Below, piece after piece: positions 1 to 64,000 of a stretch of 64,000 nt of DNA. The notes beneath the pieces are model-generated. The model did not search any database and was not told the origin of the DNA. It saw only the letters and a list, made by a program, of their open reading frames with translations. How positions within the stretch are numbered: the first letter of the stretch is position 1; every line of letters starts with the position of its first letter. The translations under genes and the position numbers were made by a program. Source of the stretch: Minisyncoccota bacterium (GTDB lineage: Bacteria > Patescibacteriota > Minisyncoccia > Phycocordibacterales > JABMNX01); NCBI GenBank assembly GCA_026195275.1, contig JAPHQU010000004.1:3119-67118 (forward strand). The letters are read 5' to 3'.

Positions 1-91
1 CCTTCCAGGTGATGGTCCACACCATAAGGACGAGAAACAGAAAAAAGAATAGTGAGCTTTCTGTGTGCATACCAAAGAATAATTGATTCAT
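1..91 (-). CDS. N-terminal fragment of a hydrophobic (membrane) protein; runs off the window
   Basis: Reverse strand ATG at 91..89 giving MNQLFFGMHTESSLFFFLFLVLMVWTITWK..., a hydrophobic N-terminus, truncated by the window edge. Confidence 0.3.
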   Translation of the reverse strand, partial: MNQLFFGMHTESSLFFFLFLVLMVWTITWK

Positions 92-166
92 ATCATTATT
101 GTAGCAACATAGGGATAAATCTCAAATAAAAAACAGATGGCACAAAGCCACCTGTTTTTATCACTG

Positions 167-250
167 CGGAGGAGGTGGGACTCGAACCCACAAGCGGTTT
201 CCCGCGCCTGTTTTCAAGACAGGTCCGTTACCAATTCCGGGCACTCCTCC
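167..250 (-). tRNA. tRNA-Ser (anticodon TGA), type II with long variable arm
   Basis: Reverse complement folds as GGAGGAG acceptor, anticodon stem CCTGT/ACAGG with loop CTTGAAA (anticodon TGA), long variable arm, T-arm GTGGG-TTCGAGT-CCCAC. No encoded CCA. Confidence 0.85.
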
Positions 251-295
251 AATATGTAGTGAAGCTATACTACCAGATTAGAAGAGAAAATGCCA

Positions 296-333
296 AAGCG
301 CCAATATAGTTCCGTTAACTAAACTATATTGGC
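296..333. terminator. 14-bp stem hairpin (GCGCCAATATAGTT...AACTATATTGGCGC); possible bidirectional terminator
   Basis: Perfect inverted repeat seen directly between the tRNA-Ser and ruvX. Confidence 0.4.
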
Positions 334-376
334 GCACTCCTTTCATCTTTCATCCTTCACCCTTATACTGAGTCGT

Positions 377-769
377 ATGAGAATACTCGGAATAGATTAC
401 GGTACAAAAAAAGTGGGCGTTGCACTCTCAGACGACACGCTCTCTCTTGCGTTCCCGAAGGCGGTGTTAAAGAATGCTCCTTCACTCATGGGAGAGATCA
501 GGGGTATGGTTGCTGCAAATGACGTAGGAGAAGTGGTGGTCGGGCAATCGCTCAAGCTCTCCGGTGAAGACAATTTGCTTATGGATGACATCCGGCGGTT
601 TGTTGAACGACTTGAAAAGGAGGTTAAGCTTCCGGTCAACCTTGAGCCGGAGTTTCTTACCTCTGCTGAAGCGCGGAGAGGGGGAGTGCCAGAAGCGCTT
701 GTGGATGCCTCGGCAGCAGCGCTCATTTTGCAACGCTATCTTGATAAGCGTAAGGAGAAAGAAGAGTAG
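377..769 (+). CDS. ruvX: Holliday junction resolvase-like protein RuvX/YqgF
   Basis: ORF translation MRILGIDYGTKKVGVALSD... shows the typical YqgF/RuvX N-terminal motif. The listed ORF starts earlier at 329, but the start is placed at the internal Met. Confidence 0.85.
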   Translation: MRILGIDYGTKKVGVALSDDTLSLAFPKAVLKNAPSLMGEIRGMVAANDVGEVVVGQSLKLSGEDNLLMDDIRRFVERLEKEVKLPVNLEPEFLTSAEARRGGVPEALVDASAAALILQRYLDKRKEKEE

Positions 770-785
770 TGTATAATACGAAACA

Positions 786-1106
786 ATGATCTCTTTTGAC
801 GATTTCAAAAAAGTGGAGATACGTCTTGGCAAAGTTATTTCAGCCGAGCGTGTGCCGGAGACTGATAAACTAATCCGGCTTGAGGTTGATCTTGGTGATG
901 AAAAGCGACAGATTGTCTCAGGTATCGCGGAGTATACTACTCCCGAGGATCTTGTTGGTCGCACATTCCCCTTTGTGACCAACCTCGAGCCGAGAATAAT
1001 CAAAGGACTTGAGAGTAACGGTATGATCCTTGCAGCCTCAAATGACGCAGGGTTCTCATTTCTTGAGCCGTCCTCTGCGATCGCTCCAGGAACACGTATT
1101 GGATAA
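786..1106 (+). CDS. Stand-alone tRNA-binding domain protein (CsaA/EMAP-II/MetRS C-terminal-like OB fold)
   Basis: KVEIRLGKVISAER...GIAEYTTPEDLVGRTFPFVTNLEP matches the tRNA-binding OB domain usually found at the C-terminus of MetRS. Confidence 0.75.
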   Translation: MISFDDFKKVEIRLGKVISAERVPETDKLIRLEVDLGDEKRQIVSGIAEYTTPEDLVGRTFPFVTNLEPRIIKGLESNGMILAASNDAGFSFLEPSSAIAPGTRIG

Positions 1107-1108
1107 TT

Positions 1109-1705
1109 ATGTATCAACGTCTCACACTCCTTCATACGCGTAGTATTGACTGGTTTAAACAGCGTGCGCATGGGGCATACGCCAAAGCTTGGCTCTTCTT
1201 TCTTTCATTCACTGAATCGTCGTTCCTCTTTATACCACCCGATATACTATTGATTGCCATCTTGCTCGCTGGGTCTCGACAGTGGATGTATTATGGATTG
1301 CTTACATCGGTCGCCTCAATACTTGGTGCGGTGTTTGGATATGTTGTTGCATTGTTCTTCTACGACACTCTCGGTATTCACATTGTTGATTTTTATCACC
1401 TTAAAGAAGAAGTCGTCTTAGCGCAGACGCTTTTTAACAACAATGCGTTTTGGGTCATATTCACCGCCGCCTTTACACCGATCCCATATAAGGTATTTGT
1501 TCTTGCCGCTGGATTTCTTAAGGTGAATTTTTTTGTGTTTCTTGTTGCATCGATTATTGGTCGCAGTCTTCGATATATCATCATTGCGTATGTGGTGCAT
1601 CTCCTTGGGGAGCGCGCAGTAAAGTTGTTGTCTCGTTACTCAATCGCGCTTACGATCGCAGTGGTTGTTATTGTTACTGTCTTTATCGTTAAGCAGATCA
1701 TCTGA
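1109..1705 (+). CDS. DedA/YqaA family membrane protein
   Basis: About 198 aa with multiple TM helices; the FIPPDILLIAILLAG motif is typical of the DedA/SNARE-associated family. Confidence 0.65.
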   Translation: MYQRLTLLHTRSIDWFKQRAHGAYAKAWLFFLSFTESSFLFIPPDILLIAILLAGSRQWMYYGLLTSVASILGAVFGYVVALFFYDTLGIHIVDFYHLKEEVVLAQTLFNNNAFWVIFTAAFTPIPYKVFVLAAGFLKVNFFVFLVASIIGRSLRYIIIAYVVHLLGERAVKLLSRYSIALTIAVVVIVTVFIVKQII

Positions 1706-1807
1706 TCATTTTTTGTTGGTAAGGGCAGTTCACTTGGTTGTGTATTTTGGTTTCGTTGAGCTAACAACTGGACACTCTTTGGGGGTTGACCGTATACTTA
1801 ATCATAT

Positions 1808-2911
1808 ATGCAAGTGTTACCAGAGCACGAACGACGTTCCTCAATACACGAAAAAATCCTAGACTCTTTTCCTCCGCCAAAGTTTCTCAATATTGCCGCA
1901 ACTGGCGTAGATATATCGGATACTTCGGTCAAGGTTATGCATCTTAAGCAGACGAAAGCTGGTCACATCCCCGACTTCTTTGAGGAGCGCAGGATGACAC
2001 CGGGGATCGTGCATGGTGGCGAGATAAAGGATACAGAATCACTGGTCAAGGTGCTTACTGCGCTTCGAAGGAAGCATAATATATCGTTCGTGCGCGCGTC
2101 GCTCCCAGAGGAGAAAGCATATCTCTTTCAAACAACCGTTCCACATATTGAAGATCGGAAACAGCTGAGAAACAATATTGAATTTCAACTCGAGGAACAT
2201 GTGCCTATTTCTCCGGAGCAGTCAATATTTGACTATGACATTATTGAGGTGCGACCGGAAGGTATTGAGGTGAGTGTGACAGTCTTTCCAAAACCGGTTA
2301 TCACTAACTATCAGCAGGCGTTTCGTGAGGCAGGCATGACACCGGTTGCTTTCGAGATTGAGGGGCAAGCCATGGCGAACGCAATCATTCCACGTGGAGA
2401 TGTTAAGACATACATGATCGTTGATTTTGGTCGTAAGCGTAGTGGGATCTCAATAGTGAAGAATGGCATCGTAACCTTTACTTCAACTGTCGATGTTGGT
2501 GGTGATGAATTAACCGAGCATATCATTGAGTATCTTGGGGTGAATGAGTCTAAGTCATTGAAGTTCAAAAACAAAGAAGGTCTTCTTGGTCTTGATGAAG
2601 GAAACAAAGAACTCCACGATGCACTTATTCAATCAGTAACCTCACTCAGGGACGAAGTTCATAGGCACTTCCTCTATTGGAATAATCGGGAACGTGACCA
2701 CGGAAAGGATTATCAAGTGGGGGAAATTATCCTCTGCGGAGGGAATGCGTCGCTTGCGGGGTTGCCCGAATTTCTTTCTTCTACGGTAAAAGTGCCGGTG
2801 ACGCGAGCTGATGTGTGGCAGAACGCGTTTTCATATGAGGAATACATACCGCAGATGAGTCGAGAGACCGCACTTTCGTATGCGACAGTGATTGGTTTGG
2901 CGCTTACGTAG
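1808..2911 (+). CDS. pilM: Type IV pilus assembly protein PilM (actin-like ATPase)
   Basis: 367 aa with actin-fold motifs (VDFGRKRSGISIVKNG, ILCGGNASLAGLPEF) and operon context with PilN/O-like genes. Confidence 0.8.
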   Translation: MQVLPEHERRSSIHEKILDSFPPPKFLNIAATGVDISDTSVKVMHLKQTKAGHIPDFFEERRMTPGIVHGGEIKDTESLVKVLTALRRKHNISFVRASLPEEKAYLFQTTVPHIEDRKQLRNNIEFQLEEHVPISPEQSIFDYDIIEVRPEGIEVSVTVFPKPVITNYQQAFREAGMTPVAFEIEGQAMANAIIPRGDVKTYMIVDFGRKRSGISIVKNGIVTFTSTVDVGGDELTEHIIEYLGVNESKSLKFKNKEGLLGLDEGNKELHDALIQSVTSLRDEVHRHFLYWNNRERDHGKDYQVGEIILCGGNASLAGLPEFLSSTVKVPVTRADVWQNAFSYEEYIPQMSRETALSYATVIGLALT

Positions 2912-2924
2912 TAGGAACAACAAC

Positions 2925-3464
2925 ATGGCAAACGTATTACCACAAAAAGAACGAAAGAGGTTTCAGCGAGAGTACGCGCTCCGTCTTGGGGTTGTTGTCC
3001 TCGTGTTGGTAATAATCTCTGCAGTGTTCTGCAGCATTCTTCTTGTCCCCTCATTTTTTATGTCGATCCTTAAAGAGGAATCCATTGCTCGACAATCTGA
3101 ACTTATTAATAAGGCAATCGCTATTCGTGAGAAGGATGCGTCGACAGCTTCGCTCCTCATATTTCGGCAGAAGCTTAATGCTCTCAAAGAGATACAAGAG
3201 CAGGTGCTCCAAACAGATGTTATTGAGACAATCGCGCGAAACACAAACGATTCGGTGGTTGTTGACGCGCTTTATTATACAAAGGGAAGTGATGCTACTT
3301 CCCAAGTTAAGGTCTCTGGGCGCGCGCGTTCACGGACCATGCTTATTACGTTCGCGGACAACCTTAATCAAGAGCATCTCTTCACCTCGGTCGATCTGCC
3401 CGTTTCTAATCTCGCAAAAGACTCGAACATTGTCTTCTCAATGACGCTCACTGGAGAATTTTAG
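2925..3464 (+). CDS. pilN: PilN-like pilus assembly protein (single N-terminal TM)
   Basis: Start at MANVLPQKERKRF, then a TM helix and a coiled region. Position is immediately after pilM. Confidence 0.6.
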   Translation: MANVLPQKERKRFQREYALRLGVVVLVLVIISAVFCSILLVPSFFMSILKEESIARQSELINKAIAIREKDASTASLLIFRQKLNALKEIQEQVLQTDVIETIARNTNDSVVVDALYYTKGSDATSQVKVSGRARSRTMLITFADNLNQEHLFTSVDLPVSNLAKDSNIVFSMTLTGEF

Positions 3465-3469
3465 ATTAT

Positions 3470-4000
3470 ATGAAACTAAAGATATCAAAAGTTCAAAGTA
3501 TGCTGATCGGAGCAATCCTCGGAGCGGTAATTGCTCTTGGAGTATACGGCTTCTTATTTTTTGAGATAAAAAATAAGAATAACCAGGCCTCAATCCTCCA
3601 GAATCAACTCGATATTGAGATCAGGAAGGATCAACGACTCAGGTCAATCAAACAGCTCTTGAGTGAACTCCATGTCGAGGTTGATACGGTCGATAGATAT
3701 TTTGTAGGTGCTGACGAGGTGGTCGATTTTCTTGAGGAACTCGAGTTGCTCGGAAATATTGCTGATGCTTCAGTGGAGGTAAATTCAGTAAGCGTGTCAG
3801 AAGGTGGAGAGGCTATTCCATACGAACACCTGCGTGTAGAATTTCACACGCAGGATCGGTGGGTAGACCTGATACACATTGTCTCTCTTTTGGAGACGAT
3901 GCCATACGGAGTACGCATTGAACGTTCCCAGATTGAGCGTGTACCAAATTCAACCCTTTGGCAGGCACACATCATTTTCACAGTGTTAAAGCTTAAGTAA
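3470..4000 (+). CDS. pilO: PilO-like pilus assembly protein
   Basis: 176 aa with an N-terminal TM helix, a coiled-coil and a C-terminal domain. Third gene of the pilMNO cluster. Confidence 0.55.
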   Translation: MKLKISKVQSMLIGAILGAVIALGVYGFLFFEIKNKNNQASILQNQLDIEIRKDQRLRSIKQLLSELHVEVDTVDRYFVGADEVVDFLEELELLGNIADASVEVNSVSVSEGGEAIPYEHLRVEFHTQDRWVDLIHIVSLLETMPYGVRIERSQIERVPNSTLWQAHIIFTVLKLK

Positions 4001-4004
4001 GTTT

Positions 4005-4337
4005 ATGAATATAGAAACGATACAAAAAGAGATAAAGAGATACGCATCATTCATGACACTCGCGAGTATAAGTTCACGACCACGCGTCTATCTTCATTGG
4101 GAGATTATCCTTATGGTATTTGTAGTATTCAATATCTTCATGCTCTTTTTTAGTGGATATTTATTCCTTCAAGTAAACAGCGGCACGATCTTTTTAGTCG
4201 AGCAATCGGGACAAGTCCGGGTAGAGAGTGTTGACCGCAGTGAAATGCAGGAGGTTCTCACTTCACTTGAGGGAAGAAGTGCACTCTTTGAACAAAGAAA
4301 GAGTGCGGGGGTGCGTATTGCTGATCCGTCTCAGTAA
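4005..4337 (+). CDS. Small membrane protein of the pilus cluster (PilP-like?)
   Basis: 110 aa with one TM helix, translationally coupled to pilO. No recognisable motif. Confidence 0.4.
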   Translation: MNIETIQKEIKRYASFMTLASISSRPRVYLHWEIILMVFVVFNIFMLFFSGYLFLQVNSGTIFLVEQSGQVRVESVDRSEMQEVLTSLEGRSALFEQRKSAGVRIADPSQ

Positions 4338-4455
4338 TATAGACAGTTTCAAAAAAGTCTGTTCCCGTGTATAGTGTGGGTGCACTCGTAGTCCCAATGT
4401 AAAGTCGGGGTTTCGACCAAAGCGTCGGGATTCAATGGTCTCCAGCACTACAATT

Positions 4456-4527
4456 GCTTCTGTAGCTCAAAGGATAGAGCAGCGCTCTTCTAAGGCGTTG
4501 ATCCTGGTTCGAGTCCAGGCAGAAGCA
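4456..4527 (+). tRNA. tRNA-Arg (anticodon TCT)
   Basis: GCTTCTG acceptor, TAGCTCAAAGGATAGAGC D-arm, anticodon stem GCGCT/GGCGT with loop CTTCTAA, T-arm CCTGG-TTCGAGTC. No CCA. Confidence 0.8.
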
Positions 4528-4575
4528 CAGTAAAAACAAAAGAATCCAGTCTGATAAGACTGGATCTTTTTCTGG

Positions 4576-4649
4576 TGGGCGCTGAGGGATTCGAACCCCC
4601 GACCTACCCGGTGTAAACGGGTTGCTCTAGCCAACTGAGCTAAGCGCCC
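4576..4649 (-). tRNA. tRNA-Val (anticodon TAC)
   Basis: Reverse complement GGGCGCTTAGCTCAGTTGGCTAGAGC...ACCCG-TTTACAC-CGGGT...GGGGGTTCGAATCCCTCAGCGCCCA. Confidence 0.85.
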
Positions 4650-4728
4650 TCTTTGTGGGTACGCATTATAGTACCCCATTTTTCTACTTTTTCAACTTCT
4701 TCTGGTATTTCACCTACTTTGCACTACA

Positions 4729-5016
4729 ATGCGTATAATGGAAAATCAAGAGATTACCTGTAAGATAACGGGGAAAGTCCAAATGGTTATGTTTCGTGAT
4801 TTTGTGCAGCGCCACGCGCGTTCGCTCGGGATTCGTGGTACGGTAGAAAATCTGGACGATGGCTCGGTTGAGGTGGTCGCACAGGGGAGCGAGGACAAGC
4901 TCAAAAAGCTTATAGAGCACCTCCATAAAGGGCCGTTTCTCGCACGAGTGCTTCGGGTGGACACACGATGGCGGGAACCAAGTGGAGAGTTTGATAGTTT
5001 TAGTATTTTATATTAG
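4729..5016 (+). CDS. acyP: Acylphosphatase
   Basis: 95 aa; ITGKVQMVMFRDFVQRHARSLGIRGTVENLDDGSVEVVAQG matches the acylphosphatase signature (VQGVxFR...GxVxNxxDGSV). Confidence 0.85.
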   Translation: MRIMENQEITCKITGKVQMVMFRDFVQRHARSLGIRGTVENLDDGSVEVVAQGSEDKLKKLIEHLHKGPFLARVLRVDTRWREPSGEFDSFSILY

Positions 5017-5028
5017 ATAGAAAAGGAT

Positions 5029-5730
5029 ATGGAGAACAAGAAGAATATTCCAAAATGTATTGGCATCATCATGGACGGCAACCGTCGGTGGGCAAAAGAG
5101 CAGGGGCTCACGTCGCTTGAGGGGCACCAACGTGGGTACGAGAAGCTTAAAGAAGTTCTTGGGTGGGCTAAGGATGTGGGTATTGAAAACATGATCACCT
5201 ACGCGTTCTCCACAGAGAACTGGAATCGTTCAGAGGAGGAGGTTTCTTACCTGTTGGATCTGTTCCGTAAGATGTTGACCGAAGAGCTTGAAGAACTGAT
5301 GAAGGAAGACGCACGCATTATCTTCGCCGGAGACATATCGCGTTTCCCGGAGGATATCCAAACAAGCATTGCTGAGGTTCACAAGAAGACTAAAGACAAG
5401 ACCCCGTTCACCCTTGTTGTTGCACTCTCGTACGGCGGGAGGGCTGAAATCTTGCGTGCGGTCAATGAGATCGTCATGAACGCTGACTCGGGAGACAAGC
5501 ACGTGGTCACTGAAGAAGAATTTGCGCGACATCTTTGGACGAAGGATGTCCCCGACCCGGACATGATTATACGTACCGGCGGTGAGTGGCGTCTTTCCGG
5601 TTTCTTGCCGTGGCAATCAGTCTACAGTGAACTCTTTTTCCCAGAAACTTATTGGCCGGCGTTCACCAAGGAAGAGTTCGACGGACTTATTGCAGAGTTT
5701 GCGCAGCGCGAGCGGCGAAGAGGAAAGTAA
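5029..5730 (+). CDS. uppS: Undecaprenyl diphosphate synthase (isoprenyl transferase)
   Basis: GIIMDGNRRWAKEQG and later conserved UPPS motifs; 233 aa. Confidence 0.9.
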   Translation: MENKKNIPKCIGIIMDGNRRWAKEQGLTSLEGHQRGYEKLKEVLGWAKDVGIENMITYAFSTENWNRSEEEVSYLLDLFRKMLTEELEELMKEDARIIFAGDISRFPEDIQTSIAEVHKKTKDKTPFTLVVALSYGGRAEILRAVNEIVMNADSGDKHVVTEEEFARHLWTKDVPDPDMIIRTGGEWRLSGFLPWQSVYSELFFPETYWPAFTKEEFDGLIAEFAQRERRRGK

Positions 5731-5764
5731 GTGAGTTTGAAGTTGGAAGTTATAAAGTCTGCAG

Positions 5765-6511
5765 ATGGAAATACCAATATTATACGAAGATAATGATCTT
5801 GTGGCGATAAATAAGCCCGCGGGTCTTATTGTGCATTTTGACGGTCGCAACGAAGAGCCCTCAATTGTTGATTGGCTGCTTGAGCGCTATCCGGAAGCAG
5901 CAGGAGTGGGGGAGGACGGTGTGAGCCCTCAGGGTGTGCATATTCCGCGGTCGGGTATCGTGCATCGACTTGATCGCACCACCTCAGGTGTGATGATTGT
6001 TGTAAAGACCCAAGAGGCACACACGTTCATCAAAAAGCAGTTTCAAGAGCGCACTATGGACAAGCGGTACGCGGCGCTGGTCTACGGACACCCAAAGGCC
6101 GACCGTGGTGTGATCGATATGGAGATTGGTCGCACAAAAAAGAAGCCACGAAAATGGAGTGCACAACCGGGAAAGAGTGGCACGCTTCGCTCGGCAATCA
6201 CTGAGTGGCGCGTGATCGATCGTCTCTTGGATTCTGAAACAGGAGAGCCCGTCACCTACCTCACCGCAAGCCCAAAGACCGGACGTACACATCAGATTCG
6301 TGTCCACCTCAAAGCAATCCACCACCCTATTGTCTGCGATCATATCTACGCACCTAAAAAGGTGTGTATTGGCGGGCTGGAGCGTCCAGCGCTCCACGCG
6401 CGCTCAATCAGCTTCAATCTCCTTAATGGTGAGCGCAAGACCATTGAGGCACCACTGCCGGAGGATTTTGAGCGAGTACTCAAAAACCTACGTAATATTG
6501 CAGAAGAATAA
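5765..6511 (+). CDS. RluA-family pseudouridine synthase
   Basis: Catalytic HRLDRTTSGVMIVVKT motif; 248 aa, no S4 domain. Confidence 0.85.
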   Translation: MEIPILYEDNDLVAINKPAGLIVHFDGRNEEPSIVDWLLERYPEAAGVGEDGVSPQGVHIPRSGIVHRLDRTTSGVMIVVKTQEAHTFIKKQFQERTMDKRYAALVYGHPKADRGVIDMEIGRTKKKPRKWSAQPGKSGTLRSAITEWRVIDRLLDSETGEPVTYLTASPKTGRTHQIRVHLKAIHHPIVCDHIYAPKKVCIGGLERPALHARSISFNLLNGERKTIEAPLPEDFERVLKNLRNIAEE

Positions 6512-6537
6512 CGGTTGTGCTAAAGTTCCTACCACTA

Positions 6538-7160
6538 TGAATCAAGCAGCAGGCCAAGAAGGAGTCAAGATCTCTCCAGTCAATATGGACAACCGCAAGG
6601 AAATCGGAATCCGTGTCGGTGATAGTGTTCGTGTGTGGCAGAAGATCGAAGAGAAAGGAAAGACGCGACTTCAGGCGTTTGAAGGTTTGGTGCTTGCCCG
6701 CAAGCATGGCGACGAGCCAGGAGCAACATTCACTGTACGCCGCGTTTCAAGCGGCGTCGGGGTTGAGAAGATCTTCCCGCTCTACTCTCCTATGATTGAT
6801 AAGATCGAGATTGTGAAGCGATCAAAGGTACGCCGTGCGAAGCTCTATCATATTCGTGAGAAGGTTGCGCGTGAGATCAAGCGTCAGATGCGTAAGATGC
6901 AGCTCGTTGATATCACTTCAAAGTCTGAGACTGAGGAAGCGGCAGCTGCTGAGGCTGCAGTGAAGGCAGCGGAAGAGGCTGAAGCAGCAAAGGTCGCGGA
7001 GGCAGAAGCGGCAGCAAAAGCTGCTGAAGAAGCAAAAGCAGCCGAAGTGGTTGCCGAGACAGAAGAAGCTCCGGCAGAAGAAGAGAAGAAAGAGGAAGCT
7101 CCGGCAGAAGAGCCCGCTCCGGCAGAAACACCTACAGAGGAAGATAAGAAATCAGAGTAA
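6538..7160 (+). CDS. rplS: Ribosomal protein L19 with Ala/Glu/Lys-rich C-terminal extension
   Basis: IRVGDSVRVWQKIEEKGKTRLQAFEGLVLARKHG...TFTVRRVSSGVGVEKIFPLYSP is the L19 core. The tail AAAEAAVKAAEEAEAAKVAEAEAAAKAAEE... is low complexity. Confidence 0.85.
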
Positions 7161-7183
7161 GACTCAATTTATTTTATACAGAG

Positions 7184-7216
7184 AAAGCCGAGGTTCGCGC
7201 CTCGGCCTTTCTTTTG
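7184..7216 (+). terminator. Rho-independent terminator after rplS
   Basis: AAAGCCGAGGttcgcgCCTCGGCTTT followed by a T-run. Confidence 0.7.
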
Positions 7217-7265
7217 GCGTTTACAAAACCCTCAAAGTTCTTTAGAATGGACGAGTTACATATAT

Positions 7266-7349
7266 GCCCAGGTGATGAAATTGGTAGACATGCACCCTTG
7301 AGGGGGGTGTGTCCGTATGGACGTGCTGGTTCGACTCCAGTCCTGGGCA
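7266..7349 (+). tRNA. tRNA-Leu (anticodon GAG), type II
   Basis: GCCCAGG acceptor, anticodon stem CACCC/GGGTG with loop TTGAGGG, long variable arm, T-arm TGGTTCGACTCCA. 3' acceptor is CCTGGGC+A. Confidence 0.8.
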
Positions 7350-7361
7350 CAATGGTAAACA

Positions 7362-7393
7362 AAAACGACAAGTTGCAACTTGTCGTTTTTGTT
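7362..7393 (+). terminator. Rho-independent terminator after tRNA-Leu
   Basis: AAACGACAAGTTGCAACTTGTCGTTTTTGTTT hairpin plus U-tract. Confidence 0.7.
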
Positions 7394-7463
7394 TAGAACG
7401 CAATTTGCATTGCGTTCGTGCCATTGTGCCAGGCGGAGGCATGTCCCGAGCTGTGAGAGGGAA

Positions 7464-7538
7464 GCCGAGCCCGGGGAGGAAGTGCTTAGCGAGATGGAGT
7501 GCGAAGCACGAACAGTGAGCTTAGCAACTTGACCCCAC
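7464..7538 (+). repeat. Copy 1 of a ~55-75 nt hairpin-forming repeat (GCCGAGCCCGGGGAGGAAGTGCTTAGCGAG...GCTTAGCAACTTGACCCCACA)
   Basis: Three related copies at 7464, 7580 and 8021 share GAGYCCGGGGAGGRAGTKCTTA...GCTTAGMAACTYGACCCC. Confidence 0.7.
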
Positions 7539-7579
7539 AAAGCTCTAGAAACCTGACGCCCAGGTAAAAAATGAAAACA

Positions 7580-7640
7580 GGCGAGCCCGGGGAGGGAGTT
7601 CTTAATGAGCGTAGCGAATTTAGAAACTCGACCCCACACA
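7580..7640 (+). repeat. Copy 2 of the same repeat family
   Basis: GCGAGCCCGGGGAGGGAGTTCTTAATGAGCGTAGCGAATTTAGAAACTCGACCCCACACA. Confidence 0.7.
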
Positions 7641-7835
7641 GTAAACAAAGCAGGTTGCTCGCGCGTCGTGTAGTGCATTGGGAAGTGGACGTTCGTGTAC
7701 CTCAATCGACTTTCGTCACTTCTCTACGCGATTGCTCGACTTTTGAACCATAAATCTGGTATAGTCGAGAGGTCTCCGAGTTATGAATAAACGCCTCATA
7801 CCCATGAGGCGTTTAAAGACTCAAGGGATATATAT

Positions 7836-7908
7836 GGTGCCTATGGTGTAACGGTTAACACGGGGGTTTGTGGAACCCCAAATTCGAGTTCGATTCTCGG
7901 TAGGCACC
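7836..7908 (+). tRNA. tRNA-His (anticodon GTG) with encoded G-1
   Basis: G-1 + GTGCCTA acceptor pairing with TAGGCAC + C73; anticodon stem GGGGT/ACCCC with loop TTGTGGA; T-arm TCGAGTTCGATTCTCGG. Confidence 0.85.
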
Positions 7909-7910
7909 CA

Positions 7911-7958
7911 ACATACAGTTAGGCCCTGACACGATAGTGTTGGGGTCTTACTGTATGT
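7911..7958 (+). terminator. Hairpin downstream of tRNA-His (ACATACAGT...ACTGTATGT)
   Basis: 9-bp inverted repeat immediately 3' of the tRNA. Confidence 0.4.
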
Positions 7959-8020
7959 CGGTACATACTAGAATCGAAAGACGGAGCCAGTACACAAGAC
8001 GAGCGGAGCGAGGGCTTGTC

Positions 8021-8075
8021 GGCGAGTCCGGGGAGGAAGTTCTTAGCGAGCCTGCGAGCTTAGAAACTTGACCCC
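8021..8075 (+). repeat. Copy 3 of the repeat family, directly abutting a duplicated tRNA-His 3' end
   Basis: GGCGAGTCCGGGGAGGAAGTTCTTAGCGAGCCTGCGAGCTTAGAAACTTGACCCC, followed immediately by GATTCTCGGTAGGCACCCAA. Confidence 0.7.
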
Positions 8076-8095
8076 GATTCTCGGTAGGCACCCAA
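8076..8095 (+). repeat. 20-nt direct repeat of the tRNA-His 3' end (GATTCTCGGTAGGCACCCAA): att-site-like duplication
   Basis: Identical to 7889..7908 inside the tRNA-His gene. Confidence 0.7.
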
Positions 8096-8098
8096 GAC

Positions 8099-8137
8099 AC
8101 ACCCATCTACATTGGAATGTAAATGGGTGTTTTTTGA
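8099..8137 (+). terminator. Rho-independent terminator
   Basis: ACCCATCTACATTggaAATGTAAATGGGT followed by TTTTTT. Confidence 0.65.
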
Positions 8138-8150
8138 TATACTAAGGAGT

Positions 8151-8747
8151 ATGAAATTCGGATTTGGTGAGTGGCTCCTCGTTCTGTTTAATACTCTGTA
8201 TATTGCAGCGTTCGGGCTCTACTATGTGAGTATCAAAAACTATGAGTTCCTCTGGTATGTGGCAGTGCTCGTCTTTTTCTTTACACTCATCCTTACCACA
8301 CTCTCAAAAAGCAACTTCAATCAATTTATTCTCTGGTGTCTCTCGATCTGGGGACTGCTCCACATGGCGGGTGGTGGCATCCCGGTGGGCGACAGTGTGC
8401 TCTATGCATACCAGGTACTCCCGCTCTTTAACGGCACTGGAGACTTTGTTCTTATTAAGTTTGATCAGCTCGTGCACGTCTTTGGTTTCTTTGTGACAAC
8501 ACTTGTGGCATTTCATTTGCTTCGCCCATATCTTAACAACAAGACTCGATGGTCTGTGGTGTACGCACTTCTTGTGCTTATTGGGATGGGTGCAGGGTCA
8601 CTTAATGAGATCGTTGAGTTTATCGCAGTGGTCATATTCTCTGAGACAGGGGTCGGTGGCTACGCGAACACGCTTCTCGACTTAGTGTCTAACACGATTG
8701 GAGCTATTTTAGCGATTGGTGTGATTCATTTCCGTAGAAGAGACTGA
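8151..8747 (+). CDS. Hypothetical polytopic membrane protein
   Basis: About 198 aa from MKFGFGEWLL..., with 5-6 predicted TM helices and no recognisable catalytic motif. Confidence 0.5.
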   Translation: MKFGFGEWLLVLFNTLYIAAFGLYYVSIKNYEFLWYVAVLVFFFTLILTTLSKSNFNQFILWCLSIWGLLHMAGGGIPVGDSVLYAYQVLPLFNGTGDFVLIKFDQLVHVFGFFVTTLVAFHLLRPYLNNKTRWSVVYALLVLIGMGAGSLNEIVEFIAVVIFSETGVGGYANTLLDLVSNTIGAILAIGVIHFRRRD

Positions 8748-8833
8748 TACATTTCTCCTTATTATAAAAAAATAAATCCTTGTACTTACCAGTCTGCAGG
8801 CAGGTTTCATCCGCGTGGCATACAAAAGCAGTA

Positions 8834-10012
8834 CTACTTGATGTGGTTTCTGTATGCTGCGCGCTGTATTCGTGTACTAAATATATTCATCAGCGCAGGG
8901 CTTATAACAACAGTCACCACACTCAGAGCAACCATGGCGGTGAGCAAACCCTCTCCAATGAGGTTAAGAGAGAACGCAGAGAATGCGACTGCGAGCGTTG
9001 TTGAGAGTTGTGGAATTGACGAGATACCAAAAAGAAGCGATTGATCGTTGCTGAACCCGACCAACCTACCACCAAGCCAGCCGCTAATCAGTTTTGATGA
9101 CATTGAAGCAAGGATGACGCCTATAGTGAGCAGTGCCGCACCACTGACGTTTGCGAAAACTCTGATGTCGGTTTGTACACCGATGAGTATAAAAAACACC
9201 GGTACAAAAAAACCGTAGCTAATAGTGTGAATATTTTCTCTTATTTTTGGGTTTACTATTGAGTCTGAAAGAACAAGACCAACAAAGAACCCTGCAATAA
9301 TATGGTGAAGCCCGAGCAGTTCGAAGACAATTACTGTCCCAACGAGTATCAGAAAAGTTGAACGGAACTCTTGCTGGAAGAGATCTTTTGTTCCACGCAC
9401 TCCCGCAGTAAAGAGCCAGCGGATTTTAGGGAGTAGTAGGCGGAACATCACCAGGATGACGATGAGGAGTGGATAGAATAAATAAAGCGGGATTTGGGTA
9501 ACTGGATCGATGCTCTGAAGGACGATGGAGAGAAGTATTAAACTTGCAATGTCCTGTATCACCGTCGTCATAATCACTGACTGTCCGAGGCGGGTGTGAA
9601 GGAGTCCAAGTCTCTCAAGAGAGGGTATAACCACAGCAATTGAGGAAGAAACAAAGATGATCCCAATGAGGATGGCAATCGTCAGACTGTGACCGAGCGT
9701 GAGTGCAAGTCCAAAACCAACAATAAACGGTATAGCACCGTTAATAAGAGAAAGGAAGAGTAATTGTCCTCGAAAGTTCTTAAAGCTCGAGAGATTTGTC
9801 TCGAGCCCTGCCATGAACATTAGGAATATGAGTCCGATTTGCGCAATAAAATCGAGTGTGGGGGTGACCTCAATAAGGTTAAACACATGCGGTCCCACGA
9901 GTATGCCACCAAGGATGAGTCCCACCACCCACGGCACGTGCACACGTCGGAATATCATTGAAAAGACAACTCCGGCAAAGAGTATTAAGAAAAGAGGGTA
10001 GAATTCTCCCAT
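8834..10012 (-). CDS. Cation:proton antiporter (CPA2 family; Kef/NapA-like)
   Basis: 392 aa polytopic; N-terminus MGEFYPLFLILFAGVVFSMIFRRVHVPWVVGLILGGILVGP is typical of Na+/H+ or K+/H+ exchangers. Confidence 0.8.
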   Translation of the reverse strand: MGEFYPLFLILFAGVVFSMIFRRVHVPWVVGLILGGILVGPHVFNLIEVTPTLDFIAQIGLIFLMFMAGLETNLSSFKNFRGQLLFLSLINGAIPFIVGFGLALTLGHSLTIAILIGIIFVSSSIAVVIPSLERLGLLHTRLGQSVIMTTVIQDIASLILLSIVLQSIDPVTQIPLYLFYPLLIVILVMFRLLLPKIRWLFTAGVRGTKDLFQQEFRSTFLILVGTVIVFELLGLHHIIAGFFVGLVLSDSIVNPKIRENIHTISYGFFVPVFFILIGVQTDIRVFANVSGAALLTIGVILASMSSKLISGWLGGRLVGFSNDQSLLFGISSIPQLSTTLAVAFSAFSLNLIGEGLLTAMVALSVVTVVISPALMNIFSTRIQRAAYRNHIK

Positions 10013-10069
10013 GCGTATATTGTAGCAGGATTATTGCTGAGTATCGCCCCTCTATACGGTGCGCTGTTG

Positions 10070-10831
10070 TTATTCAACAAGAGTGAGCGCGAACATAAGT
10101 CCGATACCAATCATAATGCCCATGAGCTGAAGGAGTGATTTACGCGCAGTGGTTGTTTTATGGAGTTCGGGTACTAAGTCTGAGCCGGCGATATAGAGGA
10201 AGGACCCGGCGGCAATTGCAATAAGCGCGGGTGTTGCGTGCTCGATAAACGAACCTAAGAAGAGTGCAGCAAGAGCACCAAGAACAGCACTGAGTCCAGA
10301 GAGGAAGTTCACGAGAAGCGCTCGCGCACGGCTGTAGCCGGCGTGGATGAGTACACCAAAATCACCAATCTCTTGCGGGATCTCGTGGAGGATGACCGCA
10401 AGTGTTGTCGCGATACCTACTTCAATACTTACCAGATACGCAGCGCCGATGATTGCGCCGTCGAGGAGGTTGTGAATACCGTCTGAGAAAAGGATGATGC
10501 GACCAACCGGATGGATCGCACACGCCCGATGCTCTTCATTGTTGCCGTGATGGTGGTGCCAGTGGAAGAATTTTTCAAGGACGAAGAAGGTAAAGATACC
10601 GACAATGATATAGAAAGCTGCGTGCGTGGTGTCCTCAAAGAGCTCGAATGCCTCTGGAATGAGGTGAATGATTGCGTCACCAAAAAGAGCTCCCACCGCG
10701 AGACTCACCAGAAAGAATATTGAGCGCCTAAGGACTTCTTTGTTGATTGAAATAGTAATAGCCCCAACAAGAGAGATGAGGCTAACAATAAAGACACTTA
10801 TGAGTGCGTAGAGCGTTATTGACATGTGCAT
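10070..10831 (-). CDS. ZIP family metal (zinc) transporter
   Basis: His-rich loop WHHHHGNNEEH and the HEIPQEIGDFGVL ZIP signature. Confidence 0.8.
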   Translation of the reverse strand: MHMSITLYALISVFIVSLISLVGAITISINKEVLRRSIFFLVSLAVGALFGDAIIHLIPEAFELFEDTTHAAFYIIVGIFTFFVLEKFFHWHHHHGNNEEHRACAIHPVGRIILFSDGIHNLLDGAIIGAAYLVSIEVGIATTLAVILHEIPQEIGDFGVLIHAGYSRARALLVNFLSGLSAVLGALAALFLGSFIEHATPALIAIAAGSFLYIAGSDLVPELHKTTTARKSLLQLMGIMIGIGLMFALTLVE

Positions 10832-10935
10832 ACTATACAGTCTTGGGGATACTCCAACAAGAAGGCGGAGCGATGATTTTTTAACTGTGGGTGGTATTAT
10901 AATAGGTACATTACAAATAAACGAGAACGAGTACT

Positions 10936-11763
10936 ATGGAAAATAATATGAATACTCATGAGCGAATACTCAATAAAGCGTACACATCAGGTGTTGTCCG
11001 TACGTTGAGTGCGCTCACACTCACGCTTCTTTCGCTTTTCTTGCTCACCCTCGTGGTCACCGAGGTCCGCGAGTGGCGCTTCATTGGCTCTGGAGTCATT
11101 CCAACCAATACAATCACGATTCAAGGTGAAGGTGAGGTCTTTGCGGTGCCCGACACTGCGCTCTTTAGCTTCTCAGTAATCAAAGAAGGGGAAAGTGCGG
11201 AGGCAGTCCAAGAAGAAGCAGCGCAGGTGACGAACGAAGCGATTGCCTACCTCAAAGAGAACGGGGTGGAAGACCGTGACATTAAGACCATCTCATACAA
11301 TGTCTACCCGCGATACGAGTGGCGCAAGATCCAGTGTATTACCTACCCATGCCCAGAAGGGAAGCGAGAACTTGTCGGCTTTGAGATCAATCAGAGCGTC
11401 CAGGTGAAAGTGCGCGATACCAAGAAGGCGGGCGAGCTCCTTTCTGGGGTTGGCAGCTTTGGCGTTGAGAATATCAGCGGACTCCAGTTCACTATAGACG
11501 ACGAAGATGCACTTTCGCGCGAAGCCCGACGGGAAGCGGTCGCTGACGCAAAGGAGAAAGCGGATGCACTCGCAGATGATCTTGGTGTGCGACTTGTGCG
11601 CATTGTAAGTTTCAATGAGTATGGTTCGCCGGTCGCGTATCCACGCTTTGAATCAGTGGCATATGGGGTTGGTGGAGACGTGAGCAGTAAGACTGTTCCT
11701 GATCTTCCGGTAGGCGAGAACCGCATCACCTCTCAGGTGAGCATCACCTACGAGATACAATAA
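10936..11763 (+). CDS. SIMPL/DUF541 domain periplasmic protein
   Basis: N-terminal TM, then a domain with GEGEVFAVPDTALFSFSV...QVKVRDTKKAGELL that resembles the SIMPL (26 kDa periplasmic immunogenic protein) family. Confidence 0.6.
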   Translation: MENNMNTHERILNKAYTSGVVRTLSALTLTLLSLFLLTLVVTEVREWRFIGSGVIPTNTITIQGEGEVFAVPDTALFSFSVIKEGESAEAVQEEAAQVTNEAIAYLKENGVEDRDIKTISYNVYPRYEWRKIQCITYPCPEGKRELVGFEINQSVQVKVRDTKKAGELLSGVGSFGVENISGLQFTIDDEDALSREARREAVADAKEKADALADDLGVRLVRIVSFNEYGSPVAYPRFESVAYGVGGDVSSKTVPDLPVGENRITSQVSITYEIQ

Positions 11764-11781
11764 CCATCAGTATCTCATGAA

Positions 11782-11810
11782 AAACACCCGTATCTAGCAG
11801 GGTGTTTTTT
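11782..11810 (+). terminator. Rho-independent terminator
   Basis: AAAACACCCgtatctagcaGGGTGTTTTTT. Confidence 0.7.
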
Positions 11811-11891
11811 AATGATATTGACTTAGGTATGATGCGTGGTATTCTCCTTCCAGACATTCTTCTTCTCTATCTGAAATCCGAGGGGGATATA

Positions 11892-12110
11892 ATGAGAGAA
11901 CGCACAACACGAGAAAAAAAGACCGGAGGTCTCACGTTGCTGGAGGTCGGCAACAATCAGTGTCTCTGGCCTGTCGCAGGCGGCGAGGAGAAGACGACTC
12001 CCTTTTCCTTCTGCGGAGCGCCCACAGAGAGGGATGAGTCGTATTGCGCCACTCATGCAGAGCGTGCATATACTCGACGCAGAAGGAGACCAAACACAAA
12101 AGGTGACTAA
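11892..12110 (+). CDS. Small GcrA-like (cell-cycle regulator C-terminal domain) protein
   Basis: CLWPVAGGEEKTTPFSFCGAPTERDESYCATHAERAY matches the GcrA C-terminal signature (C.WP.G....FCG.....YC..H...AY). Confidence 0.55.
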   Translation: MRERTTREKKTGGLTLLEVGNNQCLWPVAGGEEKTTPFSFCGAPTERDESYCATHAERAYTRRRRRPNTKGD

Positions 12111-12192
12111 CTATCGCCACACCGGCGTCCAGAGAAATATTGGGCGCCGGTTTATTTTTGACTTTCCGTTGTTGTCATGCTATTCTTCAAAA

Positions 12193-12214
12193 AACACCCC
12201 CAGCGGGGGTTTTT
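12193..12214 (+). terminator. Rho-independent terminator
   Basis: ACCCCCagcGGGGGT followed by TTTT. Confidence 0.6.
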
Positions 12215-12240
12215 AAATAGGGTGCTAATTTTATCATTTT

Positions 12241-12423
12241 ATGAAACGATTCATTCAATACATCCGGGATACTCGAGGTGAGCTCAAGCACGTCTCGTGG
12301 CCAACAACAAAACAGACGACCATCTTTACTATTCTTGTTGTTGTGATCTCGCTCGTGGTCGCAGTACTTCTTGGATTCTTCGACTTCGTGTTTACTAACG
12401 TACTTGATAGGCTCTTTCTCTAA
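12241..12423 (+). CDS. secE: Preprotein translocase subunit SecE
   Basis: 60 aa; FIQYIRDTRGELKHVSWPT followed by one TM helix. Sits upstream of nusG. Confidence 0.85.
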   Translation: MKRFIQYIRDTRGELKHVSWPTTKQTTIFTILVVVISLVVAVLLGFFDFVFTNVLDRLFL

Positions 12424-12428
12424 ACACT

Positions 12429-12974
12429 ATGGCAAAACAAGACAACAACATCGGGCGCCACTGGTATGCTATTCACACCTACGCGGGATATGAGAATGCG
12501 GTTTTGCGTAATCTTAAACAACGTATCGAGTCTCTTGGTATGGAAGATCGTATTTTTGATGTGGTGGTGCCGACCGAGAAGAAGGTGAAGATCAAAGGTG
12601 GCAAGCGTGTCGAGGAGGCGGAGAAAATCTACCCCGGCTACGTACTTGTTGACATGATCGTGACCGATGATTCTTGGTATGTAGTGCGCAACACACCGCG
12701 CGTGACCGGATTCGTTGGTTCAGGTACCAAACCGGTACCGCTCACTCAAGTTGAGATCGATGAGCTCTTCTCACGTATGCACTCAGATACGGTCAAGCAC
12801 AAAATTGACCTCAATGTTGACGATGTGGTGACTATCGTTGATGGTCCATTTAAGGAGCTTGAGGGTAAGGTTGGCGAGGTTGATGAAGATCGCGGCAAGG
12901 TGAAGGTACTTGTGCCAATGTTTGGTCGCGAGACGCCGGTAGAGCTCGACTTCTTGCAGGTTAAGAAGATATAG
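12429..12974 (+). CDS. nusG: Transcription termination/antitermination factor NusG
   Basis: HWYAIHTYAGYENAV (NGN domain) and a C-terminal KOW motif. Confidence 0.9.
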   Translation: MAKQDNNIGRHWYAIHTYAGYENAVLRNLKQRIESLGMEDRIFDVVVPTEKKVKIKGGKRVEEAEKIYPGYVLVDMIVTDDSWYVVRNTPRVTGFVGSGTKPVPLTQVEIDELFSRMHSDTVKHKIDLNVDDVVTIVDGPFKELEGKVGEVDEDRGKVKVLVPMFGRETPVELDFLQVKKI

Positions 12975-13008
12975 AAATTATTATAAGTGTAGCGAATTAG
13001 GATTTCTC

Positions 13009-13087
13009 AACCCCTCACTTGGCGCGTTGTATATCATAATCAAGTATGTTATATATGAGTGGCTTAAGATAACAAACCAAGTGAGGG
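13009..13087 (+). promoter_or_regulatory. Long-range stem (CCCCTCACTTGG ... CCAAGTGAGGGG) in the rplK leader
   Basis: 12-bp perfect inverted repeat enclosing ~55 nt, located 45 nt upstream of the rplK start. Confidence 0.35.
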
Positions 13088-13132
13088 GTGTAAGATTTCT
13101 AAACTCACTTCATTCGTTAAGAACATCTAATC

Positions 13133-13558
13133 ATGGCAAAGAAAATAACACGAAAGATAAAGCTCCAGATTCCCGCAGGGAAGGCTACTCCGGCGCCACC
13201 AGTCGGTACCGCACTCGGTCCTGTTGGTATCAACATTGGCGAATTCGTAAACCAGTTCAACGAGCAGACCCGCGAGCTTGGTGGCGATATCATCCCGGTG
13301 GAGCTTTCGGTATATGATGATCGAACATTTGATTTCATCCTTAAGACCTCACCTGCCTCACGACTCCTTTTGAAGAAACTTGGCAAGCCAAAGGGTTCAG
13401 GAAAGAACCTCGTCAGCAAGGCAGGAACTCTTACTAAAGCGCAGGTGCGCGAGGTAGCGGAAGAGAAAATGCCTGACCTCAACACCAACGATATTGAACA
13501 GGCAACAAAGATTATCGAGGGTACCGCGCGAAGTATGGGAATCGAGGTGAAAGAATAA
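13133..13558 (+). CDS. rplK: Ribosomal protein L11
   Basis: [38 protein letters not shown] is near-universal L11 sequence. Confidence 0.95.
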
Positions 13559-13582
13559 GGGTTAAATAAAGAGGAAACATAA

Positions 13583-13618
13583 AAACACAACTCGCGCTTT
13601 CACGCGAGTTGTGTTTTT
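13583..13618 (+). terminator. Rho-independent terminator after rplK
   Basis: AAAAACACAACTCGCGctttcaCGCGAGTTGTGTTTTT. Confidence 0.75.
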
Positions 13619-13682
13619 ACATTCCCGTATGGTACCGTTCCATCAGAAATAAATTGTTCCTAGACACAGAAAGGATAGACTC

Positions 13683-14282
13683 ATGGAACGCTCAGGTATT
13701 CTGTCCTCGGACTGCGCTCCTGAGGAGCGTTTTGTTGAGGATTACACCAAGTTGAAGGATATTGTTGAAGCAATCCGCAAGCTTGGCGGTAAGATCGTTT
13801 TGACAAGCGGTTCGTTTGACCTTGCCCACATCGGTCACGCTCGATATCTCCGCGAAGCCCGTCTGCGTGGTGACTTCCTTGTTGTCGGTGTCGAAAGCGA
13901 CGAGCGCATCCAAATACGTAAAGGACCAAATCGCCCGATCGTCCCTCAACATGAACGCATTGAAGCACTCACTCACCTCCGGTACGTCGACATGGTCACC
14001 CTGAAACATAAGGGTGATGAGTCGTGGATGTTGATCAAGACTGTTCGTCCTGATGTCCTCGTTATCTCAGAACGAACTGGGTATTCCGGCGAAAAGGTCG
14101 AGAGGCTCAGAGAGTTCTGCGGTGAGGTGGTGAATCTTCCCTCCCAAGCGGAGACAAGCACCAGTGCTCGTCTGCGTGAGATGCAGATAGGCGTCCTTGG
14201 TCCAGCAATTGAATCAATGGAAGGAGCTGTAGAAGTACTTGCTGCTGGGCTTACGCGGCTCAGGGGGATGAAAGGAGGGTAG
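13683..14282 (+). CDS. HIGH-motif nucleotidyltransferase (cytidylyltransferase-like; RfaE domain II / GCT family)
   Basis: LTSGSFDLAHIGHARYLREA carries the class I nucleotidyltransferase H.GH motif; 199 aa. Confidence 0.7.
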   Translation: MERSGILSSDCAPEERFVEDYTKLKDIVEAIRKLGGKIVLTSGSFDLAHIGHARYLREARLRGDFLVVGVESDERIQIRKGPNRPIVPQHERIEALTHLRYVDMVTLKHKGDESWMLIKTVRPDVLVISERTGYSGEKVERLREFCGEVVNLPSQAETSTSARLREMQIGVLGPAIESMEGAVEVLAAGLTRLRGMKGG

Positions 14283-14286
14283 GTGT

Positions 14287-15147
14287 ATGAAGAAAATTGC
14301 TATCGCCTACATTCCGGTGCTTCACAGCGGGTATCTGGAGTTTTTCAGAACAATCCCGAGTGACGTACCGCTCTTCATCATCTCCGAAGACCTCATCGCT
14401 TCTTTTGGTGGTGAATTTGACTACCTCAAAAGAAAAGACGCGCTTCGTGCGCTCTCATCCTCTGAGATGGTTAAAGCTGTGCAGGGGCTCAGTCTCTTGC
14501 GGCTCAAGGATGTCCACTCATTGAATGTGCCGGCTGTACACCTTTTGGAGAAAGAAGATCTCTTGATCGTATGTCCGAACGAGGACATCACCCGAGCGGT
14601 TGTAGAAAAATACTTCTCGGGCGCAGAGGTGGAATTCCACTCCATCTTCTTGAGATGGCATCGCGACAATGTTGATGAGCAGAATGCTGTCAGCGCACAT
14701 CGTTCAGTGAACGTTGAATCGCTTCATTATGAAATGATGGAGCGTGCGCAAAAAGAAGCTGACAAGAGCTTCGATTGGTGGCGGCAAGTTGGCGGGGTGT
14801 TGGTTAAAGACAATACTCCTATCTTGTACGCTCGCAACACGCATGTGCCAGATGAACAAGGTTCGAATGTGTTCGGTGATCCGCGCAGTATCTTCAAGCG
14901 AGGAATCCGACTCGACCTCACAACAGCAGAGCATGCCGAAGCGATCTTGATTGTGGAAGCTGCACGCCGTGGAATCTCCACTGAGGGTGCGTGGCTGTAT
15001 GTCACAGCGTTTCCGTGTCCGAGTTGTGCGATGCATATTGCACGGGCAGGAATATCCCGATGCTACTTTAGCGGCGGATACGCAAAGCTTGACGGCGAAT
15101 CGACATTGAAAGATGCCGGTGTCGAACTTGTTCTTTTGGAAACCTAA
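14287..15147 (+). CDS. Fusion of a divergent nucleotidyltransferase-like N-terminal domain with dCMP deaminase
   Basis: N-terminus IAIAYIPVLHSGYLEFF is paralogous to the upstream HIGH motif but degenerate. C-terminus HAEAILIVEAARRG...AFPCPSCAMHIA is the zinc-binding cytidine/dCMP deaminase motif (H.E ... PC..C). Confidence 0.7.
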   Translation: MKKIAIAYIPVLHSGYLEFFRTIPSDVPLFIISEDLIASFGGEFDYLKRKDALRALSSSEMVKAVQGLSLLRLKDVHSLNVPAVHLLEKEDLLIVCPNEDITRAVVEKYFSGAEVEFHSIFLRWHRDNVDEQNAVSAHRSVNVESLHYEMMERAQKEADKSFDWWRQVGGVLVKDNTPILYARNTHVPDEQGSNVFGDPRSIFKRGIRLDLTTAEHAEAILIVEAARRGISTEGAWLYVTAFPCPSCAMHIARAGISRCYFSGGYAKLDGESTLKDAGVELVLLET

Positions 15148-15180
15148 AACCCCCGAGGTCATTGCCTCGGGGGTGTTTTC

Positions 15181-15642
15181 TTATCTCTTCTTGTATCCAA
15201 GCTTGACGCGAAGCTTTTCAGCGTCCTCAGAATGAGGCCCGCCAACTAAGAATTGAGCGTGCAGATGCGCCACCGACGATCCAGTGTAATCCATGTCCCC
15301 AAAACGCATGAACACAGCCCCACCATTCGGCGCATGTTTTTCATTCAGCATGCTCACAAAACGGCCGAATTCAACCCAAGCCTCTTGGTCTACTTCCGTG
15401 ACGTTTGTCGCGTGCAGTTTGTAGACAAGGAGGTAGTGGGCAGAGGTGCCATCGTATGGATAGTCATTTTTGGTAACTACCCACCACTCACCCTCTTCTT
15501 CAATGGGGGAATTGTGGTATTTTTCAAAGTGTTCTCTGCAGAAGGGACAGACGCCGTCTTGTGCAATTTGTTCCATTTGCTTTTGTTGCGCGTCCCCACG
15601 TGTGTGTTTGAAATTCAAAAATGTAGTTTTTTTCTCACGCAT
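15181..15642 (-). CDS. HIT-superfamily protein, GalT-like branch (HxHxQ)
   Basis: CPFC zinc knuckle and VAHLHAQFL (H.H.Q) motif, typical of the GalT/Ap4A-phosphorylase branch of the HIT superfamily. Confidence 0.65.
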   Translation of the reverse strand: MREKKTTFLNFKHTRGDAQQKQMEQIAQDGVCPFCREHFEKYHNSPIEEEGEWWVVTKNDYPYDGTSAHYLLVYKLHATNVTEVDQEAWVEFGRFVSMLNEKHAPNGGAVFMRFGDMDYTGSSVAHLHAQFLVGGPHSEDAEKLRVKLGYKKR

Positions 15643-15713
15643 AGATTTGTGTGTATCTAAAATAGTATCACCATGGCTCTAAAAAGAAAAAGCCCGACAC
15701 ATTCTGTGCGAGC

Positions 15714-16217
15714 TTATCTCCTTCGTTTATATTCGAAGAAGTCGAAAGGAAATTTATCTTCTGGCTGCCGGGTACCTTCTTTGTGTACCACAAGCTTCCA
15801 TTCTCTCGAATCCAATTTTGGGAAGGTTGCATCTCCTTCGACACCATCATCGTGGACTACGGTCAGGTAGATATACTCCGTAGATGGGAGGGCGAGTCGG
15901 TATATTTCTCCGCCTCCGATGACAAAGACCGCTTTACTCTCTCGAGCGCCGACAGCCAGTGCATCCTCAAGTGTCGATACCACTTCGCACCCTTCAACCT
16001 CCAAACCACTTTGGCGCGTGAGGATAACATTCACGCGTTTTGGCAATGGCTTTCCAATGGACTCAAAAGTCTTTCGGCCCATAACAACCACGGAGCCGAT
16101 GGTGAGCTCTCGGAAGTGACGAAGATCACTCGGCAAGCGCCACAGCAACCTTCCATTACCACCGATAACTCGTTTTTCGTTTATCGCGACAATGAGAGAT
16201 GGTTTTTCTGTATGCAT
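15714..16217 (-). CDS. folA: Dihydrofolate reductase
   Basis: LIVAINEKRVIGGNGRLLWRLPSDLRHFRELTIGSVVVMGRKTFESIG is classic DHFR. The internal Met is chosen as the start. Confidence 0.9.
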   Translation of the reverse strand: MHTEKPSLIVAINEKRVIGGNGRLLWRLPSDLRHFRELTIGSVVVMGRKTFESIGKPLPKRVNVILTRQSGLEVEGCEVVSTLEDALAVGARESKAVFVIGGGEIYRLALPSTEYIYLTVVHDDGVEGDATFPKLDSREWKLVVHKEGTRQPEDKFPFDFFEYKRRR

Positions 16218-16227
16218 CACCACCTCC

Positions 16228-17124
16228 TTAAATCGCAACCGGTATTTCAAGCCCCGGGTGAGGATCGTACTCTTCAAGCTCGAAATGATGCGGCCGGAAG
16301 TCGAAGAGGTTTTTCACACCCGGATCGACTTTGAGAATCGGAAACGGACGCGGTACACGGCTCAAGACCGTCCGGACTTCTTCAACTTGGTCCGCGTAGA
16401 TGTGTGCGTCCGAGAACGAATGACTGTACTGCGCCGGCTCAAGTCCGGTCACCTGCGCAACCGCAAGCAGAAGCGCGAAGTACTGAACCATGTTGAACGG
16501 TACCCCGATCGGCATGTCAGCGCTCCTTTGAAACATGTGCAGATACAGTTTCCCGTTGAGAACCCGGAAGTGCATCCATCCATGGCACGGTGAGACGACT
16601 GCCTTCTGCAGTTCACTACCCCAGCCGTTGTAAAACGGAATCCAAGGATGCACAAAGATGGTGCGCCGCTTGTAGTTTTCCGGGTTTTGCAACTGCTCGA
16701 CAGCGTGAGCGAGCTGATTGAACCCTTGTCCGTCAGGCATGGGGAAATCGTGGAACGCTGCGCCATAGGAGCCGGGACCGAGGTCACCAACCGGGACACC
16801 AATCTTGGTGCACTTCCGTTCACTTGCCCACTTTCCCCACCAAGTCACCCCAAATTCTTTGAGGGTGTCGAGGTCGCGGGCGCCGTTGATGAACGCCAGG
16901 ATTTCGCCGACGCCGGCTTTCCAGGGGATTTTACGTTCGGTAATGACGGGTGCTCCGTTTTGAACGGGGAACACCATCGGTGCGAGTTCCCCAAAGCAGG
17001 TCAATGCCCCGACATCCTGAGGGGTTTCCTTCTCGAGACGTCCGTCATCGAGGATGTGCCACAAACGATCCTGATACTGTGTATCGGGCGTACGTTCTTC
17101 AAGGGTACGATAAAACATCGCCAT
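16228..17124 (-). CDS. thyA: Thymidylate synthase (ThyA)
   Basis: RRTIFVHPW, SPCHGWMHF (catalytic Cys-His), QRSADMPIGVPFNMVQY (Asn indicates dUMP specificity), and C-terminal YDPHPGLEIPVAI. Confidence 0.9.
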   Translation of the reverse strand: MAMFYRTLEERTPDTQYQDRLWHILDDGRLEKETPQDVGALTCFGELAPMVFPVQNGAPVITERKIPWKAGVGEILAFINGARDLDTLKEFGVTWWGKWASERKCTKIGVPVGDLGPGSYGAAFHDFPMPDGQGFNQLAHAVEQLQNPENYKRRTIFVHPWIPFYNGWGSELQKAVVSPCHGWMHFRVLNGKLYLHMFQRSADMPIGVPFNMVQYFALLLAVAQVTGLEPAQYSHSFSDAHIYADQVEEVRTVLSRVPRPFPILKVDPGVKNLFDFRPHHFELEEYDPHPGLEIPVAI

Positions 17125-17215
17125 CTCCTGTTTCTATGAATGTGTAAGGACTGAATCTGGTGTCAGAGTACGTTCTTACATCAGGCAAGTCAAGAAATGG
17201 TCGAATTGGCTTCGT

Positions 17216-18295
17216 TTGTATATACTCAATATATATATGTTCAAAAGGACAATCACTTTCATAAGAAAACATCGACAGCACCTGCCAACAGTGGCGATCT
17301 TCTCAGGTTTTATCTGGGACTCACTTACGCTCGGCCGGCCGGACCAGCTCTACAGCAACTTAGTCATGCTTGCGTATCTCTTTATCGCGGGTTCATGCAT
17401 CATCTTTATGGCGCAGCGCGAGGAGACTGGAGCTCCGCAGTCGCTTTGGGCGCAGACGCTCACACAGTTCTCGTTTGGCAACCTCGCGAGTGGTCTTCTG
17501 GTGCTCTACATGGGTAGTGCCACTTTAATTGGGAACTGGCCGTTCCTTCTTATTCTTCTTGCACTCCTTATCGGGAACGAGTTTGTGAAGAACCGGCATC
17601 AGCGCATTCGTTTTTCTGTCGCGGTGTACTACCTGCTCATTCTCGCGTATCTCATTGTGCTCATTCCCGTGCTCACGCGTACCGTGGCATCGTGGACGTT
17701 TTTGGTGAGTGCGTTTGCGAGTCTGGTGGTTGTAGTAGGCTACCTCGCCATCATTCGCAAGATCGCGCGAAGAGTCTACGATGAAGATCGACGACTGCTT
17801 GTACGGAGCGTTCTCGCGATTGTGGTTACTTTTAGTTTTCTCTATTATGCGAACCTCATTCCGCCCGTGCCACTCTCGGCGCGCGAGGTGGGGATCTATC
17901 ATTCGGTCACGCGTACCGAGCTTGGCTACGAGGTAATGTATGAAAAGCATTGGTATGAATTTTGGAAGAACTCTGACTCGACGATACATGCGAAAACACC
18001 AGTAGCGGTTGGATGTTTTAGCTCAGTTTTTGCACCGGCTGATATTACAATTCCTATACAGCATGTCTGGGATGAATATAATCCGCGAGCAAGGGAGTGG
18101 GAGGTGCGCGAAGTGTTTGACTTCCCGGTCGCCGGTGGGCGTGAGGAAGGATATCGTGGATACAGTATCAAACGAGTCGAGGTGGGGAAGTGGCGCTGTT
18201 CGGTCGAAACCAATCGCGGAGCCCTTCTCGGTCGAGCGGCGGTCAATGTTGAATATTCAGAAGATAAGTACCCGCTCGTTGTCGAGTCGCGCTAA
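17216..18295 (+). CDS. Hypothetical membrane protein (N-terminal polytopic region + C-terminal soluble domain)
   Basis: 359 aa; about 6 TM helices, then a ~150 aa hydrophilic domain. No motif recognised. Confidence 0.45.
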   Translation: MYILNIYMFKRTITFIRKHRQHLPTVAIFSGFIWDSLTLGRPDQLYSNLVMLAYLFIAGSCIIFMAQREETGAPQSLWAQTLTQFSFGNLASGLLVLYMGSATLIGNWPFLLILLALLIGNEFVKNRHQRIRFSVAVYYLLILAYLIVLIPVLTRTVASWTFLVSAFASLVVVVGYLAIIRKIARRVYDEDRRLLVRSVLAIVVTFSFLYYANLIPPVPLSAREVGIYHSVTRTELGYEVMYEKHWYEFWKNSDSTIHAKTPVAVGCFSSVFAPADITIPIQHVWDEYNPRAREWEVREVFDFPVAGGREEGYRGYSIKRVEVGKWRCSVETNRGALLGRAAVNVEYSEDKYPLVVESR

Positions 18296-18322
18296 AGAAA
18301 GATTTCAGATATAGTTGATGGC

Positions 18323-20026
18323 ATGATCGAGGAGAAACTCATTAACTTAGTGCGGAGCGCGCTCACTGAGCTCGGCATTGAAGCAGAAGACATTAAACTG
18401 GAACACCCAGCGGACCTCTTTCATGGGGATTTTTCTTGTAATGCGGCGATGGTGCTCGCGAAAGAAGCAAGGAAGAGCCCACGCGAGCTCGCGGAAGAGA
18501 TCGTACGATATATCGAAGAAAATAAGCCAAGTGAGGTTGAGAAGGTTGCGGTTGCAGGTCCTGGTTTCATAAACTTCGATCTCTCACGAGAATTTTTCAT
18601 ACAGAACGTTCGTGATGTGCTCGAGGCAGCTTCGGTGTGGGGGAGAAATGATGCACTCAAAGGCAAGAAAGTAATGGTCGAGTACACTGACCCGAATCCA
18701 TTCAAAGTTTTCCATATAGGGCACTTAATGAGTAACGCCATTGGTGAGTCGGTCTCGCGTCTCATTGAGTTTTCTGGCGCGGAAGTGAAGCGGGCGAACT
18801 ACCAAGGTGACGTCGGACTCCATGTTGCAAAGGCGATCTGGGGGCTGAAAGAAATAGATGCACCAATTGAGAGTGTTGAGATGCTTGGCAAAGCATACGC
18901 AGCAGGAGCTGTAGCATACGAAAGTAATCCTGTAGCAGAAAAAGAGATTAACGAGATCAATCGCGAAGTATACGAGCGAAGTAATGAGGAAGTGAATGTT
19001 CTTTATGACACTGGGCGCACACTCTCGCTCGAGCATTTTGAAGAGATATACAAAAAGCTTGGCACAAAATTTGATCACTATTTCTTCGAGAGCGAAACGG
19101 GTCCTCTTGGTAAAGAGATCGTTGAAGAGTATTTATCGAGTGACGCCAGCGCAAAAGATTCTGTTTTCAGAGAGAGTGATGGTGCTGTTATTTTTGATGC
19201 CGAAACCCACGACCCATCCCTCCACACACGTGTGTTCCTCAACTCAGAAGGATTACCAACCTACGAAGCTAAGGAGCTTGGTCTTCTCAAGAAAAAGAAT
19301 GAAACATATCCATTTGATATTTCAATCACCATTACCGCGGAAGAGCAACGAGAGTACTTTAGAGTAGTTAAAGAAGCGATGAAACAGATATTTGGTGAGC
19401 TTGCAGAGAAGGTGGCGCACCTCACCCACGGCACGCTGCGGCTTACGAGCGGCAAGATGTCGTCGCGTACCGGGGACGTGATCAGTGGTGAGTCGCTCGT
19501 CAATGACGTGGAAGTCGAAGTCGAGAAACGCATGGGCGCATTCAATGTTGAGGGGGTACGAGAGACTGCAGAATCAGTCGCGGTTGCGGCGATTAAATAC
19601 TCAATCCTCAAACAGTCGACTGGACGAGATATTATTTTTAACCCTGAGCAAGCACTCTCCTTTGAAGGAGACTCCGGACCATATCTGCAGTACACAAACG
19701 CACGCATCGGCTCGCTCCTGGAGAAGGCGAGAGAGAGCGGAGTTGAAGTTGGCATCTCGACACCACTTCCTCAGGCAACCGATGTTGAACGTTTACTGTA
19801 TCGTTTTCCTGAGGTGGTGCGCCGTGCCACTGAGAATTATGAGCCACACTATATTACCAACTATCTCACCGAGCTCGCCGGAGTATTCAACAGTTGGTAC
19901 GGGCAAGAAAAGATACTCGACGGTACACCCGAGGTGTCGTATCGTCTTGCTATCGCGCACGCGGTTTCGACAACTCTCCAAAACGGACTTTGGCTTCTTG
20001 GTATCAAAGCGCCGGAGCGAATGTGA
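18323..20026 (+). CDS. argS: Arginyl-tRNA synthetase
   Basis: 567 aa; HIGH region PNPFKVFHIGHLMSNAIG; overall ArgRS architecture. Confidence 0.9.
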   Translation: MIEEKLINLVRSALTELGIEAEDIKLEHPADLFHGDFSCNAAMVLAKEARKSPRELAEEIVRYIEENKPSEVEKVAVAGPGFINFDLSREFFIQNVRDVLEAASVWGRNDALKGKKVMVEYTDPNPFKVFHIGHLMSNAIGESVSRLIEFSGAEVKRANYQGDVGLHVAKAIWGLKEIDAPIESVEMLGKAYAAGAVAYESNPVAEKEINEINREVYERSNEEVNVLYDTGRTLSLEHFEEIYKKLGTKFDHYFFESETGPLGKEIVEEYLSSDASAKDSVFRESDGAVIFDAETHDPSLHTRVFLNSEGLPTYEAKELGLLKKKNETYPFDISITITAEEQREYFRVVKEAMKQIFGELAEKVAHLTHGTLRLTSGKMSSRTGDVISGESLVNDVEVEVEKRMGAFNVEGVRETAESVAVAAIKYSILKQSTGRDIIFNPEQALSFEGDSGPYLQYTNARIGSLLEKARESGVEVGISTPLPQATDVERLLYRFPEVVRRATENYEPHYITNYLTELAGVFNSWYGQEKILDGTPEVSYRLAIAHAVSTTLQNGLWLLGIKAPERM

Positions 20027-20074
20027 TTGTTTGCATGTTTTAAGGTGTCTGTGATAGGGTTCACGCAGATTGAT

Positions 20075-20356
20075 ATGGAGGTGGACATGAAAAGTGGAGA
20101 TATCTCTGCCGTGGAGGCGGCATTGGGACAGGGGTCTCTTCGTTTCCCACTATTGCTGGTACCTGCAGGTCTTGGAGATGACACGTGCTTGGAGTGGCTC
20201 GTGACGAATATGTGCGAGCTCAGGAATGTGTTTTCAGACGTGCTTCGTGAGTCATATGACGACACCGCGATCATGGTGTCGCGCGCCGGCTGGAGTGGGG
20301 ATCATTGGAATACATTTCGTGAACCTGATCTCGAGAATCAGGTAAGGCTGCAGTGA
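20075..20356 (+). CDS. Hypothetical small protein
   Basis: ORF followed by a clear terminator hairpin at 20345..20379. No homology recognised. Confidence 0.3.
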   Translation: MEVDMKSGDISAVEAALGQGSLRFPLLLVPAGLGDDTCLEWLVTNMCELRNVFSDVLRESYDDTAIMVSRAGWSGDHWNTFREPDLENQVRLQ

Positions 20357-20379
20357 ATATCGCTGCAGCCTTTTCTTTT
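20345..20379 (+). terminator. Rho-independent terminator
   Basis: AGGCTGCAGtgaatatcgCTGCAGCCT followed by TTTCTTTT. Confidence 0.65.
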
Positions 20380-20405
20380 GTGGGGGATACAAATTTGCTA
20401 CTATA

Positions 20406-23400
20406 ATGATTATGAAAAACGACCCTGGAAAGGCTCCCGAGGAGAAGAGTGGTGTTGCAAAGCGTGAGGAGGGGGTCCTCGCATTTTGGCATACAAATAA
20501 TGTCTTCAAGAAATCCGAAGAAAAACCGGCACCAAAAGGAGAATATGTCTTTTACGATGGGCCACCGTTTGCGACCGGGCTTCCGCACTACGGTCACTTG
20601 CTTGCGAGTACTATTAAAGACGCGATACCACGCTACCAGAGTATGCGTGGTCATCGGGTCGTGCGTAAGTGGGGGTGGGACTGCCACGGGCTTCCTCTTG
20701 AGAACGAGATAGAAAAGGAATTGGGTCTTACGACCAAGCGAGACATCGAGAGTCTGGGTATTGCGAAGTTCAATGAAGCGGCGCGCGATGCGGTGCTTCG
20801 CTATGCTGACGATTGGAAGAAGATCATACCGCGGATGGGGCGGTGGGTCGACATGGAGAGCGACTACAAGACCATGGATACCTCGTACACCGAATCGGTG
20901 TGGTGGGTATTCAAAACGCTCTACGACAAAAAAAGTATTTACCAAGGGTTCAAATCAATGCACCTTTGCCCACGTTGTGGCACCACACTCTCGAACTTTG
21001 AAGTGAATCAAGGATATAAAGATACAACCGACATCTCTGTATACGTCGGGCTTAAACTTAAAGATGAGCAGGATACGTCTCTTATTGTGTGGACTACAAC
21101 ACCATGGACGCTACCCGGCAACATGGCAGCGGCAGTGAACAAGGATGTCGAGTACGTCACAGTCGAGAAAAAGGATGAAGGTGGACTCACTCGCTTTATT
21201 GTCGCAAAAGATAAACTCAAAGATGTTTTCGGTGATGATGAATATACCATCGTCGATACATACAAAGGTGAGGAACTTATCGGCAAATCGTATATCCCGC
21301 CGTTTGATTACTACAAAGATAAGAACATCGAGCATAAAGAGAACGCGTGGAAGGTTTACCACGCAGACTATGTTTCAGTTGAGGATGGAACCGGTGTGGT
21401 GCACCTTGCTCCCGCTTTCGGTGAAGAGGACCTAGTGCTTGCTCAACAAGAGGACATCCCGGTCGTACACCACGTAACACCGGAGGGTGTATTTGCACAA
21501 GAAGTGTCTGACTTTGCTGGTATGTTTGCAAAGCCAAAAGATGACCCGCTTGCAACTGATATCGAGATCATTAAGGCGCTCTCCGCGCGCGGCGCGCTCT
21601 TTAAAAAACAGAAGGTAACACACAGCTATCCGTTTTGTTGGCGTTGTGATACGCCGCTTCTTAACTATGCGACATCGTCGTGGTTTGTACGCGTAACTGA
21701 TTTTAAAGACAAGCTTGTTTCAGAGAACAAAAAAGTTGGGTGGATTCCAAAAGATGTCGGCACACATCGATTCGGCAACTGGCTTGAGAATGCACGCGAT
21801 TGGGCGATCTCACGCTCGCGCTATTGGGGCGCACCACTACCGGTATGGCTAAACGAGAAAGAGGAAAAAGTGCGGGTCATGGGATCAGTCGAGGACCTGA
21901 AGAAATATATTGCATCTTCAGGTAATACCTACTTTATGATGCGTCACGGCGAGGCGGTACATAACACTAAGAACACACTGAACGCAAAGGACTCAGTGGA
22001 GAATCCGGTGACGGAAGAAGGAAGGAAACAAGTGTATGAAGCGGCCAAGCTCTTTAACGGAAAGAGCATTGACCTAATCATACACTCTCCATTACAGCGG
22101 ACGCGCGAGACAGCTGAGCTTCTTGCGTCTGAACTCAAGCTCCCTGGATCACAACTTCGCGAAGATGCCCGCCTCACGGAAGTAAATGTCGGGTTGTTTG
22201 AAGGGAAGACAATTGATGAGTACCACGCGTTCTTTGCTGACTCGCGAGAGCGTATGAGTAAGCGACCCGAAGGAGGAGAGAATTGGGGTGAGGTCAAACG
22301 ACGTGTGAGTGAGGTGCTCTACGAGCTCGAGCGAGAATATAAAGATAAAAAGATATTGATCATCTCGCACAACGGACCACTTGAGATGATTCAAGCGGGT
22401 GCGCTCGGGTATGATGTTGATCAATGCGGGGAAGCGATCAAAGATAATCGTTTTGACATGTCGGTCGGCGAGGTGCGTAAACTTCCGTTCATACCGCTTC
22501 CGCATAATACTCTGTTTGAGCTTGACCTACACCGTCCATACATTGATGAGATCACTCTTATTGATACAGACGGCAGCGAGTTGAAACGGATTCCTGATGT
22601 GTTTGACTGCTGGTTTGAATCTGGCTCCATGCCGTACGGGCAGCAGCACTATCCATTTGAGAATACTGATGTCTTCGAGCCAAAGAGCGGATGGTTCAAA
22701 CGAGCGAAAGGCTACCCGGCGGACTTTATCGCGGAAGGAATGGACCAAACGAGAGGCTGGTTCTACTCGCTCATTGTCCTTGGCGTCGGGCTCTTTGGTC
22801 ACTCCCCATACAAGAATGTGATTGTGAACGGTCTCGTGCTTGCGGAAGATGGTCGCAAGATGAGCAAGCGACTCAAGAACTATCCTGATCCGGCATATAT
22901 TTTAAACACCTATGGAGCTGATGCGCTTCGCTACTACCTTCTCTCATCACCGATTGTTCGCGGGGAAGACCTCAATTTCTCTGAAAAGGGTGTTGATGAA
23001 GTGATGAAGAAACTCTTGGTGCGTCTTGAAAACGTATATTCGTTTTATGCACTCTACGTCGAGGATGGAACAGTGCCACAAAGCGTGGCCAGCAAGAATA
23101 TTCTGGACCAGTGGATTCTCTCACGACTCAATGAACTCACTCTTGAGATAACCGGTGCGATGGAACGCTATGAGCTCGACCGCGCGACGCGTCCGATCGG
23201 ACTCTTTATTGATGATCTTTCGACGTGGTATATACGCCGCTCACGTGAGCGCTTTAAGAGCAATGATGTGGAGGATCGTGCGCATGCTCTTGAGACAACG
23301 CGCACTGTTCTCATGGGGCTCAGTAAGGTCATGGCGCCATTCATGCCATTTTATGCGGAAGCACTCTACCAGGAGCTCAAAAAAGAGGACGATCTGGAGA

Positions 23401-23930
23401 GTGTACACCTCTGCGAGTGGCCTGAGGCAGGGAAGAGTAACAAGGAGGCGCTTGAAGATATGGCAGTGGTGCGCCGGCTCGTATCGCTCGGCCTCGAAGC
23501 TCGCGCTAAAGCGGGCACGAAGGTGCGTCAGCCGCTTGCGGAGCTCAAAGTTAGAAGTGAAAAGTTAAAAGGAAAGATGAAACTTCTCGAACTAATCGAG
23601 GACGAAGTGAATGTGAAGAAGATCTCGTTTGATACCTCGCTATCAGAAGAGGTTGAGCTCGACACCGAGCTCACCGATGAGTTGAGACAAGAAGGACTCG
23701 TACGCGATCTTATCAGGCGTATCCAGCAGTTTAGAAAAGAGAACGACCTTACACCGCAAGAGAAGGTGGCAATTATCATCGATACTGATGAGCACCTTAA
23801 GGAAGCGTTTGTGGGCGCGAAGACTGAGATTATGAATGCGACGCTTCTCTCAGACCTCACTTTTGGTTTTGTAGAAGGAGAGAAGGAGACCGTTGACGGG
23901 CATCCGTTTGCGTTCTCACTTAGTAAGTAG
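20406..23930 (+). CDS. ileS: Isoleucyl-tRNA synthetase with an in-frame inserted histidine-phosphatase (PGM-like) domain
   Basis: PPFATGLPHYGHLL (HIGH), TTPWTLPGN (CP1 editing) and KMSKRLKN (KMSKS) are present. An extra ~170 aa lies between the CP region and DLHRPYIDEITL; it contains RHGEAVHN, SPLQRTRETAE and ISHNG motifs. Confidence 0.9.
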   Translation: MIMKNDPGKAPEEKSGVAKREEGVLAFWHTNNVFKKSEEKPAPKGEYVFYDGPPFATGLPHYGHLLASTIKDAIPRYQSMRGHRVVRKWGWDCHGLPLENEIEKELGLTTKRDIESLGIAKFNEAARDAVLRYADDWKKIIPRMGRWVDMESDYKTMDTSYTESVWWVFKTLYDKKSIYQGFKSMHLCPRCGTTLSNFEVNQGYKDTTDISVYVGLKLKDEQDTSLIVWTTTPWTLPGNMAAAVNKDVEYVTVEKKDEGGLTRFIVAKDKLKDVFGDDEYTIVDTYKGEELIGKSYIPPFDYYKDKNIEHKENAWKVYHADYVSVEDGTGVVHLAPAFGEEDLVLAQQEDIPVVHHVTPEGVFAQEVSDFAGMFAKPKDDPLATDIEIIKALSARGALFKKQKVTHSYPFCWRCDTPLLNYATSSWFVRVTDFKDKLVSENKKVGWIPKDVGTHRFGNWLENARDWAISRSRYWGAPLPVWLNEKEEKVRVMGSVEDLKKYIASSGNTYFMMRHGEAVHNTKNTLNAKDSVENPVTEEGRKQVYEAAKLFNGKSIDLIIHSPLQRTRETAELLASELKLPGSQLREDARLTEVNVGLFEGKTIDEYHAFFADSRERMSKRPEGGENWGEVKRRVSEVLYELEREYKDKKILIISHNGPLEMIQAGALGYDVDQCGEAIKDNRFDMSVGEVRKLPFIPLPHNTLFELDLHRPYIDEITLIDTDGSELKRIPDVFDCWFESGSMPYGQQHYPFENTDVFEPKSGWFKRAKGYPADFIAEGMDQTRGWFYSLIVLGVGLFGHSPYKNVIVNGLVLAEDGRKMSKRLKNYPDPAYILNTYGADALRYYLLSSPIVRGEDLNFSEKGVDEVMKKLLVRLENVYSFYALYVEDGTVPQSVASKNILDQWILSRLNELTLEITGAMERYELDRATRPIGLFIDDLSTWYIRRSRERFKSNDVEDRAHALETTRTVLMGLSKVMAPFMPFYAEALYQELKKEDDLESVHLCEWPEAGKSNKEALEDMAVVRRLVSLGLEARAKAGTKVRQPLAELKVRSEKLKGKMKLLELIEDEVNVKKISFDTSLSEEVELDTELTDELRQEGLVRDLIRRIQQFRKENDLTPQEKVAIIIDTDEHLKEAFVGAKTEIMNATLLSDLTFGFVEGEKETVDGHPFAFSLSK
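21920..22480 (+). other. Inserted histidine phosphatase superfamily domain (branch 1, phosphoglycerate-mutase-like) within ileS
   Basis: Catalytic RHG(E) ... SPLxRTxETA ... (I)SHNG motifs in the right order and spacing for a complete PGM-like fold. Confidence 0.75.
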
Positions 23931-23936
23931 ATTTGT

Positions 23937-24530
23937 ATGGCACACCATCGCTATCAAACAGACGGATTGGTGCTCGGACACTATCCTGTCGGGGAAGCCG
24001 ATAGTCTCATAGATATCTTTACCGAAGACCTTGGTCGTGTTCGTGCTGTTGCGCGCAGTATACGCGAGGAGCACTCGAAGCTTCGCTTCTCACTTCAGAA
24101 TCTTTCAGTCGCGCGCATATCACTTGTGCGCGGAAAGGAGACGTGGCGTATTGTAGGCGCGGAATCGAGAGAGAATCTCTACACAGCACTCGCGGATGAT
24201 GAGGGGAAGCGGGAACTCATACTGCGCATGGTACGGTTGTTGCGCAAACTACTTGCCGGTGAAGAGAGTAACCCGGCGCTCTTTCGTGTGGTTATGAGTG
24301 GTATTGAGAGTATTCGCACCACAGCAACTGACAGCAAAGAACTTACCGACCTTGAGTGTTTGATCGTCCTGCGTATACTCCATAACCTTGGGTATCTCGC
24401 GAAAGACGAACGCACGGCGCCATTCCTTGATGTTGCGACAATCGACAGCTCGATTGTCTCACTTGTCTCGCCGATGCGCAGAGAGATGATCAGACAAATC
24501 AACACATCACTCCAAGAGAGTCAGTTATAA
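23937..24530 (+). CDS. recO: DNA repair protein RecO
   Basis: N-terminal OB fold: TDGLVLGHYPVGEADSLIDIFTEDLGRVRAVARS... Confidence 0.8.
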   Translation: MAHHRYQTDGLVLGHYPVGEADSLIDIFTEDLGRVRAVARSIREEHSKLRFSLQNLSVARISLVRGKETWRIVGAESRENLYTALADDEGKRELILRMVRLLRKLLAGEESNPALFRVVMSGIESIRTTATDSKELTDLECLIVLRILHNLGYLAKDERTAPFLDVATIDSSIVSLVSPMRREMIRQINTSLQESQL

Positions 24531-24549
24531 AGTGCTATACTTTTAGAAT

Positions 24550-26454
24550 ATGAAGGATAAAGGAAGGATCGAGAGCCTTCGGAAACAGCTCTATTCACGA
24601 AAAAAATCCGAAGCAAAAGAAGTGGGGCGACGTTCGCTTCGTCCGGGAGAAGAGCGTACGCCACGAGCCTGGAAGGAGACACCGATTGAGAGAAAGATGA
24701 GACCATCAAAAAAGAGACAATCTCCTCTTAAAGTATTTTTCATATTCTCGATTATCTTCTTTCTGGGGTCGACACTCTTCGGTGCGATCTACTTCTTTGG
24801 CGGCAAAAATCTCATTTCGTCTGAGAATGTCGATATTGAGATACAAGGGCCGACTGCGATCGGTGGTGGTGAAGAGTTGAGTCTTCAGATTACGATTACG
24901 AACAAGAACCCGACGACGCTTGAAGCGGCAGATCTTCTGGTGGAGTACCCAGAGGGTGCGCGTGCGCCGGAGAATATGGAGCGGGAACTGTCTCGATACC
25001 GTGAGTCACTTGGTGATATCGCACCGGGGGATCGGGTGAAGAAGACAGTGCGTGCAGTGTTCTTTGGCGAGGAGAATACCCAGCAGCGTATTAAAGTAAC
25101 TGTTGAATATCGCACCGCTGGCTCAAATGCCATATTTTATAGTGAGAAAGAATACGAAGTAACACTTTCTTCAGCGCCGGTAAGTATTTCGGTTCGCTCA
25201 CTCGGTGAGGTAACTTCCGGGCAAGAGTTCAGCTTTTCGATTGCGGTTAATGCGAACGTGTCGGAGGGAGTTGAGGACATTGTTGTTGTGGCGGAATATC
25301 CGTTTGGCTTCACGCTTACCAGTGCACAGCCACGTCCGGCATTTTCAAATTCTGTCTGGGATATTGGTGACTTGCGACCAGGAGAAGAGCGAATCATTGA
25401 CATCTCAGGGACGATTGTTGGTCAAGAGAATGACAAGAGAACGTTTCGTTTCGACGTGGGAGTTGGTGATGAGCTTGACGTGAAGAAACTCGCCACTACA
25501 TTTGTGAGTGTCGCGCGTGAAGTAACAATACAGCGACCGTTTATTGGCACAATTATCACGCTTAACAACGAAGATGATACCGCGTATGTCTTTGAGGGTG
25601 GAGAGCGTGTAGTAGGATCGATTGCGTGGAAGAACAACCTCCCCGACACAGTGTCTAACGTGCAGATAGAAGCGCGACTTATCGGGGAAGCAGTTGACGA
25701 ATCAACTGTCTTCGGGGAGCGCGGCTTTTATAATTCGGTCACCGATACAATCAGGTGGGGTAGGGATACACTCGAGGATTTTGCATTAGTGAATCCTTCA
25801 GAAGCGGGAATTCTTCGCTTCGGTTTCTCAGGCAAGAACATAGCTGCCTATGCGATTGAGAATCCGGAGATATTACTTGAGGTGACTGTTCGCGGTACTC
25901 GAGTTAGCGAAACAGGAGATACAGAGACGATCACTTCGCGCGTCTCTCGTAATATACGGTTTTCTTCTGATCTTGCGCTTGCCGGGCAGGTCTTGCGCAC
26001 GACCGGCCCGTTTGTAAATACCGGTCCAATCCCCCCTGTTGCTGAACAAGAGTCGACGTACACGATTGTCTGGACAGTGACCAACACGGCGAATCATGTC
26101 TCAGGAGCGCAGGTGACCGCGACCTTGCCGTCGTATGTCAGGTGGTTGGGCAACATCTCTCCGCAGGGGAGCGGACTCACGTTCAATGAGAACGCACGGA
26201 CGCTGACGTGGAACATTGGTGAGGTTGCTCAAGGGGTTGGTGTTGGTATTTCGCCGAAGGAAGTTGCCTTTCAGGTTGGTCTGACGCCGAGTGTGAGTCA
26301 GGTTGGGCAGGCTCCGGTGCTTATAGAAGCCCAAGGTGTCTCGGGATTTGATCAATTCACTGACGCGCGCATCTTTAATGAGATACCATCGCTCTCGATA
26401 CGGATATTCTCTGAATCAAGTCTCCCGAGTGGACATGATCGCGTAATTCAGTAA
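24550..26454 (+). CDS. Membrane-anchored protein with repeated beta-sandwich (CARDB/DUF11-like) domains
   Basis: Basic cytoplasmic N-terminus, one TM helix, then about 5 repeats of ~100 aa beginning VxIxIxGP... (e.g. VDIEIQGPTAIGGGEELSLQITITN). Confidence 0.55.
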   Translation: MKDKGRIESLRKQLYSRKKSEAKEVGRRSLRPGEERTPRAWKETPIERKMRPSKKRQSPLKVFFIFSIIFFLGSTLFGAIYFFGGKNLISSENVDIEIQGPTAIGGGEELSLQITITNKNPTTLEAADLLVEYPEGARAPENMERELSRYRESLGDIAPGDRVKKTVRAVFFGEENTQQRIKVTVEYRTAGSNAIFYSEKEYEVTLSSAPVSISVRSLGEVTSGQEFSFSIAVNANVSEGVEDIVVVAEYPFGFTLTSAQPRPAFSNSVWDIGDLRPGEERIIDISGTIVGQENDKRTFRFDVGVGDELDVKKLATTFVSVAREVTIQRPFIGTIITLNNEDDTAYVFEGGERVVGSIAWKNNLPDTVSNVQIEARLIGEAVDESTVFGERGFYNSVTDTIRWGRDTLEDFALVNPSEAGILRFGFSGKNIAAYAIENPEILLEVTVRGTRVSETGDTETITSRVSRNIRFSSDLALAGQVLRTTGPFVNTGPIPPVAEQESTYTIVWTVTNTANHVSGAQVTATLPSYVRWLGNISPQGSGLTFNENARTLTWNIGEVAQGVGVGISPKEVAFQVGLTPSVSQVGQAPVLIEAQGVSGFDQFTDARIFNEIPSLSIRIFSESSLPSGHDRVIQ

Positions 26455-26469
26455 TACTACCCATATTCT

Positions 26470-27780
26470 ATGGCAGAACAGAACGAACAATTAATGGAGA
26501 AGATCGTCTCGCTCGCGAAGCGCCGCGGATTTGTGTTTCAGGGCTCTGAGATCTACGGTGGTCTCGCCGGCACCTGGGACTATGGGCCATACGGTGTGGC
26601 GCTCAAGAACAACATCAAACAGTTGTGGTGGCATATTTTTGTAGATAGCAGAGACGATGTGTATGGACTCGATGCGGCTATTTTGATGAACGAAAAAGTG
26701 TGGGAAGCTTCAGGGCACACTGGTGCTGGTTTCACTGACCCTCTTGCAGAATGTAGCAAGTGCAAAAAACGATTTCGCGCTGACCACTTGAAGGATGCCA
26801 ATACCTGCCCAGAGTGTGGAGGGGAAATGGGTGAAGTGCGTGAGTTCAATCTGATGTTTGAGACAAAAGTCGGAGCAGAAGGGTCGACGAAATCGTACTT
26901 GCGCCCGGAGACCGCGCAAGGCATCTTCGTTAATTTTAAGAACGTTGTTGATTCAATGAACCCAAAACTCTCCTTTGGTATCGGTCAGATCGGCAAAGCG
27001 TTTCGCAACGAGATCGCACCGCGTGATTTTATATTCCGTACGCGAGAATTTGAGCAAATGGAGGTTGAGTATTTCGTGAAAGAAGAAAACTGGGAGTCAG
27101 CGTTTGAGTTGTGGCACGGTATCATGCATGCGTATGCCGCCCTTGTGGGTATTCCCAAAGAGTATATACACGATGTAGAGGTATCCGATGAAGACCGTGC
27201 GCATTATTCAAAAAGAACAATCGACTTTGAGTTCGATTTTCCATTTGGACAAAAGGAGTTGTGGGGACTTGCATATCGTACCGACCACGACCTCTCGCAG
27301 CACATAGAGCACTCTGGTGAAAGACTCACGTATCTTGATGAGGAAAACAAAGAGAAGATAATACCGCATGTCATTGAGCCGTCACTTGGAGTTGATCGCA
27401 CTGTCCTCGCAGTTCTCACCTCGGCATACCGTGAAGATGAAGTCGGTGGAGAGGCGCGCACATACCTCGCATTCAAACCATCGGTAGCGCCGGTGAAAGC
27501 CGCCGTCTTTCCACTCCTCAAAAATAAGCCGGAGTTACAAGAGAAGGCGCGAGAGGTGTACGCCGCACTCAAGAAGGAGGTGCCACAGATCATGTTTGAT
27601 GACAACGGCAACGTCGGCAAGCGTTATCGCAGACAAGACGAGATCGGAACGCCGTATTGTATTACGATCGATTTTGATACCCTTGAGGACGACACGGTGA
27701 CGGTCCGTGACCGTGATACCGCCAAGCAGGAGCGTGTGAAGCTCAATGAGCTCGTTGGGCTCATAAAGCAGAGTCTATAG
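26470..27780 (+). CDS. glyQS: Glycyl-tRNA synthetase (alpha2 dimeric type)
   Basis: RGFVFQGSEIYGGLAGTWDYGPYG and class II motifs; 436 aa. Confidence 0.9.
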   Translation: MAEQNEQLMEKIVSLAKRRGFVFQGSEIYGGLAGTWDYGPYGVALKNNIKQLWWHIFVDSRDDVYGLDAAILMNEKVWEASGHTGAGFTDPLAECSKCKKRFRADHLKDANTCPECGGEMGEVREFNLMFETKVGAEGSTKSYLRPETAQGIFVNFKNVVDSMNPKLSFGIGQIGKAFRNEIAPRDFIFRTREFEQMEVEYFVKEENWESAFELWHGIMHAYAALVGIPKEYIHDVEVSDEDRAHYSKRTIDFEFDFPFGQKELWGLAYRTDHDLSQHIEHSGERLTYLDEENKEKIIPHVIEPSLGVDRTVLAVLTSAYREDEVGGEARTYLAFKPSVAPVKAAVFPLLKNKPELQEKAREVYAALKKEVPQIMFDDNGNVGKRYRRQDEIGTPYCITIDFDTLEDDTVTVRDRDTAKQERVKLNELVGLIKQSL

Positions 27781-27793
27781 TCAATGGTATATA

Positions 27794-27821
27794 AAATCCT
27801 TGAATTAATTCAAGGATTTTT
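27794..27821 (+). terminator. Rho-independent terminator
   Basis: AAATCCTTGAATTAATTCAAGGATTTTT. Confidence 0.7.
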
Positions 27822-27893
27822 ATAACAGCATCCTTCCGGTCGGTGGCTTGGGTCCACTTTTAACTTTCAACGTTTTACTTTACACTTAGATAT

Positions 27894-28976
27894 ATGTCAG
27901 AGAATACTCCGGAATCAAATATTGTTATCTCAACCGGCACCATGGTGCGTGCACTACTGCTCCTCATGCTTGTTGCGGGTCTCTTTTATCTCAAAGATCT
28001 CGTCCTTGTGGTGCTTACCGCAGTGGTCATTGCCTCAGCAATTGAGCCGGCAACACGGTGGTTTGTGAAATACAAATTTCCCCGTGTGGTGGCGGTGCTT
28101 ATTGTTTATCTCATATTTTTTGGGTTTCTCTTTGGTTTCTTTTACTTCTTCTTGCCGCCGGTTCTCTCTGAGCTTACCAACTTTCTGACGGTGCTTCCGG
28201 ATTACCTCCAAGAATTCAACGCCACGACGCCTGCGCTTCAGGTACAAGAAGGCGTCTCCCTTAACTCACAGAGCCCCCCCAGCACATATTCGATTGCTGA
28301 TTTCGTGCGTTATCTGCGCGAGCTTTTCTCAGATGTCTCTGAAAACTTCCTAGCCGCTGTCGCGCTCATCTTCGGTGGTGTCATGAGTTTTGTACTCATC
28401 GTGGTCTTCTCATTTTATTTTGCGATGCAGGAAACGGGAATCGATGATTTCCTCCGCGTGATCACGCCGGTAAAGTACCAGAAAAATGTCATCAGTCTCT
28501 GGCGTCGATCTCAAGTGAAGATAGGGCTCTGGATGCAGGGACAAGTGTTGCTTGCGGTTATTGTCGGTATGTTGGTCTACCTCGGACTCACGATCCTTGG
28601 TGTGAAGTACGCACTTCTTCTTGCTGTGGTTGCAGCGATCTTTGAGCTCATCCCGGTTTTTGGGCCGATTCTCTCGGCGATACCCGCAGTTGCGATTGGG
28701 TTCGTCGACGGAGGAGTGACTATTGGTCTCTTGGTTATCGGTCTTTACATCATTATTCAGCAGTTTGAGAACCACCTCATCTACCCACTTGTCGTGACCA
28801 AAGTGGTCGGTGTTCCGCCACTTCTCGTTATTATCGCGCTTCTTATTGGTGCGCAACTTGCCGGCTTTCTTGGTATCATTCTCTCGGTTCCTGTCGCGGC
28901 AGTCATCCAAGAGCTTGTTAGTGACCTTGAGAAGAGGCGCGCACGGCAATTTGAACACATGACCGGAAGCGTATAA
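27894..28976 (+). CDS. AI-2E family transporter (UPF0118/PerM-like)
   Basis: 360 aa polytopic membrane protein with an overall UPF0118 pattern. Confidence 0.7.
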   Translation: MSENTPESNIVISTGTMVRALLLLMLVAGLFYLKDLVLVVLTAVVIASAIEPATRWFVKYKFPRVVAVLIVYLIFFGFLFGFFYFFLPPVLSELTNFLTVLPDYLQEFNATTPALQVQEGVSLNSQSPPSTYSIADFVRYLRELFSDVSENFLAAVALIFGGVMSFVLIVVFSFYFAMQETGIDDFLRVITPVKYQKNVISLWRRSQVKIGLWMQGQVLLAVIVGMLVYLGLTILGVKYALLLAVVAAIFELIPVFGPILSAIPAVAIGFVDGGVTIGLLVIGLYIIIQQFENHLIYPLVVTKVVGVPPLLVIIALLIGAQLAGFLGIILSVPVAAVIQELVSDLEKRRARQFEHMTGSV

Positions 28977-28986
28977 ACCTCTGAAA

Positions 28987-30429
28987 ATGTCGACGAATCG
29001 CTACATCACCACCACGCTTCCGTATGTGAACGCAGACCCACACATTGGGTTTGCGCTTGAAATCGTACAAGCGGACACACTTGCGCGTTTCTGGCGCCAC
29101 ATGGACGATGAGGTCTTTTTCAATACCGGCACTGACGAGCATGGGCAGAAGATTGCGCAGAAGGCCGACGAAGTGGGGCAGGACCGACAAGCGTATGTCG
29201 ACCATTACGCCGGCGAGTTCAGTAAACTCAAAGAAGCGCTTGATCTTTCGTACGATAACTTTATCCGCACCACCGACGAGCACCACACTAAAGCGGCGCA
29301 GCATATCTGGAATCTGTGTGATGAAAGTGGCGATATCTATAAGAAAAAATACAAAGGACTTTACTGCGTTGGTTGTGAGTCGTTTAAGACCGAGTCTGAC
29401 CTTGTTGATGGCAAGTGTCCTGATCACCGGGTCGAGCCGCAAGAGATCGAAGAAGAGAATTATTTCTTTAAACTCTCAGCGTATCAGGAGTATCTCACTG
29501 AGTATCTCACGCGTGAGGATTCTGTAGTACCGGACTTCCGCCGCAAGGAGCTCTTGAAATTCATCGAAGATGGGCTTGAGGACCTCTCTATCTCGCGTGA
29601 GAAGTCGCGTATGGACTGGGGGATTCCCGTGCCCGGAGACGCTGAGCATGTCATGTATGTGTGGTTCGATGCACTCACCAACTACATCTCGACACTTGGT
29701 TGGCCGGAAGATGTTGGGGGGAATTTCAAAAAGTTCTGGGAGGATGGCAAGACCCTCCAAGTAGCCGGCAAAGACCAGCTTCGTTTCCAATCAATCATCT
29801 GGCAGGCGATGCTTAAGAGCGCCGGAATTAAAGCAACTGATACTGTCTTTTATCACGGCTTCATCAACAGTGGCGGGCAGAAGATGAGCAAGTCGCTCGG
29901 CAACGTTATCTCACCGTATGAGATGGTCGAGCGGTATGGCACGGATGCTGCGCGCTACATCCTCCTTCGGCATGTGCATCCGACTGATGACTCCGACCTC
30001 ACCGGGGAGAAGATGGATGAGCTCTATGAAGCGCATCTCGTTAATGGTCTGGGGAACGTGGTTGCACGGGTGATGAAGCTTGCTGAGACACATCTTGCTG
30101 AGGCTGTGCAGGTAGAGGATATTGCCGATAAACAAATTGTTAGAATGCGTCTTAATGAAGCACTATCTTCATATCAATTCAATCACGCAATTGATGAAAT
30201 CTGGAAAGACATTGCTGACCTCGACGATGACATTACTGTTCGAGAACCGTTCAAGGTGATAAAGAGTGACACGGAAATGGGTCAAAGGATCATCGAGGAA
30301 CAGGTAAAATCTTTACGCAACATCGGCCTTCTCATAAGCGCAATTATGCCGAAGACCTCAGAAAAGATTCTTGCAGCAATCAAGGAAAACAAAAAACCGG
30401 AAAATCTTTTTCCGCGCTTGGAGAAATAA
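28987..30429 (+). CDS. metG: Methionyl-tRNA synthetase, short form without the C-terminal tRNA-binding domain
   Basis: PYVNADPHIGFALE (HIGH) and QKMSKSLGN (KMSKS); 480 aa. Confidence 0.9.
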   Translation: MSTNRYITTTLPYVNADPHIGFALEIVQADTLARFWRHMDDEVFFNTGTDEHGQKIAQKADEVGQDRQAYVDHYAGEFSKLKEALDLSYDNFIRTTDEHHTKAAQHIWNLCDESGDIYKKKYKGLYCVGCESFKTESDLVDGKCPDHRVEPQEIEEENYFFKLSAYQEYLTEYLTREDSVVPDFRRKELLKFIEDGLEDLSISREKSRMDWGIPVPGDAEHVMYVWFDALTNYISTLGWPEDVGGNFKKFWEDGKTLQVAGKDQLRFQSIIWQAMLKSAGIKATDTVFYHGFINSGGQKMSKSLGNVISPYEMVERYGTDAARYILLRHVHPTDDSDLTGEKMDELYEAHLVNGLGNVVARVMKLAETHLAEAVQVEDIADKQIVRMRLNEALSSYQFNHAIDEIWKDIADLDDDITVREPFKVIKSDTEMGQRIIEEQVKSLRNIGLLISAIMPKTSEKILAAIKENKKPENLFPRLEK

Positions 30430-30470
30430 TTTCCCTAACATCTAATCACCTAAAACCTAACACCTAGGCA

Positions 30471-31250
30471 ATGCCAGAATATTTCGACTTTCATTCACAT
30501 ATTCATTTTCCAAAGTTCGCTCAAGATCTCGACGAGGTTTTTGCGCGTATGCAAGAGTTCGGGGTGTGGACGACGGTTGTTGGGACGGATCTTGAACAAT
30601 CAAAACGAGCGGTTGAGTTTGCGCGAGCGCACGACGGTGTGTTCGCAACTGTTGGGCTCCACCCGGCAGACAACACGAAAGAGTCTTTTGATCCCGCAGA
30701 CTACAATGAGTTGGTCGCTGACCCTAAGGTGGTGATGGTTGGGGAGTGCGGGCTCGATTATTTCCATGTAAAAGATCCGGACGAGCAGAAGCGTCAACGA
30801 GCGGAGTTTGAAAGGCAGATTGATTTTGCGGTTTTGCACAAGAAGCCACTGATGCTCCATATCCGCAATGCGCACGATGACGGGCTTGATATTCTCACCT
30901 CAAAGAAGCGCGAATATGGTGACCGGCTTCAAGGAAACGCACACTTCTTCACCGAAGGCGCCGAGGTCGCAAAACGTTACTACGAAATCGATTTCACAAC
31001 GTCGTTCCCCGGAGTTATCACTTTCACGCGTGATTATGACGATACGGTGCGCTATGCTCCGGCGGATATGATCCACGCAGAGACCGACTCACCATACGCA
31101 GCCCCCATCCCATATCGGGGGAAGCGCAATGAGCCGGCGTTCGTGGTTGAGGTGGTGAAAAAGATGGCAGAGCTTCGTGGAGAGGATGTCGAAGTGCTGA
31201 AAAAGCAGCTCATCGAGAACGCACGACGCTTCGTGCCGCTACACAGCTAG
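30471..31250 (+). CDS. TatD family metal-dependent hydrolase (DNase)
   Basis: FDFHSHIHFP N-terminal motif and TIM-barrel hydrolase length. Confidence 0.8.
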   Translation: MPEYFDFHSHIHFPKFAQDLDEVFARMQEFGVWTTVVGTDLEQSKRAVEFARAHDGVFATVGLHPADNTKESFDPADYNELVADPKVVMVGECGLDYFHVKDPDEQKRQRAEFERQIDFAVLHKKPLMLHIRNAHDDGLDILTSKKREYGDRLQGNAHFFTEGAEVAKRYYEIDFTTSFPGVITFTRDYDDTVRYAPADMIHAETDSPYAAPIPYRGKRNEPAFVVEVVKKMAELRGEDVEVLKKQLIENARRFVPLHS

Positions 31251-31295
31251 GTATTCTTGCGGCAAATAGCCGGGTATGGTAAGCTAGCGCAACAT

Positions 31296-31850
31296 ATGGA
31301 AGATACACAAAACGCTGTAGATACGGCGAAAACAATGGAAGAAACCACGTTCGACGACGATCTCGCACAAGATGCGGAGTCGCGTATCTACGAGCTTGGC
31401 TATCATCTCGTCCCTGCGCTTTCTGAAGACGAGGCACCAGTTGAGGCAGCCGCTCTCAAAGAACTTGTCACCAAAGCGGGCGGTACAGTCATCGAGGATG
31501 AGGCACCGCAACATATCTCGCTTGCGTACACAATGTTCCGCACCGAGAGTGGAAAGAAGACGAAATTTGATACAGCTCACTTCTGTAGTGTTAAGTTTGA
31601 GATCGACCCGGCACAAATCACCACGATCCAAGAGGGGCTTGATGAGAACAAGAACGTGCTTCGTTACATTATCTATAAGACGGTTCGCGAGAATACACGC
31701 TCAGAATACCGCTTCCCACAGAAGACTGACCGCAAGGCCGAGCAGAAGCCGGTAGCAGAAGAGAAAGCCTCAGAGAAGCCGCAAGAAGAGAATGAGCCGG
31801 TTTCAGAAGAGGCGCTCGATAAGAGCATCAACGAGCTTGTGGTAGAATAA
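31296..31850 (+). CDS. rpsF: Ribosomal protein S6 with N- and C-terminal extensions
   Basis: RIYELGYHLVPALSEDE...GTVIEDEAPQHISLAYTMF...NVLRYIIYKTV follows the S6 pattern. The C-terminal tail is acidic. Confidence 0.7.
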   Translation: MEDTQNAVDTAKTMEETTFDDDLAQDAESRIYELGYHLVPALSEDEAPVEAAALKELVTKAGGTVIEDEAPQHISLAYTMFRTESGKKTKFDTAHFCSVKFEIDPAQITTIQEGLDENKNVLRYIIYKTVRENTRSEYRFPQKTDRKAEQKPVAEEKASEKPQEENEPVSEEALDKSINELVVE

Positions 31851-31854
31851 ACGT

Positions 31855-32292
31855 ATGTATATCAACAAGGCATTCATCTACGGAAACCTTACACGCGACC
31901 CTGAGTTGCGCTCACTCCCATCAGGTATTCAGGTGGCAAACTTCAGTGTTGCGACCAATCGTGTCTGGAAAGATAAAGATGGTCAGAAGCAGGAGAGTTC
32001 TGAGTTCCATAACGTCGTTGTCTTCGGGCGCCAGGCAGAGACCTCAGCACAGTACCTTAAAAAAGGGAACGGCGTCTTCATCGAAGGACGACTTCAGACA
32101 CGTAGTTGGGAGCAGGACGGACAGAAGAAGTACCGCACCGAGATTATAGCTGATCGCGTACAGTTTGGTCCGCGAGGTGCAGGTGCAGGAAGCACGACTT
32201 CCAACGAGGACACCGGAGGGCAGCAAGCGCCATCGGGAGATGCGATCAACTACCCGGATGAAGACATTAACCCGGACGACATCCCATTTTAA
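31855..32292 (+). CDS. ssb: Single-stranded DNA-binding protein
   Basis: OB-fold NKAFIYGNLTRDPELR...; C-terminal acidic tip DDIPF. Confidence 0.9.
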   Translation: MYINKAFIYGNLTRDPELRSLPSGIQVANFSVATNRVWKDKDGQKQESSEFHNVVVFGRQAETSAQYLKKGNGVFIEGRLQTRSWEQDGQKKYRTEIIADRVQFGPRGAGAGSTTSNEDTGGQQAPSGDAINYPDEDINPDDIPF

Positions 32293-32305
32293 TTAGAGAA
32301 TTATC

Positions 32306-32518
32306 ATGCAAAACACTCATAACGTAGACTTCTACTCAGCGCACAACATCAAGTATGTTGATTATCGTGACACGGATATTCTTAAGCAGTTCCTCAACCC
32401 GCACGGGCGCATCCTCTCGCGAAAGAAGACCGGCTTAAATGCAAAACACCAGCGTCAGATGGAGGAGGCAGTAAAGCGCGCGCGCTTTATGGGACTTCTC
32501 CCATTCGTAGCGAAATAA
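32306..32518 (+). CDS. rpsR: Ribosomal protein S18
   Basis: DYRDTDILKQFLNPHGRILSRKKTGLNAKHQRQMEEAVKRARFMGLLPF. Confidence 0.9.
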   Translation: MQNTHNVDFYSAHNIKYVDYRDTDILKQFLNPHGRILSRKKTGLNAKHQRQMEEAVKRARFMGLLPFVAK

Positions 32519-32522
32519 TCAG

Positions 32523-32575
32523 TACAAGGGCGACCCTTGTACAAAAACGCCAACCTCAGGTTGGCGTTTATTTCT
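32523..32575 (+). terminator. Tandem hairpin terminator after rpsR
   Basis: GTACAAGGGCGACCCTTGTAC and AAACGCCAACCTCAGGTTGGCGTTT, followed by TTTCTT. Confidence 0.7.
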
Positions 32576-32611
32576 TATCCAAGAGTCTGAAATTTAATAA
32601 CTAAAGGCTAT

Positions 32612-33181
32612 TTATGCCTTCTCCACTCGCTCGGCATATTCGCCAGTTTCGGTATTGACACGGATGATATCACCCTCGTTGACGAAAAGAGGAGTAGTGA
32701 TCTGGGTACCTGTCTCAATGACGACGGTCTTGGTCGCGCCTTGAGCGGTGTTGCCACGCACCGCTGGTGCCGCTTCAGTCACCTTAAAATCCATCTTGAT
32801 CGGAGTTGTGATGCCGATGATCTCGTCTTCAAAAGAAAGACCCTCGACTTCTCCATTCTCTTTCATGAACTTTACTTTCTCTCCAATGAGCTCCTCGGGG
32901 AGCATAAAGCGATCTTTTGGATTCTCTGGGTCACAAAACCAAAACTCTCCTTTGTTGGTGTAGATATACCTAATCGTGCGTTTCTTAAGGTCGGCTTCTT
33001 CAACCTTGTCAGACTGGTGGAAGGCTTGGTCAACGACCCGACCTGAGATAAGGTTCTTGAGCTTGGTCTGATTGACCGGCTTCTGACGGTTCTTCTTGGC
33101 AGTATTTGAGGCGAGCACCTCGTAGGGTTCACCTTCAAACACAATGTATTTCTTCGGGGTAATCTCGTTATAGTGCAGCAT
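32612..33181 (-). CDS. efp: Elongation factor P
   Basis: 189 aa; KNLISGRVVD...GEKVKFMKENGEV...VETGTQITTPLFVNEGDIIRVNTETGEY matches the three EF-P domains. Confidence 0.9.
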   Translation of the reverse strand: MLHYNEITPKKYIVFEGEPYEVLASNTAKKNRQKPVNQTKLKNLISGRVVDQAFHQSDKVEEADLKKRTIRYIYTNKGEFWFCDPENPKDRFMLPEELIGEKVKFMKENGEVEGLSFEDEIIGITTPIKMDFKVTEAAPAVRGNTAQGATKTVVIETGTQITTPLFVNEGDIIRVNTETGEYAERVEKA

Positions 33182-33226
33182 AGTGTGGCTATTGTACGCG
33201 TAACTTATAAAGAGTTCAAGGAAAAG

Positions 33227-33254
33227 AAAAAGCCGTCCCTACGGGGACGGCTTA
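33227..33254. terminator. Bidirectional terminator between convergent efp and the downstream gene
   Basis: AAGCCGTCCCTACGGGGACGGCTT flanked by A/T runs. Confidence 0.6.
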
Positions 33255-33276
33255 TATTGCGAGATGATGTAGTGAG

Positions 33277-33924
33277 CTACTCAACCGCAAAGATGAATCT
33301 CGAGTCGAGTTCCAGATTCGCTTTCAAGCCGGGACCGGCGTGAAGCCAGTGGTACATCTCTCTGTTCTTTTCGTCTGCACCATTTGCGAAAGCTAGGAAG
33401 AAAGGCTCTTTGGTACCATTTTTGTCGGGCAGTGGATCCATGGCGATATGGTAACCTCCGTCTTCCAGTCCTCCTTGTATCCAGAGACGAGGCCCGACTT
33501 CCGGGTGGCAGAGGCGGCAGCCGCGCTCGATTCCTCGTTGACACACCTCGGGGTATGTCGGTTTTTCCTTAAAGCCGAGCTCGGCGATCGTGTGCCCCAC
33601 AAGTCTCACTGGCACACTCTCAGATAAACTGCCGATCTCTGGACACCCTTCGAACATGTCTCTTGCCCAAGCCTTGGTGCGCGCTTTCTTGAGCTTATGG
33701 AGCATTTCTTTCTTCGGCATGCCACCAATCTCGATGACAAGCGACCGCCAGCTTAATTGGCCGACTTCACTGAGAATATCCCGAATCCTTGGGGTGATCA
33801 TCTTCTTGTTCTCGATGATCCTCTGTGCACCTTCGCGAGTAAGGTCGGGGATCGCACCGGTGAGGGTCGCGATAATGTCGAGTAGTTGCCCTTGTGACGG
33901 ATGTTGGACTGTCTCACGTGTCAT
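33277..33924 (-). CDS. Hypothetical protein (Cys-containing, no recognisable family)
   Basis: 216 aa from MTRETVQHPSQ...; contains CQRGIERGCRLCHPE. No motif recognised. Confidence 0.4.
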   Translation of the reverse strand: MTRETVQHPSQGQLLDIIATLTGAIPDLTREGAQRIIENKKMITPRIRDILSEVGQLSWRSLVIEIGGMPKKEMLHKLKKARTKAWARDMFEGCPEIGSLSESVPVRLVGHTIAELGFKEKPTYPEVCQRGIERGCRLCHPEVGPRLWIQGGLEDGGYHIAMDPLPDKNGTKEPFFLAFANGADEKNREMYHWLHAGPGLKANLELDSRFIFAVE

Positions 33925-34135
33925 GAGCTGTTCCTTTCGTCTTCGGTTGGTTAGGTACAGGACGTCTAGCGACGCTTGTTTCCGAGTACTGTATAGCATA
34001 CTGCTTTAACATTGTCACACGAGAGTGTCGTAACTTCGCCTATATTCAAGGGGTTGCAATACATACGGAGGCCGATATAGTAAAGGAAATAGCGAGGGGC
34101 GGACTCATGTGCCGTTCCTGTGGCCTGCCATAAAT

Positions 34136-34732
34136 ATGGGATTACTCGATAAAGATAAAGCGCTGAATATCGCGGACATACACGAGAAGAGCGATGAAGA
34201 GGTTCTCGCGCTCTCAGTTCGCAGACCGGAGGCATTCAAGGTGCTCCTTGAGCGTTACCAAGCGCCATTCCTCAGAAAGGCGCTCTCGATTCTGCGTAAC
34301 AAGGAAGATGCCGAGGAGGTGGTGCAAGAAGCCTTCAGTAAGATCTACCTCTACGCTGATCGCTTTGAGGTCCAAGCAGGGGCGTCATTCTCTTCGTGGG
34401 GGTACCGTATCCTCATGAACACCGCATTCACTCGCTACCAGAAGCTCAAGAAAGAGTGGGCGCGCACGCAGAAGCTCGACCCGGAGGTGTACGAGCGCTT
34501 ACCGGACACTGCGGCACTCCAGTTTGAGAAGCTTGAGCTCTCAGACTATATTGTCTCAGTGCTCGAGCAGATGCCGGAGCACCTTGCGCGTATTCTCACG
34601 CGCCACTTCATCGACGGGCGACCACATAAAGAGATCGCTGAAGAAGAGGGGATCAGTGTCGGCGCGGTAAAAACACGGGTGCATCGCGCCAAGGAAGCCT
34701 TTCGCAAGCATGTGAACCTTTATCAATTTTAG
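34136..34732 (+). CDS. RNA polymerase sigma factor, sigma-70 family (ECF-like)
   Basis: Region 2 (EEVVQEAFSKIYLYADRF...FSSWGYRILMNTAF) and region 4 HTH (HKEIAEEEGISVGAVKTRVHRAKE). Confidence 0.8.
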   Translation: MGLLDKDKALNIADIHEKSDEEVLALSVRRPEAFKVLLERYQAPFLRKALSILRNKEDAEEVVQEAFSKIYLYADRFEVQAGASFSSWGYRILMNTAFTRYQKLKKEWARTQKLDPEVYERLPDTAALQFEKLELSDYIVSVLEQMPEHLARILTRHFIDGRPHKEIAEEEGISVGAVKTRVHRAKEAFRKHVNLYQF

Positions 34733-34747
34733 GGAGTTATACAAAAT

Positions 34748-35074
34748 ATGAAAACATTTGAACAAAAAATCATGGCCCGTGTCCGAAGAATCTACTACCT
34801 CAAGAAAGTAGTGAACCCACTCATGCTCAAGCTCTACGGAGTAGGGGTGCTCTCAATTGGTGTTGTGTCACTCGTCTCAGTAAGGAACGTGTTCATGAAT
34901 ATGCCGGCACTCACAGACGTTGGGAGCATGTATAACTTCACCACAACCGCACTGATGCACACTGAGGTCACCGTACAGTTTGTTTTTGGCACTCTCATTG
35001 TACTCGCAGTACTTATTGTCCGCGACGCGGCAAGGAATTTCTCACACGGAGCACGGCATCTTGCGGTAGAGTAG
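34748..35074 (+). CDS. Small membrane protein immediately downstream of the sigma factor (possible anti-sigma factor)
   Basis: 108 aa with two TM helices. Only a 15-nt gap from the sigma factor gene. Confidence 0.4.
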   Translation: MKTFEQKIMARVRRIYYLKKVVNPLMLKLYGVGVLSIGVVSLVSVRNVFMNMPALTDVGSMYNFTTTALMHTEVTVQFVFGTLIVLAVLIVRDAARNFSHGARHLAVE

Positions 35075-35137
35075 GTAAATCAAATCTTGTGATTCAATCG
35101 CCAAATTGGATCTAGACGCCACATCAGACAGGGTTCT

Positions 35138-35170
35138 AAAAAAGACTTGATTCGCTAGAATCAAGTCTTT
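35138..35170. terminator. Bidirectional terminator (also serves convergent recA)
   Basis: AAAAGACTTGATTCGCTAGAATCAAGTCTTTT. Confidence 0.65.
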
Positions 35171-35186
35171 TCTTAAGATCCAATCT

Positions 35187-36206
35187 CTACACAAGACGCT
35201 TCTTAATGTCTTTGAGAATCGCATTAGCCAACTTCTTTTCTTCTTTGAGTTTGGTGCGCACTGCGTCATATCCGCGGCCGAGCTTCTCCTCCTTCTCTTC
35301 ATCGCCGTCGGGGAGGTAGGAGTATGACGCGCCGGATTTCTTAATGATACCGAGTTTCTCGCCGAGGGCGAGTATCTCACCTTCTTTCGAGATACCCTCA
35401 TTGTACATGAGATCGAATTCGCTTGTTTTAAATGGTGCGGCGACTTTGTTCTTGACCACCTTCACACGGTGTCGGCCACCCATGACTTCGTCGTTCTTCT
35501 TGATCTGTGCGATGCGGCGGATGTCGAGGCGCACCGAGGTGTAGAACTTAAGCGCCTTGCCGCCCGGGGTGGTCTCGGGGTTGCCGAACATGACACCGAT
35601 CTGCATGCGAATCTGGTTGATGAAGATAACCACCGTCTTTGATTTTGCGGTGATCGCGGTGAGCTTGCGGAGCGCTTGGCTCATGAGGCGTGCTTGCTTA
35701 CCAACATGGTGCGCGCCCATGTCTCCCTCGATTTCGTCTTTGGGGGTGAGTGCGGCGACTGAATCGATAACAATAACGTCGATCTTGCCTGAGCGCACCA
35801 GACTCTCAGTAATCTCAAGCGCCTGCTCACCGGTGTCTGGTTGGGAAATAAGTAGGTCTTCAATCTTCACGCCGATCTTCTTTGCATACTCGGGGTCGAG
35901 CGCGTGCTCCGCGTCAATGAACGCACAGATACCACCTGCTTTCTGTGCCTCGGCAATCGCGTGGAGTGAGAGAGTGGTTTTTCCGGATGATTCCGGGCCA
36001 AATATCTCAATAATACGACCGCGGGGGAGTCCGCCGATGCCGAGCGCCCAGTCAACACCAATAGAGCCAGTCGGAATAGCATCAACGCCGACCTTGGGGC
36101 GGTCGCCGAGTTTCATGATTGCTTCGTCGCCGAACTTCGTCTTGATCTCGTTGATTGCGTCGTCTACCGAGTTAAGATCTTTCTTCACTGTTTTCTTGGT
36201 CGCCAT
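35187..36206 (-). CDS. recA: Recombinase RecA
   Basis: [13 protein letters not shown] (Walker A), the KALKFY region, and overall RecA identity over 339 aa. Confidence 0.95.
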
Positions 36207-36567
36207 TATGTATATCGCTAGGTGTATAAATGAGTTCGAGTGTTTTTTCGGTTGTTCGGCCGAATTTATCCTCTGCGTATAGAGTAATTATATTATAGCC
36301 GGGGGAGAGGAGCAATTTCTCGCTAAAAGTGTTTTCCTCGTCAATAGTAATCGGACGGTTATTGATACTGATCTTTGCGATGTTCTGTGCACTCCCTGAT
36401 ATGTTCGTGATTGCGTTTAGTAAGGTAGCGCCATTTTGTGGGGTATCTACAGTGACTACCGGCCCGGTGATCACGTTTTGCATCTGAAAGAGTGTATAGC
36501 TGACAACAACACACAACAGCACGATAAACGCCAAGGTTTTTATGTTTGCTCGACGGAAATATGACAT
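36172..36567 (-). CDS. Small secreted/membrane-anchored protein; 3' end overlaps recA start by 35 nt
   Basis: N-terminal TM/signal sequence, then a ~100 aa beta-rich domain. ORF-track stop at 36172. Confidence 0.35.
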
Positions 36568-36588
36568 GGTGCTGCTGTGGTGTTAGTG

Positions 36589-38844
36589 CTACCCTCGTCC
36601 TCTTTCGCCTGATTCATTCTCATCAACGTTCTCATAATCTTCTTCCTCTTCGGTGTCATAGTCTTCTTCTGGCGCTTCGTAGGACTCTTCAGTATCGTCT
36701 GTGCCGACAAGAATATCGCGCGGTTTTGAACCGTCTGCTGAGCCGATCACACCGCGCTCTTCAAGCATGTCCATAAGGCGCGCGGCACGCGCATAGCCAA
36801 CTCGAAGTTTTCGCTGGAGGTATGAGGTTGATGCTTTGCCCGCTTCAACAACGACATGGTACGCGTCTTCGTAGAGGTCGTCTTCGTCGTCGCTACCGTC
36901 AATCGTCGTCGCGAAGATCGAGTTGTCACCCTTTGCTTCGGTGAGATCGATTTCGCTTGGGAGTTCGTCTTCATAGTTTTTAGCGAGGAAATTTGCAACC
37001 TTCTTCACTTCATTCTCTGAGAGGAATGGTGACTGGATGCGGCGCGGCTTCGACATCTCGCCGGAGAGGTAGAGCATGTCACCGGCGCCGAGAAGCTTCT
37101 CGGCGCCGCCGGTATCAAGGATGGTGCGTGAGTCGATCTGGCTCGCGACCTGAAGCGCGATACGGGTCGGTACGTTTGCTTTGATAAGCCCGGTAATAAC
37201 CTGGACTGACGGACGTTGTGTCGAGAGGACAAGGTGGATGCCGACCGCACGGCTCATTTGAGCAAGGCGCACAATACCAGCCTCGAGCTCTCGTGGGTAG
37301 GTCTGCATAATGTCCGCGAGCTCATCAACAACAACGACGATATAGGGCATTGGCTCAGGCATCTCTTCTTCAGAAAGGTTTTTCTTCACTGCAGGTGCGA
37401 CCACGTTCTTGTGGTATGAGGCAATATCGCGCACCGACTCTGACTCAAGGATGTCGTAGCGTCGATCCATCTCGTTTGCGAGCCACTTGAGCGCAAGAAT
37501 AGTCTTCTTTGCATCAGTAATGACCGGAGTAAGGAGGTGTGGGATGTTTTTGTAGAGGGTAAGTTCAACACGCTTTGGATCGACCATTATGAGGCGGAGA
37601 TCCTGTGGTGACTTGCGGTACAGTAACGACATGATGAGGTTGTGGATCATCACCGACTTACCAGAGCCGGTGGTGCCGGCAATCAAGACGTGCGGCATCT
37701 TTCCTAGATCAGCAAAGTGCGATTCTCCGGTGATGTCGCGACCAAGTGCGACGAGGAGCGGTTTGTCGGTATCTTTGAAGTCACTTGCCGACAGAAGGGA
37801 AGCGAGCCCAACGGTTGATTTTGAATGATTTGGCACCTCGATACCCACGAGCGACTTGCCGGGGATTGGTGCCTCAATACGCACCGGGTGCGCAGCGAGG
37901 GCGAGTTCGAGATTATTTTGGAGTGTGAGGATCTTTGAGAGGCGTACACCTTCGGCGGGCTTAAGCGCGTAGCGGGTGACTGTCGGCCCGACAGATATTT
38001 CATCCATCTCTACGTTAATGCCAAAGTTCTGTAGCGTACGCTTGATGATGTTTGCGTTTGCTTTCACATCACCAACATCAGGCTTGCCTTTGTCTTTCTC
38101 GAGGAGTGAGAGTGGGGGAGTCTCGTAGTCGCCGTAGACCGGGTAGACTGATATCTCACCCTTTTTCTTACTGAAGCCAAACATACCTCGCTTCGGCTCG
38201 TCTTCAACCTCTTCATCTTCTTCTTCGTATTCTTCCTCATCTTCGTACTCCTCTTCAGGCTCATCTTCGTACTCCTCATCTTCGTCTGCGTAGGTCTCGA
38301 CATCGTACTCCTCATCTTCTTCTGTGGCTTCATCCTTACGTGAGAGGAGGCGTGAGAGGAGTGGAAGGGAAGACGGAGTTGGGAGGAAGTCGAACATAAT
38401 AACGAGCGAGAGAAGAGTGACCACTACGAGCACCAAGACGCTCGCATAGGTATCAAAGAGTGCGATAAGTGGCAGTCCAATAAAATGCCCCAAAATACCG
38501 CCGCGGCCGGGGAGTGCGATATCGATAAGCCCAAGTCCGGAAAAAAGAAACAAGACAGCGCTGATGATCTTAAGTGGTCCGTATGCATGCTCTAAGTCAC
38601 GAAAGAACGATGTCGCAAAGAAGAGGAGCACTGCTGGCAGCAGGAAGTAGCCAACACCGAGAAGGAATGAGAGTCCGCTGTAGGTCATCTCCCCTGCGAT
38701 CCCGGCAAGGTTGAATGCGGCAAGAATAAAGAAGAGCGTGACCGAGAGGAAGACGATGCCCCAGATGCCGCGGACAGTCTCTTCTTTTAGTTCAGCAAAA
38801 ATATTTGAATATTCGGATTCCTTTTTCTTTTTTTTTGGTGCCAT
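36589..38844 (-). CDS. ftsK: DNA translocase FtsK/SpoIIIE with a highly acidic linker
   Basis: N-terminal TM region, acidic linker EEDEEYDVETYADEDEEYEDEPEEEYEDEEEYEEEDEE, motor domain with GTTGSGKS Walker A, and a C-terminal gamma wHTH. Confidence 0.9.
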   Translation of the reverse strand: MAPKKKKKESEYSNIFAELKEETVRGIWGIVFLSVTLFFILAAFNLAGIAGEMTYSGLSFLLGVGYFLLPAVLLFFATSFFRDLEHAYGPLKIISAVLFLFSGLGLIDIALPGRGGILGHFIGLPLIALFDTYASVLVLVVVTLLSLVIMFDFLPTPSSLPLLSRLLSRKDEATEEDEEYDVETYADEDEEYEDEPEEEYEDEEEYEEEDEEVEDEPKRGMFGFSKKKGEISVYPVYGDYETPPLSLLEKDKGKPDVGDVKANANIIKRTLQNFGINVEMDEISVGPTVTRYALKPAEGVRLSKILTLQNNLELALAAHPVRIEAPIPGKSLVGIEVPNHSKSTVGLASLLSASDFKDTDKPLLVALGRDITGESHFADLGKMPHVLIAGTTGSGKSVMIHNLIMSLLYRKSPQDLRLIMVDPKRVELTLYKNIPHLLTPVITDAKKTILALKWLANEMDRRYDILESESVRDIASYHKNVVAPAVKKNLSEEEMPEPMPYIVVVVDELADIMQTYPRELEAGIVRLAQMSRAVGIHLVLSTQRPSVQVITGLIKANVPTRIALQVASQIDSRTILDTGGAEKLLGAGDMLYLSGEMSKPRRIQSPFLSENEVKKVANFLAKNYEDELPSEIDLTEAKGDNSIFATTIDGSDDEDDLYEDAYHVVVEAGKASTSYLQRKLRVGYARAARLMDMLEERGVIGSADGSKPRDILVGTDDTEESYEAPEEDYDTEEEEDYENVDENESGERGRG

Positions 38845-38880
38845 CTCTTAGATTTTATTATGAGTGAAGCGAATTAAAAA

Positions 38881-38951
38881 ATCTTAGACCCCGTGAAATG
38901 CGCCGGCTCGCCGGCGCACCTCCGCCCAAAGGCGGAGGATTTCACTGGGGG
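38881..38951 (-). ncRNA. Conserved structured leader module in the ftsK 5' UTR (three-way-junction-like; paralog of the rplJ leader module at 50916..50975)
   Basis: On the ftsK sense strand: CCCCAGUGAAAUCC-[hairpin]-[hairpin]-GCAUUUCACGGGGUCUAAGAU. The outer 11-bp stem and flanks are identical to the rplJ copy; inner hairpins differ but still pair (covariation). Confidence 0.55.
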
Positions 38952-38978
38952 TTGGTTCATGTTTTATACAGATTTTCA

Positions 38979-38990
38979 TCGATTATACCA
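38979..38990 (-). promoter_or_regulatory. Extended -10 promoter (TGGTATAAT) for ftsK, ~28 nt upstream of the leader module
   Basis: Minus-strand sequence ...TCGTGGTATAATCGATG... No good -35. Confidence 0.4.
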
Positions 38991-39256
38991 CGATGTACAC
39001 GCAGTTTTCAGGTGTACAACGGTGGAATGAATAAAGAGTAAGAAGTTGAGGGGTGTGTAAGGAAAGGGCGACGAGCCGCATGCCCAATGCTCTCTATTTT
39101 TTGGGTGCATCTTCCTAACTCTTCATTCGTATTTCGTAATGTCTCAGAGGGGTTGTGTTCAAGCTTGTCCTATATATAATGGACATATGTAGATGTCTTT
39201 ATATAAAGGACATATAAAAGACAGTATAAAGGACACAATAAAGGTCAAAAGAGTCT

Positions 39257-40027
39257 ATGAGCCCACAAAAGAAAAACCAAGCACTCTTGCAGAACACGCA
39301 CGGCATTGATATTGAAGCCGTAGGACCTTTTGGAAACAACACCGCTGGTGTCCATGTGTACAAAAGGACAGAAAAGATTGTCGCCGCTCTATATCTCGTG
39401 ACAAATTTTGTCCCTGAGAGCGAGCCGGCACGACGTGTGATAAGAGACAAGTCAATCCACATTCTCTCTGATGTCCTTGAGCTTCGCTCAGGTTTTGGCT
39501 CTGCCGGGTCAGAAGGGGTTGAGCGGATCGTCGCATCGATTTGCGAGATAGTCTCTCTTCTTGATGTGGTACGCATTGCGGGGTTCGTTTCAGAGATGAA
39601 CGCAGAGATCCTCAAGCGTGAGCTCAACAACCTTGTAATCTTTTTGCGCGGCGTGAGTAAGAGCGGCGATGCTGAAAAGGTCACTTTCGATGCGGGTGAT
39701 TTTGACACTGATTATAAAGGACATAAAAAGGACACCGTTATGTCCTTTTATTCTACAAAGGACAAACATATTTCTTCAGGATCAAAAAAACGTACAGTGC
39801 GGCAGACGCAGGGGGGAGCAAAAAAAGCACAGGAGCGTAGCGATAGGCGGGATCAGATACTTGGTGTCGTAAAGGACAAAAAACAGGTGACGATAAAGGA
39901 CATAATTGAAACCATTACCGACTGTAGCAGCAAGACGATTCAACGTGAACTCATTGCACTTGTTGAGAGTGGTGTCCTTAAGAAAGAAGGAGAGCGGAGG
40001 TGGAGCACATATTCGCTTAAGAGTTAA
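39257..40027 (+). CDS. Putative transcriptional regulator with a C-terminal winged-helix DNA-binding domain (N-terminal all-alpha domain, possibly HEPN-like)
   Basis: C-terminus QVTIKDIIETITDCSSKTIQRELIALVESGVLKKEGERRWSTYSL is a typical wHTH. The N-terminal domain has an R-x4-H motif (RDKSIH). Confidence 0.5.
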   Translation: MSPQKKNQALLQNTHGIDIEAVGPFGNNTAGVHVYKRTEKIVAALYLVTNFVPESEPARRVIRDKSIHILSDVLELRSGFGSAGSEGVERIVASICEIVSLLDVVRIAGFVSEMNAEILKRELNNLVIFLRGVSKSGDAEKVTFDAGDFDTDYKGHKKDTVMSFYSTKDKHISSGSKKRTVRQTQGGAKKAQERSDRRDQILGVVKDKKQVTIKDIIETITDCSSKTIQRELIALVESGVLKKEGERRWSTYSLKS

Positions 40028-40048
40028 GAATAATGAGGAATTAAGGTG

Positions 40049-40078
40049 AAAACCGCCGCAGGGTTTGCGGCGGTTTTG
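40049..40078 (+). terminator. Rho-independent terminator
   Basis: AAAACCGCCGCAGGGTTTGCGGCGGTTTT. Confidence 0.7.
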
Positions 40079-40829
40079 TTGTTGTTAAAATCCGATAAGC
40101 GTGCTGTAGGCGTGTTGTATGAAATATCTTTGTTTCTAGCCGTATATACCCAATACCCAATACATGACCTCTAATCCCTCACGACGCGTTGACTTTTTGA
40201 GTGAAAAGCGTAGTATGTACAGCAATGGATGTTAGCGAACACCCAACCCTGAAATAGGGGATAAGCGGGCCGAATACGGTCCTCTTTGTTGTTGTGTTTG
40301 TTTCCGTGGAGTGGATCTCCACAAAAGGACGTTGTCCTTTTATCCACACATACTGTTTTGTGAGTACATTCAAGACGGATATAATTTGCTTAAGCAGTCT
40401 CGCAGGTGCGAGATGTGAATTGGGCGAACCATCAGTTACGAATTGCACGCAACAGTATCGGGCAGATCGTTGACAATTTCATACAGTTCAGAAGCAGCAT
40501 GCTCTCGCCGAGCGACTTTGTCGTTTTGTGGGTGCATACGTTACAGATACACCAGTACCACCACGGAAGCTTTGAAGTCCGCATGACAGACTAAACACTC
40601 TTGCCTGCTAAACTCGTCCCTTGTCGATATTCAGAGGCGAGATTAGTGAAGGAAAAATATCGCATGTGAACAGCTTCACTGCTCGGTCGCAAAACAGAGC
40701 ACGGAGTTGAACACAGAAAAGGACGGACATATTTTTGGTCGAAAGAAAATAGGTCCGTACCTAAATGACGTTTGTGTGTCTGTCGACACACAGGCACACA
40801 AAGGCATTTATAGGAAATTAAAGGTCACT

Positions 40830-43800
40830 ATGATTAACACATTAGAAACACGAAAAGTTGTAACAGCGCTTATCGTTGTTGCAATGATCTTCGGTGCACT
40901 CTTCGCATTCACTACCGTGAAGGCGCAGGCGCTCACCGAGGCTCAGATTCAGTCGATCCTCTCGCTCCTCTCATCATTTGGAGCTGAGCAGGCAACTATC
41001 GACAATGTTGACGCTTCCCTCCGTGGACAGCCAACATCAGGAACCGGATCAACAGGAGGAACGACAGCATGTTCGTTCACACGATCACTTACGATCGGTG
41101 CAACAGGTGCTGACGTGACATGTCTTCAGACATACCTTGAAGGTACTGGACACTTCACGTGGACAGGTGCCAAGGGTTACTTCGGTACTATTACCCAGTC
41201 AGCTGTAGCCGCATGGCAGGCAGCAAACGGAGTCTCACCAGCAGTTGGATACTTCGGCCCAATTTCACAGGCGAAGTACACAGCAGTAGCAGGAACAACT
41301 GGTGGCACCACAGGTGGCACCACTACTCCCGCACCAACAGGAACAGGACTCTCAGTTGCAGCAGCAGCACAGCCAGCAGCATCACTCGCGCCAAATAGCG
41401 CGGCACGCGTACCATTCACAAAGTTCACGGTTACCGCCGGAACTGACGGAGCGGTTACGATGAACAGCGTTACTGTTGAGCGAACAGGTCTCGGAGCAGA
41501 CGCATCATTCTCAGGAGTAGTTCTTCTTGATCAGGATGGTACACAGCTCGGAACCGCGAAGACATTCAACTCAAACCACCAGGCAACAATTGGTGAGGAT
41601 GTAGTAGTCCCAGCAGGGTCAACCCGCACCTTCACCGTTGCAGGTAACATGGCTTCAGACAACTCTACCCGAGCGGGACAGGTTGTTGGAATCAATGTAG
41701 TTGCGGTTAACACCTCAGCTGCGGTTTCAGGTTCACTTCCAATCACTGGAGCAATGCACACCATCAACGCAACCCTTTCACTTGGGTCAGTAACGATGGC
41801 AGTGTCTTCATTCGACCCGAACTCAGCACAGACCAAGGAGATCGGATCAACCGGCGTACGATTCGCTGGAATCCAGATCACTGCAGGTTCAGCAGAGGAC
41901 GTTCGAATCAAGAACATCCGATGGAACCAGTCAGGTTCAGCAGGAAAGGATGATATCGCAAACGTAGTTACTGTTGCAAACGGAGTAGCGTACCCAACCA
42001 CAGTTTCATCTGATGGTAAGTACTACACAACTTCATTTGGAAACGGTATTGTTATCGGAAAGGGTAACAACATCGATATCTACGTAAAGGGTGACATCAT
42101 CGGTGGTTCAAACCGAACAGTCATCTTCGACATCTACAAGACGACTGATCTCTACATCACCGGAGAAACCTACGGATACGGAATCACACCTCCAGCAGGA
42201 AGTGGTACTGCAGCAACGACTTCATCAGTCTTCACTGCAGGGACTCCGTTCTTCGACAACGCAACAATGACGATCTCAGCTGGATCAGCTTCAACGATCC
42301 AGAAAGCGATCTCAGTTGCGTCACAGAACATTGCTGTCAACGTTCCAAATCAGCCACTTGGCGGATTTGAGACCGACATCAAGGGTGAAGCGATCAACAT
42401 TGCAGGTTTGACCGTTACGGTTGCAACCTCATCAGGATCAGGAACAGGAGTCTTGACCAACGTATCAATCGTTGATCAGAACGGCTCAGTTGTTGCAGGT
42501 CCAGTTGACGCGGACACCGCAGGAACTTCATTAGTCTTCACCGACTCAATGACCCTTCCAACAGGAAAGATGGTCTACACCATCAAGGGTAAGGTAGCTT
42601 CAGCTATCGGAAACGGTACTGTCTACACCCTTTCTGTTACCCCTTCTGGCTGGACAACTCCAGTTGGAAACGTAACGGGAGACTCAATCACGATTTCACA
42701 GGGAGTATTCACGCTTAACCCAATGACGGTTAAGGCGGCTGACCTCAACGTGAGCGTGGCACCAAACCCAGTTGCACAGAACATTGTGGCAGGAGCGCAG
42801 GGTTACACCTTCGCGAACTACCAGTTCGACGCAACGCAGTCAGGTGAGGATGTACGATTCTCATCAATGGTTGGATTGCTTAACGGCAGCACAAACGCTA
42901 CCGCAGGTGCGTACAGCAACTTGACGTCATGTCAGTTGTGGGATGGTTCAACTGCGTTGAACGGCGGTTCAAACGTAGTTAATCCGACAGCAGCTGCAAC
43001 ATCATCTGCAAGCACCAACACCTTTACCTTCGACAACACTCTTACTGTTGCAAAGGGAACGGTTAAAACATTGGCACTCAAGTGTAACCTCTCAAGCTCA
43101 GCTGATACGGCTTCGACCTATCAGTGGGGTATTGCAGCAGTTGACGCTAACATCTCAGTTACCGGTGTAACCTCATCGGTTGCAGTTACAGAGGACGTTA
43201 CCGCATCTAACGGTCAGCTTATGACCGCAGCAGCAGGAACCCTCGTAGCTTCAGAAGACGCATCAAGTCCTTCATACGCAATTGTGAAGGCAGGATCAAC
43301 TGGAGTAACAAATGGAATCATCAACTTCCACGCTGCAAACGAATCAGTAACGATCCAGCGCATTGGTCTTACCCTTACGAATGCAACCGCATCATCAACC
43401 TCAAGCGACCTCGTACGAGCAACCTTGTGGGATGGTTCAACCATGATTGGTGACGCATACTTCGTAGGTGCAAACACCAACGCAACGTCAACTCTTTCAA
43501 CACCGGTAACGGTCGCGAAGGACTCTGACAAGGACATTACCGTTAAGCTTGACCTTGCATCAGTTGGCGCAAGCCAGTCTGGTAACCAGGGAGCGCTTAT
43601 CGCAGTCGATGTTGACACCAACGGAACCAACACCCAAGGTGTTGGAACCTCAGGAACCACCATCAACGCATCAGGTTCAACTTCGTTCTCAGGAGTACGT
43701 ATGTTCTCATCGTACCCAACGATTACCAAGCAGGCTGTTCCATCAACCGCCTTGGTTAACGGAGTCATGGATCTTTACCGATTCAGCGTAACGGCGAGCG

Positions 43801-44321
43801 CCGGAGGAAATGGAGTTGGTATCCACCAGTTCACCATCAACCTCTCAACCTCATCAGCAAGCGCTGTATCAGGTACAACCACAGTTACATTGGTAGACGT
43901 ATACGCGTACACCGATGCGAGCTACTCAACGCCTGTATCAGGCTACACGAGCGGTAAAGTTATTACCCAACTCGCAAGCCTCGCAGGTTCTGGAGACAAT
44001 GACGCACAGTTGTCATCAATCCTCCAGATCCCAGCAGGAGCTACCTACTACTTCCGAGTAACAGGTACAGTTACATTGACGGCAGGAACAGGAACCTTCT
44101 CAGGATCGGTTACAACCCGACTTGGAGGTGACTCAACCTACCCATCACTGTCAACACTCATGGGAGCACAGGCGTCAGTTGACGGAACAAGTCCGGACAA
44201 CTTTGTGTGGTCGCCAAACGCGACAACAACGTCAGCAGCAGGTCATGTTGACTGGACAAACGGTTACTTCATCTCAGGACTTCCATCGGATGGTTCAGAG
44301 GTCGTAACATTGTCTAAATAG
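40830..44321 (+). CDS. Giant secreted cell-surface protein: signal peptide + peptidoglycan-binding domain + ~1000 aa of Ser/Thr/Gly/Ala-rich Ig-like repeats
   Basis: Signal peptide MINTLETRKVVTALIVVAMIFGALFAFTTVKAQA. PG_binding_1-like motif LTIGATGADVTCLQTYLEG...GYFGTITQSAVAAWQAANG. The remainder is low-complexity beta-rich repeats. Confidence 0.7.
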   Translation: MINTLETRKVVTALIVVAMIFGALFAFTTVKAQALTEAQIQSILSLLSSFGAEQATIDNVDASLRGQPTSGTGSTGGTTACSFTRSLTIGATGADVTCLQTYLEGTGHFTWTGAKGYFGTITQSAVAAWQAANGVSPAVGYFGPISQAKYTAVAGTTGGTTGGTTTPAPTGTGLSVAAAAQPAASLAPNSAARVPFTKFTVTAGTDGAVTMNSVTVERTGLGADASFSGVVLLDQDGTQLGTAKTFNSNHQATIGEDVVVPAGSTRTFTVAGNMASDNSTRAGQVVGINVVAVNTSAAVSGSLPITGAMHTINATLSLGSVTMAVSSFDPNSAQTKEIGSTGVRFAGIQITAGSAEDVRIKNIRWNQSGSAGKDDIANVVTVANGVAYPTTVSSDGKYYTTSFGNGIVIGKGNNIDIYVKGDIIGGSNRTVIFDIYKTTDLYITGETYGYGITPPAGSGTAATTSSVFTAGTPFFDNATMTISAGSASTIQKAISVASQNIAVNVPNQPLGGFETDIKGEAINIAGLTVTVATSSGSGTGVLTNVSIVDQNGSVVAGPVDADTAGTSLVFTDSMTLPTGKMVYTIKGKVASAIGNGTVYTLSVTPSGWTTPVGNVTGDSITISQGVFTLNPMTVKAADLNVSVAPNPVAQNIVAGAQGYTFANYQFDATQSGEDVRFSSMVGLLNGSTNATAGAYSNLTSCQLWDGSTALNGGSNVVNPTAAATSSASTNTFTFDNTLTVAKGTVKTLALKCNLSSSADTASTYQWGIAAVDANISVTGVTSSVAVTEDVTASNGQLMTAAAGTLVASEDASSPSYAIVKAGSTGVTNGIINFHAANESVTIQRIGLTLTNATASSTSSDLVRATLWDGSTMIGDAYFVGANTNATSTLSTPVTVAKDSDKDITVKLDLASVGASQSGNQGALIAVDVDTNGTNTQGVGTSGTTINASGSTSFSGVRMFSSYPTITKQAVPSTALVNGVMDLYRFSVTASAGGNGVGIHQFTINLSTSSASAVSGTTTVTLVDVYAYTDASYSTPVSGYTSGKVITQLASLAGSGDNDAQLSSILQIPAGATYYFRVTGTVTLTAGTGTFSGSVTTRLGGDSTYPSLSTLMGAQASVDGTSPDNFVWSPNATTTSAAGHVDWTNGYFISGLPSDGSEVVTLSK

Positions 44322-44397
44322 TCAGCAATGACTAACAACTAGGTGGTTCGCTAACACAATCCTCCTAGTCGGCTAGACCGAGCAATCGGCCAAGCTA

Positions 44398-44430
44398 GCA
44401 AAAACCCCCTACTTCGGTAGGGGGTTTTTG
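44398..44430 (+). terminator. Rho-independent terminator
   Basis: AAAACCCCCTACTTCGGTAGGGGGTTTTT. Confidence 0.75.
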
Positions 44431-44466
44431 CGTTGCCATTTCTCCCTTCTCACACACCTTCCACAA

Positions 44467-44495
44467 AAATCTTGACGTCGGACGTCAAGATTTTT
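44467..44495. repeat. REP-like palindrome copy 1: AAAATCTTGACGTCGGACGTCAAGATTTT
   Basis: Perfect 11-bp inverted repeat around a central G, with A/T flanks. Four copies lie within 2 kb around a RAYT gene. Confidence 0.8.
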
Positions 44496-44589
44496 GTACA
44501 TGAAGGGTGGTTAAGGGTGATTTTGTGTGCATTGCATGGCGCGTGCGTTTCCCATACAATGTCTTCATATGTTCAATCAGGAAAACACT

Positions 44590-45354
44590 ATGAAAAAGAA
44601 TCTATTTATTGGCGCAGGTGTAGTGGCGTTGCTTGTGCTCGCAGCTGCCGGCTACTGGTACATGAAAGCGGGGGATACCACTACTCCACCAGAAGACGGC
44701 ACTACCGTCATCGAAGGAGGGGAGAATCGCATTGAGTTTGATGACACGCTTATCGAAAAGGTCGCACATCCACCGCTCGATCGCACCGTTGCCTTTTCAT
44801 CAACTCTCCCCCAGGATGCGCGTACTGCTCTTGAGACCAATATTGCGAAGCTTGTGGGTCAGCTCGAGGATGACTCGGAGAACTATGGTGCATGGCTCGA
44901 CCTTGCACTTATGTACAAGACGTCAGGTGACTACGAAGGTGCCGTTGAGATCTGGGAGTACATCGCGCAAGTGGTCCCCGGAGAATCAGTCTCGTACCAC
45001 AACCTCGGCAACTACTACCACCACGAAGTGGAAGATTTCGTGACCGCAGAGTCATACTTCAAGCAGGCAATCGAGCGAAATCCCGGTCAATCGATTCACT
45101 ACCAGGCACTCTTTGAACTCTACCGATACTCGTACAAGACCGACACTAACCTTGCAGAAGAGACTCTTAAAGAGGGGATTAGTGCGGTAGGGAATAGCAT
45201 CGACCTTCTCATCTCACTTGGGCGTTTCTACAAAGAGACCGGACGAACTGAGGAGGCTAAGCAGACGTACCTCGAAGTGCGGAGTAAAGCAGAGGCCGCT
45301 GGCAATGAGAACTTGGTGCAATCGGTTGATGCTGAGCTAGAGGGTCTCTACTAG
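44590..45354 (+). CDS. TPR-repeat protein with N-terminal signal/TM anchor
   Basis: MKKNLFIGAGVVALLVLAAAGYWY, then TPR-like helices (GAWLDLALMYKTSGDYEGAVEIWEYIAQ...). Confidence 0.6.
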   Translation: MKKNLFIGAGVVALLVLAAAGYWYMKAGDTTTPPEDGTTVIEGGENRIEFDDTLIEKVAHPPLDRTVAFSSTLPQDARTALETNIAKLVGQLEDDSENYGAWLDLALMYKTSGDYEGAVEIWEYIAQVVPGESVSYHNLGNYYHHEVEDFVTAESYFKQAIERNPGQSIHYQALFELYRYSYKTDTNLAEETLKEGISAVGNSIDLLISLGRFYKETGRTEEAKQTYLEVRSKAEAAGNENLVQSVDAELEGLY

Positions 45355-45547
45355 GAAGATGAAACCGCTTACAAACACAACCTTCTTCAAATTCCTCTTC
45401 GGCTTTCTTGCGCTGCTTTTCTTGAGCTTCATCATAACCGGCGCTGTCGCCCACTTCGCAGGGGACAGTGTCGACCCGGCCACTCAATCTGCCTGCGACC
45501 AAGGCAGCGACTGTTGATCCGCTCTGCTTCATTACCTTATTTCACAC

Positions 45548-45576
45548 AAAATCTTGACGTCCGACGTCAAGATTTT
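45548..45576. repeat. REP-like palindrome copy 2 (central C, i.e. opposite orientation)
   Basis: AAAATCTTGACGTCCGACGTCAAGATTTT. Confidence 0.8.
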
Positions 45577-45635
45577 TTCTTCCCTTTCTATTATGAAGAT
45601 ATCAGCTAGGTATTAACTGTAGGATATGTCTAATC

Positions 45636-46328
45636 TTATTCCAGAGTAATTCCTTCCAACTCGCTCATTATGGACCTGGACTTGAGCAATGCGCGCATTT
45701 GTTTTTCATAGCCCTCCTCGCCCCCGAGGAGATCAAGAAAGAACTTTCGATCTGTGATAGAGGGAAAATTCTTTTTTCCTAAGTAGTCGGAATGACTCGA
45801 CCAACGATATGATTGTAGATACTCCTCTGCTTCTCTACAGTTTGAAAGACTTCCTTTACGCCACTTTGGCATATTTAGATCAAGTGGGTTGAAGTGTATG
45901 TAAAAAGGAAGATAGAGAAAGTGTGCATCAGTGGCAATTTCGACCTTTTTATATTTTCCTTGCCACAGTGCGCCGTTACGTTCGTATTTTTCATTAAATG
46001 CTTTGGTGTATCCGCCACCGAGTTTTTTCATGAATAGCGACAAATTTTCCATATCATCATCAATAGGGGAGACAAGAAGATGGTAGTGATTCGGCATTAA
46101 ACAGAAACAATGAATCTGCACCACTGGCTCGCGTCTTTTTTTCCAAGAATCTTGACGTCGGACGTCAAGATTCTCTGATGATGCAAGGTGGTGTTTGGTC
46201 AGTCCGTTCGAACTTTGCTTATTGTTGAATTCATATAAATCGTGCAAGAACCGCACGCGATCCTTGTCGTTAAGGAAAACCTTTCGTTTATCAACGCCGC
46301 GGTTATATACATGAAAGAAACGCGTCAT
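45636..46328 (-). CDS. REP-associated tyrosine transposase (RAYT; IS200/IS605 TnpA-like Y1 HuH)
   Basis: Motif I FHVYNRG, HuH motif MPNHYHLLV, and catalytic region GALWQGKYKKV...YIHFNP...SYRWSS. Confidence 0.8.
   Translation of the reverse strand: MTRFFHVYNRGVDKRKVFLNDKDRVRFLHDLYEFNNKQSSNGLTKHHLASSENLDVRRQDSWKKRREPVVQIHCFCLMPNHYHLLVSPIDDDMENLSLFMKKLGGGYTKAFNEKYERNGALWQGKYKKVEIATDAHFLYLPFYIHFNPLDLNMPKWRKGSLSNCREAEEYLQSYRWSSHSDYLGKKNFPSITDRKFFLDLLGGEEGYEKQMRALLKSRSIMSELEGITLE
46147..46173. repeat. REP-like palindrome copy 3, located in frame inside the RAYT coding sequence
   Basis: GAATCTTGACGTCGGACGTCAAGATTC, translated in the RAYT frame as ENLDVRRQDSW between motif I and the HuH motif. Confidence 0.75.
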
Positions 46329-46447
46329 ATAAATAACTCTAGCATGATATACACAGCATAATTGAGCTATCTATTAACACAGATGCTTGATGTGATGGGT
46401 ATAATGCCTAATACGAAATAAAACGAAATAAAATCTTGACGTCCGAC

Positions 46448-46476
46448 GTCAAGATTTTTTGTGAGTTATGAACATC
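46448..46476. repeat. REP-like palindrome copy 4 (central C), upstream of RAYT
   Basis: AAAATCTTGACGTCCGACGTCAAGATTTT. Confidence 0.8.
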
Positions 46477-46518
46477 TGGCGTGTGAATGATGAATAGAGA
46501 GAGGAAAATTTTGGTAGT

Positions 46519-47145
46519 ATGAAAAATATGAAAGAATTTCTCCTTCGGGCATGGGGAGTGGGGCGGTGGGCGTTGCTCATCATTTTTGTCCTCTACATCG
46601 CACTGGTCATCTATCGCGTTCCGTTTGTCGCAGAAGATGAGCAGACACAGGAAGCAATCGCGTTCATCAACGCGCAAAAACTCAACCTGGCAGACGTAAC
46701 GGGGGAGCGGCTCCCACCTTCGCCTGACGTAGCGCTCAACAACGCGACTGTTGAAGGGGTTGATGCGAATGAGAACGGTATCCGTGACGATGTTGAGCTT
46801 GCTATTTTTGAGCGATATCCTGGTGATCAGAATATCGAGATCCGCGCGGCGATGCTTCAGTACGCGCTTGGATTGCAGCTTGAATTAACCCAGGTTTTTA
46901 ATTCAGAGACGTGGGTTGCTGTTACACAAAGCGAAGAAAGAGCGTCAGGTTGTCTCCTGAGTGTCTATTCGGTTGATGTGAACGAATACACTGGTTTAGA
47001 GGATTATTTTTCAGCTCGGTCTGAGGTAAGGGGATTAATCTTTAACACCGAACAGCGAAATGAGGTTGAAAATTCTATAGAGAGGTATCAAACAACATTT
47101 GGTTTACTCCAGGGAGAGAACTGTGACCTTATTTTTGATAATTAA
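46519..47145 (+). CDS. Hypothetical membrane-anchored protein
   Basis: 208 aa with an N-terminal TM helix; no motif recognised. Confidence 0.45.
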   Translation: MKNMKEFLLRAWGVGRWALLIIFVLYIALVIYRVPFVAEDEQTQEAIAFINAQKLNLADVTGERLPPSPDVALNNATVEGVDANENGIRDDVELAIFERYPGDQNIEIRAAMLQYALGLQLELTQVFNSETWVAVTQSEERASGCLLSVYSVDVNEYTGLEDYFSARSEVRGLIFNTEQRNEVENSIERYQTTFGLLQGENCDLIFDN

Positions 47146-47154
47146 TGAAGGTAA

Positions 47155-50100
47155 ATGCGTAACCTTTGGATAGTTTTTATACTTCTTCTCTTACTCAATC
47201 CTGGCGTATCGCTTGCAAATTGTAGTGAGGACGGGTCCACGGTTGTTTATGTTAATGGGATTTTTACAGGATTGGGAAAAGCAAAAGATGACCTCGGTCT
47301 TTTTGGTAATCTGTATAGTATAAGAAATCCCAAAGATAAGGTTTCTTTCATAAACGGCTACAACCCATCTCATTTAGCCGGTCTTGGGGATGCGGTACAG
47401 GTTGTCTCGCAAGCGATGGGGTCGTCGGTTAATAGTTATGACCTCAAGACGATCTTGATGCAGATTCACTCTGAGGTGAAAACGCGAAAGATACTTCTGG
47501 TTGGGCACTCGCAAGGTGCCTTTTATACAAATGAACTTTACGGTTATCTCACTGAGCACGGCGTTCCAGAAGAATCAATAGCTGTTTATAACCTCGCCTC
47601 GCCAGCGGGGTTTGTTGCAGGGGAAGGGTCTTATCTCACTTCAGCAAATGATGGTTTAGTAAATAACGTGCGCGAGTGGACAGCTGCTGTGGGTATACAA
47701 AATCCACTTCCGGCAAATATCCTCATCCCACTTGCGCGTCCGGAGCTCGATGAGCTCTTACGCGGACATTCGTTCAGTGAGGAGTATCTGGCAGGCGCGG
47801 CGAAGACCATCATCGCCGACATTACTGAGTCACTCAACTCCCTTGGTTTAGAGGATGAAACTGTCGAAAGTGAAGGGTGTTTTGACGCGCCTGCAGAGGA
47901 TTTCTCATATCAGATGCAACACACAGTTTTTGCCATGGTAGACCCTGCCGCACAGATAACACAAGAGGTTGCGGCCGCGGCGGGAAGGGCACTTGCGGCA
48001 GTTGGTGTTGCTATCACTCAGATCATTGGTGGAACGGGCATTAGCGCGGGGGACGACGCTTCACAACAAGATAGCCTGGGCACAGACAATGATTCATCAA
48101 AAACAATTTTTGAGCTCGTTCTCCCGCCTGTGCCTAATGAGGTCTTAATAAAACTTGCTGCGGCAAGTACCGATGATACCGGCGAAGACACAACACAGCA
48201 AAATTCTGATGACGACGCTCTCTATGATTCTGATACTTTGTCTGTTTCTGAGGGTGAGTCAGGTAGCTCGGATACATCGAGGACACAGGGTGAAGAGAGT
48301 GTAGAAGCTCCGTCCGAACCACGAATTGACTACGGTGGTGGCACACCGAAGATAGACTACAGTAGCAACACAGGCGATGAGCAAAATGTTGTCGGAAGCG
48401 AAGACGAGGTCGGTGATGATGAGGGCGATGAAGACAGTGAGGGTGATGCGGCAGACGAAGGAGAAGATGATGGTTCGAATGATGATTCTTCAGAAGGAGA
48501 TGATGGTGGTGATTCTTCCGAGGGCGATGAGGAGGAAGAAGAGGGTTCTGACGAGGGTTCCGAGGATAACGATTCAGAATCTGACGATGAAAGTGACAAT
48601 GAAGACAACGGCAATAATGAAGATGAAGAAGAGGGTGATGACGAGAACACTGAAGAAGACGACAACGAAGAGAATCAAGAAGGATTTACTGTTGCGTATT
48701 CAGAGGACACGACACAATCTGCAACGAGTACGATTACGTTCTCAGGTACTGGCGCTCCGGGTGATACCATCGCACAAGATTTTTCTGATGAGGTAACGAC
48801 GGTGGATGAGAATGGATTGTGGGAACTCACCGTGACTGATCTTCCGGACGGGGAGACCACTATTATCTTTAGCGAATTAAATGACAATGAAGAGGTGGTT
48901 GATACGGTGAGTATATCAGTGAGTGTTGAGACACCGCTGAAGGGGCTCAGTGTTGCGGAATGTGCGCACTCGCTGCGCACAGACGCATGTCTTCTGGGAG
49001 GGGCGGGGAGCGTGTCGTTTTCGTGGGATTTTGATGAGGGAGAGTTGTACCGCGTGACGCTTAACGGAGCGAGTGTTGAGGAGACAAGCGCGACATCGTC
49101 TTCAGTTACACTTGGGGTTGGTGAACATACGGTTGAGGTTTCCGCGCTTGATGTGGAAGGAAGTATTGCAACCTCGAGCACGCAGGACATTGAGGTGTTT
49201 GAAATGCCAATTGTAATTAATGAGATAGCGTGGGCGGGAACTCAAGCGAGTGCCGCCGATGAGTGGATTGAGCTCTACAACCGCACCAACTACACACTCG
49301 ACCTCTCGCATGTGGTACTTTATGCAGAAGACCTAGTGCCGTACTTGGAACTTGCGGGACCAGTTGCATCAAAGAGCTACTATCTCATTGAGCGTGGCGA
49401 CTCGAATACAACGAGTGCCGCTGAGGATATTGTGCTGGCATTTAGTGGACAGGGAAGCGGTAGTGGGCTCTCAAACAGCGGCGAGGTGCTCTATCTCGCG
49501 CAGGCTTTTGGCAGTATTGCAACAACGACACTTGACCGGACGCCCGACCTTGCTTCGTGCGGCGGTGGGTGGTGTGGCGGCGATGCGAGCAGCAAGACGT
49601 CGATGGAGCGCAAGGATGTCGATGTTGCGGGAGACGATCCGTCGAACTGGAATTCAAATAATACGTATACGGTGAATGATACCGATGAAGCCGGTGGAGT
49701 GATGTACTGCACACCAAAGTCACAGAATAGTATCTCCATTCTCACAGTTGGTTACTATTGTCCGAATGAGACTGAGAGTTATGTTGCTGGGCAAGCGTAT
49801 ACGCCGGTGAGTGGCACGTGCACATATCTCTCGGAGAATCTTTCGGGGAACCGGTATGGCGATTTGTACCGCGGAGTGGTTGGGAGCGCGACAATCGTGA
49901 ACGGACACTCGCTTGGAACAAACCCTTCGAGTACCCAGAATAATGACAGTGTTGCTGACCCGGTCGACGGCGAGAATATGTTTGCGGCAATGTATGAGAT
50001 TCATGATAATAGCGACGTCGCGAACTTCAGGAGTTTCTTCCAGATGGGTTCTAATCCGCCGCCGCATCTCTGGTATGGAATTGTTCCGTGGGTATATTTG

Positions 50101-50271
50101 GTACCAGCAGAGGAATCGTCGGGTGGTGAATCAAATGATGACGACACGGACTCTGATGATGAATCTGATCCAGAATCATCAGGTGGAGATTCTTCTACGC
50201 CACCGGGAGGACCAGGAGGACCGCCGAGTGGCCCACCTGGCGGGCCGGGAGGACCTGGTGGCCCTTTCTAG
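47155..50271 (+). CDS. Giant secreted protein: N-terminal alpha/beta-hydrolase (lipase-like, GHSQG) + acidic low-complexity region + lamin-tail domain (LTD) + Pro/Gly-rich C-terminus
   Basis: Signal peptide; LLVGHSQGAF nucleophile elbow; D/E/S/G-rich linker; IVINEIAWAGTQASAADEWIELYNRTNYTLDLSHVVL is a canonical LTD signature; C-terminal PPGGPGGPPSGPPGGPGGPGGPF. Confidence 0.7.
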   Translation: MRNLWIVFILLLLLNPGVSLANCSEDGSTVVYVNGIFTGLGKAKDDLGLFGNLYSIRNPKDKVSFINGYNPSHLAGLGDAVQVVSQAMGSSVNSYDLKTILMQIHSEVKTRKILLVGHSQGAFYTNELYGYLTEHGVPEESIAVYNLASPAGFVAGEGSYLTSANDGLVNNVREWTAAVGIQNPLPANILIPLARPELDELLRGHSFSEEYLAGAAKTIIADITESLNSLGLEDETVESEGCFDAPAEDFSYQMQHTVFAMVDPAAQITQEVAAAAGRALAAVGVAITQIIGGTGISAGDDASQQDSLGTDNDSSKTIFELVLPPVPNEVLIKLAAASTDDTGEDTTQQNSDDDALYDSDTLSVSEGESGSSDTSRTQGEESVEAPSEPRIDYGGGTPKIDYSSNTGDEQNVVGSEDEVGDDEGDEDSEGDAADEGEDDGSNDDSSEGDDGGDSSEGDEEEEEGSDEGSEDNDSESDDESDNEDNGNNEDEEEGDDENTEEDDNEENQEGFTVAYSEDTTQSATSTITFSGTGAPGDTIAQDFSDEVTTVDENGLWELTVTDLPDGETTIIFSELNDNEEVVDTVSISVSVETPLKGLSVAECAHSLRTDACLLGGAGSVSFSWDFDEGELYRVTLNGASVEETSATSSSVTLGVGEHTVEVSALDVEGSIATSSTQDIEVFEMPIVINEIAWAGTQASAADEWIELYNRTNYTLDLSHVVLYAEDLVPYLELAGPVASKSYYLIERGDSNTTSAAEDIVLAFSGQGSGSGLSNSGEVLYLAQAFGSIATTTLDRTPDLASCGGGWCGGDASSKTSMERKDVDVAGDDPSNWNSNNTYTVNDTDEAGGVMYCTPKSQNSISILTVGYYCPNETESYVAGQAYTPVSGTCTYLSENLSGNRYGDLYRGVVGSATIVNGHSLGTNPSSTQNNDSVADPVDGENMFAAMYEIHDNSDVANFRSFFQMGSNPPPHLWYGIVPWVYLVPAEESSGGESNDDDTDSDDESDPESSGGDSSTPPGGPGGPPSGPPGGPGGPGGPF

Positions 50272-50605
50272 ATGTGCAAACTGTCGTACAAAGACCTCCC
50301 TTGTAAGTACAAGAGCGGTCTTTGTACTGGGTCTTGTATACGCGGAATTATATCCACGAGCTGGTGTTGTGTGACGAAGTGCTTTTGGTAGTATAGAGGG
50401 TGGAGATGCGTCCGCGAGGGAGGCATCACACTCCGAAAGGAAGAGGAGGTTTTCGCTATGAAGGCCATGCAGAATTTCTCGCCGCACGTGTCTGCGCGCG
50501 CCGCAGTCACTCACACCGAGAAGGGCGTCTAACATCTGACGCTGAAAGCATCCTCCAACCGCTCACGCACCCGGGAGGACTCCTGGGTGCGGGGCACCCC
50601 TTACA

Positions 50606-50629
50606 CCGAGCAATCATGCTCGGTTTTTT
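50606..50629 (+). terminator. Rho-independent terminator upstream of the rplJ promoter
   Basis: CCGAGCAATCATGCTCGG followed by TTTTTTC. Confidence 0.6.
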
Positions 50630-50654
50630 CTTTGCGCGCCCGCAGGCGCGCGGG

Positions 50655-50683
50655 TTGACTCTCAGAACCGGCTCGGGTACTAT
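50655..50683 (+). promoter_or_regulatory. Sigma-70-like promoter for rplJ-rplL (TTGACT-N17-TACTAT)
   Basis: Near-consensus -35 and -10 hexamers with 17-nt spacing, implying a ~330-nt 5' leader before rplJ. Confidence 0.55.
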
Positions 50684-50689
50684 GCTATG

Positions 50690-50835
50690 CACTGGACTGA
50701 AGACAGCAGGTGCCGGGAGAAAACGGCTCAATATCCTGCCGAGGCAAGGTGCCCCAACTTGGGGTGCTCCCTTCAGACCATTTTGGTCGATAGAGAACCT
50801 GTTCGCGAGCGATAGCGAGCGTTACTGGTTCTTAA
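50690..50835 (+). promoter_or_regulatory. Candidate L10(L12)4 autoregulatory leader region (structured; CTGAAG...CTTCAG enclosing stems)
   Basis: Position between the promoter and rplJ. Long nested helices: CUGAAGACAGCAGGUGCC...GGUGCUCCCUUCAG. Identification is by context only. Confidence 0.35.
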
Positions 50836-50837
50836 CC

Positions 50838-50895
50838 CTATGAAATGTGTCGCACAGCGACACGCTTCCGCACCAAGGCGGAAGATTTCATCAGG
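50838..50895 (+). ncRNA. Leader module copy (degenerate): UGAAAU-[GUGUCGCacaGCGACAC]-[CUUCCGCaccaaGGCGGAAG]-AUUUCA
   Basis: Same architecture as the module at 50916..50975, arranged in tandem. Confidence 0.45.
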
Positions 50896-50915
50896 GTAGT
50901 GAATTTAAATCCAAA

Positions 50916-50975
50916 CCCCAGTGAAATCCTGCGCCGTAGGGCGCGGGTGCGTCGCCAAGGCGTCGCATTTCACGG
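50916..50975 (+). ncRNA. Conserved structured leader module in the rplJ 5' UTR (paralog of the ftsK leader module)
   Basis: CCCCAGUGAAAUCC-[GCGCCguaGGGCGC]-[GGGUGCGUCGCCAAGGCGUCGCAUUU]CACGGGGUCUAAGAU. 22-nt and 15-nt flanks are identical to the ftsK copy. This is followed by a hairpin (ATTCGTTACactcGTAACGAAAT) and then AAUCUAAGA-AUG. Confidence 0.55.
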
Positions 50976-51020
50976 GGTCTAAGATTTCGTAATTCGTTAC
51001 ACTCGTAACGAAATCTAAGA

Positions 51021-51512
51021 ATGGCAAAAACAAAACAACAGAAAACAGAAACACTTGAGCAGCTCACTGACGCGGCAAAGAACGCCGGTTCAGTAGTATT
51101 CGTGAACTTTCACGGACTTGGTGTCTCAGAAACCAACGAGATGCGTAGCGCACTCAAAGACGAGGGTGTGACGTATCTTGTGGCAAAGAAGACACTCACG
51201 AAGCGTGCAATCGCGGATGCTGGGGTTGAGGGTGAGGTGCCGGAGCTTGAGGGCGAGCTCGCACTTGCGTGGGGTGACGATCAGATCGCACCGGCGCGTG
51301 GTGTGCAAGAATTTGCCAAGAAGCATAAGGACAGCCTCTCGATCCTCGGTGGTATCTTTGAACACCGACTTGTAGGGAAAGAGGAGATGATCACTATCGC
51401 TTCAATCCCGTCCCTTCAGACGCTTTACGGACAGTTTGCAAATGTCATCAATTCCCCAATCCAGGGATTTGTATTTGCGCTTAACGCGATCGCGGAGAAG
51501 AAGGAAGCATAA
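51021..51512 (+). CDS. rplJ: Ribosomal protein L10
   Basis: 163 aa; L10 pattern and position upstream of rplL. Confidence 0.85.
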   Translation: MAKTKQQKTETLEQLTDAAKNAGSVVFVNFHGLGVSETNEMRSALKDEGVTYLVAKKTLTKRAIADAGVEGEVPELEGELALAWGDDQIAPARGVQEFAKKHKDSLSILGGIFEHRLVGKEEMITIASIPSLQTLYGQFANVINSPIQGFVFALNAIAEKKEA

Positions 51513-51545
51513 CCCATTATTCATCATTCGTAATTCATAGAAATC

Positions 51546-52061
51546 ATGTCAGACGAAGAAAAGAAGGTAGACGAGCAGGAAGCGGAAGCACCTGCTGAGG
51601 AGCAGAAAGAAGAAGCTCCTGCTACGGAAGAAAAAAAGGAGGAGGTATCTGTTGAGGCTCCTGCAGAAGACGCAGGGGAGGAGGTAGAAGTTCCTGAGAA
51701 ATTCAAGAAGCTTATCGAAGAGGTTGAGAACATGACCGTTCTTGAGCTTCACGAGCTCGTAAAGACACTTGAAAAGAAGTTTGGTGTTTCAGCGGCAGCA
51801 GTCGCGGTAGCCGGACCGGCAGCAGGTGGCGAAGGAGCTGGTGAGGAGCAGAGCGAGTTTACTGTTGAGCTTTCGGCAATTGGAGACCAGAAGATTGCGG
51901 TCATTAAGGCAGTTAAAGAAATTCTCGGACTCGGACTCAAGGAGGCAAAAGATCTCGTTGAGAGCGCCCCAGCCGTACTTAAGGAGGGTGTAAAGAAGGA
52001 AGAGGCAGAGGAGATTAAAACAAAGGTGGAAGAAGCTGGTGGAAAGGTAGAATTGAAGTAA
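51546..52061 (+). CDS. rplL: Ribosomal protein L7/L12 with a ~50-aa acidic N-terminal extension
   Basis: C-terminal domain [68 protein letters not shown]. The N-terminus is E/K/A-rich. Confidence 0.9.
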
Positions 52062-52128
52062 GTTTCAATTTTCCACAACGTAGTCTGACTACGTTGAGCC
52101 TTTGATTGGTGGCTTATCTAAGCCAAAA

Positions 52129-52162
52129 TAAACGCCCCGCGTATGTGGGGCGTTTATTTTTG
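52129..52162 (+). terminator. Rho-independent terminator after rplL
   Basis: AAACGCCCCGCGTATGTGGGGCGTTTATTTTTGG. Confidence 0.75.
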
Positions 52163-52203
52163 GTGGTTGCGTTCCGCTTCGGGAAGCGTACAATGGTTCG
52201 CAT

Positions 52204-52848
52204 ATGGACGTACTTGATAAATTATTTGGCAGCACCGCGCGAGTTCGGATCCTGCGACTCTTTCTCTTTAATGAGGGGGATAGTTTTGAGAATGCTGATA
52301 TTACAAAACGTACTCGGGTAGCGGCGGCGACAGCGCGTAAGGAGGTGGCGATGATGGAGAAGATTGATTTGATCAAGCGCTGTACATTTTCGACTGAGGT
52401 TATACGGGGAAGTGGAAAGAACAAGAAGACCACCAAGAAGAAGGTTCATGGATGGACGCTTAACCCGAAGTTTGAATATCTCTCAGCGTTGCGTAATTTT
52501 CTTCTTATCGTTGCGCCGATAAAGGAGAACGAGTTGATACAAAAGCTCTCAACGGCCGGTAGGTGTAAGCTGGTTGTTGTTGCCGGGGCCTTTATCCAGA
52601 ATCCTGATGGAGAGATTGATCTATTAGTTGTTGGTGATCGTCTTGACGAGACAAAGCTTGAGCGCGCGGTTCGTGATATCGAGACCAAGATGAGTCGTGA
52701 GCTTAGGTACACAGCCTTTGCGACTGACGATTTTATGTATCGCACGAATATCTACGATAAGACCATTCGGGATATATTTGACTATCCGCACCAGACCGTC
52801 CTAAACAGGCTTGGAGGGCGGTACGAGGGTGACTGGTTCTCTTTCTGA
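52204..52848 (+). CDS. Hypothetical protein with a possible minimal nucleotidyltransferase core
   Basis: 214 aa; VVVAGAFIQNPDGEIDLLVVGD resembles the G[SA]...D.[DE] NTase signature. Weak. Confidence 0.4.
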   Translation: MDVLDKLFGSTARVRILRLFLFNEGDSFENADITKRTRVAAATARKEVAMMEKIDLIKRCTFSTEVIRGSGKNKKTTKKKVHGWTLNPKFEYLSALRNFLLIVAPIKENELIQKLSTAGRCKLVVVAGAFIQNPDGEIDLLVVGDRLDETKLERAVRDIETKMSRELRYTAFATDDFMYRTNIYDKTIRDIFDYPHQTVLNRLGGRYEGDWFSF

Positions 52849-53061
52849 TCTTAATTACATGGCTCTGTTGTGGGTGGGGACGTCTTTTCCACAGGAGGGT
52901 AGAAATACCCGCTAAAACAAATGATATTATATAGATGCACACACCCTGTGTGCATAACGGTCGATTGTCCCGAAATGGGATGATTCATTGATAGAATATC
53001 CGTACTTTTCTAAGGTTCGGATTAGCCTAGGCATCTGTGTCGAGATATTTAGAATATCGAC

Positions 53062-53760
53062 ATGGATATATACCATATGTTATTACAAACATGGACTGAG
53101 GTACTCCAGCAGTCATTCCAGGATCTCTGGCTTGGCGTTGTTGCTTTCGTACCGAGTCTTGTTGTCGCATTGATCATCTTTGTTATTGGATGGATCGTCG
53201 GCGCAGTACTTGGACGAGTTGTTGCACAGATCGTTGGATCCCTTAAAGTAGATAACGCGCTTCGCAGTGCAGGATTTGAAGAGGTCTTCAACCGCGCTGG
53301 CTTTACCATGAACTCTGGAGGTTTCCTCGGAGGATTGGTCAAGTGGTTCGTTATCATTGTCTTCTTGGTGGCAGCACTCGACGTGCTCGGACTTAGCCAG
53401 GTGAATGTGTTCTTGCAGGAGGTTGTTCTCCTCTACCTTCCACAAGTGATTGTGGCGGTACTCATTCTCTTGGTTGCTGCAGTTATTGCAGAACTCGCAC
53501 GTAATGTTGTTGCTGGAGCTGCGAAGGCCGCAAACATGATCTCAGCAAACCTTCTTGGAAGTGTTGCGAAGTGGTCTATTTGGGTCTTTGCTGTCCTTGC
53601 CGCGCTCAACCAGCTCGGCGTGGCAACTGCTTTCGTACAGACACTCTTTACTGGAGTGATTGTTGCACTCTCACTTGGATTCGGACTTGCGTTCGGTCTT
53701 GGTGGACAGCAGGCAGCTGCGTCATACCTCGAGCGACTTCGCGGAGAGGTTCGCGAGTAA
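53062..53760 (+). CDS. Membrane protein with repeated 'conserved TM helix' motifs (MscS-N-terminal-like)
   Basis: 232 aa with several amphipathic/TM helices carrying repeated AxxLxxLG patterns. Confidence 0.5.
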   Translation: MDIYHMLLQTWTEVLQQSFQDLWLGVVAFVPSLVVALIIFVIGWIVGAVLGRVVAQIVGSLKVDNALRSAGFEEVFNRAGFTMNSGGFLGGLVKWFVIIVFLVAALDVLGLSQVNVFLQEVVLLYLPQVIVAVLILLVAAVIAELARNVVAGAAKAANMISANLLGSVAKWSIWVFAVLAALNQLGVATAFVQTLFTGVIVALSLGFGLAFGLGGQQAAASYLERLRGEVRE

Positions 53761-53786
53761 TTCGCGCGCATCACGATGATTTTTTG

Positions 53787-53818
53787 AAACACCCCGTGCC
53801 TTCGGCACGGGGTGTTTT
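53787..53818 (+). terminator. Rho-independent terminator
   Basis: AAACACCCCGTGCCTTCGGCACGGGGTGTTTT. Confidence 0.8.
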
Positions 53819-54955
53819 GCATAGGGTCCATAAAGAGGGAACCGCACCCTGTTTGTAGGACGCGGCACCAGTTTGCTTCGCTTCAGGTGGCTTCTTGTGA
53901 TTCTCTAAGAATTTCTTTCGCTTGCTTTAGTGTTGTGAGTCCTCCTGAAAGAACCCCACCATCTCACAAGACGGAAGTGTCTTTCTTTAGAGAGTGTTAT
54001 GTAGACTGCGCCTCCCTTGAATGCCATGAAGCTGGTGCACGGTATATTCTAAGGGTCCGAATACTCAGGAATAGCACGGTGTCAGCTGGGTTGTTGACTC
54101 AAAAACCCGCCTCGTGTATACTGCTGTCTACGTGATTATGAGTATTGATTTGAAGAACACCAACAAGCGGGGGCGCTAGCCGGGGCATCGACTCATGACT
54201 AACGCAGCCGCGATCTCGCGGTTTTTTTCTTGCCTTCACTCATAACTGACATCACGAGAACTTTGACAACGTCATAGGATCCATCTGGTCGGAGAGACTA
54301 GGCGGATCCGCAGGTAAAAACAAACCAAGACTAAAACTAAATGTTTACGTGCCGCTGTAAGCAAGCGGCACACACGAGTGTGGCTATGGTTATACTCGTG
54401 TAGCGGTTTTTAGATTTCCTGATAGGAGATCTAAGAGCGTGTGGTGGATACCTAGACTGAAAAAGGCGATGAAGGACGTGGCATGTCTGCGATAAGCTTC
54501 GGTAAGGTGACTAGCAACCTTTGACCCGGAGATTTCCGAATGGGGGAACCCGGCCGACTCTGTCGGTCACCTTTCTACTTGATAGAAGGGAGCGCACCCG
54601 GGGAAGTGAAACATCTCAGTACCCGGAGGAGAAGAAACCAATAGGAATTCCCGTAGTAGCGGCGAGCGAACTGGGACGAGCCCAAACTCGATTTCACCTC
54701 TACCATCTGTGTTTACACAGGTGCTAGAGGTGGTATCGGGGGTTGTAAGGCAACAATGTCATTTTTTCGAAAATGAGAAAAGTTACAAATTGTAATGTTA
54801 ATGGAAGCTTCTGGGAAGAAGCACCCAAGAGGGTAACAGTCCCGTACATGAAAACATATACAACTTTTTTGTTGTTGTCCTTGAGTAGCTCAAGACACGA
54901 ATAGCTTGAGTGAATCTGCCAGAACTAACTGGTAAGGCTAAATACTTTTTCAGAT

Positions 54956-54994
<39 letters not shown>

Positions 54995-56235
54995 GTCCGG
55001 TGAGGACAGTGAAATAGACTTGAAACCACATGCTTACAAGGAGTCAGAGCGGTCGCAAGACCGTCATGGCGTGCCTATTGAAGAATGAGCCAACGAGTTC
55101 ATATATGTTGCAGGCTAAGCCCTTATCGGGTGGAGTCACAGGGAAACCGAGTGTGAATAGCGCGAACCATTATGTAGCATGTATGAGACCCGAAGCTCGG
55201 TGAGCTTGCCATGGGCAGGGTGAAGTTTGTGGAAACACAGATGGAGGCCCGAACCGGGAGGTCGTTCAACGCCTTCGGATGACCTGTGGTAAGAAGTGAA
55301 AAGCTAATCGAACCGAGTAATAGCTGGTTCTCTCCGAAATAGCTTTAGGGTTAGCGTCGTGTGTTCCTGTTGGGGGTAGAGCACTGGCAGGTGTGAATAG
55401 GGGGAAACCTCGTCATTCCTATCAAACTCCGAATACCAACAGTTAATAGCGCGGCAGTTAGAGTCAGGGGGCTAAGCTCCTGTGCTCAAAAGGGAAACAG
55501 CCCAGATCCCAAGTTAAGGTCCCAAAATTCACGTTAAGTGCACTTAAGGAGGTGAGATTTCTCAGACAATGAGGAGGTTGGCTTAGAGGCAGCCATCCTT
55601 TAAAGATAGCGTAACAGCTCACTCATTCAGAGATTTCGCGCCGCAAATGATCGGGGCTAAACGTGATACCGAAACTGGGGGCTTTCCATTCATTCGTGAA
55701 TGGGGAGCGGTAGGAGAGCGTTCTGTTCTGCGATGAAGCCGAAGGGATAACCCACGGTGGAGCGTTCAGAAGTGAGAATGTTGGCACGAGTAACCGCATG
55801 GCATGTGAGAATCATGCCCGCCGAAAGATCAAGGTTTCCTTCGCGATGTAGATCAGCGAAGGGTTAGTCGGGCCTAAGCCGATCCCGAAGGGGGGAGGCG
55901 ATGGACACATGGTTAATATTCCATGACTTTACGAATATGCGATGGGATGACGGAGGGTTGTACTCTGAGCGCATTATTGGATTTGCGTTGGTGCTGTGAG
56001 GGGGTCTCTTAGGGAAATCCGGGAGACACCACCCCAAGCAGAGCGAAAATGGTGCGGTTTCGGCCAATCCAAATTCAGAGGAGCACGCTTCCAAGAAAAG
56101 TCTCTAAGCTTCAGTATTCGTAAAACCGTACCCCAAACCAACACAGGTGATCAGGTCGAGAAGACCAAGGCGAACAAGTGAGTCTTCCTCAAGGAACTCG
56201 GCAAAACAGCGACCGTAACTTCGGAATAAGGTCTG

Positions 56236-56335
56236 CCTGTGCAGCCAATAGAGGAGTTCATGAAGAAAACAAAAGATGAGACATGTCATATATGTATGCA
56301 TATACATGACAACGGGTGCAAGTGTTCGATCGAGA
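56236..56335 (+). other. Expansion segment in a 23S variable helix, closed by a perfect 14-bp helix (CAGCCAATAGAGGA/TCCTCTATTGGCTG)
   Basis: About 85 extra nt relative to E. coli between ...CUUCGG.AGAAGG... and ...ACUGUUUA.CAAAAACACAG. Contains internal palindromes. Confidence 0.5.
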
Positions 56336-56517
56336 GATCGAATCCTCTATTGGCTGCGTAGGCCGCAGCTAAAGAGCCCTGGCGACTGTTTACCAAAAAC
56401 ACAGCTCCCTGCGAACTCGTAAGAGGATGTATAGGGGGTGACGCCTGACCAATGCCAGAAGGTTAAGCACGGATGGTGTGATGAGTTTACTTGTCATGCT
56501 GGGCTGTGTAAGCCCTG

Positions 56518-56564
<47 letters not shown>

Positions 56565-57215
56565 AGTCCAGTAATTTTGGACGTGCACGAATGGTGTAAC
56601 GACTGGGGCACTGTCTCGAGGAAGAGCTTGGTGAAAATGCAATGGCGGTGAAGATGCCGCCTACCTGCAGCTAGACGAAAAGACCCCAGGAGCTTTACTA
56701 CAGCTTGATATTGGGGGTGTGAGTTGACTGCGTAGCATAGATGGGAGACTTTGAAGCGGACCTTTCGGGGATCGTGGAGTCGCCAGTGAAATACCATCCT
56801 TTCAATTTGCATTCTCTAACCTGAACGGAAAAAACGTGTAGGGACAGTATCTGGTGGGTAGTTTGAGTGGGGCGCTCTCCTCCTAAAAAGTAACGGAGGA
56901 GTCTATTAAGGTCCTCTAGGCGCGAATGGAAACCGTGCCGATAGTGTAAAGGCAAAAGAGGGCTTGACTGCAAGGGGTACATCCCGAGCAGGCGCGAAAG
57001 CGGAGCTTAGTGAACCGAGAGTTTCCTTTAGACGGAGCTCGAGATTAACGGATAAAAGTTACCCTGGGGATAACAGGCTGGTATTGCCCAAGAGTCCATA
57101 TCGACGGCAATGTTCGGCACCTCGATGTCGGCTCACCTTATCCTGGGGCTGGAGAAGGTCCCAAGGGTTTGACTGTTCGTCAATTAAAAAGGTACGCGAG
57201 CTGGGTTCAGACCGT

Positions 57216-57526
57216 TGAGAAGTTGAATTTATTTGACTTCTCAACAGTCTGAGTCCACTCTAACGACACAAAATCGAAGTCTTTTCGTTTATTCAATGAG
57301 AATTAATCAATCTAATCACGGCGGCTGGGTGTTTTCGTAACACCTAGTAAAGCTGACTTATATCGGTAAAACCCGAACCCATTCAGGGAGGGCAATACCG
57401 AGGAAACCCCGCACTTGCATGCAAGTGAAGGGGGTCCGTAGAGACTGAACGTCAGTTATCTGCACACTGTAATGGTGTGTCAGTTAAAGCTACAGTCCAA
57501 TGCACGAAGTAATTCGTGAGAACATG
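57216..57526 (+). other. Probable ORF-less group I intron in 23S rRNA domain V (near E. coli positions ~2593-2597)
   Basis: Conserved 23S sequence GGGUUCAGACCGU | ... | CGUGAGACAGGUUGGUC is interrupted by ~311 nt. The insert follows a U, ends in G, starts with a 10-bp P1-like hairpin (GTTGAGAAGT/ACTTCTCAAC), has AGACUG...CAGUCC (P7-like) and a terminal hairpin CACGAAgtaaTTCGTG (P9-like). Confidence 0.55.
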
Positions 57527-57667
57527 CGTGAGACAGGTTGGTCTTAATCTGCTGTGGGCGTCGATCTTTGAGAGGAGTTGTTCCTAGTACGAGAGGACCG
57601 GAATGAACTGACCTCTGGTGTATCGGCTGTCGCGCCAGCGGCACTGCCGAGTAGCTATGTCGGGAAT

Positions 57668-57700
<33 letters not shown>

Positions 57701-57882
57701 AACCTCAAGATAAGAGATCATAGACCCCTAGGAGATGACTAGGTGATAGGCTCTCGGTGTACGCACAGTAATGTGTTTAGCCAAGGAGTACTAATTCGTC
57801 GTACTCCTGTTAGGAAATCTGAAAATCGCTGTAAACAAAAAGTTTGTTTTTACCAACTCAAGTATTCAATGATGGGTGTTTG

Positions 57883-58053
57883 GGGCCGTAGCTCAGAAAG
57901 GTCACACGCTGTTTCTCAGTTCTTTTGGATTGATTTACTCCATGAGCTGCCAACTTAAGGGGTGGGTCAGGAACACGCGTGTGTCGCGAGAGAGCATCTC
58001 GTCTTGGGAAGGTCGCAGGTTCAAATCCTGCCGGCTCCACCAACTTTCTATCA
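57883..58053 (+). tRNA. Disrupted or intron-containing tRNA-like gene: canonical 5' end and 3' T-arm/acceptor end separated by ~100 nt
   Basis: 5' end GGGGCCGUAGCUCAG. 3' end GCAGG-UUCAAAU-CCUGC-CGGCUCC-A-CCA, complementary to the 5' acceptor. No contiguous D/anticodon arms could be folded. Confidence 0.4.
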
Positions 58054-58073
58054 TGAATAGTAACGGGGTGTAG

Positions 58074-58141
58074 CTCAGCCTGGTGGAGCGCTGGCTTCGG
58101 TAGCCAGAGGTCGAGGGTTCGAATCCCTTCCACCCCGACCA
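58074..58141 (+). tRNA. tRNA-Pro (anticodon CGG) with encoded CCA
   Basis: CGGGGTG acceptor, GCTCAGCCTGGTGGAGC D-arm, anticodon stem CTGGC/GCCAG with loop TTCGGTA, T-arm GAGGGTTCGAATCCCTT, CACCCCG-A-CCA. One extra C at the T-stem/acceptor junction. Confidence 0.7.
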
Positions 58142-58236
58142 TTCGTGGTCACCATCATTGTTTTTTCTTTGTCCGACATGGAGTCGGACTTATCATTGAG
58201 TACTTGAGTGTGACGTGTTAGATATTCGCACCTTTT

Positions 58237-58347
58237 GTTCTGGTGATTAATCGCTGAGGAACCACCTGTTCTCATTCCGAACACAGAAGTTAAGCTCAGT
58301 AGAGGCGATGATACTCTTTGATGGGGAAAGTAGCTAGTCGCCAGAAC
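58237..58347 (+). rRNA. rrf: 5S ribosomal RNA
   Basis: CCGAACACAGAAGUUAAGCUC (loop C/helix III) and GGGGAAAGUAGCUAGUCGCCAG. Helix I is extended by a 20-bp precursor stem (58224..58243 pairs with 58341..58360). Confidence 0.85.
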
Positions 58348-58776
58348 AAAAGGTGCGAATTTTTGTTTGTTGACCCAGAGTGTTCTTTTTGAGATACTAC
58401 CGCTTGGTATATGTGGCGCGGAAGAGTGAGTCCTCGGTACCAACTTGAGGTAAGACCTCGTGGTCAAATCCACTAGTCACAACAGTTCGTAGGCAAAGCG
58501 GCTGTTGTGGATCTGTGGCATTTGAAGATGAGATAAGAAGTAATAAGAACAACTTCTGTCTTGATCTCTTGTGTCGACCGAGTGTTCGGTATATTCGCGA
58601 TATATCGCATCACTCCTGGTCTATAGTGACACGTTTCTCACAATTCTCGTGTCTTACTTATAGGGTCGTAAGTAGTACGCTGCCACGTCGGACGGACCGA
58701 GTGTTGCACTTGGTCCGTCCGATCTTTTCAACCGTCTATAGGGCGGTTTTTCCTTTTTTTGTTACAATAGAGATAT

Positions 58777-59538
58777 ATGTCATGGGCAGCAAAGCGTCGA
58801 GCAATATACCTCGGAGGTGTCACACTCTTCCTTTTCGTGGTTGTTGGGGTGCCTGTTTTTCTTCTCTGGTATGAACAACCAACATGTTTTGATGGAGTAC
58901 AGAACCAAGGGGAGCTCAGTATCGATCGAGGTGGGCCATGTGCGCTTCTTCATGAGTCACAAGTGCAGCCTGAGGTGGTATTGTGGGCGCGGTCATTTGA
59001 AGTGATACCGGGCGTATACAACGCAGTAGCGTATGTGAGCAATCCAAATTTCTCCGCAGGGGTAGTCGCGGCGCCATATTCATTCAAGCTCTTTGACGCG
59101 GAGAATATACTTGTTGCGGAGCGGAAGGGTGTCACATACGTAATCCCTAATGCTATCACGTCGGTGTTCGAGGGAGGTGTCGCAACCGGGAACCGTGTTC
59201 CCGCAAGGACATTCTTTGAGTTCCTTTCGCCACTTGAATGGGAGCGGGTTGATTCTCCAGTAAAAGGTCTTGCGGTAGGAGACCGAGAACTTACCGAGGA
59301 GACCTCAGCACCACGAATCACCGCGGAAATTAAGAACAACTCGTTCTCTGATATTCATAATATTGAAGTGGTTGCTACCGTGTTTGACGAACAGGATACC
59401 GCGATAGCCTCGTCGCGCACCGCTATAGAAAGCCTTCAGCAACAGTCATCACAGATTGTGGTCTTCACATGGCCTCGTCCATTCACTGGAGTCGTGAGTA
59501 GAATCGAGATCGTTCCGCAGGCACCATTTCGAGAGTAG
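58777..59538 (+). CDS. Hypothetical membrane-anchored extracytoplasmic protein
   Basis: 253 aa with an N-terminal TM helix (LGGVTLFLFVVVGVPVFLLW); no motif recognised. Confidence 0.45.
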   Translation: MSWAAKRRAIYLGGVTLFLFVVVGVPVFLLWYEQPTCFDGVQNQGELSIDRGGPCALLHESQVQPEVVLWARSFEVIPGVYNAVAYVSNPNFSAGVVAAPYSFKLFDAENILVAERKGVTYVIPNAITSVFEGGVATGNRVPARTFFEFLSPLEWERVDSPVKGLAVGDRELTEETSAPRITAEIKNNSFSDIHNIEVVATVFDEQDTAIASSRTAIESLQQQSSQIVVFTWPRPFTGVVSRIEIVPQAPFRE

Positions 59539-59543
59539 TCCTC

Positions 59544-60704
59544 ATGAACGGTTGGTTATCACAAAAAGAGAGAGTGGTCCGGAGCGCACGAACACTGTTT
59601 TCTCATATTGATTGGGTGCTTCTTGTGTCTTCTTTACTCCTTGTGGGGGCGGGGGTGCTCACCATGAACTCGTTTGTTGGTGAGAATTATTTCTTTGAGA
59701 ACCAATTGATCTGGGCGGCGGTCGGGGTCGCTCTCTTTTTTGTTTTGAGTTTTATTGATTTCCGATTTCTTCGTCGAACGAGTACTATTGTGGCACTTTT
59801 TCTCGCTTCGACGTTCCTCCTCCTCCTGATATTTGTTTTTGGAGACATTGCAAAAGGAGCGCAAAGTCGTTTTGACTTTGGCGTGTTCGCGCTCCAACCG
59901 TCTGACCCGATCAAATTGGTGGTGATCCTCTTGCTTGCGAAATACTTCTCGCGCCGACACATCGAGATTGCAAACATTCGACATATTCTCGTCTCAGGCT
60001 TTTATGCTTTCGTTATATTCTTGCTAGTTCTCTTGCAGCCGGATTTTGGCTCAGCGGTCATTATTGCGATGCTCTGGTTTGGCTTCGTGCTCGTCTCGGG
60101 CATATCAAAGAGACACCTCTTGCTCGTATTGCTTCTTGGCGCCGTTGGACTCTTTGGTATGTGGTCGTATGTCTTTGAGGACTATCAGAAGCAGCGCATT
60201 CTCACTTTCTTGCATCCACTAGCTGATATCCAAGGTACGGGGTATAACGCGTACCAGTCAACTATCGCTGTTGGTTCCGGGCAGATTCTAGGGAAAGGTG
60301 TGGGATACGGAACACAGTCGAAGTTGCAGTTTTTACCCGAGTACGAGACCGACTTTATATTTGCCGCATTTGCAGAAGAATGGGGTTTTGTTGGGGTGAT
60401 CATGCTCTTTGGCATATTCTTTATCGTCATCTGGCGTATTCTTGAGAACGCAATGGTGGGCGCGAGTAATTTTGAGATTCTCTTTGGTATTGGATTGGCA
60501 ATCTTATTTATCAGTCATTTATTAGTGAACGTTGGTATGAACATCGGGCTTCTGCCGGTCACCGGAACAACACTGCCGTTCATGAGCTATGGGGGTTCTC
60601 ATTTGGTAACTGAATATATCGGTCTCGGAATATTGATGGGGATGCGTCGTTATGCACGGGCGACACACAAAGAAGACACACACCGCGAATTCATCGGTAT
60701 GTAG
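59544..60704 (+). CDS. SEDS-family peptidoglycan glycosyltransferase (FtsW/RodA)
   Basis: 386 aa, ~10 TM helices; conserved LQPDFGSAVI and a C-terminal GGSHL-like region typical of FtsW/RodA. Confidence 0.85.
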   Translation: MNGWLSQKERVVRSARTLFSHIDWVLLVSSLLLVGAGVLTMNSFVGENYFFENQLIWAAVGVALFFVLSFIDFRFLRRTSTIVALFLASTFLLLLIFVFGDIAKGAQSRFDFGVFALQPSDPIKLVVILLLAKYFSRRHIEIANIRHILVSGFYAFVIFLLVLLQPDFGSAVIIAMLWFGFVLVSGISKRHLLLVLLLGAVGLFGMWSYVFEDYQKQRILTFLHPLADIQGTGYNAYQSTIAVGSGQILGKGVGYGTQSKLQFLPEYETDFIFAAFAEEWGFVGVIMLFGIFFIVIWRILENAMVGASNFEILFGIGLAILFISHLLVNVGMNIGLLPVTGTTLPFMSYGGSHLVTEYIGLGILMGMRRYARATHKEDTHREFIGM

Positions 60705-60707
60705 AGA

Positions 60708-61853
60708 TTATGATTCATAAATACGCACAGTCTTCCGTAGCATCTGTTCCAGAGAGAAGTCAGCAACAACTTTTTCTTTGAGTGCTTCGCCATATCTCTG
60801 TCGTAACCCCGGGTTATCTATGAGAGAAAGAACAGCCTCGGCAATTGATTGAGAGTCGCGGGCAGGGGTGAGGATCCCGTTGTCTCTTGAGGTGATGATC
60901 TCCGGTATGCCACCAACATCACTTGCCACAACCGTTCGTTCGGAGAGCCCCGCTTCAAGTATGGTATAAGAAAGCGCTTCTGATATAGAGGTGAGGGTGA
61001 AGATATCAAATGCTCTGAGATACTGTGCGGCAGTATCAATAAAACCAAGGAAAAATACACAATCAGATAACCCCGCGTCTTGTACTGATTTTTGTAAGTT
61101 TTTTCGTTCTTCACCTTCGCCAATAACAACAAAGATAACCTTAGGGTGCGTTTTTCGTATTTGTTGAAGCGCCCTGATCGCATAGAGGAGTCCTTTCGTT
61201 GTATGGAGCTCAGAGACAGTGCCGACCCAGAAAGCGTCTTTCGGCAGAGACTCTCGCATATTTGGATTGTTCTCAAGGATGATCTCTCGAGCTTCCTCTG
61301 AGGTGAACACCCCGGCTTGTTTTACACCATTGTGTATGACAACGGTTTTTCTCTTTGTGAGTGGTCCGCGTCCTATCTGGTCTTTGATTTGGTGTGATAC
61401 GGCAATTGTCTGATGCGAGAGTAAGACGGTGAGCCATGAGAAAAACCAAAGCAGCACCTTTTGCCAGATAGGGCGCTCTTCGTTAAACGCCCAACCGTGT
61501 GCAGTGAATATGATACGGGGGACCTTTGTGATGCGCCCCATGAGCGCGCCGATACCACTGATCTTTGAGCTGTTGAGGTGGATAATATTCGGACGTGTCT
61601 CCTTGAGGAGCGAGTACACATTCTTAAATACAGCAAAGTCTTTAAATAAAGAGATGTCTCGATCAAGACCATTTATCGAGACGGTTTGTATATCGACTTC
61701 TCTAAGCTTATCTTGAAGTACGCCCTGCCCACCAAACGCAACAGTTACCGCGTACTCTTCTTTTGGCAGTGAGGACGCAAGATCAAATACATAGCGTTGC
61801 GCTCCGCCGAAATTTGATTTGGTTATAAGGAAGAGGATATTCTTTTTCTTCAT
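60708..61853 (-). CDS. Glycosyltransferase family 4 (GT-B fold)
   Basis: 381 aa; N-terminus ILFLITKSNFGGAQRYVFDLA and a C-terminal E.G....EA motif region. Confidence 0.8.
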   Translation of the reverse strand: MKKKNILFLITKSNFGGAQRYVFDLASSLPKEEYAVTVAFGGQGVLQDKLREVDIQTVSINGLDRDISLFKDFAVFKNVYSLLKETRPNIIHLNSSKISGIGALMGRITKVPRIIFTAHGWAFNEERPIWQKVLLWFFSWLTVLLSHQTIAVSHQIKDQIGRGPLTKRKTVVIHNGVKQAGVFTSEEAREIILENNPNMRESLPKDAFWVGTVSELHTTKGLLYAIRALQQIRKTHPKVIFVVIGEGEERKNLQKSVQDAGLSDCVFFLGFIDTAAQYLRAFDIFTLTSISEALSYTILEAGLSERTVVASDVGGIPEIITSRDNGILTPARDSQSIAEAVLSLIDNPGLRQRYGEALKEKVVADFSLEQMLRKTVRIYES

Positions 61854-61948
61854 GTATATGCTAATAGTACACGATACTTCACAAGATCAGTAACACGTGA
61901 GTAACTTGTCATCTTATATTTTTGTTGTATTGTGAGAGTCATAGACAC

Positions 61949-63304
61949 ATGACTATCGCAAACAAAAAAGAGCCTTTTGCCTTGCTTTTTGGTGATATTG
62001 CCGCATTCTTGCTCGCACTATGGGTAACGCTGTTTGTGCGTTACGCAGAGGTGCCAAGCGACACCCTCTTTTATAACCATCTTGAACCGTTCTCGGTTCT
62101 CTTTCTGGTGTGGGTAGCAGTATTCTTTATCTCGGGTCTTTATGATAAACACACGACACTTCTCCGCAGTAAGCTTCCCAAGGTCGTTCTTAATGCCCAA
62201 ACGGTGAATATTATTCTTGCTGCACTTTTTTTCTTTCTTGCGCCATTTGTAAACATTGCTCCAAAGACGAACCTGGTACTCTACTCGGTGATATCATCTT
62301 TATTTATACTTGTGTGGCGGATGTTCATAGCAACCCGTATTGGTGTGCGTAAAAAACAGCGCGCGCTGATTATCGGGCATAGCGATGAGGTATCGGAGCT
62401 TGTTGGGGAGGTGAACACAAACCCGCGGTATCTCCTCGAATTTGTACATATCATTGATGTTGATAGCACAGATGATACCCAAGCAATGCACGACAAAATA
62501 CTTTGCGCGATCAAGGAAGGTGTCGCTGTCATCGTCATTGATATTAAGAGTCGCAAAACCGCCGGGCTTCTCCCGGGTATGTTTGCTGATACTGAGGATG
62601 TAACTCTCCTTGATATACATGCGGTCTACGAAGATGTATTTGATCGAGTCCCAATTGGCGCACTTAACGAGAGTTGGATATTTGAGAACATCTCAACAAG
62701 TCCCCGAGTTTTCTACAACATACTTAAACGTGCCATGGATATTAGTGGAGCAATCCTCATCGGAGGTGTATCGCTTTTGATATACCCATTCGTCATCATG
62801 GCTATCAAGATAGAAGATGGTGGAGACATTTTTATCACACAGAGACGTGTTGGAGAGAATAACGAAGTCTTTTCCGCGTACAAATTTAGGAGCATGGAAC
62901 GCAACGAAGATGGTGTATGGATAGGCGAGACGAGCAACGTGGTTACAAAGGTTGGTGCGCTTATCCGGAAAACACGTATCGACGAATTGCCCCAACTCTG
63001 GAATATTCTGCGTGGAGACATGTCGTTCATTGGTCCGCGGCCTGATGTGCAGGGGCTCAATGAGCGCCTTTCACGCGAGATCCCATTCTATAACACACGA
63101 AGCGTGATCAAGCCGGGTCTTTCGGGGTGGGCACAGATAAAGCAGGATTACGAAAAAGGTAACCAAATTAGCCCGCAGTCGGTTGTAGATACACAAGCAC
63201 GTTTAATGTATGATGTGTACTATGTTAAAAACCGTTCGCTCCTGCTTGACGTAGTGATCGCGTTAAAGACGATAAAAACTGTCCTATCCAAGTTTGGGTC
63301 ATAA
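61949..63304 (+). CDS. Polyprenyl-phosphate sugar phosphotransferase (WbaP/bacterial sugar transferase family)
   Basis: N-terminal TM helices; C-terminal KRAMDISGAILIGGVSLL...YKFRSM...DELPQLWNILRGDMSFIGPRP signature. Confidence 0.85.
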   Translation: MTIANKKEPFALLFGDIAAFLLALWVTLFVRYAEVPSDTLFYNHLEPFSVLFLVWVAVFFISGLYDKHTTLLRSKLPKVVLNAQTVNIILAALFFFLAPFVNIAPKTNLVLYSVISSLFILVWRMFIATRIGVRKKQRALIIGHSDEVSELVGEVNTNPRYLLEFVHIIDVDSTDDTQAMHDKILCAIKEGVAVIVIDIKSRKTAGLLPGMFADTEDVTLLDIHAVYEDVFDRVPIGALNESWIFENISTSPRVFYNILKRAMDISGAILIGGVSLLIYPFVIMAIKIEDGGDIFITQRRVGENNEVFSAYKFRSMERNEDGVWIGETSNVVTKVGALIRKTRIDELPQLWNILRGDMSFIGPRPDVQGLNERLSREIPFYNTRSVIKPGLSGWAQIKQDYEKGNQISPQSVVDTQARLMYDVYYVKNRSLLLDVVIALKTIKTVLSKFGS

Positions 63305-63313
63305 CAAACAGAC

Positions 63314-64000
63314 ATGAAACAACACACACTATTTATAACTGGGGCTGCTGGGTATGTCGGCGCGATGCTCTGCGATCAATTCTCAAAACGCGATGACGTC
63401 ACGCGGATTGTTGCGCTCGATAAAGAGCTTGAGCCGGATCTTCTCAGAGGAAATGACAAGGTGGTGTGGATCACTGCAAATACGTCAGATAGCACATGGC
63501 AGAGGGAAGTAGCAAAATACAATCCCGATGTTGTTGTACATACTGCGTGGCAGATTCGTGAGATGTATGGAGACCGACCACTTGAGTGGAAGTGGAACGT
63601 TGATGGTTCTGATAATATTTTTGATTTCGCTTTTGACACGCCGGCAGTTAAACGACTCATACATTTCTCAACAGTATCTTCTTATGGCGCATTTGCAGAC
63701 AATCTTACCAGTCATCAGTATAAAGAAGATGAACCATTCCGTAAGACTAATTATCTTTATTCCGAAGAGAAACGTGTGTGTGAAGAACATCTTAAGGAAA
63801 AATATGATGTAGCTAAAAAGCAAAGGGACATTTCAGTGTCAGTTCTCCGACCAGCTGCGATTACTGGACCTCGAGGACGTTTTGCTCGTATCCGATTTGG
63901 GCTTCAGGCATCCCTGTCCGGTTCTCTTAAAGGACAGGGGTCAATCCTTTATAATATTATTTCGTTATGGGTATCGTTTGTACCAGTAACACCAAAATGG
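63314..64000 (+). CDS. NAD-dependent epimerase/dehydratase (SDR family), 3'-truncated by window end
   Basis: LFITGAAGYVGAMLCDQF (Rossmann GxxGxxG) and YxxxK region ...NYLYSEEKRVCEE. The ORF continues beyond position 64000. Confidence 0.75.
   Translation, partial: MKQHTLFITGAAGYVGAMLCDQFSKRDDVTRIVALDKELEPDLLRGNDKVVWITANTSDSTWQREVAKYNPDVVVHTAWQIREMYGDRPLEWKWNVDGSDNIFDFAFDTPAVKRLIHFSTVSSYGAFADNLTSHQYKEDEPFRKTNYLYSEEKRVCEEHLKEKYDVAKKQRDISVSVLRPAAITGPRGRFARIRFGLQASLSGSLKGQGSILYNIISLWVSFVPVTPKW

Follow-up and report, generated by a model that had tools for sequence, protein, structure and literature searches.

Two tRNA genes on the forward strand, tRNA-Leu(GAG) and tRNA-His(GTG), lie together with a group of hairpin repeats near the left end of the window, the 64-kb stretch of DNA (64,000 nucleotides) that was analyzed as a whole (Table 1). 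A 20-mer, GATTCTCGGTAGGCACCCAA, has two exact occurrences in the window, at 7892–7911 and 8076–8095, and spans the sequence from T-loop nucleotide G57 of tRNA-His to 3 nt beyond the discriminator; the limits of the gene were set at 7837–7909 by ARAGORN and at 7837–7908 by Rfam. Across 100 dinucleotide-preserving shuffles, with as many as 3 mismatches permitted, there were 0 matches to the 20-mer. The original prediction had recognized the exact duplication and had placed its second copy correctly, but the first copy had been put 3 nt too far to the left, at 7889–7908, and the distance to the second had been given as 168 nt downstream. As measured, 164 nt separate the two copies, whose starts lie 184 nt apart.

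The hairpin repeat has exactly three copies in the window, as predicted, with 5′ halves at 7467, 7583, and 8024 and 3′ halves ending at 7536, 7635, and 8075, whereas 0 to 0.12 matches to the halves were expected by chance. All three copies give the same hairpin on the forward strand when folded. The third ends at 8075 and is directly adjoined by the second 20-mer, which begins at 8076. This adjacency had been taken as a sign that the hairpin is the terminal sequence of an inserted element, and the repeat indeed corresponds to P3, the right end of the unit designated c3. The open reading frame called at 7256–7705 on the reverse strand overlaps tRNA-Leu and two of the hairpin-repeat copies and is spurious, as had been suspected.

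Two full-length copies of a larger unit are present in the window, c3 at tRNA-His (7892–8075, 184 nt) and c1 at tRNA-Leu (7346–7536), together with a truncated copy, c2 (7576–7635). Model R1 covered model positions 1–140 of 140 in both c3 (103.4 bits, 7957–8097) and c1 (97.7 bits, 7409–7558), matches that are partly by construction, as the seed alignment included these two copies along with 50 sequences from other genomes. The same model matched c2 with 54.4 bits (7562–7652) and with the P2 block deleted; the guide, P1, and the 5′ half of P2 are absent from this copy. The arrangement supports the reading that tRNA-His has been rebuilt by an element-borne 3′ end, with the displaced original end and the terminator-like hairpin at 8099–8135 on the far side. 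This hairpin is probably the original tRNA-His terminator.

Table 1. Features around the tRNA-Leu and tRNA-His genes, in window coordinates
Feature	Position	Strand	Basis
tRNA-Leu(GAG), target of c1; junction between C72 (7348) and discriminator A73 (7349)	7266..7349	+	ARAGORN; Rfam tRNA, 45.4 bits
c1 P1 5′ strand GGCACAATGG: final 4 nt of tRNA-Leu and 6 nt of trailer	7346..7355	+	perfect 10-bp complement of 7421–7430; fold
c1 Pa: loopless perfect 40-nt palindrome, terminator-like, inside P1	7356..7395	+	inverted repeat I1, 100% complementary; fold
c1 Pb hairpin GAACGCAATTTGCATTGCGTTC	7396..7417	+	module recurs in many family members, stem covaries; fold
c1 guide CCATTGTGCC, antisense to tRNA-Leu 3′ end and trailer	7421..7430	+	perfect 10-bp pairing
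c1 conserved core: AG-GC-GGAG, P2 hairpin, CGAG-CC, P3 hairpin (7473–7536)	7431..7536	+	model R1, full length
c1 flank ACAAAG, displaced discriminator and trailer remnant (compare ACAATG, 7349–7354)	7537..7542	+	read from sequence
c2, 5′-truncated relic; P2 3′ strand (AACAG-GCGAGCC) and P3 (7589–7635) kept	7576..7635	+	model R1
tRNA-His(GTG), target of c3; G-1 encoded at 7836	7837..7908	+	ARAGORN; Rfam, 59.5 bits
DR1, tRNA-His 3′ part from G57 to 3 nt past the discriminator; left end of c3	7892..7911	+	exact 20-mer
c3 Pa: imperfect hairpin with 25-nt arms, directly after/overlapping the tRNA-His end	7908..7961	+	inverted repeat I2; folds
c3 guide GGTACATACTAGAATC, antisense to GATTCT..GGTAGGCAC of DR1/DR2	7960..7975	+	pairing and folds
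c3 junction and P2: GAAAG-AC-GGAG (7976–7986), P2 hairpin (7987–8022), CGAG-UC-C (8023–8029)	7976..8029	+	model R1; covariation
c3 P3 hairpin GGGG-AGG-AAGUUCUUAGC...GCUUAGAAACUU-GA-CCCC, third repeat copy; right end of unit	8030..8075	+	repeat search, fold, model R1
DR2, displaced original tRNA-His 3′ end; P1 3′ strand in the three-way-junction fold	8076..8095	+	exact 20-mer; fold of 7957–8097
Intrinsic-terminator-like hairpin with T-run	8099..8135	+	fold; absent from the list of a simple consensus scan

Architecture of the unit and its core

From 5′ to 3′, a unit consists of DR1, which is a replacement 3′ end for the target, the variable hairpins Pa and Pb, a guide antisense to DR1, and a nearly invariant core. 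In the family, Pa is often the target gene's own terminator. The core comprises an A/GAAA junction, the P2 stem (G-R-C/G-Y-C, an internal loop GGA/GA, and a variable hairpin), a single C, and P3, which has the consensus GGGG/CCCY, AGG/GA, AAGUNCUUA/UUAGNAACUU and an apical GAG-minihairpin-CGAA. DR2 follows P3 with zero spacer and can pair with the guide, closing a three-way junction. In c3, Pa, DR1, and the guide were predicted to fold into a single hairpin of ~40 bp; the six junction-proximal pairs of the guide are perfect and the remainder have partly decayed. In the MFE fold of 7837–8136, the 5′ acceptor strand of the tRNA pairs with DR2, and DR1 is sequestered by the guide.

In P2 and P3, 94.1% of cells were paired, compared to 79.1% in shuffles, and the covariation score of 0.379 compares with 0.116 in shuffles; none of 500 shuffles reached 0.379, and slid controls stayed at or below 0.095. 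Covariation was found at pairs 25:80, 31:75, 94:142, and 99:137, and one unit has the helix GGGG/CCCC swapped for GCUC/GAGU. The conserved helices contain ~14 G·U pairs against 1 A·C, which indicates that the structure belongs to the tRNA-sense strand. In the target-derived hairpin, 150 G·U pairs in the sense fold compare with 107 in the antisense fold, bearing in mind that RNAfold pairs G·U opportunistically. Guide complementarity was 8.7/12, compared to 7.2/12 in a permuted-locus control with a maximum of 7.67 over 200 permutations. The best fit of the guide was to DR1 in 14 cases and to DR2 in 12, with 12 ties, the detection of DR1 being crude.

Distribution and targets of the family

With high confidence, the sequence at 7892–8075 can be considered an intact copy of a Patescibacteria-restricted family of small non-coding insertion elements, mostly described by a size of 130–210 nt. 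The family was found in ~85 Patescibacteria genome loci and in none of the non-CPR control loci. The core 18-mer led to full elements in ~83 of 120 genome loci, nearly all of them labelled Patescibacteria, and model R1 detected 89 copies in loci L001–L100, every one of them in a locus already picked out by the 18-mer, and none in ~29 non-CPR control loci. Units are 133–289 nt long, with a median of 186.5 nt. The DNA between the two 20-mers had been regarded as too short for an element, which was supposed to have been lost or reduced; at 184 nt, and with an end-to-end match to R1 of 103 bits, c3 is instead a full-length unit. From Saccharibacteria to Paceibacteria the core is nearly identical; such conservation is out of the ordinary for a selfish repeat and would be compatible with a host function as well. 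Six contigs break off within the element, as is typical of a multi-copy repeat.

A search of 7100–8300 against Rfam 15 (cmscan, E up to 10) returned just the two tRNAs and chance-level miRNA and sRNA matches, with no match to a self-cleaving ribozyme, a group I or II intron, a HEARO/omega-type RNA, or IS605-orfB, and a scan of the window at the Rfam gathering thresholds gave no family for the repeat region. Among 2.9 million viral contigs, the core 18-mer had a single match, and the element was not in it; blastn with the c3 unit gave no match in 50,697 phage records or 72,556 plasmid records. Literature searches found no description of the element, returning only the anticodon-loop group I introns of Patescibacteria (PMC13011429). 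This family of CPR 3′-end insertion elements is apparently undescribed so far.

In 41 units, same-strand tRNA ends lie 74–129 nt upstream and represent 17 tRNA identities, with the insertion point either at T-loop position 56/57 or at the acceptor end. Directly after P3, 16 other tRNA loci repeat no fewer than 18 of 22 nt of the 3′ end of the tRNA itself, and the repeat always starts at T-loop 56/57. The targets other than tRNA genes are rplE, fusA, efp, and ftsZ, where the 3′ end of the gene is duplicated together with its stop codon and terminator (31 nt in L074). Across the family, the guide and DR1 match more than 20 different targets. Copies at fusA, efp, and rplE have a P2 sequence common to same-gene copies in different genomes, which suggests long vertical residence, and P2 is near-identical at no fewer than eight different tRNA species. 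The upstream gene is complete at every copy examined, including L058 and L011, which were checked individually. No copy interrupting a gene without a re-supplied end was found among the first loci processed (L058, L011, L043, and L024). Many units are placed 3′ of an intrinsic terminator.

Tandem units were found in L011, L042, L081, L008, and the window, those of L011 being identical, and perfect duplicates of 20 to 35 nt are present in the window, L052, L064, and L074. In the syntenic loci of two relatives, L128 and L160, the tRNA-Leu/tRNA-His/DUF2238 neighborhood is the same, with the element absent. A search for a closely related occupied/empty pair found none, the empty relatives having only 58–65% protein identity. 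Identical tandem units, empty sites in relatives, and contig breaks inside the element are indirect signs that the family may still be mobile.

The original prediction had named a generic intergenic repeat as the reading that would gain if related genomes showed the same 20-nt duplication with no element anywhere and the repeat were widespread in unrelated intergenic regions. The second of these points holds by half: the repeat is widespread across Patescibacteria, but its contexts are not unrelated, since it always lies at the 3′ end of a tRNA or highly expressed gene and is accompanied by a flank duplication. A generic intergenic repeat can therefore be dismissed. Several other classifications were rejected. 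DR1 and the 3′ strand of P3, which form the ends of the unit, do not constitute inverted repeats, as the ends of a MITE derived from a DDE transposon would, and the inverted repeat, formed by DR1 and the guide, is internal. The duplicated target length varies from 17 to more than 35 nt, which is not a fixed-length target-site duplication, and a self-splicing intron was set aside because the upstream gene stays complete at all copies examined. By-eye likenesses to SRP RNA domain IV, the RNase P P4 region, the hammerhead stem II core, box C/D K-turns, DNA uptake sequences, DGR target sites, and the scaffold-plus-guide of TnpB omega-RNA each failed on Rfam, architecture, or copy number.

Known systems and rival explanations

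Compared to tyrosine-integrase elements, which include prophages, ICEs, and genomic islands, the units have in common insertion at the T-loop or 3′ end of tRNA genes or at the 3′ end of protein genes, a replacement end, a direct repeat, and the possibility of tandem arrays. However, the element described here measures 130–210 nt instead of kilobases, has no integrase, and combines an antisense guide with a conserved three-way-junction core. Furthermore, its targets are too diverse for a single protein-recognized core, and its left half-site, GACCCC, is unlike a tRNA T-stem. CIMEs, other integrase-dependent non-autonomous elements, and IMEX resemble the units in being non-autonomous and mobilized in trans. 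The IMEX CTXphi integrates as folded single-stranded DNA via host XerCD, and its att duplex arises from intrastrand pairing of two inverted segments ~90 nt apart, comparable to the guide and DR around the core. While those elements hit one fixed recombinase-recognized site (att or dif), the paired segment here is target-derived and variable, and it is the P2/P3 "loop" that is conserved.

IS200/IS605 elements, PATE derivatives, and REP/RAYT systems (HUH Y1) likewise have small non-coding units with strand-specific imperfect hairpins and a cleavage site defined via guide pairing near the hairpin foot. Their guide, however, is 4–5 nt long, they show neither target duplication nor a re-supplied 3′ end, and the RAYT of the window has a different cognate palindrome. 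In IS110/IS1111 elements, loops of the bridge or seek RNA pair with target and donor DNA and the target is programmable; the recombinase is self-encoded, and there are two guide loops. The units described here have no recombinase ORF and no Rfam match. HDV-like "theta" ribozymes occur downstream of phage tRNAs. The group I introns of Patescibacteria tRNA genes (PMC13011429) are also structured RNAs tied to tRNA genes in the same phylum, with an IGS-like guide/exon pairing, ribozyme-like junctions, and mostly without protein genes. Unlike these RNAs, the element sits behind a complete gene and not in the anticodon loop, forms a three-way junction of ~110 nt, and gave no Intron_gpI or HDV match at E up to 10.

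Pfam scans of most ORFs of at least 90 aa in the window returned RecA, RecO, FtsK, and one RAYT-like Y1 protein. No integrase was found in c3, which contains no ORF, in the DNA adjoining it, or among these ORFs of the window; the same holds for DDE transposases and reverse transcriptases in the unit and next to it. The recurrent neighbors of ~85 other copies included no recombinases, DDE transposases, or reverse transcriptases. These results bear on the attL/attR footprint originally predicted at tRNA-His: the footprint of an insertion stands, with the same architecture at 16 other tRNA loci, but its attribution to an integrase is not supported, since none was found in the unit, in the window, or recurrently beside the ~85 copies. 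T-loop or 3′-end tRNA att sites with a rebuilt gene end are a hallmark of tyrosine-integrase elements, and a decayed scar of a larger integrase-bearing prophage or island once resident in tRNA-His would explain the T-loop insertion, the rebuilt tRNA 3′ end, and the displaced copy. This reading is already contradicted and is very improbable, as the 184-nt unit is full length for its family, whose more than 85 members agree in size and architecture, independent decay cannot repeatedly give the same 184 nt, and the element is absent from the viral, phage, and plasmid collections listed above. Least credible of all is a REP/BIME-like intergenic palindrome spread by the RAYT, with a coincidental duplication of the tRNA end. 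The genome does encode a divergent RAYT (45636–46328), the sole HUH/Y1 protein of the window, and HUH enzymes employ hairpins and short guide pairing; however, the palindrome that flanks this gene, TCTTGACGTC-N-GACGTCAAGA, is unrelated to the element and has its 4 copies confined to 44.4–46.5 kb, and none of the fetched element loci contains a homologue of the RAYT. In 64 kb the element occurs just three times, in each case behind tRNA-Leu or tRNA-His, and REP and IS200/IS605 insertions do not duplicate 17–35 nt of target.

An RNA-level mobile ribozyme, either intron-like or viroid-like, with the three-way junction as catalytic RNA, is unlikely but deserves more weight. Its guide would align DR1 or DR2, and reversible cleavage and ligation at C|G57 would free the 184-nt unit, possibly in circular form, and join tRNA nucleotides 1–56 to DR2; to spread, the unit would enter abundant transcripts by the reverse reaction and would then undergo reverse transcription and recombination. 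The core is RNA-like, being a compact three-way junction with invariant purine-rich junction and internal loops, tandem G·A modules, and GNRA/GNA loops, and its conserved helices tolerate G·U and not A·C. Furthermore, every unit lies directly downstream of a highly transcribed gene and in the same orientation, the element boundary falls exactly at the P3/P1 junction, the MFE fold of 7837–8136 resembles an "intron-containing tRNA" conformer, and the 5′ truncation of c2 resembles incomplete reverse transcripts. On the other hand, no known family of ribozymes or introns was matched in Rfam (E up to 10), splicing is never required because no gene is interrupted among the copies examined, an intrinsic terminator lies upstream of the core in many units, and reverse transcriptases are scarce, with none in the window. 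The GCGAAGC-type mini-hairpins at the helix tips are very stable as DNA hairpins too. In the tRNA genes of Patescibacteria, self-splicing group I introns that lack homing endonuclease genes are common and occupy the anticodon loop, but group II introns are reported absent from the phylum (PMC13011429). The deep conservation of the core across CPR classes could also reflect a cis-acting host RNA at the 3′ ends of highly expressed genes, acting in processing, stability, termination, or antitermination, which is under selection and no longer mobile, with the duplications as old by-products. Consistent with such a role, rplE, fusA, efp, and ftsZ carry the element in several genomes with a P2 specific to the target class, and the guide pairs with a functional gene end. 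Nevertheless, this reading is rather improbable: 3′ UTR evolution in place cannot make displaced gene ends that include a stop codon and terminator, the perfect duplicates and the identical L011 tandems point to recent insertion, and the near-identity of P2 extends over at least eight tRNA species. Most tRNAs and most relatives are without the element, which is thus dispensable at any single site, and the guide in T-loop units would compete with tRNA folding.

A proposed self-guided insertion mechanism

The best explanation, favored with moderate confidence, is a CPR 3′-end insertion element that most likely acts as a non-autonomous, self-guided homing element, the RNA-level ribozyme being its main rival. 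How it would work, including its non-autonomous and self-guided nature, site selection by the guide, and strand exchange at the junction, is put forward a little more tentatively. The guide would pair with the target sense strand just 3′ of the cut, thereby selecting the site, and strand exchange would take place exactly at the P3|P1 junction. Insertion would be Campbell-like, so that the 3′ end of the gene stays complete and the event has no phenotype; the target would be restored at the same time, making tandem arrays possible. We lean toward a folded single-stranded DNA form, which would be handled in trans by an enzyme recognizing the conserved core.

A more far-reaching proposal, possible but doubtful, is a new kind of self-guided mobile element that has the three-way junction as its active module. 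The junction may act as a small ribozyme that cuts and rejoins at P3|P1 or as the scaffold of a nucleic-acid-guided recombination with a trans enzyme, and its guide of 10–17 nt would lead to scarless, gene-preserving insertion at the 3′ ends of essential, highly expressed genes across the Candidate Phyla Radiation.

Read conservatively, the finding is a conserved new RNA motif in most CPR lineages that is not in Rfam, which would still be useful. If the self-guided insertion element is real, Patescibacteria hold a phylum-wide family of ~185-nt elements that combine a nearly invariant structured core, a target-complementary guide, and a replacement gene end, a trio not known together, and these elements would represent a new class among bacterial mobile or structured nucleic acids. 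The built-in replacement of the gene end would make insertion into essential genes harmless. The family would also help explain assembly breaks beside tRNA genes in Patescibacteria MAGs and would give annotators a means to spot spurious ORFs and pseudo-tRNA ends. Finally, the element would provide a compact model for coupling base-paired target choice to strand exchange, which would be relevant to programmable insertion tools.

The tRNA-His duplication and the insertion unit

The original prediction described a 20-nt duplication of the tRNA-His end. This exact repeat was confirmed, with two copies of GATTCTCGGTAGGCACCCAA in the window, but the first copy had been placed 3 nt off its true position. 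The 20-mer had zero matches in shuffled sequences with up to three mismatches permitted. From the position of the T-arm, the repeat extends from loop nucleotide G57 to 3 nt past the discriminator. The hairpin repeat reported alongside it indeed occurs exactly three times in the window, and the third copy ends at 8075, abutting the second 20-mer. The hairpin that follows looks like the original tRNA-His terminator. The intervening DNA had been considered too short for an element and therefore a remnant. However, the distance from the replacement gene end (DR1) to the displaced original end (DR2) is 133-289 nt in 26 units (median 186.5), with six units of 183-184 nt; the 184 nt of the window unit are thus full length for the family, which removes this argument.

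Gene and hairpin are separated by a structured spacer, in which DR1 is followed by one or two hairpins (Pa, often the gene's terminator, and Pb, an 8-bp stem with a CUGC-type loop that recurs among units), a guide antisense to the gene end, and a conserved core. Analysis of 52 aligned units (alignment A2) with RNAalifold and explicit pair counts gave a three-way junction as the consensus fold. P1 pairs the guide with the 3' flank, and all 6 counted pairs vary on both sides. P2a pairs G-R-C with G-Y-C (A:U 29, G:C 21) and is followed by a GGA/GA internal loop and by P2b with a variable hairpin, in which 31:75 and 32:74 covary. A single C lies between P2 and P3, the latter consisting of GGGG/CCCY, the loop AGG/GA and AAGUNCU.A/U.AGNAACUU, with 94:142 and 99:137 covarying through three or four pair types. 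Paired cells in A2 amounted to 94.1%, compared to 79.1% in shuffles, and the covariation score was 0.379 versus 0.116 (0/500 shuffles as high; at most 0.095 with partners slid). About 45 positions vary hardly or not at all, and one diverged unit has GGGG/CCCC swapped for GCUC/GAGU. Since the conserved helices hold about 14 G.U but only 1 A.C, the fold belongs to the tRNA-sense strand. Helix tips recurrently carry a GAG-[GC-GNA/GNRA-GC]-CGA module.

A search of the window with the family covariance model (R1) returned three matches and no other credible one. The scores of c3 and c1, the copies behind tRNA-His and tRNA-Leu, are high partly by construction, as both are in the R1 seed; the remaining 50 seeds come from other genomes. 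The third match, c2, is a 5'-truncated relic because P2 and P1 are missing. The c3 sequence is predicted to fold into exactly the consensus junction, and in the predicted minimum free energy structure of a 7837-8136 transcript the tRNA 5' acceptor strand would pair with DR2 while the guide sequesters DR1. The palindrome directly 3' of tRNA-Leu, at the apex of the c1 P1 helix, is odd for a plain terminator. A further stretch, UUCUUAACGAAUGAAGUGAGUUUAGAAA, is similar to apical P3 sequences of other genomes; it lies about 200 nt downstream of a nusG-like gene with no further element parts around it.

Positions of features in the window
Feature	Position (strand)	Remarks
Ribosomal protein L19 ORF	6300-7160 (+)	tail ~6900-7160
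c1 P1	7346-7355 with 7421-7430	perfect 10 bp; tRNA-Leu end and trailer with guide
Palindrome	7356-7395 (+)	perfect, 40 nt, zero-nt loop
c1	7409-7558	R1 98 bits; complete
c2	7562-7652	R1 54 bits
PduO-type remnant	7700-7790 (+)	..VYLNRLSSLLYAIARLLNHKSGIVERSPSYE*
tRNA-His(GTG)	7837-7908	G-1 encoded at 7836
tRNA-His T-stem and T-loop	7884-7900	TCGAG-TTCGATT-CTCGG
20-mer, first copy	7892-7911	
c3	7957-8097	R1 103 bits; complete
20-mer, second copy	8076-8095	
Strong hairpin and T-run	8099-8135	after second 20-mer
P3-like stretch	13096-13123 (-)	28 nt; R1 E=0.0011
Class I aminoacyl-tRNA synthetase	20406-23930 (+)	1174 aa
RAYT palindromes	44470-44490, 45552-45572, 46150-46170, 46434-46454	
RAYT	45636-46328 (-)	
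23S rRNA match	54421-57813 (+)	3393 nt; model 2925 nt
tRNA-Ala-like gene	57882-58039 (+)	G3:U70, encoded CCA

Targets, empty sites and distribution

In 41 units the hairpin lies 74-129 nt downstream of the end of a same-strand tRNA, and in 9 further units this distance is 175-860 nt; 17 tRNA identities are represented. In the T-loop class, to which c3 belongs, the sequence 3' of ...GACCCC duplicates the upstream tRNA, starting from T-loop position 56/57 (at least 18 of 22 positions matching at 16 loci). The duplication spans between about 17 nt and over 35 nt, and some of the displaced copies show decay. The second class, with c1 as a member, has its junction at the acceptor end and repeats just a few bases. 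Units without an upstream tRNA are found directly behind rplE (6 loci), fusA (3), efp (3) and ftsZ (3), and follow the same logic. For example, at L074 the last 31 nt of rplE and its terminator are present twice, before the unit and directly after P3, and L042 and L081 each contain two tandem units, every one opening with a fresh rplE end and the outermost copy being diverged. Guide and repeat are both derived from the target. The element boundary at the junction of P3 and P1 is precise and insertion preserves the gene: no copy among those examined interrupts a gene without re-supplying its end.

In PFBI01000006.1, the units behind rplE (L034) and fusA (L051) are nearly identical in apical P3, whereas their P2 sequences resemble same-gene units of other genomes, a pattern that suggests gene conversion between copies. 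ARAGORN overlooked tRNAs at two element-bearing loci, L058 and L011. On the reverse strand of L058, about 350 nt upstream of the element, a tRNA-fMet-like T-arm and acceptor end follow a long structured insertion, which is probably a group I intron like those described from Patescibacteria (PMC13011429).

Of 80 metagenomic loci collected around the downstream DUF2238 gene, two were informative, and neither carries the element. Gene order is tRNA-Leu(GAG), LysE-type gene, PduO-type gene, tRNA-His, small ORF and DUF2238 in L128, and PduO-type gene, tRNA-His, 25 nt and DUF2238 in L160. These loci, distant relatives at 58-65% protein identity, demonstrate that the sites can stand empty but not a recent date for the insertion. 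The PduO-type adenosyltransferase gene is intact upstream of tRNA-His in both; between tRNA-Leu and tRNA-His in the window only its C-terminal remnant (last ~30 codons) is left, the LysE-type gene is missing as well, and c1 and c2 are there now.

When 185,579 species genomes were scanned for the core CCGGGGAGGNAGTNCTTA, at least 120 loci were found, and these copy numbers and the diverged subfamilies are under-counts, as an exact 18-mer was required; about 280 matches are expected by chance (16 fixed bases, 596 Gb). Among the matches listed, those in Proteobacteria, Firmicutes and other phyla consist of the 18-mer and nothing further. The entire hairpin is present in about 83 of the listed loci, nearly all labelled Patescibacteria (Saccharibacteria, Paceibacteria, Kaiser-, Nomura- and Campbellbacteria). 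MAG labels are taken as given, and one element-bearing contig, L076, is labelled Acidimicrobiales. No copy was found in the viral, phage and plasmid collections searched, no Rfam family matches, and the searchable literature does not describe the element, which may be described elsewhere.

Window genes and mobile-DNA enzymes

No ORF lies within the unit, and the flanking genes (RluA, L19, DUF2238, NhaP, ZIP) are housekeeping genes. Most ORFs of 90 aa or longer in the window were scanned against Pfam, which revealed no integrase, DDE transposase or reverse transcriptase, and no recurrent recombinase was found in the neighbourhoods of other copies. The sole mobile-DNA enzyme found in the window is a divergent RAYT (Y1/HUH) with the HUH motif PNHYHLL and YIHFNP (26.6 bits for Pfam Y1_Tnp; 46.8 bits for NCBIfam REP_Tyr_transpos, short of its cut-off, 80). 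A perfect palindrome of its own, TCTTGACGTC-N-GACGTCAAGA, flanks it and has no sequence relationship to the tRNA-linked element; one palindrome copy lies in frame inside the RAYT ORF. Gene and palindromes together look like a small REPtron. The fetched loci contained no RAYT homologue.

The L19 ORF ends in a long C-terminal tail of low complexity, rich in Ala, Glu and Lys and made of imperfect direct repeats. Its start as called falls in an overlap with the RluA gene upstream, so that the true start is probably further downstream. In the synthetase, which is of the Ile/Val/Leu type, a His_Phos_1 histidine-phosphatase domain (aa 510-674, E=1.5e-34) interrupts the catalytic domain near its middle. 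The length of the 23S rRNA match implies about 470 nt of insertions, possibly introns, a common occurrence in CPR. Between the 23S rRNA and tRNA-Pro/5S, the tRNA-Ala-like gene has a ~94-nt insertion in its D-loop region, and its anticodon arm is shortened; it scores 36.9 bits with the Rfam tRNA model and is not called by ARAGORN. Possible identities are an interrupted tRNA, a pseudogene and a tRNA-like RNA.

Probable mobility and proposed mechanism

Identical tandem units in L011, near-identical P2 at no fewer than eight different tRNA species, and six contigs ending within the element point, on computational evidence throughout, to multi-copy or mobile behaviour. Site choice would come from base pairing between the guide and the sense strand on the 3' side of the cut, and the strands would be exchanged at the junction. 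We tentatively favor, at slightly short of even chances, chemistry by a trans-acting enzyme on a folded single-stranded form, in view of the scarcity of reverse transcriptases, the DNA-stable GCGAAGC-type tips, the exposed sense strand of genes under heavy transcription, and the precedents set by IS200/IS605, integron attC and CTXphi. An RNA ribozyme with retro-integration would account for the RNA-like core, the element boundary at the junction, co-transcription and the 5' truncation of c2, and is a rather unlikely yet serious candidate. A 3' RNA that purely serves the host is hard to square with the fresh duplications and appears improbable.

Like a tRNA-integrating island, the element restores the gene's 3' end, leaves a repeat behind where the original end was displaced, and occurs in tandem arrays. 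Such an island was rejected on the grounds of integrase and size, and a decayed integrase element is very improbable. The hairpin-plus-guide logic is shared with IS200/IS605 and the IS110 bridge-RNA systems; unlike these, the element is without their proteins, and it duplicates and re-supplies its target. To our knowledge, no element described so far unites, within less than 200 nt, a conserved three-way-junction core with a guide complementary to the target and a replacement for the gene end.

Follow-up and report, generated by a model that had tools for sequence, protein, structure and literature searches.

A conserved five-gene thymidylate module of Patescibacteria with a zinc deaminase fused to a new Rossmann-like domain

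Five genes within the analysed window, a 64,000-nucleotide stretch of DNA from a Minisyncoccota bacterium (GCA_026195275.1, JAPHQU010000004.1:3119-67118), constitute a lineage-specific thymidylate (dTMP) module of Patescibacteria (Parcubacteria/Paceibacteria). They encode a HIGH-motif nucleotidyltransferase (termed CTase), a fusion protein composed of a new N-terminal domain and a zinc deaminase of the dCMP type, a HIT-family protein, DHFR and a thymidylate synthase (ThyA) of a divergent clade. On balance, we favour a function of the fusion protein as a deaminase that supplies dUMP and whose new accessory domain would bind a nucleotide.

The module is organized in two convergent units. On the plus strand, the CTase gene (13683-14282, 199 aa) is followed by that of the fusion protein (14287-15147, 286 aa), whose N-domain (aa 1-128, 14287-14670) is indicated by conserved motifs and a Rossmann-like AF2 model and whose deaminase domain (aa 145-286, 14719-15147) by Pfam, PDB and Foldseek matches. 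The minus-strand unit consists of thyA (16228-17124, 298 aa), folA (15714-16277 as the longest ORF, with the likely start ATG at 16217) and the HIT gene (15181-15642, 153 aa). A terminator-like scan located a bidirectional intrinsic-terminator hairpin at 15149-15174, which parts the two units and forms a perfect, GC-rich 11-pair stem including 8 GC pairs with T-runs on both strands. The same scan, combined with reading of the sequence, placed the upstream limit of the CTase-fusion transcription unit at a long hairpin 3′ of rplK (13577-13622). All five ORFs are found at the coordinates given in the original prediction, its gene identities are correct, and each motif quoted there is present, namely LHSGY (aa 12-16), HAE (216-218) and PCPSC (243-247) in the fusion protein as well as CPFC (32-35) and HLHAQ (126-130) in the HIT protein. 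Since full-length homologues were detected with E-values from 1e-60 to 1e-188, the genes are well beyond chance.

The fusion protein is encoded in at least 559 species-level Patescibacteria genomes, and a neighbourhood survey in related genomes established that it is not a one-off. Over 82 non-redundant species loci carrying the fusion, the CTase gene lies immediately 5′ of it in 81, HIT/DHFR are found in 80 and ThyA in 73, the CTase and HIT being its most tightly linked partners. The called CTase and fusion genes either overlap, by up to 4 bp, or are separated by as many as 11 bp. DHFR shifts its place inside the module or is fused to HIT (in ca. 12 related loci). Frequent additional neighbours are dUTPase (40/82), SHMT (33/82), Tmk (16/82) and FolD (14/82), which lends further weight to the previously suggested, plausible dCMP-to-dTMP route via deaminase, ThyA and DHFR.

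The C-terminal part of the fusion protein is, judged from its sequence, a zinc deaminase of the dCMP-deaminase clade and is predicted to be active. Pfam model PF00383 (dCMP_cyt_deam_1) matches aa 147-261 (3.8e-15, 56 bits versus a cutoff of 25), and the H, E, C and C of the catalytic zinc motifs H216-A-E218 and P243-C244-x-x-C247 are each conserved in 82/82 species. The PDB matches are dCMP deaminases from cyanophage S-TIM5 (4p9c, 1.5e-18), phage T4 (Cd, 1vq2) and S. mutans (2hvv), and a dCMP deaminase is likewise the best Foldseek match (1.5e-9). With these classical enzymes (DCTD/ComEB) the domain shares the fold, the HxE and PCxxC motifs, the Asn ending strand 2, the Tyr that follows strand 4 and precedes helix 4 (G264-Y265, Y in 80/82; aligned with Y135 of the canonical dCMP deaminase L004) and the association with ThyA and DHFR in the genome. 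A predicted conversion of dCMP to dUMP is consistent with the context of ThyA, DHFR, dUTPase and SHMT.

Other hallmarks are altered. Classical dCMP deaminases are defined by a second zinc site and an NA motif (Iyer et al. 2011, PMC3239186), both of which are missing in the fusion protein. In that clade the second zinc is bound by two Cys and one His of a bihelical insert plus a Cys located between helix 1 and strand 1. The insert 189-212 of the fusion protein contains no Cys/His ligands, which L004 does have; S-x-D-W-W-R takes the Cys position, and this motif together with F-G-D-P-R stands in place of the second (structural) zinc site. The NA two residues past HxE is also missing (HAEAILI versus HAEQNA in L004). 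The canonical allosteric motif of DCTD, G(Y/W)N(A/G) (PMC12088426), is changed to [AGTS]-[HYF]-N184-x-H186-x-P188 with N and P in 82/82, so that NxxxP is found instead of NxxP, and neither A nor G occurs at the fourth position in any of the 82 species. With N-x-H-x-P in place of G(Y/W)N(A/G)xP, the signature of classical dCTP/dTTP allostery is changed. The invariant residues N184, D198 and R200 could nevertheless make up an allosteric site of modified form, in which case a sensor domain would be unneeded.

Compared with the classical enzymes the fusion protein gains a 128-aa N-terminal domain, correctly anticipated to be unusual, which represents a new, previously undescribed, family-specific Rossmann/HUP-type domain. 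The protein is 100% identical to P0001 “deaminase [Ca. Pacebacteria]” and has ca. 200 full-length homologues. The N-domain is present in 564 cluster representatives, each time at the N-terminus of ca. 280-aa proteins (short members are fragments), and is known only as a fusion partner of this deaminase. Pfam gave no match across aa 1-146 of the window protein and none, up to an E-value of 10, for 42 N-domain members; searches against PDB sequences, PHROG and PADLOC were equally negative, and no sequence-level tie to any nucleotide-binding family was found. An origin as a paralog of the adjacent CTase, as originally proposed, is not supported, with a BLASTP E-value of 2.7 and an hhalign probability of 0.2% against the homologues of the neighbouring CTase, the score of 13.45 equalling the mean of 150 column-shuffled controls (13.6 ± 2.7). 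The same Pfam and hhalign comparisons showed no profile similarity to PF01467 (CTP_transf_like); Pfam recognizes the CTase (4e-16) and not the N-domain.

The notion of a degenerate, catalytically dead domain is likewise unsupported. The HxGY motif and about ten other residues are nearly invariant across the 82 species, which implies strong selection on motifs of its own, i.e. YxPxxHxGY, (R)K(D/E)xxR, P(D/x)ED and FLR. The residues concerned include P10 (82/82), H13 (80), G15 (81), Y16 (80), K50 (77), R54 (79) and R123 (81), together with E99/D100 and F121-L-R123. In the confident AF2 model (pLDDT 88, pTM 0.81) a Rossmann-like arrangement of the order β1-HxGY-α1-β2 is seen. In this model the order of strands and helices resembles that of HIGH nucleotidyltransferases, and a His-x-Gly is located at the β1-α1 junction (H13-x-G15-Y16), but the second His of HxGH is a Tyr in 80/82 species, sequence or profile similarity is not detectable, and the C-terminal phosphate-binding motif ISST/RTEGISTT is absent, F121-L-R123-W-H-R-D-N following β5 instead. 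The best fold matches belong to the HUP class: in the PDB the USP-family protein 1wjg (E 0.016) comes first, and BFVD matches comprise viral cytidylyltransferase-like proteins, ECT, NMNAT and citrate lyase ligase with TM values of 0.45-0.53; all of these are weak and none attains E<1e-3. The proposed nucleotidyltransferase-like fold is supported in part.

The CTase itself appears, from its motifs, to be a catalytically intact HldC/HldE-domain-II/ECT-like nucleotidyltransferase. It matches PF01467 with 59.9 bits (cutoff 21), carries a literal H49-I-G-H52 and keeps all motifs (HxGH, RKGxxRP, RYVD and TSTS) of a bona fide member of the HIGH nucleotidyltransferases (GCT/TagD, CCT, ECT, HldC/HldE domain II, NMNAT); invariant are H49, G51, H52, K80, G81, P85, E91, R92, T160 and R165. 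The PDB matches are ECT (3elb, 1.6e-30) and HldC (5x9q, 1.3e-24). Although rfaE_dom_II is the best NCBIfam model (1e-30), an assignment as HldE domain II/HldC heptose-1-P adenylyltransferase is not supported, the score of 106.3 bits lying below the cutoff of 181.5 for this equivalog (TIGR02199). An intact CTase adjoining a putatively CT-like N-domain is reminiscent of ECT, in which two CT domains stand in tandem.

Protein 3, with the motifs C32-P-F-C35 and H126-L-H128-A-Q130, is assigned to the HIT superfamily. It has 306 homologues, and Pfam HIT (PF01230) matches 24 of 26 orthologues (best 1.6e-10) with no match to the window protein itself; a profile search retrieved Hint-like PDB chains at 1.7e-5. 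Its earlier placement in the GalT/Ap4A-phosphorylase branch, which would call for HxHxQ throughout the family and for a GalT-type or two-domain architecture, is not supported. Of 78 orthologues, 52 (two thirds) have H as the third triad residue and 26 have Q; the protein is single-domain with ca. 150 aa and a Hint-type CxFC, orthologues match Pfam HIT, and Ap4A phosphorylase 3ano gives merely E 0.5. DHFR is readily identified by Pfam DHFR_1 (5.2e-54 on aa 27-185). ThyA matches Thymidylat_synt (PF00303; 1.3e-63, 215 bits), TIGR03284 (174.6 versus a cutoff of 108.35) and a PDB thymidylate synthase (8e-55), and retains E58, C146, H147, R166, S167, D169, N177 and H207 (75-76 of 76 relatives), including the predicted substrate-pocket Asn, which is the equivalent of E. 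coli N177. Two of the four dUMP-phosphate arginines (R21, R126′, R127′ and R166) are, however, missing: position 21 is P in the window protein (Q 58, P 6 and R just 5 in relatives) and position 127 is T in 76/76, whereas R126 (R/K) and R166 are kept. The protein, which also contains a 7-aa basic insertion, belongs to a divergent clade.

Consistent with these data we propose the following scenario. The deaminase domain would supply the uracil deoxynucleotide, either as dUMP or as dUTP, which the often-adjacent dUTPase would then process; ThyA would methylate the supplied dUMP and DHFR would recycle the folate. The HxGY motif is placed at the position that serves nucleotide-phosphate binding in HIGH nucleotidyltransferases and USP proteins. 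We infer that the N-domain has a nucleotide ligand, for instance dCTP, CTP or dTTP. It would control or feed the deaminase, either in place of the canonical intersubunit allosteric site or in addition to it, and probably works in concert with the HldC-like CTase, which is catalytically intact and translationally coupled.

The conserved charged residues of the N-domain are as compatible with catalysis as with ligand binding. As a variant HIGH-type nucleotidyl-transfer or pyrophosphatase module it might convert dCTP (or a dCMP conjugate) to dCMP and pass it to the fused deaminase. Near-invariance of H13, G15, Y16, K50, R54, E99/D100 and R123 is typical of active sites, HxGY occupies the place of HxGH in HIGH enzymes, the obligate fusion suits substrate channelling, and the dCTP-to-dCMP step, for which the module shows no dedicated enzyme, would be filled. 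We consider such a catalytic function rather unlikely, however, given the replaced second His, FLRWHRDN in place of an ISST-type motif, no statistical kinship to any nucleotidyltransferase and the presence of an intact one, the CTase, next door. The fusion protein could also be a zinc dCTP deaminase akin to CDADC1 or PBCV-1 bi-DCD, with dUTP being converted to dUMP by the neighbouring dUTPase and the N-domain helping to bind the triphosphate or to stabilise the oligomer. Human CDADC1, a two-domain (d)CTP deaminase of known substrate restricted to vertebrates, provides the precedent: this DCTD-like deaminase has likewise gained an N-terminal domain and abandoned the canonical allosteric site, a fused extra domain being able to replace classical allostery (PMC12088426), although its extra domain is an inactive deaminase domain and that of the fusion protein is Rossmann/HUP-like. 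The missing second zinc site, NA and G(Y/W)N(A/G) motifs, the dUTPase adjoining the module in 40/82 loci and NCBIfam and PADLOC dCTP-deaminase models matching the C-terminal core are in line with this activity. Moreover, one Campbellbacteria genome encodes a canonical 165-aa dCMP deaminase adjoining the module, so the fusion protein may have a function different from plain dCMP deamination. Yet it is dCMP deaminases that match best in both sequence and fold, the model matches span ca. 65 residues around PCxxC and reach 62.7 bits where the cutoff is 400, and dUTPase is required anyway for dUTP sanitation, which makes dCTP an improbable main substrate.

The same models, NCBIfam “anti-phage dCTP deaminase” (NF041025, 2.9e-17) and PADLOC dCTPase (8.9e-18), might be taken to indicate a dCTP-depleting defence protein like DcdV, which also combines an N-terminal nucleotide-binding-type domain with a C-terminal dCMP-deaminase-like domain. 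They cover, however, aa 215-277 (far under the family cutoff) and aa 211-281 alone; the N-domain, which was looked for in phages and not found, belongs to an HxGY Rossmann-like fold family and not to the P-loop kinase-like type of DcdV, and instead of a defence context a housekeeping one (ThyA, DHFR, ribosomal and tRNA-synthetase genes) is kept across at least 559 species. Architecture and context effectively refute an anti-phage role, whose probability is minute. More conservatively, the CTase and HIT could be unrelated housekeeping genes which small, slowly rearranging genomes keep beside the deaminase and ThyA by inherited synteny, the N-domain being merely structural or serving oligomerisation. 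The secE-nusG-rplK ... argS region is indeed syntenic in several relatives and all module loci come from one lineage; literature searches found nothing that connects dTMP synthesis with enzymes of the HldC-like or Hint-like type, and neither is known to have a role in this pathway. But the flanks L11 (54/82), NusG (51/82) and ArgRS (23/82) are kept less often than the CTase-fusion pair and HIT, DHFR moves within the module while this adjacency and HIT stay, HIT is even fused to DHFR, the CTase and fusion genes virtually abut, and the invariant polar and charged residues of the N-domain exceed the needs of a scaffold. Mere synteny is thus a poor candidate, and we retain a dUMP-supplying deaminase with a nucleotide-binding accessory domain as the preferred reading.

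Clustering or fusion of dCMP deaminase, thymidylate synthase and DHFR likewise occurs in phage T4 (cd, td, frd and gp56 dCTPase/dUTPase) and in protozoan DHFR-TS, the likeness including a partner enzyme that produces dNMPs. Unlike these systems, the patescibacterial module adds an HldC-like nucleotidyltransferase and a Hint-like HIT protein, at times fused to DHFR. A small-genome CPR bacterium thus keeps its dTMP-making genes in a tightly conserved five-gene module.

The protein encoded at 14287–15147 (+ strand, 286 aa), referred to as the fusion, is a deaminase of the dCMP type that carries an undescribed accessory domain, and it resides in a thymidylate module together with two unexplained enzymes. 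ORF calls and Pfam searches recovered the five module genes where the original prediction had placed them. An HldC/ECT-like nucleotidyltransferase termed CTase (13683–14282, + strand, 199 aa), which matches CTP_transf_like (4e-16) and contains the literal motif H49-I-G-H52, precedes the fusion, whose residues 147–261 match dCMP_cyt_deam_1 (3.8e-15) while residues 1–146 are without any Pfam match. The minus strand encodes a HIT protein (15181–15642, 153 aa), DHFR (15714–16277, 5e-54), the likely true start of which is the ATG at 16217, and ThyA (16228–17124, 1e-63). A GC-rich perfect hairpin with a 10–11-bp stem and T-runs on both strands (15149–15174) separates the convergent units and looks like a bidirectional terminator; together with a long hairpin of 20-bp stem after rplK (13577–13622) it defines a layout of two convergent operons, CTase–fusion and thyA–folA–HIT. 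Sigma-70-like promoter matches were not found between 13400 and 17400 (0 versus 3.3 expected).

The window is ordinary chromosomal DNA from a Candidatus Pacebacteria/Paceibacterota (CPR) genome, in which the module is flanked by secE-nusG-rplK upstream and by argS and ileS downstream, with recA, ftsK and several tRNA synthetase genes elsewhere. Horizontal transfer is not indicated, the GC content of the region (0.47–0.52) being like that of the remaining window and without anomaly. No further nucleotide-metabolism genes were found among the large ORFs in the remainder of the window. The isoleucyl-tRNA synthetase (20406–23930, 1174 aa) contains a histidine-phosphatase domain (His_Phos_1) inserted at residues 510–674, an architecture called identically in the related locus L001. 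Annotation is poor for two very large ORFs, one of 1038 aa (47155–50271) with zero Pfam matches and one of 1204 aa (40707–44321) with a weak match to a peptidoglycan-binding domain alone.

About 200 full-length homologues of the fusion (~285 aa, 41–70% identity) were retrieved, all of them from Patescibacteria and labelled merely as 'deaminase', 'dCMP deaminase' or 'hypothetical', and with each GTDB species represented by a single genome, relatives were detected in at least 559 genomes. For a survey of the gene neighbourhood, ORFs were called in 82 non-redundant loci and scored with profiles derived from the proteins of the window, and the same loci were subjected to a second, unbiased pass of all-against-all clustering. 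The fusion is present in 82/82 loci, CTase directly upstream on the same strand in 81, the HIT/DHFR family in 80 and ThyA in 73, followed by L11 (54), NusG (51), dUTPase (40), SHMT (33), ArgRS (23), Tmk (16) and FolD (14). CTase and the HIT protein, the least-explained members, are bound to the module more tightly than dUTPase or SHMT. The position of DHFR varies, the gene being located upstream, between HIT and ThyA, or fused to HIT; the CTase–fusion and HIT–ThyA pairings stay fixed, and the distance from the CTase stop to the fusion start ranges in the called genes from a 4-bp overlap to an 11-bp gap. DHFR–HIT fusion genes of ~300–337 aa occur in about 12 loci, among them L002 (5924–6937), L004, L008, L009, L019, L023, L025, L053, L069 and L076; Pfam confirmed the L002 protein with DHFR at residues 7–175 and HIT at residues 241–310. 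They constitute a Rosetta-stone link of the HIT protein to the folate/thymidylate cycle. The gene set is a lineage-wide thymidylate module, rigid and lineage-specific, widespread and clearly under selection.

The deaminase domain (residues 145–286) has dCMP deaminases as its closest relatives, being related by profile to the PDB entry 4p9c (1.5e-18) as well as to the enzymes of phage T4 (1vq2), S. mutans (2hvv) and human (2w4l), by Foldseek to dCMP deaminases (1.5e-9) and by a PHROG comparison to 'dCMP deaminase' (6e-25). The residues H216, E218, C244 and C247 are each conserved in 82/82 loci. Compared with the defining features of the dCMP deaminase clade listed by Iyer et al. (PMC3239186), however, the fusion is without the second zinc site, in place of which the family-specific motifs S-x-D-W-W-R and F-G-D-P-R are found, lacks the 'NA' after HxE and contains N-x-H-x-P instead of the classical NxxP. 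Likewise, the allosteric signature G(Y/W)N(A/G) of DCTD (PMC12088426) is replaced by [AGTS][HYF]-N-x-H. Judged from these sequence features, the domain is a divergent member of the dCMP deaminase clade. In a Campbellbacteria genome (L004/L005; 3458–5045 and 8897–9319) genes for a canonical 165-aa dCMP deaminase with zinc insert and NA motif, an AAA_17/18 kinase and Tmk closely precede the module, and a dUTPase gene follows it. As the canonical enzyme and the fusion coexist there, the latter may not simply duplicate canonical dCMP deaminase activity.

The N-domain of the fusion (residues 1–128) had been predicted to be a degenerate paralogue of the neighbouring CTase. Its motif residues are, however, near-invariant among 82 species, namely P10 (82/82), H13 (80), G15 (81), Y16 (80), K50 (77, with R in the other five), R54 (79), E99 and D100, and F121-L122-R123 (80, 79 and 81), and the domain is therefore no decaying relic. 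Paralogy with CTase is likewise not borne out by BLASTP (E 2.7) or hhalign (probability 0.2%). A relaxed local hhalign run sets HxGY opposite HxGH and RKD opposite RKG, but its score of 13.45 equals that of 150 column-shuffled controls (mean 13.6 ± 2.7), and paralogy was therefore rejected as unsupported. Searches of 42 members against Pfam (E ≤ 10), of the sequence profile against the PDB, of PHROGs and PADLOC, and by tblastn of 50,697 phage records found no match to the N-domain. Among 1.84 billion cluster representatives searched by profile, 564 proteins contain the domain, which is invariably N-terminal in a chain of ~280 aa; standalone versions suspected from short hits turned out to be truncated or frameshifted fragments. 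Since the deaminase domain swamped the Foldseek search with the full-length protein, the N-domain was modelled and searched separately. The confident AlphaFold2 model (pLDDT 88, pTM 0.81) has a five-stranded, Rossmann-like architecture with HxGY at the β1–α1 junction. Its best matches are weak, a USP-family ATP-binding protein in the PDB (1wjg, E 0.016, TM 0.45) and a cytidyltransferase-like protein in BFVD (E 4.8e-3, TM 0.53); the better-superposing weak BFVD matches include citrate lyase ligase, ECT, another CT-like protein and NMNAT. We take all these folds to be of the HUP class, to which the modelled N-domain is provisionally assigned.

CTase matches the PDB entries 3elb (1.6e-30) and 5x9q (1.3e-24) with all motifs invariant, and is an intact nucleotidyltransferase of the HldC/HldE-domain-II/ECT type. 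It falls below the heptose-adenylyltransferase equivalog cutoff (106 versus 181.5 bits). For the HIT protein, a profile search matched Hint-like structures, 24 of 26 orthologues match PF01230, and C32-x-x-C35, H126 and H128 are invariant. The HLHAQ of the window had suggested the GalT/Ap4A-phosphorylase branch; the third motif position is H in 52 orthologues and Q in 26, and because the Q variant is thus the minority this assignment fails at the family level. In 28 related loci, though not in the window, a second and longer HIT paralogue (H-x-H-x-N, median 196 aa), whose N-terminus bears an additional Cys-rich segment, is encoded between the fusion and the HIT gene proximal to ThyA (e.g. L012 7884–8462, L015 7900–8430, L020 7896–8456).

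ThyA retains the catalytic Cys146 and N177, in agreement with the predicted uracil specificity. In the clade of the module (L001–L085 and the window), Q or P stands in place of R21 of the E. coli enzyme and T in place of R127 (76/76), and a conserved 7-aa basic insertion, 'IPQYxxRGxGKQQK', follows W133. The arginines are established as dUMP-phosphate ligands by E. coli TS structures, and two of the four classical ligands are thus changed. As only R166 is reported to be strictly essential in TS mutagenesis, the altered arginines are compatible with ordinary TS activity.

The observation behind the original prediction is thus confirmed and its interpretation supported in part, for the gene set and ThyA but not for the N-domain paralogy or the HIT branch. 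We incline, if cautiously, to the view that the module is a Paceibacteria-specific set for dTMP synthesis, in which the fusion would be the deaminase supplying the uracil nucleotide. The HUP-type N-domain, which we infer to bind a nucleotide, might regulate or feed the deaminase and replace the altered classical allosteric apparatus, and the fusion probably works with the translationally coupled CTase. Gene identity, conservation and fold class were established by the analysis; ligand, regulation and substrate are postulated. An N-domain that is itself catalytic and makes dCMP from dCTP appears rather unlikely. We regard as slightly less probable still that the fusion is a zinc dCTP deaminase paired with the adjacent dUTPase, which would be compatible with the favoured reading. 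The same low probability is given to CTase and HIT as syntenic passengers only, with a structural N-domain; the fixed CTase–fusion pairing and the DHFR–HIT fusions count against it. To our knowledge, neither the HldC-like CTase nor the Hint-like HIT protein has a role in the dTMP pathway. Literature searches on the N-domain–deaminase fusion, on DHFR–HIT fusions and on a link of CTase or HIT to thymidylate synthesis found nothing relevant. A defence deaminase was rejected on architecture and context and is scarcely credible.

It is also conceivable, albeit very improbable, that the five genes make up a self-sufficient pathway in which the pyrimidine deoxynucleotide is handled in the form of a 5'-nucleotidyl conjugate and not as free dCMP/dUMP. 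The HldC-like transferase would build a (d)NMP-linked conjugate from NTP, the CT-like N-domain would hold the handle during the C to U conversion by the deaminase, ThyA, without two of the four phosphate-binding arginines and with the new basic insertion, would methylate the conjugate, and dTMP or dTDP would be freed by the HIT enzyme, which in some loci is joined to DHFR. In a cell of minimal repair capacity, the pools of free dUMP and dUTP would thereby be held down. However, dUTPase and Tmk are often encoded beside the module, which suggests the use of free dUMP and dTMP and counts against this pathway. The evidence so far points to no categorically new mechanism.

CPR/Patescibacteria are a large, mostly uncultured bacterial group with a minimal, host-dependent nucleotide metabolism. 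One large lineage of them appears to make dTMP by a rewired enzyme set consisting of a dCMP-type deaminase minus the classical second zinc site and allosteric signature, plus a strictly conserved undescribed domain, of a ThyA whose phosphate pocket is altered, and of CTase and HIT, which are linked to the pathway more closely than dUTPase or SHMT and are not known to act in it. The module raises testable questions on dUMP supply and dNTP regulation in these bacteria, and knowing the function of CTase, HIT and the N-domain could fill the poorly defined supply step from dCTP to dCMP/dUMP. Even if their roles are trivial, a clean annotation would result for a domain now called 'deaminase' or 'hypothetical', while a functional solution could establish a new family of protein domains and reveal a new regulation of dNTP balance.

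Follow-up and report, generated by a model that had tools for sequence, protein, structure and literature searches.

The structured module in the leader of ftsK was probably acquired recently, as a member of a mobile family of palindromic repeats of the Patescibacteria. The window, that is, the whole 64-kb stretch of DNA analysed here, holds three such modules and one related cassette, located upstream of ftsK, rplJ and rplK. The ftsK and rplJ leaders do share this structure. It is, however, neither a regulator dedicated to the two genes nor a means of controlling them jointly: what the original prediction took for a leader element linking them belongs to a repeat family found before dozens of unrelated genes. 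The family is previously undescribed, with no Rfam match and no description in the searchable literature.

Leaders of ftsK, rplJ and rplK in the window

The extended −10 predicted upstream of ftsK is present (TGGTATAAT, 38990-38982 on the minus strand, with the −35-like CTGAAA 18 nt upstream) and belongs to the native promoter of the gene, which is kept in the closest sister genome. It is the sole promoter-like site detected by the promoter scan in 38780-39260, and its segment CTCGTGGTATAATCGGTGAAAATCT also occurs in the sister locus L119, which is without the element. All of the parts originally described for the module were found downstream of this promoter, although the distance from the −10 is 31 nt rather than ~28 nt. 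Since the module lies downstream of the ftsK promoter in the sense orientation, it should belong to the ftsK 5′ UTR; the transcription start is predicted ~20-25 nt upstream of P1, so that P1 would not be 5′-terminal at this gene.

The ~110 nt of leader thought to be common to ftsK and rplJ came to ~115 nt by global pairwise alignment, with 96 of 116 columns (83%) identical between 38957-38842 (−) and 50909-51023 (+), up to the ATG. The interval initially delimited, 38881-38990, leaves out the 3′ half of the shared unit, the hairpin P4, which runs down to 38846. The local alignment of the two leaders scores 75, compared to a maximum of 13 among 300 shuffles, and the window contains the 21-mer GCATTTCACGGGGTCTAAGAT in exactly two places, with an expectation of 0. 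Both leaders fold as a perfect three-way junction (P1, P2, P3) followed by an AU-rich P4 that reaches the start codon, with RNA folding energies of −49.8 kcal/mol (z −5.4) for ftsK and −52.0 kcal/mol (z −7.7) for rplJ, and the differences in P2 and P3 between the two copies include two compensatory changes. The covariance model matches the ftsK module at 38888-38951 (−) with 43.5 bits (E 6e-10) and the rplJ module with 42.5 bits, and an nhmmer profile of P4, built from copies outside the window alone, matches 38890-38852 at ftsK (E 7.5e-6). The ftsK P4 loop holds the conserved motif TTCGCTTCACTCATAA (38873-38858, −). The FtsK protein encoded downstream is 100% identical to that of an NCBI entry labelled “MAG: Candidatus Pacebacteria bacterium”.

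A third, diverged module lies in tandem upstream of rplJ; it keeps P1 through a compensatory change from G-C to A-U and a relocated bulge, and matches the covariance model with 30.3 bits (E 3e-6). The repeat sits downstream of the rplJ promoter, between the L10 leader and the rplJ ATG, and has removed the U-run that follows the last hairpin of the L10 leader in the sister genomes. The cassette that fills the nusG-rplK spacer is related but has a different outer stem, formed by ACCCCTCACTTGG (13010-13022) and CCAAGTGAGGGGT (13077-13089) and followed by a P4-type hairpin (13090-13132). It is recognized by the P4 profile (E 1.2e-5), with an additional reverse-strand match for the upstream arm. 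The coordinates of all these features are collected in Table 1.

Table 1. Positions of the repeat copies and of adjacent features in the window
Feature	Coordinates	Strand	Details or basis
Native ftsK promoter: CTGAAA, 18-nt spacer, TG-extended TATAAT	38982..39011	−	promoter scan and sister L119
ftsK copy, P1 5′ strand CCCCAGTGAAAT	38939..38950	−	bulged A at 38946; starts 31 nt after the −10
ftsK copy, P2 hairpin CCTCCGCC-TTTG-GGCGGAGG	38919..38938	−	RNA and ssDNA folds, family-wide covariation
ftsK copy, P3 hairpin GCGCCGG-CGAG-CCGGCGC	38900..38917	−	RNA and ssDNA folds, family-wide covariation
ftsK copy, P1 3′ strand ATTTCACGGGG	38889..38899	−	sequence and fold
ftsK copy, P4 leader hairpin	38846..38888	−	5′ arm 38888-38878, loop 38877-38857, 3′ arm 38856-38846
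ftsK CDS	36589..38844	−	ATG 38844-38842; Pfam FtsK_SpoIIIE, FtsK_alpha, FtsK_gamma, FtsK_4TM
rplJ promoter TTGACT-17-TACTAT	50655-50683	+	promoter scan; outside the repeat
Real L10 leader	50679-50794	+	RF00557, 34.3 bits (gathering score 44), E 0.0011
Third, diverged module upstream of rplJ	50835..50897	+	ACCCUAUGAAAU ... AUUUCAUCAGGGU
Paralogous copy before rplJ	50915..51020	+	module 50915-50978, then P4 50978-51020
rplJ copy, module parts		+	P1 50916-50927 and 50967-50977; P2 50928-50947; P3 50949-50966
rplJ (L10) CDS	51021-51512	+	ATG at 51021
Related leader cassette, nusG-rplK spacer	12978..13132	+	upstream arm ~12978-13002; rplK ATG 13133

The module cannot be equated with the L10 autoregulatory leader: the RF00557 model matches only the segment upstream of the modules, and the sisters carry that leader without the module. 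Likewise, assignment to a known RNA family failed both at gathering and at E-value thresholds. A cmscan search of the ftsK leader (38700-39150) against Rfam 15 with E up to 1 gave no matches, and the whole window at gathering thresholds yielded rRNA and tRNA only.

Extent and covariation of the repeat family

A single scan with the pattern CCAGTGAAATN{30,50}ATTTCACGGGG retrieved 118 loci, compared to a chance estimate of ~6. The matched loci come mostly from Patescibacteria (CPR), with several copies per genome, among them at least seven in the Kaiserbacteria genome MFLU01 and five in JAPLZG01; the covariance model gave 191 matches in 651 kb. At least 36 copies are of the leader type, with an ATG 37-46 nt after P1. 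Among the genes that they precede are those for NusA, NusB, ParB, GlmS, EF-G, S11, MraZ, ClpP, L3 and FtsA and, as identified by N-terminal sequence, S12, S19, L2, L20, EF-Tu, NusG, SSB and Fpg, and rpsL, fpg and rpsS are preceded by leader-type copies repeatedly, in different species. The non-leader copies located among co-directional genes are sense in 15 cases and antisense in 7, and such modules often lie 0-36 nt after a stop codon; three 16S leaders carry the module in the reverse orientation. Other family members, as distinct from the window copies, are inserted in frame within ORFs: the L058 locus has three 12-aa units, encoded by tandem 36-nt P1 hairpins, within a glycosyltransferase-like ORF (...AINELKV[NPSEIQDKFHGV][NPSEIEKKFHGV][NPSKIKRKFHGV]KSKVKLLIVGDG...), and at the L013 locus an open frame contains a 57-nt module. 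Extra hairpins are nested in P4 at three further loci (L012, L059 and L025).

Sequence conservation is confined to stem P1 and the P4 loop. The P1 consensus is ACCCC-a-GUGAAAU / AUUUCAC-GGGGU, and its invariance is partly an artefact of the use of P1 as the search pattern. P2 and P3 are closed by P1 essentially without junction nucleotides, and their sequences vary freely: the 115 distinct inner sequences have a median identity of 0.29 and a median z of −3.4, and 71 of them form two hairpins with at most three junction nucleotides, compared to 3% of shuffles. Every position of P2 and P3 shows all four types of Watson-Crick pairs, with standard pairs in 95.2% of the cells vs 71.1% in shuffles. 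Covariation reaches a score of 0.522, vs 0.099 for shuffled sequences; none of 500 shuffles equalled it, and slid controls give 0.04-0.10. P4 is present in the majority of the 35 distinct leader-type copies; its loop has the approximate consensus UAAnUCGCUUCRCUCnUAAG, and its arms show compensatory changes (GAUGA/UCAAUC, GGCGA/UCAGCC, GACUA/UAGUC, UAAUAU/AUAUUA). The last P4 pair usually takes the A of the AUG, the U-A(UG) pair being present in 31 of 33 copies.

The base-pairing signature is DNA-like. G·U pairs make up at most 3% and are equally frequent on both strands, so that no sense-strand bias is seen in P2, P3 or P4; the ssDNA folds of the two strands have nearly the same energy (−29.5 and −30.0 kcal/mol), and both strands are scored by the covariance model. 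An additional helix (P0) between the optional upstream arm and the P4 loop behaves differently, with 13 helices of at least 9 bp when G·U is allowed vs 4 when A·C is allowed. This dependence on G·U on the sense strand only hints at possible selection at the RNA level in part of the family.

Several candidate identities for the element were discarded. A phage origin is not favored, with only two matches to the family in the viral collection. A REP-RAYT arrangement was considered for a non-CPR locus with two copies (L099), where the enclosed gene turned out to be NamZ, not a transposase. A hammerhead or other small self-cleaving ribozyme does not fit a junction without unpaired core nucleotides, and there is no Rfam ribozyme match. 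TIGR-Tas arrays consist of alternating edge and loop repeats (UG...CCA) with two 9-nt spacers and adjoin a gene with a Nop domain (PMC12045711); the L058 units, which have a single 9-nt A/G-rich loop and no UG/CCA boxes and lie in frame in ORFs, are not such guide arrays, and the resemblance of their 36-nt period is a coincidence. Literature searches on CPR leader motifs, leaderless translation in CPR and REP or MITE elements in CPR found the element described in none of these contexts.

Empty sites in sister genomes and competing explanations

The comparison with sister genomes that was suggested along with the original prediction went against a conserved element at ftsK or rplJ, which was found at neither locus in four sisters each. 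Three sets of sister loci were compared (L119-L122 for ftsK, L123-L126 for rplJ and L127-L130 for rplK, with 74-91% protein identity). Around the ftsK, rplJ and rplK sites, the sisters retain synteny, the promoter and the L10 leader, the last being conserved between the window and L123-L126. Neither the module nor the full cassette occurs at any of the three genes in the four sisters each, and the covariance model gave zero matches over all of these loci; one locus, L128, keeps a short, reduced remnant at rplK, where the spacer in the sisters is merely 19-62 nt. Repeated loss is in principle possible as the cause of this absence. In the window, each of the three insertions reaches precisely to the ATG, taking the place of 19-45 nt of native leader. 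No target-site duplication was found at the filled and empty ftsK, rplJ and rplK sites, where short ones could have decayed at 74-91% identity, nor any terminal inverted repeat with a TA duplication at the three filled/empty sites compared, and no transposase or donor copy was identified in the 8-kb blocks and the 64-kb window. Replacement of the leader up to the ATG, which is unlike the action of a cut-and-paste MITE, suggests functional selection or a recombination-type spread, and the recurrence before the same highly expressed informational genes argues for a function in cis rather than purely selfish DNA. Multiple copies at non-orthologous sites, presence/absence polymorphism and both orientations are, at the same time, the features of an interspersed palindromic repeat of the REP, RPE or MITE kind.

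Under the preferred explanation, the element is a repeat of the REP, Rickettsia palindromic element (RPE) or MITE kind that would spread as DNA, with P1 as the putative recognition site of a mobilising factor, comparable to the stem base of REP for the RAYT transposase, and with P2 and P3 as a hairpin tip presumably free to vary. The leader-type subfamily would take the place of the original 5′ UTR as far as the AUG. At ftsK, the element is likely transcribed from the native promoter, and the 5′ UTR would thereby gain a very stable three-way junction and, right next to the AUG, a weak AU helix. Before genes with high expression, the leader-type subfamily is probably tolerated or favored. It may persist there because its start context is rich in A and contains no Shine-Dalgarno (SD) sequence, in an organism that makes no use of SD, and because its compact fold could obstruct RNase J or PNPase. 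The module may affect mRNA stability or translation, and an effect on ftsK expression at the RNA level is possible.

Part of this evidence could also be read as the signature of a domesticated expression cassette, which would work mainly as RNA, in 5′ UTRs or between cistrons, with mobility as a secondary trait; this is a less likely reading. The junction would then guard the mRNA against RNase J at the 5′ end and PNPase at the 3′ end, or provide a site for RNase III, and P4 would present the AUG for SD-independent initiation. The exact junction with the AUG, the covarying P4 arms, the core translation, transcription and division genes located downstream, and the non-leader modules that closely follow stop codons are all consistent with such a role. 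So are the -10-like hexamers (TAnnnT) found 6-9 nt before P1 in 14 of 31 leader-type copies, a distance at which the transcript would begin with P1; in the ftsK leader, however, P1 would not be 5′-terminal. SD-like 4-mers precede 12.5% of 40 window genes vs 14.6% in the background, and in several window genes a −10 box lies 6-10 nt upstream of the ATG; the genome does not use SD sites, which favors this reading. The anti-SD motif and uL1 are missing in a subgroup of Parcubacteria (PMC9297842), and RNase J, RNase III and PNPase are retained by CPR (PMC12641178). On the other hand, the element is missing at ftsK, rplJ and rplK of every sister examined and is thus not required at these genes, P2, P3 and P4 lack the sense-strand G·U bias, and family members are also found antisense and inside ORFs. 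A bolder version, in which the three-way junction, P4 and AUG form a portable cassette for SD-independent translation start or processing in Paceibacteria that lost SD/anti-SD pairing, is rather improbable. Such a cassette would recruit or position ribosomes on an internal AUG, or would mark a cleavage that releases leaderless mRNAs, as a bacterial analogue of mitochondrial tRNA punctuation; spread directed at start codons would explain the three independent insertions that end at ATG.

The remaining readings fare worse. It is very unlikely that the P4 loop is a NusB/NusE site near the start codon, forming a BoxA leader for Nus-factor antitermination or repression as in E. coli suhB: the majority loop GCUCCUUAAAAA is one mismatch away from GYTCTTTAANA, which is the gamma-proteobacterial consensus (PMC5725501), and the sole other occurrence of the ftsK-loop 11-mer TTCACTCATAA is in the 23S rRNA leader (54235-54245), but the window copies (ACUCAUAAUAA, ACUCGUAACGA) fit the consensus poorly. 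More canonical BoxA sequences occur elsewhere in CPR rRNA leaders (UUCUUUAACAAUUGAG in L086, L100 and L102; AUUCUUUGACAAUUG in L116) and in the rRNA leader of the window itself (GAACUUUGACAAC at ~54258-54270), and the rRNA BoxA of CAYWKC01 is unlike the P4 loops of the same genome (L009, L023). Hardly credible is a gene-specific leader common to ftsK and rplJ, with a protein or ligand binding the module and coordinating division with ribosome synthesis. Both copies are indeed sense in 5′ UTRs, stably folded and highly similar through the start codon; however, the lack of conservation at either gene in the sisters largely refutes this reading, dozens of unrelated genes carry the repeat upstream, the 0-1 unpaired nucleotides of the junction leave no ligand pocket, and the true L10 leader lies elsewhere. 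A riboswitch or other ligand- or protein-sensing leader was rejected on similar grounds, being absent at the orthologous ftsK, rplJ and rplK and having no conserved unpaired core. Finally, a site acting purely in DNA, be it a promoter cassette, a terminator, or a binding site for a protein of the nucleoid or of replication, in which the RNA plays no part, is the least probable of all. The palindromic helices with Watson-Crick pairs only, the equal folding of both strands and the −10-like boxes that adjoin P1 in some copies would agree with it, but promoter- and terminator-like sites are absent inside the ftsK and rplJ copies, where scans find the native upstream promoters only, and −10-like hexamers within the cassette or P4 are not conserved. 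Moreover, promoter function leaves unexplained the covariation of P4 arms located ~30 nt apart, and the variable spacer of 30-50 nt excludes a simple dimer operator.

Should the recently acquired mobile repeat favored here be only selfish DNA, it would provide a new, tractable example of the RPE/REP type and would be likely to cause assembly breaks at ribosomal-protein genes of CPR MAGs; co-option of the leader-type unit would offer a handle on translation start in CPR bacteria without the anti-SD motif. Genomes of Patescibacteria are among the smallest and most streamlined, yet the lineage carries what is probably an actively spreading palindromic repeat, and the 5′ leaders of the essential ftsK, rplJ and rplK have been rewritten since the split from sisters with 74-91% protein identity. 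For annotation, such repeats should not be taken for gene-specific riboswitch-like leaders.

Comparison with known leaders and repeat systems

Among the known leader elements, the L10 leader (RF00557) lies upstream of rplJ on the same transcript as the repeat, but it is separate and conserved in the sisters. BoxA sequences in 5′ UTRs (Baniulyte et al. 2017, PMC5725501) share with P4 a short motif of the CUC-UUAA type within 50 nt of the start codon, often before translation genes. The likeness is limited by the poor fit of the window copies, the BoxA of CPR rRNA leaders being more canonical.

Several families of dispersed repeats offer closer parallels. The REP/BIME sequences of proteobacteria, which are mobilised by RAYT, are intergenic co-transcribed imperfect palindromes that stabilise the upstream mRNA against 3′ exonucleases. 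The family described here resembles them in the conserved stem base, the variable tip, the occurrence in both orientations and the many copies per genome. However, it has no GTAG 5′ tetranucleotide, being flanked instead by (A)CCCC ... GGGG(U) with the outer stem ACCCCaGUGAAAU/AUUUCACGGGGU, and its tip consists of two hairpins rather than one. Correia/NEMIS elements of Neisseria and ERIC elements of enterobacteria are MITE-like, lie near genes and are transcribed into 5′ UTRs, where their long hairpins are substrates of RNase III or RNase E and alter the expression of neighboring genes, with presence/absence polymorphism between strains. Unlike these, the present repeat replaces the native leader up to the ATG, and no TA duplication was found. 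MIRU of mycobacteria are tandem direct repeats with small ORFs for translational coupling; they are likewise intercistronic and oriented with transcription, with ends that fall on the stop codon of one neighboring gene and the start codon of the other, but the unit described here is a non-coding palindrome with in-frame stops 2-5 codons before the ATG. RPE, reportedly described by Ogata et al. in 2000, are said to be selfish palindromic DNA inserted in genes. The two families have in common short palindromic repeats in a reduced genome, with intergenic copies, copies in RNA-gene leaders and in-frame copies in ORFs, and no evident transposase. No sequence relationship is expected; what sets the present family apart from RPE is its host among the Patescibacteria, its perfect three-way junction, its conserved outer stem and its subfamily that ends at start codons.

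Leader units in the window

The leaders of ftsK and rplJ share one structured unit, as the original prediction had claimed. The unit consists of a module, i.e. a three-way junction whose outer stem (P1) closes two hairpins (P2 and P3), followed by an AU-rich hairpin (P4) that reaches the start codon; the downstream genes were confirmed with Pfam as FtsK and L10. The proposed pairwise alignment gives 96 identities in 116 aligned positions, a local score of 75 against a shuffle maximum of 13 and an exact common 21-mer, where none is expected by chance, and the predicted fold of each leader is a three-way junction followed by P4 (z -5.4 for ftsK and -7.7 for rplJ). The interval originally assigned to the unit leaves out its 3' half, and the spacing from the extended -10 to the module is 31 nt instead of ~28 nt.

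Searching the whole window, filters off, with a covariance model derived from 16 foreign copies recovers exactly three modules: those of ftsK and rplJ and a diverged copy. A P4 profile made from non-window copies only recovers P4 of ftsK and rplJ, along with a third leader-type cassette (a unit with P4 directly after P1, ending at AUG) at rplK, in which the outer stem differs (ACCCCUCACUUGG/CCAAGUGAGGGGU). Scans of the ftsK and rplJ copies detect no promoter-like or terminator-like sites within them and only native upstream promoters, so these copies should be transcribed in sense as part of the 5' UTRs. The outer stem of the rplK cassette encloses ~52 AT-rich nt with a promoter-like TTGTAT-17-TATATA, and longest-ORF gene calling misplaces a minus-strand ORF (13117-13590) over rplK. 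The L10 leader is preceded by the promoter TTGACT-17-TACTAT. A non-coding stretch of ~380 nt (7350-7740, minus strand) with two tandem P4-like hairpins finds no counterpart in Rfam, even with an E-value cutoff of 0.5; it may represent either an ncRNA that lacks annotation or degenerated copies of the repeat.

Repeat units and associated features in the window
Feature	Position	Strand	Remark
Extended -10 TGGTATAAT	38990-38982	minus	ftsK upstream region
P1 5' strand CCCCAGTGAAAT	38950-38939	minus	ftsK leader
P2 hairpin	38938-38919	minus	ftsK leader
P3 hairpin	38917-38900	minus	ftsK leader
P1 3' strand ATTTCACGGGG	38899-38889	minus	ftsK leader
P4, AU-rich hairpin	38888-38846	minus	ftsK leader
ftsK ATG	38844-38842	minus	
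rplJ unit	50915-51020	plus	parts in order as at ftsK
Diverged third module	50835-50897	plus	in tandem, upstream of rplJ copy
Leader-type cassette filling nusG-rplK spacer	12978-13132	plus	P4 profile; rplK ATG 13133
Genuine L10 leader, separate element	50679-50794	plus	RF00557, 34.3 bits, under gathering score 44
P4-like hairpin GUGGGGUCGAGUUUCUAAAUUCGCUACGCUCAUUAAGAACUCCCUCCCCGGGCUCGCC	~7594-7650	minus	7350-7740 stretch
Second, longer P4-like copy	~7480-7545	minus	7350-7740 stretch
Intrinsic terminator	~7360-7392	minus	closes 7350-7740 stretch

Sister genomes and host context

The window belongs to a MAG that carries the label Candidatus Pacebacteria at NCBI. Gene order at ftsK is kept in four relatives (FtsK identity 84, 84, 75 and 74%), the closest of which retains the promoter CTCGTGGTATAATCGGTGAAAATCT; the leaders of all four are short and lack the module. 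At rplJ, the promoter, the L10 leader and the hairpin with U-run that terminates it persist in four relatives (L10 82-70% identical), again with no module, and the ATG lies 25-40 nt past the hairpin/U-run. The window matches these relatives as far as GGTCGAT, after which ~226 nt of repeat take the place of the U-run and the remainder of the leader. The nusG-rplK spacing is 19-62 nt in four relatives compared to 158 nt in the window, and one of the four retains a reduced remnant. A covariance-model search of the twelve sister loci returned zero matches. The module predicted as a shared leader element is thus missing at both ftsK and rplJ in four relatives each, and the four modules or cassettes at three sites would therefore have been gained in this lineage alone, retention only here being much less parsimonious. 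The insertions at ftsK, rplJ and rplK each stop exactly at the ATG, in place of native sequence, and comparison of the three sites with the sisters reveals no target-site duplication.

In the sisters, the last hairpin of the L10 leader (..CAGACCAUUUUGGUCGA) is followed by the U-run; in the window (stretch 50795-50835, plus strand) the repeat begins directly after GGTCGAT and the U-run is lost, so rplJ may differ in its attenuation-type autoregulation. Many of the contigs with close L10/L11 homologues found by protein searches are just ~0.6-2 kb long, consistent with metagenome assemblies breaking at nearby repeats.

SD-like tetramers show no enrichment upstream of 40 window genes (12.5% vs a background of 14.6%), and several genes have a -10 box 6-10 nt ahead of the ATG, which suggests that leaderless or very short-leader mRNAs are frequent in the window. 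In Patescibacteria (CPR), insertions in 23S rRNA and intron-containing tRNAs are typical. The 23S rRNA (54421-57813, plus strand) spans 3393 nt, exceeding the 2925-nt model, and hence contains insertions, and a 158-nt tRNA (57882-58039, plus strand) called by Rfam and not by ARAGORN suggests an intron. The 23S leader (54096-54420, plus strand) has a promoter (TTGACT..TATACT, 54096-54124), followed by a hairpin with U7. It contains CUUCACUCAUAAC (54233-54245), which includes the 11-mer TTCACTCATAA, found in the window only here and in the ftsK P4 loop; further on, at ~54258-54270, lies the BoxA-like GAACUUUGACAAC, which is more canonical. Neither in the window nor in the sisters is rplA next after rplK, which fits the uL1-lacking, anti-SD-poor subgroup of Parcubacteria (PMC9297842). 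RNase J, RNase III and PNPase are retained in CPR (PMC12641178).

The repeat family and its placement in other genomes

Scanned once for CCAGTGAAATN{30,50}ATTTCACGGGG, the species-representative genomes yielded 118 loci (chance estimate ~6; individual loci carry L numbers below), mostly in Patescibacteria and often in several copies per genome. The inter-P1 sequences are essentially unrelated among genomes (median identity 0.29); two hairpins with <=3 unpaired junction nt form in 71 of 115 distinct inner sequences compared to 3% of shuffles, and every position of P2 and P3 shows all four Watson-Crick pair types. When 128 distinct sequences are aligned to the model, standard pairs fill 95.2% of cells (71.1% for shuffles), the covariation score is 0.522 (0.099 for shuffles, with 0/500 reaching it, and 0.04-0.10 for slid registers) and double changes are seen in all 12 pairs of P2 and P3; these values carry the caveat of an alignment that is fitted to the model and takes in both strands. 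The invariance of P1 is partly due to P1-based locus retrieval, and diverged copies preserve P1 by compensatory changes.

G·U pairs make up <=3% of P2, P3 and P4, equally on both strands; as DNA, the two strands of the ftsK module fold alike (-29.5 vs -30.0 kcal/mol), and the covariance model scores on both strands. Among non-leader copies whose gene context is co-directional, 15 lie in sense and 7 in antisense. In three 16S leaders of Moranbacteria type (L086, L100 and L102, labelled as two Moranbacteria and one Bdellovibrionales), a reversed module (CCCCGUGAAAU ... AUUUCACUGGG) is conserved ~70 nt past a canonical BoxA, UUCUUUAACAAUUGAG. L058 (Liptonbacteria MHLG01000023) carries simple P1 hairpins of 36 nt in tandem (CCCCAGUGAAAU - 9-nt loop - AUUUCACGGGG - UAAA) within consecutive ORFs at 2794-2862, 4118-4151 and 5850-5955, the last adding NPSEIxxKFHGV x3 in frame to a GT4-like glycosyltransferase; in L013 a 57-nt module is in frame within an ORF. 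Such both-strand folding and dual orientation, together with in-frame and nested copies, is the behaviour of selfish palindromes of the REP, RPE and MITE type.

In Desulfobacterales and other phyla, nested variants with the same P1 occur as ordinary repeats between genes. In these non-CPR loci (L002, L022, L027, L032, L041, L065, L072, L099, L108, L112 and others), P1 encloses a second stem of similar type, GCCCCGGUUGAAU ... AUUCAACAGGGC; the copies are multiple, intergenic and sometimes beside short tandem repeats, and in L099 two of them flank a NamZ gene. Candidate relations to the CPR family are a recognition factor common to both, horizontal transfer and convergence.

The leader-type subfamily and possible roles

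At least 36 copies are leader-type, with the ATG 37-46 nt past P1. P4 is formed in most of 35 distinct copies. Of the 33 that have a basal helix, 31 begin it with a pair between the U that follows GGGG and the A of AUG, and the P4 arms covary (GAUGA/UCAAUC, GGUGA/UCAACC, GGCGA/UCAGCC, GACUA/UAGUC, UAAUAU/AUAUUA). The P4 loop, ~UAAnUCGCUUCRCUCnUAAG, is the most conserved single-stranded sequence, and about one third of the copies carry a complementary upstream arm, GAGYRAAGYG...; this pairing, named P0, crosses P4 and in its longest examples overlaps the P4 5' arm. Long P0 helices always need G·U pairs on the sense strand: with G·U allowed, 13 helices reach >=9 bp, vs 4 with A·C allowed. The genes that follow encode NusA, NusB, ParB, GlmS, EF-G, S11, MraZ, ClpP, L3 and FtsA (NCBIfam) and, by N-terminal sequence, S12, S19, L2, L20, S14, EF-Tu, NusG, SSB, Fpg and YebC. 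In L012, L059 (Kaiserbacteria MFLU01) and L025, extra unrelated palindromes are nested in the P4 5' arm (e.g. GGGGUGUA[UGCCAAAGGCAUAUCGUGUC...GACACGAUA]AGAUUU), so leaders may be hot spots of further hairpin insertion.

We place good, and equal, confidence in two conclusions: the ftsK module belongs to a family of mobile palindromic repeats and was inserted recently, and it has no coupling role between ftsK and rplJ. By analogy with REP/RAYT, the sequence-conserved P1 would be the recognition site and P2 and P3 the free hairpin tip. Four features speak against the leader-type subfamily being mere junk: it abuts the ATG exactly, its P4 covaries, it recurs ahead of informational genes with high expression, and P0 is sense-biased. 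The most economical idea is that the subfamily may be tolerated or favoured since it supplies an SD-free, A-rich start context and a compact structure that could protect mRNA ends. We find a purely functional cassette unlikely, and a more radical reading, in which the unit serves ribosome recruitment or processing to leaderless mRNA, distinctly improbable.

No match to the family was detected in Rfam 15, and no description in the literature searched. Nearest in kind, as generally described, are RPE, which insert in frame and occur in reduced genomes; REP/BIME, co-transcribed repeats with a conserved stem base that stabilise mRNA; Correia/ERIC MITEs, which insert into leaders and are processed by RNases; and MIRU, the ends of which coincide with stop and start codons. 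Two defining features, the GTAG box of REP and the target-site duplication of MITEs, are not seen here, and the family is set apart by its perfect three-way junction and start-codon-abutting subfamily, in Patescibacteria.
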